32,000 nucleotides of DNA from an uncultured archaeon (GTDB taxonomy: Archaea; Micrarchaeota; Micrarchaeia; Micrarchaeales; CABMGC01), in the NCBI GenBank assembly GCA_963704435.1, contig OY969902.1, forward strand, positions 540,001 to 572,000. Reading direction: 5' to 3'. Shown here one piece after another: positions 1 to 32,000 of this stretch. Below the pieces are notes generated by a model. It saw nothing but the letters and a program-made list of their open reading frames with translations, had not been told where the DNA came from and ran no database searches. The translations under genes and the position numbers were made by a program. Each line of letters opens with the position of its first letter. Within the stretch, counting starts at the first letter, position 1.

Positions 1-75
1 AGCAAAAATGAGGCAAATGCCTTTAAGCTATTACTGCGTTAAAATTATTTAAACGTTGCTTTGCGGGCGTATGGC

Positions 76-663
76 ATGGATTTCTGGGGAATTTACAAAA
101 ATTCGGAGATGTCTCCGGGTTTCGGGCAGGCGAGGCTGACGCTCTGCGCGAGGGACAGGATACATATTTCCAACTCCGCGATCGCGGATTACTGCACCCC
201 GATTGGGCCGGACACCGGATTCTCCAGGAAATACGACGAGAGGTCGAGGTACGTCCTCGCCGGGGACCTGACCTATGACCTGCTGGTCTCGATTTACGAC
301 GTGAATTCATCGCGCGCCTTCCTGCTGAGACTATCCAATCCCCTGAGCGAGATCGCGTTCAAGAGAGTGGCGGCCACCATTAAATCGCTGGCCAGGCCCA
401 ACCTCGAGATGCGCGTCATAGGATTGCAGAACGGCGCCACGGGTCCGCTGGGAACGGTGCGCGAGCTGATCAAGCATGCGAAGTTCAGCCTGCAGGAGGT
501 CGACATCTTCGGCGTGGAGATGAGGAACGTGGCGTTCGACCTCAAGCAGGGGATGGCGTTCGACGTGCTCCTTCTCGACAGGCCGTACGCCAGGGGCGAG
601 CTGGTCAACAAGGCGAAGAGGGAGGAGTTCGACGCCAAGAAGTCGGAGTTCAAGCTCCAGTAG
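76..663 (+). CDS. hypothetical protein, no family recognised
   Basis: The track frame is open over 61..663. The first ATG is at 76, about 25-30 nt downstream of an A/T-rich TATA-like box (aaattatttaaac, about 41-53), which suggests a leaderless start. I can assign no catalytic or binding motif. Confidence 0.5.
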   Translation: MDFWGIYKNSEMSPGFGQARLTLCARDRIHISNSAIADYCTPIGPDTGFSRKYDERSRYVLAGDLTYDLLVSIYDVNSSRAFLLRLSNPLSEIAFKRVAATIKSLARPNLEMRVIGLQNGATGPLGTVRELIKHAKFSLQEVDIFGVEMRNVAFDLKQGMAFDVLLLDRPYARGELVNKAKREEFDAKKSEFKLQ

Positions 664-1216
664 CAGGGGGCGGGGACTGCAGCTTCAGCTCGAGCAGGTC
701 GGTGTAGACCGGACCCTCAGCGCCAAGCACGCTCTTCTTGAGGACCACTGACCTGGCCTCGAAGGAACCGAAGTCGGTCTGCGCGCGCTCGTTTATAGCG
801 CGCAGCAGTTCCTGGCGGTCCCTGACGCGCTTCGCCCTGGCCACGGTCATGTGCGGCGTGAAGCTTTCCTCTTCGAAGGCGATGCCGCCCTTGGAAAGCG
901 CGTCGCAGAGCCTCTGCCGCAGCTCGAGCAGTTCGGCAGCGCCCTCCTTCACCTCGGCGAACACGATCTTTATGAAATCTGGAGAGAAGCATGAGACCCC
1001 CTTCAGGGAAATCCTGAAAGGCCGGAATTCCACGCCGCTGATCGCCGATGCCGCCCTTTCTGCATCGCCTTCGCTTATCTCTCCGAGGAACAGCAGCGTA
1101 AGGTGGACCGCCTCCCTCTTCGCGAATACCAATCCCGGGAAGGCCATGCCGTACTTCAGGTCCTCGACCTTGTCCTTCACCTCGGCAGGCACATCGATCG
1201 CTATAAACGCCCTCAC
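650..1216 (-). CDS. thpR: RNA 2',3'-cyclic phosphodiesterase / 2'-5' RNA ligase (2H phosphoesterase, LigT/ThpR family)
   Basis: 188 aa with the two H-x-T/S-x motifs of the 2H superfamily (HLTLLFLG and HMTVARA) at typical spacing. Size fits LigT/ThpR. Its 3' end overlaps the convergent gene 76..663 by 14 nt. Confidence 0.8.
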   Translation of the reverse strand: MRAFIAIDVPAEVKDKVEDLKYGMAFPGLVFAKREAVHLTLLFLGEISEGDAERAASAISGVEFRPFRISLKGVSCFSPDFIKIVFAEVKEGAAELLELRQRLCDALSKGGIAFEEESFTPHMTVARAKRVRDRQELLRAINERAQTDFGSFEARSVVLKKSVLGAEGPVYTDLLELKLQSPPPATGA

Positions 1217-1238
1217 ATGAAAACCTATTAATCCTCAA

Positions 1239-1606
1239 ATGGCTATTCCTGTTATGCTTCAGGAAGACGGGATTAAAAAGATTAGCCTATTGGAGTTCGC
1301 GGGCGCCGATATCAGGGTGGGCAGGATACTCGATGTGAGGGACCATGAGGGCGCCAGGAAGCCGATGTACGTGCTCTCCGTGGGATTCGGCGCCGAGATC
1401 GGGTCAGGCAGATCGTTGCAGGCATAAGGGAGTTCTACACCAAGGAAGAGCTTATCGGCAAGAAGGTGGTCTGCGTGGTGAACCTCGATCCGAAATCGAT
1501 CGCCGGGGTGGAGTCGGAGGGAATGGTGCTCGCCGCTGAGGGCGGAGATGGGGTATCCCTGCTCGTTCCTGACAGGGACCTTGAGGAGGGCAGCAGGGTG
1601 CGCTGA
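1239..1606 (+). pseudogene. CsaA/Trbp111-like tRNA-binding (EMAP/OB-fold) protein, interrupted by a 1-nt frameshift
   Basis: Frame 1 (1239..1427) reads ...ADIRVGRILDVRDHEGARKPMYVLSVGFGAEIGSGRS and stops at TAA 1425. The adjacent frame continues (Q)IVAGIREFYTKEELIGKKVVCVVNLDPKSIAGVESEGMVLAAEGGDGVSLLVPDRDLEEGSRVR to TGA 1604..1606. Joined, the two parts give a full-length tRNA-binding domain of about 122 aa. The switch point lies somewhere within 1401-1425. Confidence 0.75.
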
Positions 1607-2194
1607 ATGGTGATAGCGGTGACGGGGATGCCGGGCGCTGGCAAGAGCGAGGTCGGCAGGGCGCTTGGCAGGATGGGCTACCGCGTCTACGAGCTCGGCG
1701 ACGTGGTCAGGGAGATGATGAGGGAGGGCGGGGTTCCCGCCACGCGCAAGTCGACCGCAGAGTTCGCAATCATGATAAGGAAGAAATATGGAAAGCTCGT
1801 GACCATGAAAAGGCTACTGGACACGCTGAAACTAAAGCGCGGTGACAAGGTGGCGATCGTCGGGGTCAGGAGCGGCGTGGAGGAAGCATACATAAAGAAG
1901 AGGACTGGAGCTACCGCCATCGCGGTCGTTGCGCCGCTCGGCCTTAGGTTCAGGAGAATAAGGGCGAGGGGAAGGTACGACGCGCCGAAGACGCTTAAGG
2001 AGATGGGCGACAGGGACCGCAGGGAGATTGGCTTTGGGATCCTGGCCGCCATAAGGGGAGCGGATTATGTCGTTGCTGGCGACGGGACGGTCGCAGAGCT
2101 GAGAAAATACATTGCTGAGATAGTCGAATCGATAGGCGATGAGGGGCGCAGAGCGCCAAGAGGGATAAAAGCCGGGAAGGCAAAGGGATTTTAA
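1607..2194 (+). CDS. UPF0200-type P-loop nucleotide kinase (dephospho-CoA-kinase-like fold)
   Basis: Walker A motif GMPGAGKS at the N-terminus. The motifs LGDVVRE..., RFRRIRARGRYDAPKT and DRDRREIGFG match the archaeal UPF0200 pattern as I remember it. The ATG directly follows the upstream TGA (tgaatg). Confidence 0.6.
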   Translation: MVIAVTGMPGAGKSEVGRALGRMGYRVYELGDVVREMMREGGVPATRKSTAEFAIMIRKKYGKLVTMKRLLDTLKLKRGDKVAIVGVRSGVEEAYIKKRTGATAIAVVAPLGLRFRRIRARGRYDAPKTLKEMGDRDRREIGFGILAAIRGADYVVAGDGTVAELRKYIAEIVESIGDEGRRAPRGIKAGKAKGF

Positions 2195-2223
2195 CTTTTA
2201 ACATACAGTCATTTATCGATCAT

Positions 2224-3072
2224 ATGGCGACCTTACGCGGCGGCCTTTCCACCATCGCGCTGCTCCTGGCGGCGTTTGCGCTAGTGTCCGTTTCCAGCGC
2301 GACCTATCTGCAGATAGAGGGGCCCATAAGCACCCAACTGCTCAACAACGGCAGCATATACCTCGGGAAGGTCGGTCCCGGTGAGAGCTTCTACGTGCTG
2401 GCTTCCGCTACGACCACAAACCAGTCGGGCACTTCGGTGAACGTTGGCTGGGATACGCTTACCGCGGTGACTCTTCCAAACGGATGGTCCTCGCAGGCGT
2501 CCCCCCTGTACGAGAATCCGATGAAGATGAAAGTCACCGTGTCGCCCTACGCCAAGAACGGGACCTACCAGCTTACCCTGCGAGCGGTCAACGTAGGAAA
2601 CTACTCCAGGCTGGGAAACCTCACGATAAACGCGTATGTCAATGTTACGCCAAACGTCTTCACGGCACAGGTCGGCCCGTCGGTTTTGGTCGCTGGAGTG
2701 GGCCAGCCCGTGAATCTTAACATAAAGCTGAACAACACGGGCGCGTCCGACGACCCGTTCATGATAGACGCTTACGGTCTGCCTGCATGGAAGTCACCTG
2801 TCGAAGTGATTGCCGCACACTCGACCGAGAACAGCTACGCATACCCTGTGTTCGCCGATGAGCCCGGTACGTATTTCTTCAACCTCACCATAAACTCGAC
2901 GACGAGCCACTTGGTGCAAAAATCGTATGCCGAGGAACTTGACGTGCGCGCGAGCCTGCTCAACGACTACGGGGCCACTGGGCAGGGTGTCGTGCTGTCC
3001 CCGATAATCTACGAGCCTGCATACGCGCTGATGCTGCTCCTGAAGGGCGCATATGCGCTGGTATTCAAGTAG
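2224..3072 (+). CDS. secreted/surface glycoprotein candidate (N-terminal signal or anchor, C-terminal hydrophobic tail)
   Basis: Hydrophobic N-terminus LSTIALLLAAFALVSVSSA, about 9 N-x-S/T sequons, and a C-terminal hydrophobic segment YALMLLLKGAYALVFK. No enzymatic motif. Confidence 0.55.
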   Translation: MATLRGGLSTIALLLAAFALVSVSSATYLQIEGPISTQLLNNGSIYLGKVGPGESFYVLASATTTNQSGTSVNVGWDTLTAVTLPNGWSSQASPLYENPMKMKVTVSPYAKNGTYQLTLRAVNVGNYSRLGNLTINAYVNVTPNVFTAQVGPSVLVAGVGQPVNLNIKLNNTGASDDPFMIDAYGLPAWKSPVEVIAAHSTENSYAYPVFADEPGTYFFNLTINSTTSHLVQKSYAEELDVRASLLNDYGATGQGVVLSPIIYEPAYALMLLLKGAYALVFK

Positions 3073-3087
3073 CGCCTGCGGGATAGC

Positions 3088-3768
3088 ATGCCAAAGAGCA
3101 AAAAAGAGGGGAAGGAAGGCATATTCTACGTGAGGGCGCGATCGCTGGGCGACGTGATGAGGTGCGCCTGCAAGTTCGATTACACCTCGGACCCGCTTCT
3201 CCTTTGCAAGACAGGAAAAGAAACCCGGCTCATTGCCATGGGCTCGAAGATAGGGGACGCGACACTGGCGTATTATGTTGCGGTGAGGGGAGCGAAGCGT
3301 CTGGCACTGTACGCGCCTGCGTCCGAGGGCAAGCCCGAGAGCGCGACGTTCGTGGACAGGGCGGATCCGCTCGTCAGGTACTATCTCAGCGTGATAGGCG
3401 CGGACCTGAGAGAAATCAGGACATTGAAGGAGGTGGATAAGAAAGCGGCGGTCCTTGTGAAGATCGAAAATACCTCCGACCTCATCGGATTCGCGATAAA
3501 GAAGGCAGCAAAGGATGAATCACTCTCGCAGCTGTTCTCGTTTGACTGGAAAGGGAGGAGGGTCGTTGGGGCGTTCAACCTTGTCGACGGCCTCGCGGAC
3601 GGCAAAACCGCTTTCTACTACTCATTCTGCGAAGAGAAGACGCTGGGCTTCGCAAGATACGACTACAGGGAGGACAGGGTCGACTTCTCGGACAGCATGG
3701 GCGAGCACGCTTACATGTACGCCAAGGTCGTCAACCTGGCAGAGCCCTTCCCGTTCTTCAAGCCCTGA
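3088..3768 (+). CDS. hypothetical protein
   Basis: 226-aa open frame with backbone-like composition, co-oriented with and 15 nt after the upstream gene. No recognisable motif. Confidence 0.5.
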   Translation: MPKSKKEGKEGIFYVRARSLGDVMRCACKFDYTSDPLLLCKTGKETRLIAMGSKIGDATLAYYVAVRGAKRLALYAPASEGKPESATFVDRADPLVRYYLSVIGADLREIRTLKEVDKKAAVLVKIENTSDLIGFAIKKAAKDESLSQLFSFDWKGRRVVGAFNLVDGLADGKTAFYYSFCEEKTLGFARYDYREDRVDFSDSMGEHAYMYAKVVNLAEPFPFFKP

Positions 3769-3817
3769 TGAAAAATGCGATAGGCTTATTATTCATTTGC
3801 GGCTTAAGCTACTCTGT

Positions 3818-3889
3818 GCCCGAATAGCTCAGCGGTAGAGCGACCGGCTGTTAACCGGTAGGTCGCAGGTTCAATCCCTGCTTCGGGCG
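3818..3889 (+). tRNA. tRNA-Asn(GTT), intronless
   Basis: Hand-folded cloverleaf. Acceptor GCCCGAA/TTCGGGC, D arm GCTC-AGCGGTA-GAGC, anticodon arm ACCGG-CTGTTAA-CCGGT, T arm GCAGG-TTCAATC-CCTGC, discriminator G. No encoded CCA. A/T-rich box about 30 nt upstream. Confidence 0.9.
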
Positions 3890-3896
3890 CTCCGAG

Positions 3897-4424
3897 TCAT
3901 CCGTATTTCTCAATAAATTCATCAAATGGCTGCGCGGCCGAAACGACTTTTACGCACAGCCCTATGGCGCGCTTAGACAGCTGCTCGTTGTTACTTTCTT
4001 CACAGTTTAACGGTTTCCCGTGCCGGGTAAAATTGGTTATTATCACGGTTTTCCCGTCAATTACCCAGAACTGTTTCGTCAGGTCCCAACCTTCGGAGAT
4101 TTTCTGGAAGTCCCTTAGGGGGATGACACAAAATTTCTCGCCGAAGACCCTGAGATAAGCGTTTGACTTGATTAGATACCTTCTCATTTCATCGGTAAGG
4201 GGGGTGTCGCATAATTGTATTTGCATTACCTCTTTTCCTTCCTTTACCGCCCTGCCCGCAATATCTCTCCATTGCGTGCCTAGCTTCTTTTCTTCGTCCT
4301 TGCTCAGATTAAAGGAGTAGTCCTGAACCGTGCAGACCTCTACCGCGCTTTCCATTTTTGAAAAGTATTTCTTGAGCAATTCATTGAAATTGTACGCGCG
4401 CTCGAAATCGCTCATTTGAAACAT
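3897..4424 (-). CDS. hypothetical protein; from memory resembles the DUF6879 family (tentative)
   Basis: 175 aa, low GC (hand counts 43-47%). The segments ...TPLTDEMRRYL..., ...QFWVIDGKTVIITNFTRHGKP... and the C-terminal ...AAQPFDEFIEKYG recall the DUF6879 pattern. This is not verified. Confidence 0.45.
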   Translation of the reverse strand: MFQMSDFERAYNFNELLKKYFSKMESAVEVCTVQDYSFNLSKDEEKKLGTQWRDIAGRAVKEGKEVMQIQLCDTPLTDEMRRYLIKSNAYLRVFGEKFCVIPLRDFQKISEGWDLTKQFWVIDGKTVIITNFTRHGKPLNCEESNNEQLSKRAIGLCVKVVSAAQPFDEFIEKYG

Positions 4425-4496
4425 CCAATATTAAAATCTAAAAGAAACGGAAATTTGGTTGTGGCTAAGATTGGGATACCCAAACCTGAAGGAAGA

Positions 4497-4652
4497 CTAG
4501 GCCCCGCCTATCTTGAACATCTTCGTTCCGCAGACCGCGCAGGTTCCTGACTTCGCCTTCTTCCCGTTCTTCATGGTAACCTCCTTCGCGTCCTTCATCT
4601 CCCTCTTCTGCTTGCATTTCATGCAATAGCCTTCCATCATATCGCCAGACAT
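4497..4652 (-). CDS. small zinc-ribbon protein, DUF5679-like (51 aa); absent from the ORF track
   Basis: The reverse-strand frame reads MSGDMMEGYCMKCKQKREMKDAKEVTMKNGKKAKSGTCAVCGTKMFKIGGA*. It has C-x2-C ... C-x2-C spacing and the CMKCK..EMKD...VTMKNG....G.C..CGTKMFKI signature. A TATA-like tttaataa lies about 20 nt upstream of the ATG. Confidence 0.7.
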   Translation of the reverse strand: MSGDMMEGYCMKCKQKREMKDAKEVTMKNGKKAKSGTCAVCGTKMFKIGGA

Positions 4653-4748
4653 ATACTACCCTTCATTATTAAACAGCTTTCGCATGTTTGGCTTACAGGG
4701 GATTCTTATGAATCTAGGTCGCGGCTTCCGAATTGGCTGCTGAAGTGA

Positions 4749-5369
4749 TCATAAATTCAGTACGGTAGTCTCAATCGCGATCTTGACCGCCCTCTCCATA
4801 GTCTTCTCGTCCATGCTTGGCAATTCAGACTTCAGCGCATAATGAATTTTGAGATCGATAGCTTGCCTGTAGCTCAGGGGCAGATGTATGAAACCCGCAT
4901 GCCTTATTTTGAATTTGGCAGCGAGTTTCATCGTCTCGTAGAAAACCTCGTTGGACACGTAGGTATCAGGCCAGAACGAGAACTCGGCAGGTATGCCGCT
5001 ATCCTGCAGAGAGTCCCTTATCTCCCTTGCCGGGAGGGTGGAGAAGTAGGCCGGCTGCCCGCCTTCATGCAGCGGCTCGTCCAATTCCTCCTTGTCATTC
5101 CTGAAGTAATAGCGATTCAGAGCGACCCTTTCGATAATTATGCAGCCCGCTTTAGTGCGAAGGCCTAGCGCCAGCACGGCTACGGGTTTGTACTTTTTAA
5201 CATAGCCCTCAAGGACGCTTCTGACCTCCTTGTGCACGACAGGCAAGACTCTGCCCACTATCCTCTTGCCCATCACATTTTTGCCGTCGAGCCGGTTCGC
5301 AATCCTTTCGGAAGGGTTGTAGGAGTAGCTCAGGAAGGGCTGGAACCCGGTTAGCAGCACATTGTCCAT
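4749..5369 (-). CDS. pcp: pyrrolidone-carboxylate (pyroglutamyl) peptidase I homologue with Ser at the catalytic Cys position
   Basis: Contains LLTGFQPF, NPSERIA, IIERVALN (catalytic Glu), QPAYFSTLP, GIPA and GFIHLP (catalytic His). The nucleophile motif reads DTYVSNEVFY rather than ...C N.... The Ser codon is TCC (plus strand gga, 4953..4955). Confidence 0.75.
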   Translation of the reverse strand: MDNVLLTGFQPFLSYSYNPSERIANRLDGKNVMGKRIVGRVLPVVHKEVRSVLEGYVKKYKPVAVLALGLRTKAGCIIIERVALNRYYFRNDKEELDEPLHEGGQPAYFSTLPAREIRDSLQDSGIPAEFSFWPDTYVSNEVFYETMKLAAKFKIRHAGFIHLPLSYRQAIDLKIHYALKSELPSMDEKTMERAVKIAIETTVLNL

Positions 5370-5391
5370 GGTCTAGATCGGCATAATCAAA

Positions 5392-6672
5392 TTAAATATG
5401 CTGTGTTTTCCCCGCTTTCAGACTACCGGCGACTTTTGCTGCGTCCATCTTAAGCGCCTTATTCTGCATGAGAATCTCGCCACCGATTATCGTGGTATCC
5501 ACGTTCAGACCTTCAATCGAGTACACGATGTTCGAGACGATGTTGCCTTGGGAGAGAGGGAGCCCGTTGGGCACGGGGTCTATGAGAATAAGATCAGCCA
5601 GCTTGCCTACCTCAACGCTCCCAAGGTCCTTTTCCTTTCCTAGAGCCCTCGCGCCCGCGAGGGTAGCCGAGTCCAGGGCCTTCAGCGCGGACATCCTGGT
5701 GGGGTTCCCGCTCTCGTTCTTCTGCAGCAGTGCAGAGACCTTCATCACCTGGAACATATCGAGGTTGTTGTTGCTCGAGACGCTGTCCGTGCCTAGCGCG
5801 GTCGTGATGCCGCCGTCTAGGAATGCCGCGACCGGCGCGGCGGGGCCGTTCCCGAGCTTCATGTTGCTCACTGGATTATGGGATACGCTGACTCCCTCGC
5901 CTCCTAGCAGCGCTATCTCTCGCGGAGTGACATAGACGGTATGCACGGATACCAGGTTACTGCTAAGGAATCCTATCTTGCCCATGTGCTCCACCGGAGT
6001 CGCCCCGCGCTTCTTCTTGCACTCGCTTACTTCCTTCCTTGTCTCGGCTACGTGCATCGGAAGCACCTTGTTCGCCTTGCGCGCGAAGTCCATCCCCTTC
6101 ATTAGCGTATCATCGCTGCAGACATAGATTCCCTGCATACCGATAGTGTGCTCGACGCGCTTGCTGCCTGGTTTGGATTCGGCGAACCTCTTCGCATTTG
6201 TGAGCGGATCCCCCTTCTGCGTGGTAAACTCCCTGTCCAGCGCGACCCAGGCGAGCACCGCCCTTATTCCGGAATCCGCGGCTGCCTGCGAGATAACGTC
6301 CTCGTCGTAGTAGAGGTCAAGTATCGCAGTAGTCCCGAACCGTATCGACTCAAGCATCCCCAGCAGTGCGCTGCCGTAGACGTCCTCCCTAGTCCTATTG
6401 GTGGCATCGAACCTGAAGGTCGTTTCAAGAAAGCGGTCGAGGGAAACGTCGTCGACGAGCCCCCTCAATGGGCTCATGGCTATGTGGGTGTGAGTGTTTA
6501 CCAGCCCGGGAGCGAGAATCTTCCCGGTCCCATCTATCCTGTGCTCCGCCCTTACGCCCAGGTTCTTCCCGACATCGGCTATCCTGTCTCCTTCTATGTA
6601 TACGTCCTCCCTGGCGATTGATCTCTCGGAATCCTGCGTGACGACCCAGGAGTTCTTGATTAGTACGCTCAT
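5392..6672 (-). CDS. metal-dependent amidohydrolase, MTA/SAH-deaminase (MtaD)-like
   Basis: 426 aa. The N-terminal pattern IKN..VV...........D..IEG.RI..VG is present, as is the metal-binding PGLVNTHTHIAMS..RG. The later HxxE-like and TDS motifs are typical of the chlorohydrolase/deaminase subgroup. Confidence 0.7.
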   Translation of the reverse strand: MSVLIKNSWVVTQDSERSIAREDVYIEGDRIADVGKNLGVRAEHRIDGTGKILAPGLVNTHTHIAMSPLRGLVDDVSLDRFLETTFRFDATNRTREDVYGSALLGMLESIRFGTTAILDLYYDEDVISQAAADSGIRAVLAWVALDREFTTQKGDPLTNAKRFAESKPGSKRVEHTIGMQGIYVCSDDTLMKGMDFARKANKVLPMHVAETRKEVSECKKKRGATPVEHMGKIGFLSSNLVSVHTVYVTPREIALLGGEGVSVSHNPVSNMKLGNGPAAPVAAFLDGGITTALGTDSVSSNNNLDMFQVMKVSALLQKNESGNPTRMSALKALDSATLAGARALGKEKDLGSVEVGKLADLILIDPVPNGLPLSQGNIVSNIVYSIEGLNVDTTIIGGEILMQNKALKMDAAKVAGSLKAGKTQHI

Positions 6673-6699
6673 TGAATCCGAATAGGTTCCGATTCCAGC

Positions 6700-7377
6700 T
6701 TATTTATGTGTGCCGATTCGCGCATCTCTATCGTTTATGGGATATACTGCCTGCTGCTCTGGGTCGAGCGTCATCAATCCGTAAGGCTTTGCGGTGCTCA
6801 AATACGCATTGGGGTGTTCCGCCCGCTTAGTTCGTGGCAGGTGACGGTGATCACCATCGAAATAGAGCTTCAACGCCACTGCATCCGGAGCAGATTTGCG
6901 AACTGAGCTTTCCGCCTGCTTATACATTTCCGCCAGGGACTGTCCCTTATCAATGATGACTCTGACTGGCGAAAGTGATTTTAGATTTGTAGAAAGCTCT
7001 GTCGGAATTATCGTTCCTTCGACGATTTCTCCTAGAATGCGCACCTTTTGCGGAGCAATAAAGGTATTTGCCACGCCGATCAGGCGGCTGCCGTCAACAT
7101 GTGCGGCGCACTGCTGAATGCTGGCGAGCGTAGGATAGAGCAGTGCTGTTTGTATCGTTTTCTCTGATCTGTCGCGGGGCGGCAACAGTTTAAGTCTGCT
7201 CTCATGGAGCTCAGTTCCGCTAAGATTAGCCATACCGCGATTGACTAAGGTGTCTATGTCCACCCTTAAGCAGCCCGCCAACACCAGTCCGGCTGCGCGA
7301 TCTTCTCTTAAGAATGTCGTTAAGCTATCCGCAGATACCTGAGGTACTCCAAAAACAACAGCCATTCCATCTGTCAT
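6700..7377 (-). CDS. hypothetical protein (orphan, low GC)
   Basis: 225-aa open frame. Hand counts of lines give 40-48% GC. No motif recognised. Confidence 0.45.
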   Translation of the reverse strand: MTDGMAVVFGVPQVSADSLTTFLREDRAAGLVLAGCLRVDIDTLVNRGMANLSGTELHESRLKLLPPRDRSEKTIQTALLYPTLASIQQCAAHVDGSRLIGVANTFIAPQKVRILGEIVEGTIIPTELSTNLKSLSPVRVIIDKGQSLAEMYKQAESSVRKSAPDAVALKLYFDGDHRHLPRTKRAEHPNAYLSTAKPYGLMTLDPEQQAVYPINDRDARIGTHK

Positions 7378-7504
7378 TAAACCACAAAGGTTAGTTCTGC
7401 CTCTCCCTATTTAAAAATTATGCCCGAAACTTTAATTTGACGTAATCCGGAACGTCGGAATGCGTATGCGAAATCATATATTGTTTTAGTGTCATTTTTA
7501 ACTT

Positions 7505-8050
7505 ATGAAGAAGGACATGCGAATACTGCTGTTCAGCAACTACCTGAATACATTCGGCTACTCGCTATTCGGACCGCTATACTCCTTGTTCGTACTCAGA
7601 GTGGGCGGATCCGCATTTACGGCTGGAGCCACGTGGAGCGCCTACATGCTGGCTGCAGGCGTGTTCATATTCCTATTTGGAAAGTTCGGCGACGTCTTCG
7701 CCTCTCACAGGAAAGGGATAATCGTAGCGGGATATTTCGTGCTCGCCTTCGGCGCATTGTCCTTTATCCTGGTCAGGAACACGTTCGACATCTATCTGGT
7801 GCAGATCTTCAACGCATTAGGGGTTGGCATGCTCACCCCAATATGGCAGGCCGCGTACTCGAAGACACCATACAAGGGAAGGGAAGCAGAGGGATGGGCG
7901 CTTTTTGACGGAGCGGACTACATCCTTATCGCAGTTGCCGCGTTCCTTGGAGGAGCCTATGTCACATATTTCTCATTCACGAACCTGTTCATTGCCATAT
8001 TCTTCATCCAGATGGTCGCTGCGTTTATATCGGTAAAATTACTGGATTAG
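7505..8050 (+). CDS. half-size MFS-like membrane protein (six predicted TM helices)
   Basis: 181 aa with six hydrophobic segments. An MFS motif-A-like loop (GKFGDVFASHRKG) follows TM2. There is no second six-helix half downstream, as the stop at 8048..8050 is followed by a promoter-like spacer. Confidence 0.55.
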   Translation: MKKDMRILLFSNYLNTFGYSLFGPLYSLFVLRVGGSAFTAGATWSAYMLAAGVFIFLFGKFGDVFASHRKGIIVAGYFVLAFGALSFILVRNTFDIYLVQIFNALGVGMLTPIWQAAYSKTPYKGREAEGWALFDGADYILIAVAAFLGGAYVTYFSFTNLFIAIFFIQMVAAFISVKLLD

Positions 8051-8140
8051 CGATGCCCGCATTGCATACGAACCTTAAGCGAGTCTCCCTTTCCACTAGC
8101 CTTTAAATTATTTCCCGTCCATTTATACTATAACGATTTG

Positions 8141-8680
8141 ATGTCACAAAAAATCAAAATAGTCAAACCCATATACGCTCTGGTGGCCGTCGTACTGATT
8201 ATCGGAGTTATTGGACTGATATACTTTGAAGTAGGCTTAACAAGTGAGCCGACGGTCGCAGCGGGAGACGCCATTCAAGTCTACTATACAGGAACCTTTA
8301 CCAACGGCACTGTTTTCGATTCCAATATCGGGGGGCAGACGCTCAATTTTACGGTTGGGGCTAATCAGGTGATTCCTGGATTCGATGAGGGAGTCGTAGG
8401 AATGGAACTTAATGAAAATAAGACCATAACTGTCCCCGCGGACGAGGCCTATGGGCCGATAAACCCAGCGCTGGTTGTACAAGTGCCTCTTTCACAATTC
8501 GGGAATCAGACTATCGAGAAGGGAATGACAATCACTGCGACTTCTGCTTCGAACGGTCAGACGCAGGAAGGCATCGCGACTGCTGTCAACTCCACGATGG
8601 TTACCGTGAACTTCAACTCGCCTCTTGCGGGCCAGACGCTGATATTCAGCGTAAAGGTAGTTGGGATAAGCAAGAAGTGA
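8141..8680 (+). CDS. membrane-anchored FKBP-type peptidyl-prolyl cis-trans isomerase (SlyD-like with insert-in-flap)
   Basis: N-terminal TM segment IYALVAVVLIIGVIGLIYF. FKBP motifs YTGTF.NGTVFDS, VIPGFDEGVVGM and NSPLAGQTLIFSVKVVGI. The track starts at TTG 8138; an ATG is at 8141. Confidence 0.8.
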   Translation: MSQKIKIVKPIYALVAVVLIIGVIGLIYFEVGLTSEPTVAAGDAIQVYYTGTFTNGTVFDSNIGGQTLNFTVGANQVIPGFDEGVVGMELNENKTITVPADEAYGPINPALVVQVPLSQFGNQTIEKGMTITATSASNGQTQEGIATAVNSTMVTVNFNSPLAGQTLIFSVKVVGISKK

Positions 8681-8694
8681 TTTTCCAAGGGACC

Positions 8695-8719
8695 GATTTC
8701 GGCATTGGCGTCCGAAATC
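8695..8719 (+). terminator. 8-bp hairpin downstream of the FKBP gene
   Basis: GATTTCGG (8695-8702) pairs perfectly with CCGAAATC (8712-8719) across a 9-nt loop, 15 nt after the stop codon. A terminator role is inferred only. Confidence 0.35.
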
Positions 8720-8822
8720 ATCGTCTTGTGCAGCGCACCGCAGAATTGAGTTCCTTCCAGCTCCGCGCAGCGGAGGGGAGAGTGGCGCCTTTAAATTGCT
8801 TCTCGATTATTTATTACACGAC

Positions 8823-8897
8823 GGGCCCGTAACTCAGTTTGGCTAGAGTGGCAGGCTTTTAACCTGAAAGTCGTGGGTTCAAATCCCACCGGGCCCG
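8823..8897 (+). tRNA. tRNA-Lys(TTT), intronless
   Basis: Cloverleaf with acceptor GGGCCCG/CGGGCCC, D arm ACTC...GAGT, anticodon arm GCAGG-CTTTTAA-CCTGA (27:43 G.A mismatch), T arm GTGGG-TTCAAAT-CCCAC, discriminator G. TATA-like ctttaaatt about 30 nt upstream. Confidence 0.9.
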
Positions 8898-8910
8898 CGC
8901 GGTCGATTCT

Positions 8911-10458
8911 GTGGAGAAGAGGACCAAAGAAGAGCTAAGGGACAAGCATTGGTCAGAGCAACTAGTGGACGAGCTTCTCGAGAGGAAGAAACCGCCTTTC
9001 GTGATAACAGGGGGCATGACCACGAGCGGGCCCGCGCACCTCGGGACCGTGGGGGAATTCCTTTATCCGTCCATAATCAAGCAGGGTCTGGAGAACAAAG
9101 GCCACAGGACAGAGTTCTATTTTATCGGGGACATATTCGACGCGTTTGATGGCATACCTGCAGTACTCAAACAGTATGAGAAGGAGCTGACGCCGGAGCT
9201 AGGGAAACCGCTATCTTCCGTGATTGACCCGATGGGCTGCCACGCCTCCTATGGGGAGCATTACCTGTCTGAAGCAATCGATATAATGGAAAAGATGGGC
9301 CTTGACATAAATGTCAAAAAAGCGAACGAGCTTTACGCAGAGGGAGTTTTCGACATCTATGCGAGACTGTTTTTTAAGAACGAGGACAAGGTAAAAGAAG
9401 TGGTGGCAAGGACTTCCCTGAGGAAGATGGAGGACTTCAAGGATTGGAGCCCGATAATGCCGATCTGCGAGGACTGCGGAAAGATAGCAACCACCAAAGT
9501 CACGCGGCATAATGACGATGAATATGAGTATGCGTGCGACAAGGATGTCGAGTACACGAAAGGCTGCGGGTACAAAGGCAAGGCGAGCATACGCGACCAC
9601 AGGTATAAACTGCAATGGAGGCTGCACTGGCCGTCGTGGCAGGCGTATTTCAACTCGAGCATCGAGGGCAGCGGAGTCGACCACATGACGCGCGGGGGCA
9701 GCGCGGATACTGCGAGAGCGGTCCATAAGGAGATCCTTGAGCGTGAGCCTCCTATGCTTTTCAAATACGGTTTCATGCTGTTCCATGGGAAGAAGTACTC
9801 CAAGTCGAAGGGAATCGGGATGGGCGCGAAGGAGCTGATGGGGCTGATGCCCCCTGAGGTGCTGAAATACCTCCTGATTGCGCCTAACCTAGAGCAGAAC
9901 AAGGACATAGACCCTACCGGGGACAAGCTGATCATCGTGTACGACGAGCTTGAAAGGCTCAGCAGGCTGGAGAAAGCCGAGACCAGGCCTGACGAGAAGA
10001 AGCTCACCGCCTTCAGGCTTGCCGTAGGCAAGCTGAACTGGAAGGCCTCGTTCACGGACGTCTTGCTGAACTATCAGATATACCGCGATTGGGAAAGGGT
10101 CGGCAGAATGCTCGGCGATGAGAAGGGCGTCGCGTACCTTGAGCCATACATAACCGAATGGCTGAAGAAGGAGTACGAGCCCGAGAGGTACAATTTCTCG
10201 ATCAAGCCCCAGAAGATAAAGGATCTGAGAGACGTCGTCATGGGGTTCTCCAACTCCCTGAATCCGAAGATGGGCGATGTGGAAATCCACAACCTCGTTT
10301 ACGCGGTCGCTAAGGAGAGGGGGGTCCAGGCGGACCTGCTGTTCAAGGCAGTCTACGAAGCGATCATAGGGAAGGACAAGGGACCCAGGCTGGGAAAGCT
10401 GCTGGCTTCGATAGGCGTGGACAAGGTAAAGGAGATGCTCGCCTTTGCCACAGGCTGA
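8911..10458 (+). CDS. lysK: class I lysyl-tRNA synthetase
   Basis: 515 aa with a HIGH-type motif (SGPAHLGTVGE) and a KMSKS-type motif (KYSKSKG). N-terminal KHWSEQLVDEL matches class I LysRS. GTG start at 8911, with no in-frame ATG upstream. Confidence 0.85.
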   Translation: MEKRTKEELRDKHWSEQLVDELLERKKPPFVITGGMTTSGPAHLGTVGEFLYPSIIKQGLENKGHRTEFYFIGDIFDAFDGIPAVLKQYEKELTPELGKPLSSVIDPMGCHASYGEHYLSEAIDIMEKMGLDINVKKANELYAEGVFDIYARLFFKNEDKVKEVVARTSLRKMEDFKDWSPIMPICEDCGKIATTKVTRHNDDEYEYACDKDVEYTKGCGYKGKASIRDHRYKLQWRLHWPSWQAYFNSSIEGSGVDHMTRGGSADTARAVHKEILEREPPMLFKYGFMLFHGKKYSKSKGIGMGAKELMGLMPPEVLKYLLIAPNLEQNKDIDPTGDKLIIVYDELERLSRLEKAETRPDEKKLTAFRLAVGKLNWKASFTDVLLNYQIYRDWERVGRMLGDEKGVAYLEPYITEWLKKEYEPERYNFSIKPQKIKDLRDVVMGFSNSLNPKMGDVEIHNLVYAVAKERGVQADLLFKAVYEAIIGKDKGPRLGKLLASIGVDKVKEMLAFATG

Positions 10459-10596
10459 CCCCCCAACGCCAGATTGCACATCCGCTTGTCACAGATAGCG
10501 AAAAACGTATTTATACCCTGAAACGCAAACGGAATTGGGGGTTGCATTCCGACTGCGATAGTATTAGGGAAAACGGGCGCCGTTAGCGCAACTGCC

Positions 10597-12183
10597 ATGG
10601 AGCGCATAAAGACGGAGCTTGCTGAGCTGACAAACCAACTCGGAAAGCCATTAAATGACGACCGTGGATACGCAAATTGCGAGTCCATTGAAGAGAAAGC
10701 GCGGCATATCCTGTATTCATCCACTCTGAGAGATGGATCTGAGCTAACAAAACTGTCCCTGCTTAGCTGCATAACATCAGGAGACTATTGGCACGCGTGG
10801 GACTCTCTTGGAAAGATGTGGCCCAGACTTGGCGAGGAGGATCGCGATTTCTATCTTAAAGCAACGCTATATCAAGCATATTCGGGGCCGTCGAGTTTTG
10901 GCAATGTCTGGATTCTTGGGAAATACGACAATGCGGAATTGAGCGGAAGCGGGATGCTCAAGGATCGCCTCTCTGAAGGAGAACTTAAGGATGTGGTAAA
11001 CAGGGCCGTCTGGGAGTTCCTTAATGGTCTCTACACATCTCCAGGTTTTAGTATTCCCCGCGATGATTATGCCTTACTCAACAAGTATTTCGGATACGTC
11101 GATTTCTCGAAGACGAAAGAACTCAGATCCGACAAGCCACTCATTGCGCTCTTAAGTGGCTGGCCTGACGACGCTTACAAGAGCGCATTCGAGTCTGCAA
11201 GAGGAAACATCGACTGGGAATCTGAAGTATGGCTGGCGCACCCCATAATTGACCAGATATTCAGAAACGTCGTATACAGAGAAGATTGTGGATTCGAGTG
11301 CAACTTAGGCAGATCCACTATGATTAAGAGGGCGCAAATCAGCCTCGAGAAGTACGGCAATTACATGAATGATCCTCTAGTGCAATCGATGCTGAAGGAG
11401 TGGTTGGGGGAATCGGTTGTATTTGTAAACGCATACGATGATACGGCTGATGATGCGGTGCCGTGCATAGATTTTCTCTTAAAATACATTGACTCTTCAG
11501 AGGAGGATAAGAAGCAGTTGGTGTGCCAGTTCCTACCAAAGGAAAAGGACTTGTACACGTATCTTATCCATTCGAGGTTCCCTAAGCGCCTACTTACAAA
11601 TGACACCTTGCACGAAGTCCAGGATCAGTTGCTCGCCTGGCTCAATACAGAGCACCTTGGCAAGAAAGACCTTCTTGAATTCATCGGTCTGACAAAGAAC
11701 GCGGCGTCAATGGATTTCTTGAATCAAGAAACTGCCCAGACGCTATTGAAATCCGCACTAGATGCCTATGCCAAATTCAAGCCCAGGCCGGCAACGGATT
11801 TGGTGCTCGAAATGCATCGCAACCTCGATGATCTACTCAAGCTCGGCCTCATAGAGCAGCAGGACTATTTTGAAAAGGGTTTGATCTGCGTCTCCGACCT
11901 ACGACTTAGGAAGAAAAATGAGTTGGCGTACGATCTTGAAAGAAAATTGAACACCATTAAATATGGAAAGGGAGAGGGACTGGAGGCAGTAAAGACGCAA
12001 ATACGCGCTGAACATGCATCTGCCGAGAAGCTTCAGGCGAGCGCGAAGACGCGGGAACGCCGTGGACGCCGTAGCCATCACAGGCAGGTCCAGGCCATGC
12101 GCAGGAGATCCCCGTCTCACAAGTCCGGAAATGGCCATGAACAGTCGCATCTCGACGCTTTTGTAAGTACGATTAGAGAGTGA
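10597..12183 (+). CDS. hypothetical protein P1 (528 aa), paralogue of the next gene; basic Arg/His/Ser-rich C-terminal tail
   Basis: Long open frame in a low-GC patch. It shares a domain of about 230 aa with P2, for example LSEGELKDVVNRAVWEF / ISEGELKECVNEGFWEL and WPDDAYK...WLAHPIIDQIF..VVYRED / WPDSKYK...WLLCPIIEQILYRED. No known family recognised. Confidence 0.6.
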   Translation: MERIKTELAELTNQLGKPLNDDRGYANCESIEEKARHILYSSTLRDGSELTKLSLLSCITSGDYWHAWDSLGKMWPRLGEEDRDFYLKATLYQAYSGPSSFGNVWILGKYDNAELSGSGMLKDRLSEGELKDVVNRAVWEFLNGLYTSPGFSIPRDDYALLNKYFGYVDFSKTKELRSDKPLIALLSGWPDDAYKSAFESARGNIDWESEVWLAHPIIDQIFRNVVYREDCGFECNLGRSTMIKRAQISLEKYGNYMNDPLVQSMLKEWLGESVVFVNAYDDTADDAVPCIDFLLKYIDSSEEDKKQLVCQFLPKEKDLYTYLIHSRFPKRLLTNDTLHEVQDQLLAWLNTEHLGKKDLLEFIGLTKNAASMDFLNQETAQTLLKSALDAYAKFKPRPATDLVLEMHRNLDDLLKLGLIEQQDYFEKGLICVSDLRLRKKNELAYDLERKLNTIKYGKGEGLEAVKTQIRAEHASAEKLQASAKTRERRGRRSHHRQVQAMRRRSPSHKSGNGHEQSHLDAFVSTIRE

Positions 12184-12188
12184 TAAAT

Positions 12189-13103
12189 ATGACAACTATG
12201 ACTATAGATGTGGTTCCTGCAATCATAAACACAGACCGTATGGAGTTCGTGAATCGCGAGTTTCCTCTCGCAGTGAAAAGTGGTCTAATCCATGGACCGG
12301 CGCCGGAAACGCTATCGCTCAGAGACAAGGCCTCAGGGCTGGAAGTGGTATTGAGGAAGTCTCCAAAGGTAGAGGAATTACTGCTGTACGATTATATTGA
12401 ACGTGGCAGTTTCTGGAATGCGGGCATATCGCTTGAGCGAATCAAGCAAAGGATTGCAAATTGGAAGTATCATCTCTATGCTGAAGTGATAAAGTCACAG
12501 GCGATGCAGAACAAGACGGGTGGTGGCGCGGATACGGGCCACGCGTGGCTGGTGGAAGCTCACAAGAAAGGCTGGCTCAAGGGCCACATTTCTGAAGGCG
12601 AGCTCAAAGAGTGCGTCAATGAGGGTTTCTGGGAGCTCATGAATGAATATTTCTATCCTCCACATGCCCATATAACCGTTTTCTCAAAAGTACCGGACAT
12701 TGACAAATACAATACATTGATGTCGTATTCACAGCACCTTGACCTCTCCAGGGCGAAAGAGTTCAGAGAGAAGTTCGGCCTTATCGAGCCGCTCGAATGG
12801 AGGAAAGGATATGCGGATAATAGTCACACATCAGGAGCGAAGTACGACTGGCCTGATTCCAAGTACAAAGATGCAGTAGCCGTGGCCCTTGGCAATGAGG
12901 CCTGCAATACAGATACTGCGGCCTGGCTCCTGTGCCCTATAATCGAACAAATACTGTACCGCGAAGACAATCAACCGTGCTCTTCGGATGAAGTCGCCGG
13001 AATACGCGAGTTAGAACCATACAAAAAGTACCTGGACGAGCCTGATGTAAAGTCTCTAATTCAGCAAATAATATTGCATTTTAGGGATGAATACGGATAC
13101 TGA
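12189..13103 (+). CDS. hypothetical protein P2 (about 304 aa), paralogue of P1
   Basis: The open frame begins at GTG 12180, which overlaps the P1 stop (gtga). The first ATG is at 12189. Similarity to P1 is as listed above. The lowest-GC line counted in the window lies here (37%, line 12661). Confidence 0.6.
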   Translation: MTTMTIDVVPAIINTDRMEFVNREFPLAVKSGLIHGPAPETLSLRDKASGLEVVLRKSPKVEELLLYDYIERGSFWNAGISLERIKQRIANWKYHLYAEVIKSQAMQNKTGGGADTGHAWLVEAHKKGWLKGHISEGELKECVNEGFWELMNEYFYPPHAHITVFSKVPDIDKYNTLMSYSQHLDLSRAKEFREKFGLIEPLEWRKGYADNSHTSGAKYDWPDSKYKDAVAVALGNEACNTDTAAWLLCPIIEQILYREDNQPCSSDEVAGIRELEPYKKYLDEPDVKSLIQQIILHFRDEYGY

Positions 13104-13142
13104 GAGCTCCGGGCGGGGCTGGTGTGCAGGCACATACCACGC

Positions 13143-13152
13143 TTTTAAATAA
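13143..13152 (+). promoter_or_regulatory. TATA-like box for tRNA-Ser
   Basis: ttttaaataa is centred about 27 nt upstream of the tRNA 5' end at 13175, the canonical archaeal TATA-to-start spacing. Confidence 0.5.
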
Positions 13153-13174
13153 TGTTAATCATAGTTATTACTGC

Positions 13175-13289
13175 GCCAGGGTGGCGGAATCCGGTATCGC
13201 GTACGCCTGGAAAACAGTCTCGCAAGCGTATGGCTCTCGCGAGCCTTTTGGGTTCAAAAGCAGTTTTGCTGAAAATCCCAACCCTGGCG
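13175..13289 (+). tRNA. tRNA-Ser(GGA) with two introns (12 nt at 37/38; 17 nt in the T-loop at about 59/60)
   Basis: Acceptor GCCAGGG/CCCTGGC, discriminator G, 3-bp D stem GCG/CGC with an 11-nt loop, anticodon stem TACGC/GCGTA. Long variable arm GGCTC-tcgc-GAGCC (class II), T stem TTGGG/CCCAA. Removing 13213..13224 and 13259..13275 restores loops CTGGAAA and TTCAAAT and gives an 86-nt mature tRNA. It overlaps track ORFs 13124..13324 and 13152..13385. Confidence 0.85.
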
Positions 13290-13372
13290 GTTATGCTCCA
13301 CACGATGCTTGCGATTGGTTTTAATCTTTATCAGGCGTATTTAGTATCGCAATTGTTTGCTGGATTGACTAC

Positions 13373-13855
13373 ATGGCGGAGCTAAGCGAGTCCGGACTCA
13401 TAGAGAGGGAGCTGACGCTGAGGAACCTCAGGCTCACGAAGGAAGTGCTAGAGACTCGCAGGTCGATCGTCAGGTGGCTGGCCCTCTCGCTCGGCGTGCT
13501 CAACCCGGGTGAATCCAGGCTCAGCGGCATCGCCGTCCTGGATGCGCTGGTGCACTTCCAGTTCATCGCGAGGACAGACCCAACCGTCAGCGAGCTAATG
13601 GAGTACATCGGTAAGAACTGGGAGGCCATGAATGAGAAGACGCTCAGGTACCACCTGCTCCGCATGAAGAACATGGGCCTCGTGGAGAACTCGCAGGGAA
13701 GGTTCAGGCTCAGCCCACCCAACACGGGCGACAGGTTCGACGCCCAGACCTGGGCGACCGGGCTCTATGAGAAGGACTGCAAGGAGATCGCCGCCAAGAT
13801 AGGCGATGCCATAAAGGAACTGAAAAACAAGAACACGATGGGAGGATCGATATGA
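13373..13855 (+). CDS. winged-helix DNA-binding protein (putative transcription regulator)
   Basis: 160 aa. The central segment TVSELMEYIGKNWEAMNEKTLRYHLLRMKNMGLVENSQGRFRL looks like a helix-turn-helix followed by a wing. The stop overlaps the next ATG (atga, 13852). Confidence 0.5.
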   Translation: MAELSESGLIERELTLRNLRLTKEVLETRRSIVRWLALSLGVLNPGESRLSGIAVLDALVHFQFIARTDPTVSELMEYIGKNWEAMNEKTLRYHLLRMKNMGLVENSQGRFRLSPPNTGDRFDAQTWATGLYEKDCKEIAAKIGDAIKELKNKNTMGGSI

Positions 13856-15489
13856 AGAGAGAGATTTATCTTTGGATTGCGCTGATAGTTTTCATCGCCG
13901 CGGCCGCGCTCGTATACAAGTACTTCTACCAGGCCCCGATAAGCCTATCGCTCAGCATGAACGGCAGCGGCGCGGTGAGCGCGATCTACCCCTATCAGAA
14001 CGTCGCGCTCCCGATAGTCATACGGAACACGGGAGGAAGCGCGATAATGAACATGAGCATAGGCATAATCATAAACGGGAACCTCACATCGCTCTACAAG
14101 GTGACTCTCCCTGTCGGGAAGCAGACAGTGATACCATACAATTACAGCCCGACGGCGCCGGGAAAATACAACATAACCGCGGTCGCGGACCCGAGCAAGC
14201 TGTATTCCATATCTGACAGGGGGACGACCCTGTCTGGAGCGACCATTTCGGTCATGGCCCCGGACAACGCGACGCCGTATGCGCTCCTGCCTGCAGCAAA
14301 CCTGACTTCGCTGCAGAGCGTAAACCTGCAGCGCGGGGGTTACATCGTAAACGCTTACCTCAACAGCAGTTTCAGCACCGGCGCGTTCGCCATAATAGGG
14401 AACGGGGAGATAAACAGCTTCATAGGTCCCGTACTGAACCTGACTGCGTATTACACGTACAACTCCAGCCTGGCCAACGCAAAGTATGTCAACGGCGACC
14501 GGGCCTATTCGATATGGATAAGGGGGTACGCAAACCCGTCCATAGTGGCTACCGCCGCAAACGCATCGAAGCTGCAGTACAGCAGCATCAGGACGTCTTT
14601 CGGCAACATGACCCTGGTAAAGATATCCAACGGAACCACGCTATGTAGCTGGTATGCGGGAGGATGGCTCAAGATGCTCGCTTACGTGGGGAGCAGGAGC
14701 TGCTACCAGGCCATAAACGCCAGCGCGGCAGGGGCAGTAAATGGCCCTGCGCACAGCGTCCTACCCAGCAGCTCCGCATTGGAGAATGCGAGCCTGCTCG
14801 CCAACTACACAGGGAAGATGGGCAGCGTCACCTATTCCGCGACGCTCTCGATGCTCGGCAGCTCAACCAACTCGTCGTTCGTCTATGTGGAAGTATCGAA
14901 CAACACCGCTGTGGACAACATCTGCGACGGGATCATAACGAACGTAAGCAACAAGCATTACTGCAGCGTCTACCTGTTCCCGCTGTCCGGCAGCGCGGGC
15001 TCAATTTCGCTGATAAAGACCACTTCCTATGCCGGCACCTACAACCTGACGGTGATGTCCCTGGTCAACACCTCCAAGATACTGGCACAGGCGCAGACGA
15101 ACATAAACATAATAAGAGGGTTCAACTTCAGCGGAAGCTCTATAGGATTCATATCCGGCCGGGTAGACACGTGCTCGTTCAACGCATCGTTCCCTTGCGC
15201 CAACGCGACATTCAACAATGGGATGATGACCTTCCGGATTACTGACAACATGAGCAGCGGGGCAAAGCTAAACAGGGTGGCCTGCTACAGCAGTGGAACG
15301 GCCAACCAAACCTACGTCGGGTCTGCGCTGACGGCTGGCGGCACAATGAACGTCACCGTGCCATGCTACAGTTACGGGGCCCTCATATCAGGGATACCCC
15401 TGAATCTCAACCTCAACCTGCTGCTGAACTATACCGTAGCCAACACTATGAAGACACTGGCGGGAAGAGCGTACATTCCGATCGGGTAG
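13852..15489 (+). CDS. N-terminally anchored, heavily N-glycosylatable surface protein
   Basis: 545 aa with a single N-terminal TM (IYLWIALIVFIAAAALVY). I count about 28 N-x-S/T sequons. Rich in Ser/Thr/Asn/Gly/Ala with almost no charged residues. Confidence 0.6.
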   Translation: MKREIYLWIALIVFIAAAALVYKYFYQAPISLSLSMNGSGAVSAIYPYQNVALPIVIRNTGGSAIMNMSIGIIINGNLTSLYKVTLPVGKQTVIPYNYSPTAPGKYNITAVADPSKLYSISDRGTTLSGATISVMAPDNATPYALLPAANLTSLQSVNLQRGGYIVNAYLNSSFSTGAFAIIGNGEINSFIGPVLNLTAYYTYNSSLANAKYVNGDRAYSIWIRGYANPSIVATAANASKLQYSSIRTSFGNMTLVKISNGTTLCSWYAGGWLKMLAYVGSRSCYQAINASAAGAVNGPAHSVLPSSSALENASLLANYTGKMGSVTYSATLSMLGSSTNSSFVYVEVSNNTAVDNICDGIITNVSNKHYCSVYLFPLSGSAGSISLIKTTSYAGTYNLTVMSLVNTSKILAQAQTNINIIRGFNFSGSSIGFISGRVDTCSFNASFPCANATFNNGMMTFRITDNMSSGAKLNRVACYSSGTANQTYVGSALTAGGTMNVTVPCYSYGALISGIPLNLNLNLLLNYTVANTMKTLAGRAYIPIG

Positions 15490-15492
15490 CGC

Positions 15493-18261
15493 ATGTCCTC
15501 CGACCCATATGAGATATTCCTGGGCAGGTATGGGAGCTTTACCGCAATACAGACCGCGGCGTTCAGCGCCATAGAAGGAGGCGAGAACTGCATAATCCTT
15601 GCGCCGACAGGAAGCGGTAAGACCGAGGCTGCGATACTCCCCATCTTCAAGAGAATAATGGAGGATCACGGCGGCGCTGGGATACGCGCGATATACGTCA
15701 CGCCGCTCAGGGCGCTGAACCGGGACCTGATGAAGCGGCTCGACGGCATGTCCAAGGAGCTTGGGATAAGCGTCGCCGTGAGGCACGGCGACACGACCGC
15801 AAGCGAGAGGCAGAAGCAGGCCGCCCACCCTCCCCAAGTGCTCATAACCACTCCGGAGACGCTGCAGAATCTCTTCCTCTCACAGAGGCTCAGGAATTCG
15901 CTTTCGAACGTGATTGCTGTGATCGTCGACGAGCTGCACGAGCTCTACTCGAACAAGAGGGGCGCGCAATTGGCGGTCGCGCTGGAGAGGCTGGGCGCGG
16001 TGGCGGGGGAGTACCAGCGTATAGGGATAAGCGCGACCATCGGGGACCCGGAAGAGGCCAAGAGGTTCCTTTTCGGGCACAGGAAAGGCAGGGCCATAGG
16101 CGCGGGCGCTGCGAAGGAGATACGCGTAGATGTGGAGATGCCGCTCATCCCCTCGACGGAGCGCAGGGAGTTCAGGGAGAAGTTCGACCTCGACCTTCCC
16201 ACGCTCGCCAGGCTGGAGAGGATCGCGGACATCGTCCGCCAGTCCGACTCCATACTAGTATTCGCCAACACCCGACAGGTTGTCGAGTCCCTGGGGAGCA
16301 AGCTGCTCTACCTGAACCGGATCAGCCCGTTCGGAAGCATAGGGATACATCACGGATCGCTCGACGTGAAAGAGCGCGTTGAGGTGGAGAACGCCTTCAA
16401 GGAGGGGAGGGTGAAAGGCATAATCGCCACGAGCTCGCTGGAGCTGGGCATAGACATCGGGAGCATCAACATGGTCCTGCAGTACGGCTCACCGAGGCAG
16501 GTTGCAAGGCTAGTCCAGAGGGTCGGCAGGGGAGGGCACAGGGAGCGCGAGACGTCGTACGGGAAGATAATCGTAGGCAACTACATCGACGCCTTGGAAT
16601 CACTCGCGATAATAGGCCAGATGGGCAGGGGCTCGATGGAGAAGCACGGAATGGAAGAGCTCGCGATGGACGTCCTGGCGAACCAGATATGCGGCATGGC
16701 GCTGGAGTACAAGAAAATAGGTGAGGATGCGCTTTACCGCATAATCCATGGCGCCGCTCCGTACAAGAACCTGGCGAAGAAAGATTTTGAAAAACTCCTC
16801 AGCTTCCTCGCGGAAGAGAGGCTCGTCAGGATAAAGGACGGCTACGTCGGGATAGGTTCACGCTGCAGGGAATACTTCTTCTCCAACATAAGCGTGATAC
16901 CCGACACCGTGCGCTTCTTCGTGCGGGACGCCGCAAGCAACAGGACAATTTCCTCGCTCGACGAGAAGTTCGTCTCGAACTACCTGGATGAGGGGACGGT
17001 GTTCATAACCAAGGGCCTCCCGTGGAGAGTAATCAGCATGGAGGAAGGATCTGTGTTCGTGGAGCCCAGTGCGGAGTTCGAGGCTGCCATACCTGACTGG
17101 GAAGGAGAGGACATACCCGTGTCACAGGATACGGCCCGCGGCGCGTTCGAGCTAATAGGCAGAGGGGTCGCGGGATATTACGGGGTGCTGGACGGCAGCC
17201 TGCGCAAGGAGCTGGAATCATTCATCTCCGCCCAGAGGAAGCGCTTCCTCCCCGCAGGCGGGGACATCGTCGTAGAGGAGCTTGACGACTACGCCATAAT
17301 CTACGCTGCGCTTGGCAAGCTAGCGAACGAGTTCGTCGCCAAGCTCATCGGCAACGTCGCTTCGCAGCTCTCGGGCTCTAGGCTGATGACAAAGGCGACG
17401 CCCTATGCGATAATAGTCGACTACAGCGGAGCCAGGAAGAAGCCAGACATAAAGCGCGTGCTCGACACTATCAAGAACTACTCCGCTGAAAGCGTGCTCG
17501 GGCGCGATGGCGCAATCATAAGCACGGAGCTCTTCAGGTACAAGTTCATACGGGTCTGCAAGCTTTTCGGGGTGGTATCGAAGAAGGCAGTGATTACGAA
17601 GCACGACGCAGACAGGCTCATCAGATTCTACAAGGATTCTCCCATATTCGATGAGGCCCTGAGGGACTTGAAGAAGAATAACATCGATGCAGAAACGGGC
17701 ATGCGGTTCCTGGGCGAAATCAGGAAAGGCGCGGTAGGAATAAGTGTGTTGGAGGGAAGCCTGTCACCGCTCGGCAATGAGATACTGAAGGCCTCGTACA
17801 GCTACAGGGAGCTATTGCTGCCAGCGCTGCCTGACGACGCCACAATCAAGGAGTTCGGGGACAAGATCGGCGCCAAGAGGATGGAGCTCCTCTGCACTTT
17901 CTGCAGTCTTGACTTCTTCAGAAACATTGACATCGAGTCCAAGGAGGGAGTCGCGTGCCCCCGCTGCTCAAGCCCGATGGTGTGCATTTATGGGGAAGAG
18001 AAGGCGACCGCCGTGGAGAAGAGGGCTTCCAACAAGGCGCTTGCAGAGAAGGAGAGGGGCACATATAGGGAGGCGCTAAAGGAAGCGAGCCTGGTGGAGG
18101 CTTATGGAAACAGGGCACTGGCGGCCCTCTCCACCTACGGGATAGGGCCGGCGACCGCGGCACGGGTGTTGCGGCTATTGCGCAAGGACAAGAGGCAGTT
18201 CCTGATAGACCTCCTGGAAGCGCAGAAGACCTTCATAAAGACAAAGAAATACTGGAAATAG
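15493..18261 (+). CDS. lhr: Lhr-family DExH-box ATP-dependent helicase with C-terminal zinc ribbon
   Basis: 922 aa. Motif I APTGSGKTEAA, motif II VDELHE, motif III-like ISATIG, motif VI QRVGRGGHR. C-terminal CTFC...CPRCSS. Starts 3 nt after the upstream stop. Confidence 0.8.
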   Translation: MSSDPYEIFLGRYGSFTAIQTAAFSAIEGGENCIILAPTGSGKTEAAILPIFKRIMEDHGGAGIRAIYVTPLRALNRDLMKRLDGMSKELGISVAVRHGDTTASERQKQAAHPPQVLITTPETLQNLFLSQRLRNSLSNVIAVIVDELHELYSNKRGAQLAVALERLGAVAGEYQRIGISATIGDPEEAKRFLFGHRKGRAIGAGAAKEIRVDVEMPLIPSTERREFREKFDLDLPTLARLERIADIVRQSDSILVFANTRQVVESLGSKLLYLNRISPFGSIGIHHGSLDVKERVEVENAFKEGRVKGIIATSSLELGIDIGSINMVLQYGSPRQVARLVQRVGRGGHRERETSYGKIIVGNYIDALESLAIIGQMGRGSMEKHGMEELAMDVLANQICGMALEYKKIGEDALYRIIHGAAPYKNLAKKDFEKLLSFLAEERLVRIKDGYVGIGSRCREYFFSNISVIPDTVRFFVRDAASNRTISSLDEKFVSNYLDEGTVFITKGLPWRVISMEEGSVFVEPSAEFEAAIPDWEGEDIPVSQDTARGAFELIGRGVAGYYGVLDGSLRKELESFISAQRKRFLPAGGDIVVEELDDYAIIYAALGKLANEFVAKLIGNVASQLSGSRLMTKATPYAIIVDYSGARKKPDIKRVLDTIKNYSAESVLGRDGAIISTELFRYKFIRVCKLFGVVSKKAVITKHDADRLIRFYKDSPIFDEALRDLKKNNIDAETGMRFLGEIRKGAVGISVLEGSLSPLGNEILKASYSYRELLLPALPDDATIKEFGDKIGAKRMELLCTFCSLDFFRNIDIESKEGVACPRCSSPMVCIYGEEKATAVEKRASNKALAEKERGTYREALKEASLVEAYGNRALAALSTYGIGPATAARVLRLLRKDKRQFLIDLLEAQKTFIKTKKYWK

Positions 18262-18264
18262 CCT

Positions 18265-19557
18265 CTATTCGGTCTCACCGGTCTTGGGCGTCCTCGACCA
18301 AGAGCCGCGCTTGAAAAGCAGGCCTTTCACGCTGCTGAAGGCTATGAACGGGGTGAGCAACAGGCTCACGAATACAAATGGAATAAATCGGTAGAACTTT
18401 CCCATCTTTTTGTCCCTGTAGAGGCCTGCCAGAGCCGCAAAAACAAACACCAGCGACAGATATACGGGCGCGGCGTACATCAGAAAACTGCCTAGCGCGC
18501 CGAGGCCGAGTATCAGGCCGCTGTCGACGCCCAAGACAATCAGGATGCGGTTCGATATTAGAAACGCCAGGAAGCTCAGGGCATACGTAATCGTTCCGAG
18601 TATGCAGTTGAAGTAGCTGAATCCGTAGAAAGCGTAGTCGAACTTCTCCATCTTCGTAGGATTTTTGCTCGAGAGCATCCTCAACAGATGGTTCTTCGTG
18701 TCGCGCGTTATCCCCTCGGCCCAGCGCATCTGCTGGCGGACCACGCTCCTGAAAGTGCTGGGACATTCCGCTGGCACGCGGATGCTCTCGTCGAATACGA
18801 CCTTGTGCCCTGTTTCGGCCATCCTGCTGGCCAGTTCCCAGTCCTCGGTTATCGAGGATTCGTTGAATCCGCCGAGCTCGTCGAGCACGCGCAGTTTCAC
18901 CATGAATGCGCTGCCGCAGACCGGGAGGAACCCTTTGAGCCTCCGCCTCATCGGCAGATCCACAAGATAGTAATACGAGAAGGATGTACTGATGCTCATC
19001 GTGAATAGGTTCTTCGAAGAGTTCAATGACGGTTCCGGATATCCTTGAACGGCATCAACGCCCTTGTCCACAAAGCGATCCAAGAATTTCCAAATTATGT
19101 CGGGCTGAGGAATGTAGTCCGCATCAAAAATGAGCAGATATTCGCTGCGCTTGTCGCAATGCCGCAGGGCATTGTTCATCGCACCTGCCTTGAAGCCCTT
19201 ACGCGAGCCCCTGTGGATTATAGACACTCTTGGATCTTTGTTCCAGCGTTCCAGGCGTCCGATTGCCTTCGGGTCGGTGGAATCGTCAGCAACCAAAATC
19301 TCATAGTGGGGGTAGTCCAGCTTGGTCGCAGCCCCAAGCAGACGGTCTATCACTTTCTCTTCGTTGTACATGGGCAGCATTACCGTGACAAACGGAGGCC
19401 TTCCTCTCCATTTTCTCTTGAAGGTTGCTGCGCGCTCTGCCCTGCCGAAGGCTATGCTGAAAAAGGAATTGAAATAGACCCTGGTGATGCACAGGGTAAT
19501 GACGACTGTCGCGAACACCCATACGGCGGTCTCCACTACAAAAGCATCAAACAGCAT
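18265..19557 (-). CDS. membrane-embedded family 2 glycosyltransferase, processive (QxxRW) type
   Basis: 430 aa with an N-terminal TM and a GT-A core (VTVMLPMYNEE, VADDSTD, FDADY). Contains a QQMRWAEG (QxxRW) motif followed by several C-terminal TM helices, as in cellulose/chitin/hyaluronan-synthase-like enzymes. Confidence 0.8.
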   Translation of the reverse strand: MLFDAFVVETAVWVFATVVITLCITRVYFNSFFSIAFGRAERAATFKRKWRGRPPFVTVMLPMYNEEKVIDRLLGAATKLDYPHYEILVADDSTDPKAIGRLERWNKDPRVSIIHRGSRKGFKAGAMNNALRHCDKRSEYLLIFDADYIPQPDIIWKFLDRFVDKGVDAVQGYPEPSLNSSKNLFTMSISTSFSYYYLVDLPMRRRLKGFLPVCGSAFMVKLRVLDELGGFNESSITEDWELASRMAETGHKVVFDESIRVPAECPSTFRSVVRQQMRWAEGITRDTKNHLLRMLSSKNPTKMEKFDYAFYGFSYFNCILGTITYALSFLAFLISNRILIVLGVDSGLILGLGALGSFLMYAAPVYLSLVFVFAALAGLYRDKKMGKFYRFIPFVFVSLLLTPFIAFSSVKGLLFKRGSWSRTPKTGETE

Positions 19558-19622
19558 GATATCGGTTGAAATTTGGCTAATATAAGGTTTTTGAAGCCCG
19601 CTTAGGCAAACCGCGCTGCGTT

Positions 19623-22070
19623 TTAGCTGGATATGACGGAAGTCGCCGACGAATCAAGGTTCTGCGGCTGCTCCTCCAGCACCTTGGCGTCTATTACCTT
19701 CACGCCGGGCGCAAGCTTCATCAGCCGGACCCCGCTGGCGGCTCTGCCGGTTATCCTTATCGAAGAGATGGGAATCGTTATGCTCACTCCGGAAGAGTTC
19801 ATCAGAAGTAGCGTCTTCGACGTGCCGGTAACCAGAAGCGATTTCGCTACAGGTCCTGTCTTCTCGTTCACCTTGAGGTTTATCGTGCCTCCGCCGCCCC
19901 TGCTCTGCATGCGGTATTTCCCTATCTCGGTTATCTTCCCATAGCCCTTTTCAGATATGGTGAGGAGACTGTCCTGACCGCTCGCGCAGATTACGTTCCA
20001 TGCCACGTCGCCGCCGGCCAGCCTTATGCCGCGGACACCTGCAGCTGACCTCCCTACGGGCCTTACCGTGGCCTCCTTGAACTTTATGGCCTTGCCTTTT
20101 GCCGTGGTCACGACCGCGAATTCCTCATTCTTGTATACCGCTGCGGCAGCTATCGAGTCTCCCTGGTTGAGCGTTATGGCCCTCACGCCTGTAGACCTCG
20201 GCTTGGAGAACAGAGCTGCGTTCGTCTTCTTGACCAGGCCCTTGCTGGTAAGGAAAAGTATCTTTGAGTTGGCGAAGTCCTTTATGTTGAACATCGTGAC
20301 TACTTTCTCCTTCTCGAGGTTGAGCAGGTTGGCGACTGACCTTCCCTCAGAGTACCTGGAACCCTCGGGCACGTTATACGCCTTCAGCCAGTACATCCTT
20401 CCCTGGTCCGTGACGAGCAGCACGAAGTCCTTATTCCTTGCGATTATCATGCGCTTTACGAAGTCTCCCTCCTTGAGGTTCATAGCGATTATTCCCTTAC
20501 CGCCCCTCTCCTGCTCCTTGTAGCTGGCGACACCAAGCCTTTTTATGTAGCCCGAATTAGTGAGTATTATGGTCACCGAATCGTCGCTTATGAGGTCCTC
20601 GTCCTCTATGCCAGCGAATTCGTCGACGAACTGGATCTCCGTCCTTCGCGGCCTGGCGTACTTCTTTCTTATCTCGAGCGTCTCGGACTTCACTATGCCG
20701 TCGACCTTCGCCGGATCGGCGAGTATTCCGGAGTAGTGCTCTATCTTCCTATCGAGCTCCGCCTTCTCCTTGTTCAACGAATCGTTCTCCAGCCGCGTTA
20801 TCCTGCTGAGCTTCATGTCCAATATCGCATTGGCCTGCTTCTCCGTAAGGCCAAACCCGGACATCAGGCCTTTCCTTGCCTCGGAGATCTCGGCGCTCTC
20901 CTTTATCGTCTTGATTATCGCGTCGATGCTCTTGATCGCGATGAGCAATCCATCGACCAGGTGGAGACGGTCCTTAGCGACGTTGAGCTCGTACGTGCTC
21001 CTCCTTGTAATCACGTCTCTCCTGTGCGCTATGAATGCGGATAGCAGCTGGAGGACGTTCATGCTCTTGAGCGTCTTACCGTAAACTGCCAGGCAGTTTA
21101 TCGGGAACGTGACCTCCAGCTGAGTGTGCTTGAATAGTTGGTTCAGTACCTGCTGCGGATTCACACCGTCCTTCAGTTCGATTACGACGCTGGTGCCGTG
21201 CCTGTCGCTCTCGTCCCTTATGTCCCTTATCCCGATTATCTTCTTGTCACGCGCAAGGTGCGCGACATTCTCGACGAAGGATGCCTTGTTGACGTTGTAC
21301 GGCATTTCGGTTATGAGTATCCTGTTCTTCTTCTCGTCTACGCTCGTCTTCGCCTTTATGTGAAGCTGGCCCTTGCCGAACTTGTAGCCATTAATCGCGT
21401 TCCCAGACATGATTGCGATTCCGCCGGTCGGGAAGTCAGGCCCTTTGATTATGTTGAGAAGATCGTCAACAGTGGCATCCTTATGCTCGAGGAGATATGC
21501 TGTCGCGTCGCAGATTTCTCCGAGGTTGTGCGGTGGCACGCTCGTCGCGACACCGACGGCTATGCCTGCGGCCCCATTGACTAGCAGGTTAGGGAAAGCA
21601 GACGGGAGGAGCTCCGGCTCCTTCTCCGTGTTGTCGAAGTTGGGCATGAAATTTACTGTCTCCTTGTCAAGGTCATTGAGCAGCTCTTCCGCCATTTTCG
21701 TTAGTCTGACCTCCGTGTAACGCATGGCGGCGGGAGGATCCCCGTCGACTGATCCGAAGTTGCCTTGGCCCTCCACGAGCAGATGGTTCATCGCGAAGTC
21801 CTGCGCCATTCTGACCATCGTATCGTAGATTGCCGCGTCCCCGTGGGGGTGGAACTTGCCCATCACTTCTCCAACTATCTTCGCGCTCTTCTTGGTCGGC
21901 TGGCTGTGGACATTGTTGATGTTGTACATGCCGTAGAGTATCCTGCGCTGGACCGGCTTCAGCCCGTCCCTGACGTCGGGTATGGCCCTGCTGATGATTA
22001 CGCTCATCGCGTAGTCGATGTAGCTCGACTGCAGCTCCTCCTCCAGTTTTACTATGTTGACTTTCGACAC
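19623..22070 (-). CDS. gyrA: DNA gyrase subunit A
   Basis: 815 aa. N-terminal [46 protein letters not shown], and the active-site Tyr context [10 protein letters not shown]. The C-terminal region has beta-pinwheel-like repeats. Confidence 0.95.
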
Positions 22071-22079
22071 TAGACCACG

Positions 22080-23993
22080 CTACACGTCCAGAAACTTCAC
22101 GTCGCCGGCATGCTCCTCCAGGAACTTCCTGCGCGGCGCGACGTCCATTCCCATCAATATCGTGAAAAGGTTGTTGGCTTTCTCCGCGTCGGATATCATT
22201 ATCTGCTTGAGAACCCTCTTCTCGGGTGACATGGTCGTCTCCCAAAGCTGTTCAGGGTTCATCTCTCCGAGACCCTTGTACCTCTGCACCTCGAGCTTCC
22301 CGCCAAACTTTGCCCTGATGGCCTCAAGCTCATCGTCACTATAGCAATAGGACACCTCCTTTCCTGCAGTCGCCTTGTATAGCGGGGGCTGCGCCGCGTA
22401 TACGTAGCCGAGCTCTATGAGGCGCTTCATATACCGGTAGAAGAACGTCAGCAGCAGCGTCCTGATGTGGCTTCCGTCGACGTCCGCGTCGCTCATTATG
22501 ATTATCTTGTGGTACCTTGCCTTCTCTGCGTTGAAGTTCTCCCGTATCCCGGTGCCTAGCGCAGTGATGAGCGTGTTAAGCTCGATGTTGTCGAAGATCT
22601 TCTCGTCGCTCGCCTTCTCGACGTTCAGTATCTTTCCCTTGAGCGGAAGTATCGCCTGGATGTTCTTGTCCCTTCCCTGCTTGCTGGACCCGCCTGCGCT
22701 TTCGCCCTCCACGATGAATATCTCCGCCTTCTCAGGGTCGTCCAGTATGCAGTCCGAGAGCTTCCCGGGCAGCACTGCGCTCTCGAATGCGCTCCTCTTC
22801 CGGGCCAGCTCCCTCGCCTTCCTTGCGCTCTCCCTGGCATTCATCGCGTTCATCGTCTTCTCCACGATGCGTCGCGCATCCGCAGGATGCTCCTCGAGGT
22901 ACCGAGACAGCGCAGAATAGACCGCGGTCTCGACAATGCTCTTCATTTCGGTATTTCCGAGCTTCTCCTTCGTCTGACCCTCGAACTCGGGATTCTGCAT
23001 CATCACCTCGAGGACTGTGGTCAGCCCCTCGCGGGTATCCTCACCAGTTATCTTCGGTCCGTTGGTGTTGTTCTTGCTGTTCTTTGAGATGTAATTGAGT
23101 ATTGCCCTTGTGAGCCCTGAACGGAAACCTACCACGTGAGTGCCGCCTCCGTTCGTCTTTATGTTGTTAACGAAGGACTCCATCCTTTCGTCGTAAGAAC
23201 CGGTATATTGTAGTGCGAAGTCGATTACCACGGCGCCTTCCTGCTTCCTTGTGTGCAGGATGTTCCCTATGGTCTGCTGGTCCCTGTTTATGTAGGCCAC
23301 GAAGTCCTCAATCCCTTTTTCCGAGAAGAACAGGGTTTCTTCATGGCTGTTGAACCTGTCGTCCACGAGCTTTATGCGGAGACCGGGAATGAGGAAGGTC
23401 GTGTACCTGATCCTCTCCTTCAGTGAAATCGAATCAAAAGCTGGAGAAGGAAATATCTCCGGGTCTGGCTTGAACTTCAGGGTCGTCCCCGCCCCTGCGC
23501 TATCGCCAACGACCTTGAGCTCGGACGTTGGAAGGCCCTTCGAGAAGGACTGGAAATACTCCTTGCCTCCCTTCCTGACCCTGACCTCTGAAAACTCGGA
23601 CAGCGCATTTACGACGGTGAGGCCCACCCCGTGGAGCCCGCCTGACACCTTGTAGACATCGTTCTCGAACTTCGCGCCCTTGTGGAGCGTCGTCATTATT
23701 ACCTCAAGCGCGCTCTTTCCGTACTTGGGCATGATGTCGATGGGTATTCCCCTACCGTTGTCGCTGACTTCCGCTATGTCCCCCGTCTCAGCCTGCGTGA
23801 GCCTGATCTCTACGTCTTTGGCGTATCCTGCGAGCGCCTCGTCTACAGAATTGTCCAGGACTTCGAATAGCAGGTGGAGCACACCCGCGCTGCCGGTGGA
23901 GCCTATGTACATGGCAGGCCTTTTCCTCACTCCCTGCGCGCCTTCCAGTACGATTATCTTTGATGCGTTATACTCGTCTGCCACTCCCACCAT
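22080..23993 (-). CDS. gyrB: DNA gyrase subunit B
   Basis: 637 aa. GHKL ATPase motifs (LHLLFEVLDNSVDEA, DNGRGIP, GGLHGVG), Toprim motifs EGESAGGS and PLKGKILNVEKA, and IMSDADVDGSHI. It ends 9 nt upstream of gyrA. Confidence 0.95.
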   Translation of the reverse strand: MVGVADEYNASKIIVLEGAQGVRKRPAMYIGSTGSAGVLHLLFEVLDNSVDEALAGYAKDVEIRLTQAETGDIAEVSDNGRGIPIDIMPKYGKSALEVIMTTLHKGAKFENDVYKVSGGLHGVGLTVVNALSEFSEVRVRKGGKEYFQSFSKGLPTSELKVVGDSAGAGTTLKFKPDPEIFPSPAFDSISLKERIRYTTFLIPGLRIKLVDDRFNSHEETLFFSEKGIEDFVAYINRDQQTIGNILHTRKQEGAVVIDFALQYTGSYDERMESFVNNIKTNGGGTHVVGFRSGLTRAILNYISKNSKNNTNGPKITGEDTREGLTTVLEVMMQNPEFEGQTKEKLGNTEMKSIVETAVYSALSRYLEEHPADARRIVEKTMNAMNARESARKARELARKRSAFESAVLPGKLSDCILDDPEKAEIFIVEGESAGGSSKQGRDKNIQAILPLKGKILNVEKASDEKIFDNIELNTLITALGTGIRENFNAEKARYHKIIIMSDADVDGSHIRTLLLTFFYRYMKRLIELGYVYAAQPPLYKATAGKEVSYCYSDDELEAIRAKFGGKLEVQRYKGLGEMNPEQLWETTMSPEKRVLKQIMISDAEKANNLFTILMGMDVAPRRKFLEEHAGDVKFLDV

Positions 23994-24189
23994 AGAAATC
24001 TGGCCGCCTAATTTAGTATTATGTGCGATTCAATCCTTATAAACCTTTTGAGGCACTTTTACCGTCGAAAATCACGTCTGGGTAATGCGCGATCTTGCGG
24101 TTGGGCGGCAGTAGTGGCGACGGCGTTTTCCGGAGCGCGCGTGGTAGTCGGAATTATTATGTTTACGCTGCACATTTTGTTGCGATCTT

Positions 24190-25509
24190 ATGGGAAAAAC
24201 GGTCATAATAATCGGCGCCGCGGGAAGGGACTTCCATGTGTTCAACACACTCTTCAGGGACAGCGATGGGTATGATGTCGTCGCGTTCACCGCCGCGCAG
24301 ATACCTTTCATATCCGACAGAAGATACCCGAAGGAGCTGAGCGGAAAGCGCTACCCGAAAGGGATAGCTATCTATGACGAGTCGGAGCTGCCTCTCCTGA
24401 TCAAAAAGCTGCACGTTGATGAGTGCGTGCTGGCGTACAGCGACCTCAACTACGTCGATGTGATGCACAAGGCGAGCCTAGTGAATGCATGCGGCGCCGA
24501 TTTCTGGCTGATTGCGCCAGAAAGGACCATGCTGAATTCGAAAAAGCCGGTCATAGCCGTGTGTGGAGTAAGGACAGGGGTGGGCAAGAGCCCGACCAGC
24601 AGGTATGTCGCGAAGCTTCTCAGGAGCCTTGGCGCAAAGGCCATCATAATAAGGCACCCCATGCCCTACGGGGACCTGAAGAAGGAGGCCGTTGAGAGAT
24701 ACGCGACCATGAAGGACCTCGATAAGTACAAGGCCACGATAGAGGAGAGGGAGGAATACGAGCCCCACATAGGCAACAGGTTCGTCGTATACGCGGGAGT
24801 CGACTACAAGAGAATCCTTGACGCGGCGCAGAAGGAGGGGGATGTGGTGCTCTGGGACGGTGGGAACAACGACACGCCGTTCGTAAAGCCGGATCTTATG
24901 ATAACCATCGCGGACCCGCTGCGCGCCGGGAACGAACTTAACTATTATCCAGGGGAGACCGCTGCGAGGATGGCGGACATCCTAATAATAAACAAGGTGA
25001 ACTCTGCTTCGAAGGAGAACGTCAAGAGGGTGCGCGACGACCTGAAGAAGATAAATCCAAAGGCCAAGATAATCCTGACCGAATCCGTCGTCTCTGTCGA
25101 CAATGAGAGCATAATAAAGGGGAAGAGGGTACTGCTTGTCGAGGACGGCCCCACAATAACCCACGGCAACATGCAGTTCGGGGCGGCGACGGTCGCAGCC
25201 AAGAAGTTCGGCGCTGGGAAGATCGTGAGCGCGAGGAAGTATGCCGTGGGCACCGTGCGAGAGACTTTCGAAAAGTACAGCAGCCTGGACAGGGAGCTGC
25301 CGGCGATGGGTTACAGCGCAAAACAGATAAAGGACCTCGAGGCAACAATAAATAGGGCGGATTGCGACATCGTCATCTCGGCGACTCCAACCAACCTCAG
25401 GCATCTGATAAACGCAAACAAGCCCATGGTACAGGTCTCGTACGAGATACGCCCTTTGGGCGGGGGCCTGGACGAAGAGATTAAGAAGTTCGTCAAACAA
25501 AGACTATGA
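24190..25509 (+). CDS. COG2403-type P-loop protein (cyclic 2,3-diphosphoglycerate synthetase-like / predicted GTPase)
   Basis: 439 aa. N-terminal Rossmann-like VIIIGAAGRDFHVFN and an internal P-loop GVRTGVGKS. The overall layout matches my memory of the cDPG-synthetase/COG2403 family. The specific activity is not established. Confidence 0.5.
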   Translation: MGKTVIIIGAAGRDFHVFNTLFRDSDGYDVVAFTAAQIPFISDRRYPKELSGKRYPKGIAIYDESELPLLIKKLHVDECVLAYSDLNYVDVMHKASLVNACGADFWLIAPERTMLNSKKPVIAVCGVRTGVGKSPTSRYVAKLLRSLGAKAIIIRHPMPYGDLKKEAVERYATMKDLDKYKATIEEREEYEPHIGNRFVVYAGVDYKRILDAAQKEGDVVLWDGGNNDTPFVKPDLMITIADPLRAGNELNYYPGETAARMADILIINKVNSASKENVKRVRDDLKKINPKAKIILTESVVSVDNESIIKGKRVLLVEDGPTITHGNMQFGAATVAAKKFGAGKIVSARKYAVGTVRETFEKYSSLDRELPAMGYSAKQIKDLEATINRADCDIVISATPTNLRHLINANKPMVQVSYEIRPLGGGLDEEIKKFVKQRL

Positions 25510-25520
25510 TGCCGCGCGAC

Positions 25521-25595
25521 GGGCCCGTAACTCAGCTTGGTCAGAGTGGCTGGCTCTTAACCAGCAAGCCGTGGGTTCAAATCCCACCGGGCCCG
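25521..25595 (+). tRNA. tRNA-Lys(CTT), intronless
   Basis: Same scaffold as the tRNA-Lys at 8823. Anticodon arm GCTGG-CTCTTAA-CCAGC, T arm GTGGG-TTCAAAT-CCCAC, acceptor GGGCCCG/CGGGCCC, discriminator G. Confidence 0.9.
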
Positions 25596-25761
25596 CGCGG
25601 TTCAGTTCCTGAATAAACGGGGTTTGCTGACTTGTCTTGAGGTCAGTAAACCATAGAATTGTTTATATACCACGAGGCGCATAAATAACTACAGCGACGC
25701 TGCGCATGAGGCTGCGCGGCAGGACAGGCTTTCTGGCAAAAAGCTTATCTAGCAGATTGTG

Positions 25762-25772
25762 TTTACAATATA
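25762..25772 (+). promoter_or_regulatory. TATA-like box positioned for a leaderless tfe transcript
   Basis: tttacaatata is centred about 24 nt upstream of ATG 25791. Confidence 0.45.
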
Positions 25773-25790
25773 CGCTGCTTGGTGTGATGG

Positions 25791-26510
25791 ATGAAGAACA
25801 AGAAGCATACTAATCCTGGACGCAAAGTGATATCGAAGAAGAGGGTGGCGGCGAGGAGGCCCGCGCCGAGGAGAACGGCAAAGCCGTCCAGAGTTGCGCC
25901 CGCAAGGCGCGTCGCCGCGAAGAAGGCAGCTGGCGGGGCGAGGGAGGCGAAAGCGAAGGAGATGCTTAGGGTTGCGGGAGTGCTCGCGGCCGAGAAGAGC
26001 AAGGAGAAGAAGGCGAAGATCGACGAGGTGGTCGGAAAGGCCTCCTTCTCGGAGTTCATAGCACAGAACGTAGGCATGCGGGCGGTGGACATAATAAAGC
26101 TGATAAACGTGCCGCAGACGGACGAGAGCGTCGCCGCCGAGCTGGGAATGAAGATAAACGAGGTGAGGCGCATCCTCAACGTGCTCAACGGTTACGGCGT
26201 CGCGCGGTATGACACCAACAAGGACAGCAAGGGGTGGCTGACGTTCAGGTGGCGCATCGACGGAGATAGGCTGATGGCGCTTAGCGCCACGGTCGACGCC
26301 AAGAAGCCCGAGACCGCGTACAGGCTCTCCGAGGACTGCAACGACTTCTTCTGCTGCGACAAGTGCTACGACGAACAGAAGGCGATCCTTCCGTTCGATG
26401 CTGCTTTTGAGAACAAGTTCCGCTGCGACGTTTGCGGCGGGAAGCTGAGAAGGCTCAATAAGGACGAGGTATCGTCCCTCTTCGCGGAGGAGGGGACCCG
26501 CGCCTTCTGA
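25791..26510 (+). CDS. tfe: transcription factor E (TFE-alpha, TFIIE-alpha homologue) with a basic N-terminal extension
   Basis: The winged-helix region FIAQNVGMRAVDIIKLI...ESVAAELGMKINEVRRILNVLNGYGVARY and the zinc ribbon CCDKC...CDVCGG match TFE. The first 57 residues or so are Lys/Arg/Ala/Pro-rich (22 K/R in the first 60). An internal Met58 (25962) would give a TFE of typical length, 182 aa. Confidence 0.8.
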   Translation: MKNKKHTNPGRKVISKKRVAARRPAPRRTAKPSRVAPARRVAAKKAAGGAREAKAKEMLRVAGVLAAEKSKEKKAKIDEVVGKASFSEFIAQNVGMRAVDIIKLINVPQTDESVAAELGMKINEVRRILNVLNGYGVARYDTNKDSKGWLTFRWRIDGDRLMALSATVDAKKPETAYRLSEDCNDFFCCDKCYDEQKAILPFDAAFENKFRCDVCGGKLRRLNKDEVSSLFAEEGTRAF

Positions 26511-26549
26511 ACAAAGCTTTTATAGGTTGGGTGCCTTTTTATTACGTAA

Positions 26550-26699
26550 AGCGAGGTAGGGTAGCCTGGAGTGCCCGTCGGGCTCATAAAATACGGCTGC
26601 GGAATACCGCTGCTGCCTTCTAGACAAAATCTAAAGACCAGCCATTTGCTTGTTTTGTGGGAAACCCGAAGATCGGAGGTCCAAATCCTCCCCTCGCTA
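26550..26699 (+). tRNA. initiator tRNA-Met(CAT) with a 75-nt intron at 37/38
   Basis: Acceptor AGCGAGG/CCTCGCT gives the A1:U72 pair. Anticodon stem TCGGG/CCCGA gives three consecutive G:C pairs. Loop CTCATA|A. BHB fold: central helix CTCA (26583-86) / TGGG (26658-61), with 3-nt bulges TAA (26587-89) and AAA (26662-64). Intron 26589..26663. The T-loop reads TCCAAAT, with C at position 55, which is unusual. Confidence 0.85.
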
Positions 26700-26711
26700 T
26701 ATACCCCTCAC

Positions 26712-26805
26712 TTCCGCTATTCGGGCATCTTGTATAATATTATATAAATAAAGAAACAACATAAAATGAATTGAATGAGCCGGAGACCGCTTCAGAATAG
26801 CGGAA
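26712..26805. repeat. 11-bp perfect inverted repeat bracketing the A/T-rich gins promoter region
   Basis: ttccgctattc (26712-26722) and gaatagcggaa (26795-26805) are separated by 72 nt that include tataatattatataaataaag. A direct tacccct lies just outside each arm (26702-08 and 26809-15). Confidence 0.6.
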
Positions 26806-26826
26806 CTCTACCCCTGTGTGATTGAA

Positions 26827-27309
26827 ATGTCATTGACGATAACCTCCGATCTCCTGTTCTCGAGGCTGAACGAGGAAAGGGAGAAGGGGGCGCTCACGTC
26901 CTTACCCAAGGAGTTCTACAGCGAGGCCCGAGCGTTCGTCGACAGCATGAATGACGATGCCTCCGGGGCAAAGCAGAAGCAGACGGCCAACGCGCGCAGG
27001 ATGCTTCACGAGCTCAAGGAGAAGCGGAAGCAGAAGATACTGATATACCTCGCGTACGACAAGCCCCTCCCGCAGCCCATGCCCGACGAGGAAGAAGCTT
27101 TATATAACGAAATACGGAGAATATTAAACAGAACGGGAGAAGCGAGCGAGAAGACCGCGCGCATAAAGATCCTCTCGGACGTGCCGGAGATACTGACTTC
27201 GGAAGGCAGGAAGATAGGCCCGTACCAGCAGGGCGCAGTCGTCGAGATGCCCCGCGGCGCCGACGCTGATTTCGTGCTTAAGAACAAGATCGGAGAGCTC
27301 ATAGCTTAG
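26827..27309 (+). CDS. GINS complex subunit (Gins51/Gins15-like), tentative
   Basis: About 160 aa. The N-terminal helical part (LFSRLNEEREKGALTSLPKEFYSEARAFV) and the C-terminal small domain (IKILSDVPEILTSEGRKIGPYQQGAVVEMPRGADADFVLKNKIGELI) follow the archaeal GINS pattern from memory. The track start is GTG 26818; an ATG is at 26827. Confidence 0.5.
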   Translation: MSLTITSDLLFSRLNEEREKGALTSLPKEFYSEARAFVDSMNDDASGAKQKQTANARRMLHELKEKRKQKILIYLAYDKPLPQPMPDEEEALYNEIRRILNRTGEASEKTARIKILSDVPEILTSEGRKIGPYQQGAVVEMPRGADADFVLKNKIGELIA

Positions 27310-27316
27310 TGGTTTT

Positions 27317-27598
27317 ATGAAAATTGAAAGCGAGATCAGGGTGTACTGCCCCTACTGCAATAAGCATACATTGCACAAGGTGAAATTCCCCCCGAAGAAT
27401 GCGCAGCGCGGCCTCAGCTTCGGAACCAGGAAGCACCTCAGGCGCACGAAGGGATACGTGGGCAGCGTAGCGGTGAGGCTCAAGCCGAAGAAGCTCGGCA
27501 AGAGGCAGAAGATGCTGCTCGAGTGCAAGGAATGCAAGAAATCTGTGGAGCGCATATTCGGCCAGCGCACGAAGAAGAAGCTGGAGATAAAGAGATGA
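27317..27598 (+). CDS. rpl44e: 50S ribosomal protein L44e (eL42)
   Basis: 93 aa, C4 zinc motif CPYCNKHT...CKECKK, basic composition, RTKGYVG motif. Confidence 0.9.
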   Translation: MKIESEIRVYCPYCNKHTLHKVKFPPKNAQRGLSFGTRKHLRRTKGYVGSVAVRLKPKKLGKRQKMLLECKECKKSVERIFGQRTKKKLEIKR

Positions 27599-27626
27599 GG
27601 CGCGTCCCTTGATAGTACAGAAGAGC

Positions 27627-28355
27627 ATGCCCGAACTCGGCGAAATCGTCCTCGTGAAGCTGAACAAGATAATGCCCCACGGGGCGTACTGCCAGCTCGT
27701 GGAGTATGGCGTCGACGCATACCTCCCGATAGGGGAAGTCGCGTCCGGCTGGATAAAGAACATACACGAGCACATAAGGGAGGGCCAGCGCGACGTCGCG
27801 AAGGTGGTGTTCGTCGACCCGAGCAGGAGGGCCGTCGACGTCTCGCTGAAGAAAGTCAGCGTGAAGGAGAAGAAGGGCAAGATAAACGACTTCGCGCTCG
27901 AGAAGAGGGCGGAGAAGTTCTTCATGCAGGCCCTCGAGGCCGCGGGCAAGACCGCGAAGGCAGAGGAGATCAAGAGGAAGCTGGCGCAGAAGGTCCCGAC
28001 GTACCTGGAGCTGCTGGACCAGGTGCACGAGAACCGGCTGGAGGCCGGCCTCCTGGACGAGGACGTGAAGGCCGCGTTCTCAGAGATAATCGCGAAGAAC
28101 ATCAAGCCCAAGGTGTACTCGGTGACATACACCGTGGTGCTGTCCGCCTCGAACTCGAAGGGCAACGTGTCCCTGATACGGAAGCTGTGCGAGGAGGTGG
28201 AGCGCCTCGGCGTCTCGGTGCTGTACGAGGGCGCACCCCACTACAAGATCATGGCCGAGGGGCCCAGCTACGCGGACGCGGAGGGGAAGATAAAGGAGGC
28301 GCAGCAGGTCCTCCAGAAGTATTCCCCGTACTTCAGCATATCGATCAAAAAGTGA
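27627..28355 (+). CDS. eif2a: translation initiation factor aIF2 subunit alpha
   Basis: N-terminal S1 domain MPELGEIVLVKLNKIMPHGAYCQLVEYG.DAYLPIGEVASGWIKNI, a helical middle domain and an alpha-beta C-domain. The track start TTG 27609 is probably too early; an ATG is at 27627. Confidence 0.9.
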   Translation: MPELGEIVLVKLNKIMPHGAYCQLVEYGVDAYLPIGEVASGWIKNIHEHIREGQRDVAKVVFVDPSRRAVDVSLKKVSVKEKKGKINDFALEKRAEKFFMQALEAAGKTAKAEEIKRKLAQKVPTYLELLDQVHENRLEAGLLDEDVKAAFSEIIAKNIKPKVYSVTYTVVLSASNSKGNVSLIRKLCEEVERLGVSVLYEGAPHYKIMAEGPSYADAEGKIKEAQQVLQKYSPYFSISIKK

Positions 28356-28359
28356 ACGG

Positions 28360-29103
28360 ATGAAGGACACCAAGATATACTACAGGAAGGTCAAGCTGAA
28401 CGACCCCATCCTGATCGTCGGCCTCCCCGGGATGGGGAACGTCGGAAACCTCGTGGCGGAGCACCTCAAGAACGAGCTGAAGGCCAAGAAGTTCGCCACC
28501 CTCTACTCGCCGCACTTCCCATTCCAGGTCATGATGAACAGCAGCGGCAGCTTCAGGCTCGTGAGCAACAGGTTCTACTGCCACCGCGCCAAGGGGAAGA
28601 GGGACCTGGTGATACTCCTCGGCGACGCCCAGCCGCTGTCCCCGGAGGGGCAGTACGACGTCAACGAGCGCATCGTCGAGTTCTTCAAGATGCTGGGCGG
28701 CAGGGAGATATACACGATCGGAGGCTATACGATAAAGAACGAGTACGTCAGGGCACCGCGCGTCTTCGGGGTCGCGACGGACGCGAAGACGATGGCCCGC
28801 ATAAGGAAGCATGGCGTCGTGGCTCCGCTAGTGACCGGGACTCCGATATTCGGCTCGGCCGGGCTCGTCGCCGCATTCTCCAAGAGGCACCGCATCAGCG
28901 CAGCATGCCTGATGGGGGAGACCGGCCTGGTGGACGTCGACGCGAACTCGGCGAAGGCGGTGCTGCAGGTCATAAACAAGCTGCTGGGGGTCGGAGTGGA
29001 CCTCGAGAACATGGACCGGCTCAAGACGGAGACCGAGAAGATGCTCAAGGAGCTGGAGGAGTCGTCAAAGGCATTCACGGGCTCGACCAACTACATAAGG
29101 TAA
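28360..29103 (+). CDS. PAC2-family proteasome assembly chaperone (PbaA/PbaB-like; former COG1938)
   Basis: ILIVGLPGMGNVGNLVAEHL, YSPHFPFQV, LLGDAQP...GQYD and TIGGY follow the archaeal PAC2 pattern. Its position after aIF2-alpha matches the conserved archaeal neighbourhood. Confidence 0.7.
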   Translation: MKDTKIYYRKVKLNDPILIVGLPGMGNVGNLVAEHLKNELKAKKFATLYSPHFPFQVMMNSSGSFRLVSNRFYCHRAKGKRDLVILLGDAQPLSPEGQYDVNERIVEFFKMLGGREIYTIGGYTIKNEYVRAPRVFGVATDAKTMARIRKHGVVAPLVTGTPIFGSAGLVAAFSKRHRISAACLMGETGLVDVDANSAKAVLQVINKLLGVGVDLENMDRLKTETEKMLKELEESSKAFTGSTNYIR

Positions 29104-29141
29104 GAAGTCATTCGCTTAGGGCGGCAGACGCCGCGATCCGC

Positions 29142-29227
29142 GCGCCAGTAATCTAACCTGGTTAAGATACGAGCTTCCCAAACCTCGGAATAAGCTCGCG
29201 ATCCGGGTTCAAATCCCGGCTGGCGCA
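29142..29227 (+). tRNA. tRNA-Gly(CCC) with a 12-nt intron at 37/38
   Basis: Acceptor GCGCCAG/CTGGCGC, discriminator A, D arm ATCT-AACCTGGTTA-AGAT, anticodon stem CGAGC/GCTCG, T arm CCGGG-TTCAAAT-CCCGG. Helix TTCC (29175-78) / GGAA (29187-90) is followed by 3-nt bulge TAA. Removing 29181..29192 yields loop TTCCCAA. Confidence 0.85.
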
Positions 29228-29250
29228 GTATTTCAGGGTGCCAGCACCGC

Positions 29251-29916
29251 TCAGACGAGCGGGATCAGCAGCATGCACATCAGGAAGCCCGCGAGCGAGC
29301 ACATGAAGTTGGATGTGTGCTTGTTCCCTATGCCCTTGTCCTCGTAGTAGCCGAACGCGGAATCCACCAGGTTCCCGAAGAACCCCGAGAACACGGCTAT
29401 CGCGACACCCTGCCAGCCCAAACCGAGCCCTAACGCGCTCGCCCCTATTATGGCCGAGCCGACCAGGCTGGCGCCTAGCCCGACCCAGGTGACGCCCCCC
29501 GACGCCCCCTTCCGGGTCTTCTTCATGGTCAGGAGGACCGTCGGCACCCCATCGAGCACCCCTATCTCGCTGGCGAACTTGTCGGCCATCACCGCGCAGA
29601 CGCTGGCGACGAAAGGCAGTGCCAGGAGCCCCTGCGGCACGGAAGGCAGCCAGGGGCCCGCCCAGTACAGGGCCGCGGCAAGCACGGGCACCGCCCCGTT
29701 AGCGAGCACGTTCTGCCAGCCCCTGGAAGGTTCATAGACCCCTAGGCCCTGCTTCTTCACCCTGCCCACGCTCGTGATCACGGCGGATAGCGCCAGGAAC
29801 AGGACAAGGTCGAGGAGGAAGAGGATCCCGCGGTTTTTCCCCAGGACCAGCACCAGCGCCCCTATCAGCAGGGCAAGAAGGATCCCCTTCAGGTTCAGCG
29901 TCAGGATCTTGTCCAT
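29251..29916 (-). CDS. DUF92 (TMEM19-like) integral membrane protein
   Basis: Multi-TM protein with a KKTRKGASGGVT.VG..ASLVGSAIIG segment typical of DUF92. The track ORF extends to 30075, but its N-terminal 53 codons look non-coding. Met54 (ATG 29916) begins the first TM and has a tttaaaagg box upstream. Confidence 0.55.
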   Translation of the reverse strand: MDKILTLNLKGILLALLIGALVLVLGKNRGILFLLDLVLFLALSAVITSVGRVKKQGLGVYEPSRGWQNVLANGAVPVLAAALYWAGPWLPSVPQGLLALPFVASVCAVMADKFASEIGVLDGVPTVLLTMKKTRKGASGGVTWVGLGASLVGSAIIGASALGLGLGWQGVAIAVFSGFFGNLVDSAFGYYEDKGIGNKHTSNFMCSLAGFLMCMLLIPLV

Positions 29917-30173
29917 GAAATTCCATCGTTTTGAAAGTCCAGAAATCAGATAGCCTTTTAAACCTAAGGAACATAATGAATTACAGGTTCTCATACTGAC
30001 CCTCCTTGTGGGGGAAAGTATGAAACTGGTCGCCTTGCCAGCACACTTCTGTGTGCTGGCCTTTTCCTTATTCACTGCTTATAAGAATAAAAACCCTATT
30101 CACGGTGCGCCGAGTCAAAACCTTTAACTTCTTTGTCGTGCCTAATTCTCATGTTTAACGGAGCGGCGGTCGG

Positions 30174-31124
30174 ATGGCGAAAGAGAAGAGCATCAAGGAG
30201 ATAGAGGACCTTCCCGGAATAGGGCCAGCCACCGCCGAGAAACTGCGCGCCGCAGGGTACGAAAACATCGAGAAGGTGGCCGCCTCGGCGCCCTACGTCC
30301 TGTCCGAGCTGCTGGGGATAAGCGCCGAGAACGCCAAGAAGGCCATAGAGGCAGCCAGGCAGGCGACGAACATAGAGGTAGAGACCGCCCAGCAGGCCTA
30401 CGAGAAGAGGAAGGCCATAGGAAGGATAGCCACGGGCTCGAAGGGCCTGGACGAGCTGCTCGGCGGAGGGGTGGAGACCAACGGCATAACCGAGGTCTAC
30501 GGCAGGTTCGCCACCGGGAAGACCCAGCTGGGCTTCCAGCTCTCGGTCAACGTCCAGCTCCCTATCGGGAAGGGGGGCCTTGACGGCGCGGTGCTGTTCA
30601 TAGACACCGAAGGCACTTTCAGGCCTGAGAGGATCGAGGCGGTCGCGAAGGCGGCGGACCTTGACTCCAAGAAGATATTGGACAACATATTCGTCTCAAG
30701 GGTCACCACGACCGACCAGCAGATCCTGACGATTGAGAGGGCGGACAAGCTGGTCAGGGACAAGAACGTCAAGCTCATAGTGGTCGACTCGCTCATGTCG
30801 CTGTTCAGGTCGGAGTTCATGGGCAGGGGCGCGCTGAACGAGAGGCAGCAGAAGCTCAACCAGCACATACACAAGCTGCAGAAGCTGTCCGACGACCACT
30901 CCCTCGCGGTCTACATAACCAACCAGGTCATGGACAACCCAGGCATCCTGTTCGGCGACCCGACGACTCCGGTGGGAGGGAACATCGTGGCGCACGCGGC
31001 CACGACCCGGCTCTACATAAGGAAGAGCAAGGAGGACAAGAGGATAGTCCGGCTGGTGGACTCCCCGAACATGCCCGAGGGCGAGACCGTCATAAAGATA
31101 ACGACCAACGGGATAAAGGATTGA
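30174..31124 (+). CDS. radA: DNA repair and recombination protein RadA
   Basis: 316 aa. N-terminal HhH domain (IEDLPGIGPATAEKLRAAGY), Walker A GRFATGKTQ, Walker B LIVVDSL, and FIDTEGTFRPERI. Confidence 0.95.
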   Translation: MAKEKSIKEIEDLPGIGPATAEKLRAAGYENIEKVAASAPYVLSELLGISAENAKKAIEAARQATNIEVETAQQAYEKRKAIGRIATGSKGLDELLGGGVETNGITEVYGRFATGKTQLGFQLSVNVQLPIGKGGLDGAVLFIDTEGTFRPERIEAVAKAADLDSKKILDNIFVSRVTTTDQQILTIERADKLVRDKNVKLIVVDSLMSLFRSEFMGRGALNERQQKLNQHIHKLQKLSDDHSLAVYITNQVMDNPGILFGDPTTPVGGNIVAHAATTRLYIRKSKEDKRIVRLVDSPNMPEGETVIKITTNGIKD

Positions 31125-31168
31125 GCCTCCTTTTATTCCAGATTTCCGCGCTTTTTGGGTGATACGCC

Positions 31169-31942
31169 ATGCTATCCATAATCGGCCTCGGCTTGGACTT
31201 CCGGGACATATCCTTGAGGGCGATGGACGCGGCGAGGAAGGCGGACGTGCTGCTCCTGGAGGCATACACCTCATTCCTGCCGGACGGATACGTCGAATAC
31301 TTGGAGAAGGAGGCCGGGAAGAAGGCTGCTCCCCTGAAAAGGCAGGACCTTGAGGACAACGTGAAGACAACGGTCGGCAGGGCAAAGGACATGGACGTCG
31401 CCCTGCTAGTTCCTGGGGACCCCCTCGTCGCGACGACGCACCACCTGATCATCAACACGGCAAGGAAGCTGGGCGTGGAAGTCGCGGTATTCCACTCGGC
31501 AAGTGCGTTCACGGCCGCCATCGGGGAGAGCGGTCTTGACCTATACAAGTTCGGCCCTACCGCCACGGTACCCTTCTGGCACAGGAACTACGAGCCGACA
31601 TCGTTCCTTGACGTGGTGGATAGGAACCTGAGGAACGGGGAGCACACGCTCCTGCTTCTGGACGTGCAGCAGGAGCAGCACAGGCCCATGAGCATATCCG
31701 AAGCGGTCGGCATACTGAAGGGCGCGAAGGCAAAAAGGGGTGGCGGCCTCATAAGGGACGGCCTAAAGGTGATCGTACTCGCCAATGCGGGGAGGGAGGA
31801 CAGGTTCGCAGACTACCTTGCGCTTGGGGAGGCGGAAAAGAAGCTAGGGAAGGCACTTTCAGGCAAGGCGCTGTCGATCATCGTGCCCGCTAAGATGAGC
31901 TTCGCCGAAGAGGAGAACCTAAGCTCCGCGCTTTCCGGTTGA
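31169..31942 (+). CDS. dph5: diphthine synthase
   Basis: 257 aa. MLSIIGLGL...ISLRA......AD.LLLEAYTS and LVPGDPLVATTH are typical of the Dph5 tetrapyrrole-methylase-fold enzymes. Confidence 0.85.
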   Translation: MLSIIGLGLDFRDISLRAMDAARKADVLLLEAYTSFLPDGYVEYLEKEAGKKAAPLKRQDLEDNVKTTVGRAKDMDVALLVPGDPLVATTHHLIINTARKLGVEVAVFHSASAFTAAIGESGLDLYKFGPTATVPFWHRNYEPTSFLDVVDRNLRNGEHTLLLLDVQQEQHRPMSISEAVGILKGAKAKRGGGLIRDGLKVIVLANAGREDRFADYLALGEAEKKLGKALSGKALSIIVPAKMSFAEEENLSSALSG

Positions 31943-32000
31943 CCTGCCCTTCACCTTCCAGTACTTGAGCGTATAGACGAGGAACAGCCCGCTCACTCCT
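31919..32000 (-). CDS. 3' end of a convergent gene running off the window (C-terminal 26 codons)
   Basis: The reverse frame reads ...GVSGLFLVYTLKYWKVKGRSTGKRGA*, a hydrophobic segment followed by a basic tail. The stop is at 31919..31921, overlapping the dph5 3' end by about 24 nt. It is too short to be sure. Confidence 0.3.
   Translation of the reverse strand, partial: GVSGLFLVYTLKYWKVKGRSTGKRGA

Follow-up and report, generated by a model that had tools for sequence, protein, structure and literature searches.

A small orphan family of paired, predicted helical proteins at a lysyl-tRNA synthetase/tRNA-Ser junction in Micrarchaeota

Closest described systems

Helical-repeat scaffolds of the TPR or alpha-solenoid type, among them Ctr9, LGN and IFIT1/IFIT5, are all-helical and largely built of helix pairs, and the IFITs occur as tandem paralogs. 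Cofactors of the Arc1p, Trbp111 and AIMP type use OB-fold (EMAP/Trbp111) or GST-like domains. The two adjacent archaeal genes analyzed here, P1 and P2, share the tandem paralogous arrangement of the IFITs, and the helical-repeat scaffolds, which their predicted helix-paired models resemble, were the only proteins returned by Foldseek; however, the TM scores were below 0.3, at only 0.1–0.25 for these scaffolds, a likeness of general architecture and not of family membership. The Pfam models for TPR, Sel1 and HEAT matched none of the 59 members of the P1/P2 family, and no N-/C-domain sequence repeat was found; an internal duplication linking the N-domain to the C-domain was rejected (hhalign probability 1.9%). 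Points of likeness to the Arc1p-type cofactors are the three contexts in which genes of the family adjoin those for a synthetase and a tRNA, and P1's basic tail, which could bind RNA. Unlike these cofactors, P1 and P2 are predicted to be all-helical, carry no OB-fold (Pfam tRNA_bind) or GST-like domain, and belong to a family that is absent from most relatives.

The flanking genes also have described parallels. The tRNA-Ser(GGA) gene downstream resembles the multi-intron pre-tRNAs of ARMAN/Micrarchaeota in its anticodon-loop and T-loop introns; it lies outside the protein pair and is relevant only as a conserved boundary of the slot. The lysyl-tRNA synthetase (LysRS) gene upstream recalls the non-orthologous displacement of class II by class I LysRS, in which unrelated classes replace one another; here, too, the parallel concerns a neighboring gene and not P1 or P2.

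Gene layout, paralogy and coupling

In the window (the whole 32,000-nt stretch of DNA that was analyzed), a tRNA-Lys(UUU) gene detected by ARAGORN and Rfam (8823..8898, + strand, as for all features below) forms the upstream conserved anchor, with the start of the LysRS gene 12 nt downstream. This gene, lysK (8911..10458), encodes a class I LysRS (NCBIfam TIGR00467, 294.6 bits; Pfam tRNA-synt_1f, E 8e-77). The first-pass annotation had placed the pair between lysK and a tRNA gene, and a tRNA-Ser(GGA) gene was indeed found downstream of P2 (13175..13289), where it forms the second conserved anchor. It contains a 12-nt intron in the anticodon loop and a 17-nt intron in the T-loop; it was detected neither by ARAGORN at default settings nor by Rfam, and was detected by ARAGORN after in silico removal of both introns. 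Copies 88–98% identical lie immediately 3' of the P1/P2 slot in G043, G057, G018 and L119–L121, and immediately 3' of lysK in genus g18. A TATA/BRE-like element, ATTTATACCCTGAAA (10509..10523), is situated ~75 nt 5' of the P1 start and is the putative promoter of the P1-P2 unit; it matched the spacer 5' of the P1 ortholog of the congener G043 at 15 of 15 positions, the remaining spacer being dissimilar.

The LysRS gene 5' of P1 was found to be swapped in situ: it belongs to class I here, but the three congeners (3/3) have a class II gene in the same slot, with a score of ~600 bits for TIGR00499. The exchange lies between the same tRNA-Lys, which with the promoter-like CTTTAAATTGCTTC also stands 5' of the class II gene in G043 and G057, and the same P1 promoter region. 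In contrast to the described displacement, this swap occurred in situ within one genus, and class swaps are also seen within six or more other genera of the taxonomic family; both classes together were found in none of the genomes searched. In the literature collection that was searched, no paper joined Micrarchaeota with lysyl-tRNA synthetase.

P1 (10597..12183; 528 aa) comprises an N-domain (residues ~43–270; 10723..11406), a C-domain (residues ~276–440; 11422..11916) that alignments place in most family members, and then a long helix and an Arg/His/Ser-rich basic tail, KTRERRGRRSHHRQVQAMRRRSPSHK (12046..12126). P2 (12189..13103) has the N-domain only. As the BLASTP comparison of residues 43–268 of P1 with residues 57–296 of P2 gave 30% identity (E 7e-24), the two are true tandem paralogs, as had been proposed from the sequence alone. 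All of the conserved blocks listed at that time were recovered (SEGELKDVVNRAVWE and SEGELKECVNEGFWE; WPDDAYK and WPDSKYK; WLAHPIIDQI and WLLCPIIEQI; YRED), and their identity at the DNA level, estimated at about 70%, was measured as 74/108 (69%). In a quick IQ-TREE phylogeny the P1 clade and the P2 clade each spanned several species, in agreement with the suggestion of an old duplication; support was 100% for the P2 clade and 99% for the enclosing clade of P2, the P1 clade and P0009.

The P2 frame had been described as overlapping the P1 stop codon. A GTG at 12180 does overlap the TGA at 12181–12183 and would give a protein of 307 aa, but the ATG at 12189 is the likelier start; it yields a product of 304 aa, as recorded for P0001 among the public proteins, and matches the ortholog N-termini. 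The coupling of the two genes stands under either start, which leaves the junction tight, and the junction in G043 is an ATGA overlap.

Family membership, predicted fold and occurrence

To date, the small orphan family to which P1 and P2 belong has been found in no more than a single order of Micrarchaeota (DPANN). The first-pass annotation could place the shared domain in no described family, and this was upheld by Pfam, NCBIfam, PADLOC, PHROGs, PDB profiles and Foldseek against PDB and BFVD. Pfam gave no match for P2 and only DUSP for P1 (18.7 bits vs a cut-off of 29.3; E 0.0025), a candidate that was rejected as lying under the cut-off and being present in 1 of the 59 members; over all 59, no Pfam family was matched by more than two. 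NCBIfam and PADLOC returned no matches, PHROGs only matches with E > 0.07, and the PDB sequence profiles nothing meaningful, the best being a de novo designed helix bundle (E 0.002). When 1.84 billion proteins were searched with a profile, only 58 clusters were obtained. A word-indexed homolog search found only 3–4 relatives per protein, to which the 59-sequence profile added none; in the related-locus search, P2 alone gave no loci among genome contigs, and a narrower family alignment gave eight metagenome loci and no viral loci. The 59 members share conserved motif blocks and predicted helices, the N-domain carries the aromatic-rich motifs WHA, VNxGFWE, LDL, WxxxxY and PII, and basic C-termini recur in many.

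Judging from the AF2 models and composition, P1 and P2 would be soluble, acidic, all-helical proteins. P1 was modeled with a pLDDT of 82.4 and 26 helices, and P2 with a pLDDT of 80.8 and a pTM of 0.79; neither model contains beta strands. The top 19-residue hydropathy was 0.7–0.9, no transmembrane segment was found in either protein, and the body is acidic and the tail basic. Foldseek searches with both models (PDB twice, BFVD once) gave only the generic helical-repeat matches (best for P1, E 5e-4, probability 0.98; none below E 0.06 for the P2 domain), so that neither protein was placed in a known family or fold by profile or structure, although the models were built from 9-sequence alignments, and errors in them could account in part for the missing fold match.

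Members of the family turned up in 10 of the order's 248 genomes and in 4 of 101 of the family-rank lineage, and in none of more than 220 genomes from other families of the phylum; ~96% of the order's genomes, including that of Candidatus Micrarchaeum strain A_DKE, gave no match. In genus g1, P1-P2 sits between LysRS and tRNA-Ser. The block of tRNA-Lys, LysRS, P1-P2 and two-intron tRNA-Ser recurs in congeners, and three congeneric species, together with three metagenome contigs, show the same slot position. The slot before tRNA-Ser is kept in congeners, and its content varies within the genus among P1 with P2, P1 alone, P2 alone and unrelated genes. Since P2 occurs without P1 (G057) and P1 without P2 (L119, L120), an obligate heterodimer is unlikely. 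In genus g18 the slot is empty, with tRNA-Lys and lysK followed after ~100 nt by tRNA-Ser, immediately 3' of lysK, and S13-S4-S11. The pair is accordingly accessory, as first suggested, given its limited occurrence in the order and a slot that is polymorphic in one genus and empty in another; from these genome comparisons the genes appear to be dispensable.

Origin, selection and possible roles

The explanation that we regard as probable is that P1 and P2 are real coding genes of an orphan family, inserted at the LysRS/tRNA-Ser junction, duplicated, coupled, dispensable and under purifying selection. From genome comparison, a P1-like gene with N-domain and C-domain (~400–530 aa) may have been inserted at the LysRS/tRNA-Ser(GGA) junction in the genus ancestor; a tandem duplication would have come next, with the second copy losing the C-domain and tail to become P2. 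The two would then form one unit under their own TATA-like promoter, translationally coupled here by a 5-nt gap or GTGA overlap and in the congener by the ATGA overlap. The pair evolves several-fold faster than its neighbors, yet a dN/dS of 0.20 for P1 between L119 and L120, the closest and only unsaturated pair (dS 0.28 vs 0.22 for the flanking LysRS), shows purifying selection.

That the proteins are not enzymes and serve as a helical scaffold or a pair of binding proteins is offered tentatively, as a possibility open to considerable doubt. The conserved columns are mainly W, Y, F, L, I, A, G and P, and no catalytic-type conserved residues were apparent; the fairly conserved polar positions His66, Asn135, Glu140 and Asp169 count against this reading, as they would be compatible with an enzyme. 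In such a scheme the aromatic-rich N-domain would provide the surface for binding, P1 would reach nucleic acid or an acidic partner through its long helix and Arg-rich tail, and P2 could be a tail-less partner or competitor acting through the same N-domain.

It is unlikely, but deserves weighing, that P1 and P2 form a conflict-linked hypervariable cassette engaged in an arms race, for instance in antiviral sensing of foreign nucleic acid (IFIT-like) or in host-archaeon interaction, with alleles exchanged by recombination between the tRNA anchors. P1 orthologs are 45–49% identical, and across genomes P1/P2 show ~50% identity vs 87–97% for the flanks. Between G000 and L121, P2 was 52.5% and the P1 C-terminus 44% identical, compared with 96.9% for HTH, 82% for CARDB and 98% for tRNA-Ser; between G043 and L120, P1 was 49.5% identical, compared with 92% for LysRS and 93% for S13. 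Differences at fourfold sites were 0.60–0.71 vs 0.38–0.53 in the flanks, at synonymous sites that are near saturation in genes of differing codon bias, and similarity climbs sharply at the tRNA-Ser promoter. The presence/absence polymorphism of the slot, the swapping of the neighboring LysRS cassette, the Dcm, AIPR, Vsr and transposase genes just beyond tRNA-Ser in G057, and IFIT1 and IFIT5 among the weak fold matches point in the same direction. However, since the synonymous sites are near-saturated and codon bias is weaker in P1/P2 than in the flanks, faster evolution can account for the excess divergence with no need of recombination, and dN/dS in the sole unsaturated pair does not exceed 1. 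PADLOC recognized neither protein, the IFIT likeness is generic (TM ~0.17–0.2), and the defense genes of G057 lie across the tRNA from P2 without linkage to it. We consider it decidedly unlikely that P1 and P2 represent a new class of hypervariable specificity or defense proteins, that is, intracellular, nucleic-acid-binding helical scaffolds whose alleles are swapped as cassettes between tRNA anchors, in a hot spot that also swaps LysRS classes. P1 and P2 do not match a known toxin-antitoxin or defense gene pair: PADLOC gave no hit, and the proteins are large and mutually paralogous, unlike those of toxin-antitoxin pairs.

Little credence is given to a translation-linked role, in which its members would be binders of tRNA or of an aminoacyl-tRNA synthetase in the manner of Arc1p or Trbp111, with the basic tail of P1 on the tRNA, and which would account for the location beside LysRS and tRNA genes. 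P1-P2 follow LysRS of either class, the third paralog of this genome is convergent with the SerRS gene and near tRNA-Leu, a member in G182 stands directly 5' of a class II Asp/Asn/Lys-type synthetase gene, and other members adjoin MetAP, aEF-2 and L7Ae, or L30 and L15. Nevertheless, a synthetase is the neighbor in only 3 of ~14 independent contexts (roughly p = 0.02, post hoc and by hand, in translation-gene-dense genomes), and adjacency as a functional clue was weakened, from 3/8 contexts, on adding the metagenome loci. With their own promoter element P1-P2 need no co-transcription with LysRS, no fold likeness to known tRNA-binding domains was found, and, not having been found in ~96% of the order's genomes, the family cannot be a general translation factor.

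That the pair arrived recently as a mobile or viral islet, by integration at a tRNA gene, is very improbable and largely refuted. The low-GC islet first described is a real dip, the stretch 10459–13110 having 48.4% GC vs 55.5% for the genome (6th percentile of same-size windows), but a mild one: the GC and GC3 of P1 and P2, below those of most genes, fall at about the 10th–15th percentile, and the adjacent FKBP gene, which holds the same position in congeners, is equally low. The two flanking tRNA genes and the variable content on both sides of tRNA-Ser would suit an integrated element; however, the pair keeps its position in the congeneric species and metagenome contigs, no integrase ORF was found within 8.9–13.4 kb, a search around the islet revealed neither att-like direct repeats nor a partial tRNA copy, and IMG/VR, the phage and plasmid collections and the BFVD viral folds held no relatives of P1 or P2. 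With the conserved position, its own TATA-like element and GC at only about the 10th percentile, the locus is not a compositionally striking or recent island, nor is the tail foreign to P1. The patch at 12040–12130 has 66% GC vs 45–48% in the rest of P1 because of its Arg codons, and orthologs bear the same kind of tail (conserved in P0006, P0007, P0008 and L121); residues 441–528 have a pI of 10.5 vs 5.1 for the body, and the tail is disordered in the AlphaFold model.

It is scarcely credible that the genes are decaying, non-functional relics, as rapid divergence, patchy occurrence, frequent loss and one member with two in-frame TAA stops (G233) might suggest, when frames of 304–559 codons are intact in at least six genomes or contigs over orthologs of only 42–55% identity, dN/dS is 0.2, conservation of motif blocks and predicted helices spans the family, and the AF2 models are confident.

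As coding genes of an orphan family, P1 and P2 add one more lineage-restricted family to the many of DPANN archaea. What they add is a defined family, comprising 58 clusters and two domains, with a set of motifs and confident models of helical proteins; it could enter the databases as a domain of unknown function and serve as a structure target. At its locus a backbone of tRNA-Lys, LysRS, tRNA-Ser and the S13 operon is conserved, while close relatives differ in the presence of P1/P2, in the sequence of these proteins (~50% identity vs ~90% for the flanks) and even in which class of an essential synthetase they carry. The locus thus offers a compact natural case of gene exchange and replacement in very small symbiont genomes.

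The P1–P2 gene pair and its protein family

The genome of the window (a single contig of 852,977 bp, 55.5% GC, estimated completeness 92%) encodes a GyrB with 61–65% identity to those of Candidatus Micrarchaeaceae MAGs, Micrarchaeota MAGs and Candidatus Micrarchaeum strain A_DKE, which places the source among the Micrarchaeota, in DPANN. On the + strand, an FKBP-type isomerase gene (8138–8680), tRNA-Lys(UUU) (8823–8898) and lysK, encoding a class I LysRS (8911–10458), are followed by P1 (10597–12183, 528 aa), P2 (12180 or 12189 to 13103) and tRNA-Ser(GGA) (13175–13289), which is missed by standard finders. A winged-helix gene and the genes for a CARDB surface protein and an Lhr-type helicase lie 3′ of this tRNA on the same strand. 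P1 and P2 were confirmed as paralogs by BLASTP (E = 7e-24, 30% identity across 255 columns); all of the motif blocks quoted in the first-pass annotation were found in them, with a DNA identity of 69%. The P2 frame had been read as overlapping the P1 stop, as it does from the GTG at 12180, but the ATG at 12189 is the likelier start; it gives the 304-aa public-collection product P0001 and agrees with the N-termini of the orthologs. The corresponding junction in the congener G043 is an ATGA overlap, and P1 and P2 are predicted to be tightly coupled in both species.

As the first-pass annotation had proposed, P1 and P2 belong to no described family, given that Pfam, NCBIfam, PADLOC and PHROGs yielded no significant match for either protein. 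Only 58 proteins were recovered by profile from 1.84 billion cluster representatives, most of them of 350–530 aa with the two-domain architecture of P1. When 59 members were scanned one by one, no consistent Pfam family was observed; PDB sequences searched by profile yielded no meaningful hit, and searches of IMG/VR contigs, phages and plasmids turned up no relatives. Among species-representative genomes, members occurred in 4 of 101 from the taxonomic family and, at the level of the order, in 10 of 248, spread over 6 of 60 genera. Searches of more than 220 genomes belonging to the phylum's other families, of strain A_DKE and of three other named MAGs were negative. A third, more distant paralog of 496 aa, with an additional N-terminal region of ∼200 aa, is encoded in this genome (G000:C1:36813-38303; locus L003, 853–2343) by a gene convergent with that of SerRS (seryl-tRNA synthetase) and ∼1.4 kb from tRNA-Leu(TAG). 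The member in another genome of the order (G233:C3:76067-77281, locus L025) contains two in-frame TAA stops inside the match, and may be a pseudogene or a match extending beyond the true gene ends.

Origin and divergence of the pair

In a quick maximum-likelihood tree, the P1 clade and the P2 clade each received a support of 100, and both grouped with one further protein (support 99). Since each clade holds several species, P2 is best read as a truncated tandem duplicate older than the split of the sampled congeners, in keeping with the old duplication first proposed. The backbone of the locus is kept throughout the taxonomic family; in another genus, g18, tRNA-Lys is followed by lysK and, after ∼100 nt, by the two-intron tRNA-Ser and then S13-S4-S11. 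Within the genus of this genome (g1), the content of the junction between the LysRS gene and tRNA-Ser(GGA) varies. The tandem pair recurs beside the tRNA in G043 and in the metagenome contig L121; P1 stands alone in contigs L119 and L120, P2 stands alone in the congener G057, and two unrelated genes occupy the junction in G018. A 15-nt TATA-like element 5′ of P1 is identical in this genome and G043, while the remaining spacer differs, suggesting a promoter of its own for the pair. Conserved junction, varying content and TATA-like element thus point to an old, dispensable insertion, and the accessory module suspected from the outset stands as an undescribed, tandemly duplicated gene family.

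The pair had also been described as an islet of low GC content. The stretch is indeed low (48.4% GC, which puts it at the 6th percentile among windows of its size), but singly P1 and P2 lie only at about the 10th–15th percentile of genes for GC and GC3. The neighboring FKBP gene, which congeners carry at the same position, is as low in both. The pair sits in the same slot in congeners, and neither an integrase nor att-like repeats were found at the locus, which argues against a recent or foreign origin. A foreign source for the Arg-rich tail of P1, encoded by a patch of 66% GC (12040–12130), was likewise rejected: the tail is native, because it is kept in P1 orthologs and basic C-termini are common among other members.

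P1 and P2 diverge much faster than the flanking genes. Between this genome and L121, identity was 96.9% for the winged-helix gene, 82% for CARDB and 98% for tRNA-Ser, vs. 52.5% for P2 and 44% for the P1 C-terminus; between G043 and L120, LysRS (92%) and S13 (93%) compared with 49.5% for P1. In the only unsaturated pair (L119 and L120), P1 showed a dN/dS of 0.20 (dS 0.28) and the adjoining LysRS one of 0.05 (dS 0.22), which indicates purifying selection on P1, ∼4-fold more relaxed than on LysRS. In more distant pairs, fourfold-site differences were 0.60–0.71 for P1/P2 and 0.38–0.53 for the flanks, and at these near-saturated sites the excess could reflect replacement by divergent alleles or, equally, faster synonymous change under weak codon bias.

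Structure models and functional readings

AlphaFold2 models built on 9-sequence alignments were confident and predicted entirely helical proteins (P1, pLDDT 82.4; P2, pLDDT 80.8, pTM 0.79), P1 closing with a helix of 60 residues and, after it, a basic tail modeled as disordered. In Foldseek searches of PDB and BFVD, the hits were all generic TPR/solenoid proteins (TM-scores 0.1–0.3), and the shared domain alone had no match below E 0.06. The C-domain is no repeat of the N-domain. The conserved columns of the family are mainly aromatic or aliphatic, with a few moderately conserved polar positions (His66, Asn135, Glu140, and Asp169) and no recognizable catalytic motif; hydrophobic segments were absent from P1 and P2. 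The P1 body is acidic (pI 5.1), as is P2, and P1 residues 441–528 are basic (pI 10.5).

Across ∼14 independent contexts, the neighbors of the family were varied. They included synthetases (LysRS, SerRS, and an Asp/Asn/Lys-type), MetAP, aEF-2 with L7Ae, and L30 with L15, as well as PAC2-like, Rpr2-like, MsrA-like, FKBP-like and RNA polymerase subunit genes recognized by eye from sequence. Synthetases in 3 of 14 contexts exceed expectation (p ∼0.02, a hand estimate on a post hoc count in genomes dense in translation genes), and guilt by association gives no firm functional answer. An obligate P1–P2 heterodimer is argued against, because P1 without P2 and P2 without P1 both occur naturally. The best-supported reading is that P1 and P2 would be soluble, non-enzymatic helical scaffold or binding proteins, the Arg-rich tail of P1 binding nucleic acid or an acidic partner and P2 acting as a tail-less partner or competitor; drawn from general features, this mechanism is tentative.

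Gene replacement around tRNA-Ser(GGA)

Two introns interrupt the tRNA-Ser(GGA) gene, one of 12 nt in the anticodon loop and one of 17 nt in the T loop, and both are conserved at no fewer than eight related loci. It was missed by default ARAGORN and by Rfam, and was called by ARAGORN once the introns were spliced in silico; ARAGORN lists no other Ser-GGA tRNA in this genome. By default, ARAGORN also assigned a four-base anticodon (ccca) to a tRNA at 29142–29227 (+), which became tRNA-Gly(CCC) with a 12-nt intron when introns were allowed (genome 569142–569227). The first tRNA-Ser intron (AAAACAGTCTCGCA) is perfectly complementary over 14 nt (13211–13224) to a stretch within lysK (9360–9373), where ∼0.05 such pairs would be expected by chance in the 4.9-kb region (hand estimate). 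The intron has 2 changed positions in G043, whose LysRS is of class II. The complementarity is probably due to chance; the other reading is that the released intron would be a putative antisense RNA.

A second variable slot (13373–18261) lies directly 3′ of tRNA-Ser, before the S13-S4-S11 operon, and was compared with L004 (9325–15321), L007 (9108–11165) and L119 (2639–3217). The winged-helix, CARDB and Lhr genes fill it in this genome; G043 has HAD and PGM there, G057 has Dcm, AIPR and Vsr with a transposase, L119 and L120 have a GNAT, and in genus g18 the slot is empty.

The LysRS gene itself varies. When window positions 8823–10458 were compared with L007 (4742–6291) and L004 (6424–7972), the class I enzyme here (TIGR00467, 295 bits) and the class II enzymes of G043 and G057 (TIGR00499, ∼600 bits) were both found ∼12–13 nt after the same tRNA-Lys and before the P1 region; the G018 enzyme is also class II. 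No class II LysRS was found in this genome. Of 100 genomes from the taxonomic family, 67 had class II, 21 had class I and none had both; six genera contain both classes. The class I LysRS here shares 56–67% identity with those of other genera in the family. LysRS, an essential enzyme, has been displaced repeatedly and in situ by a non-orthologous counterpart. This swap involves the same variable locus as P1/P2, a gene-replacement hot spot that is somewhat more interesting than the proteins themselves.

Follow-up and report, generated by a model that had tools for sequence, protein, structure and literature searches.

A Micrarchaeota tRNA-Ser(GGA) gene interrupted by two introns, in the anticodon loop and in the T-loop

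Introduction

Does a stretch of archaeal DNA in which standard tRNA finders report nothing encode a tRNA and, if so, how would its interrupted transcript be matured? The question is raised by positions 13175–13289 of the window (the whole stretch of 32,000 nucleotides analyzed here), for which a sequence-only reading, made without database searches, had proposed a hidden class II tRNA-Ser(GGA) gene with two introns, a weakly paired one in the anticodon loop and a BHB-type one in the T-loop. The same reading held that non-canonical intron positions need a splicing endonuclease of relaxed specificity, so that the locus should say something about the enzyme of its host.

Multi-intron tRNAs are known in ARMAN-1 and ARMAN-2 and in the Thermoproteales (PMC4033280). 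In ARMAN-2 (Candidatus Micrarchaeum acidiphilum), tRNA-Pro(GGG) carries strict introns at positions 53/54 and 59/60 and tRNA-Cys(GCA) a 13-nt relaxed intron at 59/60; the ε2 EndA cuts both strict 37/38 (Ile) and relaxed 59/60 (Cys) ARMAN-2 substrates in vitro (Fujishima et al. 2011, PMC3239211). Cleavage of 59/60 and relaxed introns in ARMAN-2 is experimentally established for the ε2 class (PMC3239211, PMC3488258), and its broad specificity has been tied to an ARMAN-specific loop (Hirata et al. 2012, PMC3488258; 2025 structure, PMC12397907). Among the genes of the window are archaeal housekeeping genes for class I LysRS, Lhr helicase, gyrase A/B, TFE, GINS, aIF2α and RadA. The named homologues of its LysRS are mostly from Candidatus Micrarchaeota, and an identical LysRS is encoded on an 853-kb NCBI contig.

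Results

Identification of the tRNA-Ser(GGA) gene

A sensitive scan of positions 13100–13360 (261 nt) with the Rfam tRNA model RF00005 gave a full-length match at 13175–13289, covering model positions 1–71 of 71. With both introns in place the match scored 33.2 bits (E = 1.7e-5), against a cut-off of 29 bits, and unaligned inserts were left in the anticodon loop (14 nt) and the T loop (18 nt). When both inserts (13213–13224 and 13259–13275) were removed, ARAGORN returned tRNA-Ser(gga) of 86 nt with a standard class II cloverleaf, comprising a 7-bp acceptor stem, a D arm, a 5-bp anticodon stem, a 7-nt loop with U33 and the GGA anticodon, a long variable arm, a 5-bp T stem, a 7-nt TTCAAAT loop and discriminator G73. 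With either insert kept, ARAGORN found no tRNA or the wrong one; the tRNA-Ala(ggc) called when only the T-loop intron was removed was rejected, as the intron is misplaced in that call. The unspliced RNA folds with a minimum free energy of −46.6 kcal/mol (z-score −3.69), and 0 of 200 shuffled sequences folded as well. These results confirmed that positions 13175–13289 of the forward strand are a class II tRNA-Ser(GGA) gene interrupted by two introns, as had been proposed.

The gene reads GCCAGGG-TG-GCGG...CGC-G-TACGC-(19-nt loop)-GCGTA-T-GGCTC TCGC GAGCC-TT-TTGGG-(24-nt loop)-CCCAA-CCCTGGC-G, and the CCA end is not encoded, G73 being followed by GTT. A TATA-box-like element upstream (Table 1) is conserved in the syntenic relatives, and A/T-rich boxes of this kind occur at equal upstream distance in most of the 40 unique orthologous genes described below; from its sequence and position it would serve as the promoter.

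Standard ARAGORN and Rfam runs on the window returned four tRNAs, all outside 13175–13289. ARAGORN found no tRNA at this site in either the window or the unspliced gene, with or without intron mode (-i). Rfam likewise gave no match there at the gathering threshold or in E-value mode over the whole 32 kb; of the Rfam runs, the 261-nt scan alone detected it. Standard finders miss the gene because two short introns interrupt it.

Table 1. Coordinates of the tRNA-Ser(GGA) gene, its parts and other features; positions without a locus prefix are those of the window.
Feature	Position	Strand	Details	Basis
tRNA-Ser(GGA) gene, 115-nt pre-tRNA body	13175..13289	+		RF00005 match; ARAGORN on spliced form; fold z-score
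Acceptor stem	13175-81 / 13282-88	+	GCCAGGG / CCCTGGC; discriminator G 13289	sequence
T stem	13248-52 / 13277-81	+	TTGGG / CCCAA	sequence
TATA-box-like element (putative promoter)	13143..13152	+	TTTTAAATAA; centred ~27 nt upstream of tRNA position 1	sequence
Exon 1, tRNA positions 1-37, 38 nt	13175..13212	+	acceptor 5' strand, D arm, anticodon stem 5' strand (13202-06), C32 U33 G34 G35 A36 A37	Rfam, ARAGORN, coordinate check
Intron 1, 12 nt, canonical position 37/38	13213..13224	+	AACAGTCTCGCA	orthologue inserts
Exon 2, positions 38-59, 34 nt	13225..13258	+	A38, anticodon stem 3' strand (13226-30), variable arm (13231-47), T stem 5' strand (13248-52), T54-A59	ARAGORN, alignment, coordinate check
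Intron 2, 17 nt, non-canonical position 59/60	13259..13275	+	AGCAGTTTTGCTGAAAA	orthologue inserts
Exon 3, positions 60-73, 14 nt	13276..13289	+	T60, T stem 3' strand, acceptor 3' strand, discriminator G73	ARAGORN, coordinate check
Relaxed bulge-helix-loop (BHL) motif, anticodon loop	13207..13225	+	helix CTGG 13207-10 (bases 32-35) / CTCG 13219-22; pairs C13207-G13222, U13208·C13221, G13209·U13220, G13210-C13219; 5' bulge AAA 13211-13; 3' bulge CAA 13223-25; loop 13214-18 (5 nt)	sequence; 36 orthologous arms
Strict hBHBh' motif, T arm	13248..13281	+	h = T stem (5 bp), stacked on H = TTCA 13253-56 / TGAA 13270-73; staggered 3-nt bulges AAA 13257-59 and AAT 13274-76; h' = GCA 13260-62 / TGC 13267-69; loop GTTT 13263-66	RNAalifold; covariation; sequence
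Two ORFs (528 and 307 aa) between LysRS and tRNA-Ser	10597-13103	+	in the window and L001/L002	
LigT/2'-5' RNA ligase-family gene	650-1216	-	PF02834, PF13563	
Second hidden tRNA gene	26550-26699	+		Rfam 42.5 bits, small-range sensitive scan only
tRNA-Gly(CCC) gene	29142-29227	+		
EndA gene, 385 aa	L106:6243-7400; L105:2834-3991; L104:3206-4363			
Tyrosine-recombinase genes directly 3' of tRNA-Ser	L006:12456-13712; L050:3363-4505		proteins 28% identical	

Introns and splice motifs

All helix, bulge and loop coordinates given in the sequence-only reading agreed with the sequence on checking. The T-loop intron has the strict hBHBh' (3-4-3) geometry, in which a 4-bp helix lies between two 3-nt bulges on opposite strands and is flanked by an outer and an inner helix. 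Its excision leaves TTCAAAT, and excision of the anticodon-loop intron leaves CTGGAAA. The latter intron, correctly described beforehand as the weaker of the two, departs from the strict geometry in three ways: U33 is mismatched with C, one pair is G·U, and the inner helix is missing. It matches the relaxed hBH/BHL introns of PMC3239211. For the same three reasons its exact fold is the least secure part of the structure. As there are runs of A at the junctions, the exact cut sites may shift by 1–2 nt with the same product.

Comparative series

The 115-nt gene recurs without change on two near-identical ENA contigs (L001 and L002), and three relatives in which the tRNA gene is syntenic with that for LysRS (L004, L005 and L006) were compared with the window. 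In L004, whose LysRS is 87% identical, both introns are present and the flanks have diverged; the tRNA genes differ by only two substitutions (13215 and 13221), both inside intron 1. L005 (LysRS 68% identical) also has both introns, the T-loop intron being 15 nt long with an inner helix GC-GATA-GC. L006 (LysRS 67% identical) has intron 1 and no T-loop intron, and its T-loop, TTCAAAT, is exactly the predicted splice product of the window gene; this natural allele scored 46.5 bits against RF00005. A scan of GTDB representatives with LysRS peptides gave no confirmed relative, so that the species of the window is not one of these representatives. In the window and L001/L002, two ORFs lie between LysRS and the tRNA gene (Table 1); L004 has neither, its tRNA gene following LysRS by 54 nt, so that close relatives differ here by an insertion or deletion of 2.7 kb. 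Searches with the two ORFs in Pfam, PHROGs and PADLOC gave no matches, nor did an exact look-up of the 307-aa ORF return a record.

Orthologues were collected by searching a species-representative genome collection for the exact invariant 5' 22-mer, which returned 94 stretches, nearly all labelled Micrarchaeota and a few Marsarchaeota or Nanoarchaeota. Together with L001–L007 and the window these yielded 50 Ser(GGA) genes, of which 40 were unique sequences. Collecting by the exact 22-mer and the 3' strand of the acceptor stem makes the acceptor stem and D arm invariant in this set by construction, and divergent second Ser(GGA) copies would escape it. Each of the 43 species-representative Micrarchaeota assemblies with a Ser(GGA) gene had one such gene, and the gene in the window is probably the sole Ser(GGA) gene of its genome.

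The insert at 59/60 was present in 30 of these 43 assemblies and absent from 13, and no assembly had both forms. Counted by sequence, 31 of the 40 unique genes had a 59/60 insert, of 13–43 nt, and 9 had an intact TTCAAAT. Cutting after the second bulge base restored TTCAAAT in all 31 unique insert-bearing genes, and the intron-less alleles of the 13 species share the junction predicted by excision. The central helix of intron 2 was fully paired (4/4) in 27 of the 31, while the inner helix occurred as GCA/TGC, GCT/AGC, GC/GC, GA/TC, TAAC/GTTA, GCAAT/ATTGC or GCATA/TATGC. The bulge bases on the exon side (A58, A59 and T60) were invariant across orthologues and those on the intron side varied (AAA/AAT; AAT/TAT/ATT/TCT/ACT), the pattern expected if the exon–intron boundaries sit where the motif puts them.

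An insert of 10–16 nt at 37/38 was found in all 36 unique anticodon arms. The pair formed by base 32 was always C-G and that by base 35 always G-C, with G-C or G-U at base 34. The base opposite position 33 was unpaired in 30 of the 36 arms, always as a pyrimidine–pyrimidine mismatch. The alleles of L005 (12366–12477) and L098 have C33 rather than U33 (loop CCGGAG...), an unusual base at this position of an elongator tRNA.

Covariation was examined in an alignment of 25 sequences. With the full structure 95.4% of cells were paired, compared with 25–46% when the partners were slid, and the observed covariation score was reached by 0 of 500 shuffles. All three pairs of the inner helix of intron 2 showed compensatory changes on both sides. 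RNAalifold, unprompted, returned the cloverleaf with the T stem stacked on the 4-bp central helix and the 3-nt 3' bulge. The strict 3-4-3 motif noted in the T-loop is thus kept in relatives with covariation, and the sequence check and the comparative data together bear out both introns at the positions first given. JGI metagenomes, scanned for close alleles that have or lack the T-loop insert, yielded one contig (L102), with both introns, unspliced.

Splicing endonuclease of the host population

tblastn with EndA against the window and 101 loci gave no match. An exact look-up of the TP_methylase gene of the window (31169–31942) retrieved L104–L107; L106 and L104 are 100% identical to window positions 28000–32000 and 29840–32000, respectively, i.e. 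to its last 2.2–4 kb. On these contigs a 385-aa tRNA_int_endo gene starts ~1,045 nt past the window end, after a reverse-strand membrane-protein gene (LPG_synthase_TM). The enzyme is tied to the window through the contigs identical to the window end, the gene lying outside the window's own record. The ARMAN-2 ε2 EndA sequence, taken from PDB alignments, had 1,415 homologues; the best 120 of these were 368–406 aa long and, where named, mostly from Micrarchaeota, with a few labelled Marsarchaeota and one Nitrososphaerota. One homologue, in L103, follows the genes TFE-GINS-L44e-aIF2α-PAC2-DUF92-RadA-TP_methylase, the same order as in the window at 25791–31942; in L103 the EndA gene comes directly after TP_methylase.

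Residues 11–385 of the 385-aa protein align in one stretch to residues 13–387 of ARMAN-2 ε2 EndA (4fz2_A; PDB 4FZ2, PMC3488258), with E = 2.4e-146 and 54% identity from end to end, so that the alignment spans all three units (αN, α and βC) in a single polypeptide. The catalytic triad Y233/H249/K280 corresponds to ARMAN-2 Y236/H251/K282, and the specificity-loop lysine K158 (in GSYKASDR) to K161 (in GTYKVSEH), which confers broad specificity, residue roles being those given in PMC3488258. A second loop, which in ARMAN-2 has K241/K244, is instead Arg-rich (ARPMRRDDRG). Judged by its sequence, the EndA of the host population is an ε2-type three-unit enzyme, which answers the question of endonuclease architecture posed by the sequence-only reading. 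A LigT/2'-5' RNA ligase-family gene in the window (Table 1) is distinct from the RtcB-type tRNA splicing ligase that would be expected.

The expectation that the locus would tell of its host's enzyme was borne out, the same population encoding an ε2-type EndA ~1 kb past the window end. The argument that the non-canonical position calls for relaxed specificity needs refinement in one respect: the relaxed intron is the canonical one at 37/38, and the non-canonical T-loop intron is strict. By the motif rules of PMC3239211 and PMC3488258, it is the anticodon intron that would most need a broad-specificity enzyme.

Discussion

The locus is very probably a functional tRNA-Ser(GGA) gene of a Micrarchaeota (DPANN) archaeon with two protein-spliced, BHB-type introns. 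We infer the following course of maturation. The gene would be transcribed from the TATA box ~27 nt upstream, and the 115-nt body would fold into the cloverleaf and two extra helices, each between exon bases (32–35 in the anticodon loop, 54–57 in the T-loop) and the 3' end of the intron. The three-unit ε2 endonuclease would then cut after the second base of each 3-nt bulge, and the four cuts (13212/13, 13224/25, 13258/59 and 13275/76) would release introns of 12 and 17 nt and leave exons of 38, 34 and 14 nt. An RNA ligase would join the exons to the 86-nt tRNA, with CCA added afterwards. The transcription start, cleavage at four sites, ligation, CCA addition and the order of these events are all predicted steps.

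Could the locus instead be a decaying tRNA pseudogene whose loops have acquired insertions, with the serine UCC/UCU codons read by another gene? The silence of the standard finders would suit such decay, which is nevertheless very improbable: the exons hardly differ, if at all, in relatives with 67–87% identity in LysRS, in contrast to the diverging flanks and introns; in both inserts a cleavable motif is maintained, with compensatory changes; the TATA-like box is retained upstream; and one Ser(GGA) gene per genome was found in the 43 assemblies, including the complete ARM-1 genome. It is extremely improbable that the anticodon-loop intron alone is spliced and the T-loop insert retained in the mature tRNA as an expansion. 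Contacts between T-loop and D-loop belong to established tRNA structure, and a T-loop of 24 nt would abolish them. The 3-4-3 geometry that positions EndA is moreover always kept despite an insert length range of 13–43 nt, 13 species have no insert and a standard 7-nt loop, and the genome has a 54%-identical counterpart of the ε2 EndA that cuts at 59/60 in vitro (PMC3239211). Nor is it credible that a small ORF is what the site encodes, the tRNA-like fold being incidental. The only ORFs overlapping the site are the two small ones, already dismissed on first reading, that exist mechanically at 13124–13324 (66 aa) and 13152–13385 (77 aa); gene callers on identical and near-identical contigs call no gene there, the RNA structure covaries, and the lengths of the orthologues (96 and 110–118 nt) differ by amounts that are not multiples of three, which breaks the reading frame.

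A further explanation, compatible with a functional, spliced tRNA gene, concerns why the introns are kept. According to the Randau and Söll hypothesis, as summarised in PMC4090602, tRNA introns break up the anticodon-loop and T-arm attachment sites of virus and plasmid integrases and would be maintained by selection on that account. Retention of the 59/60 intron in 30 of 43 species and of the 37/38 intron in 36 of 36 unique anticodon arms agrees with this idea, as does a tyrosine-recombinase gene (PF00589) that starts 57 nt after the L006 allele lacking the T-loop intron. Against it, a homologous integrase gene lies right after a tRNA-Ser(CGA) with both anticodon-loop and T-loop introns in L050, and a permissive enzyme under which introns are retained neutrally accounts for the data just as well. 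The L006 and L050 cases point opposite ways and cancel out, and we regard an integrase barrier as unlikely. A search for an att repeat in L006 found none. The tRNA-Ser(CGA) of L050, a MAG labelled Nanoarchaeota, is 180 nt in length, both of its introns being long.

The closest known systems are the ARMAN-2 tRNA-Pro(GGG) and tRNA-Cys(GCA), which come from the same phylum and have an intron at the same 59/60 site in the T-loop. The gene described here shares with tRNA-Pro(GGG) the presence of two introns and a strict hBHBh' motif at 59/60, but its second intron is at the canonical 37/38 and not at 53/54, and it differs from both in being a class II serine tRNA with a long variable arm. Its pairing of motif and site is also opposite to that of the two ARMAN-2 test substrates, Ile (37/38, strict) and Cys (59/60, relaxed), the strict motif lying at the non-canonical 59/60 and the relaxed one at the canonical 37/38. 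Like canonical 37/38 introns, e.g. that of Haloferax volcanii tRNA-Trp, intron 1 pairs its 3' end with anticodon-loop bases; it differs from them in being only 12 nt long and of BHL type, with a conserved pyrimidine–pyrimidine mismatch opposite U33 and no apparent guide-RNA function.

The Thermoproteales (Crenarchaeota) offer a parallel in having BHB-type introns at canonical and non-canonical sites together with a broad-specificity endonuclease; they have one to three such introns per tRNA gene (Sugahara et al. 2008, as summarised in PMC4033280). Their enzyme is a heterotetrameric (αβ)2 with a Crenarchaea-specific loop, in contrast to the ε2 enzyme here. For their introns a recent spread by transposition has been proposed, whereas this 59/60 intron is found at a constant position in a single tRNA throughout most of a phylum. 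Since multi-intron tRNAs and 59/60 introns have already been described in Micrarchaeota and Thermoproteales, the layout of the gene is not new in kind. What is new is modest: a single 59/60 intron persists phylum-wide, and the strict and relaxed motifs are reversed with respect to intron site. Current understanding is unchanged by the locus.

Beyond this, we entertain, with more doubt than confidence, the combined possibility that the 59/60 intron is old, vertically inherited and held at its site by selection, that the strict/relaxed substrate separates EndA specificities, and that the mismatch opposite U33 is a real feature of ε2 substrates. Were this so, the history of the 59/60 intron, with its length drift of 13–43 nt, would differ from that of the recently transposed introns proposed for Thermoproteales, and the pyrimidine–pyrimidine mismatch would be a recognition or folding feature of ε2 substrates. 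Its strict motif being the non-canonical one and its relaxed motif the canonical one, the gene is a natural substrate that would separate the positional from the structural specificity of EndA; such a reversed substrate can test whether a narrow-specificity enzyme fails on account of intron position or of motif shape. The comparative series, with 30 species that have the 59/60 intron and 13 that do not, is usable for studying gain, loss and size change of non-canonical introns, and belongs to a lineage for which there is structural work on the ε2 endonuclease.

Other tRNA genes

A second hidden tRNA gene of the window (Table 1) has a ~75-nt insert after CUCAUA in the anticodon loop, with a central helix (CUCA/UGGG) compatible with a BHB. 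Its CAU anticodon, its A1:U72 pair and its GGG/CCC anticodon stem point to an initiator tRNA-Met of archaeal type, interrupted by a long intron at the canonical site. The Ser(cga) call that ARAGORN made here in intron mode was rejected as a miscall. The tRNA-Gly(CCC) gene has a 12-nt intron at 37/38 in a mini bulge-helix-loop like that of intron 1, with a perfect TTCC/GGAA helix and a 5-nt loop; default ARAGORN gave it the label '???' and a 4-base anticodon. Run with defaults on the window, ARAGORN and Rfam thus missed the Ser(GGA) and the initiator-like tRNA, and the anticodon that ARAGORN gave for tRNA-Gly(CCC) was garbled. Should this hold generally, some of the tRNAs counted as 'missing' from small DPANN genomes would be tool artefacts.

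Among the other serine tRNAs of Micrarchaeota, tRNA-Ser(UGA/CGA) genes in loci L009–L096 (e.g. L023, reverse strand, and L084:350-473) have anticodon-loop introns of ~38 nt with conserved CTGA ... GTGATGC, resembling box D and box C of C/D small RNAs; by this resemblance they might be intron-encoded methylation guides. The tRNA-Ser(CGA) genes of L022, L025, L038 and L094 carry an insert of 11–15 nt on the 5' side of the anticodon stem/loop, at a non-canonical position near 31/32.
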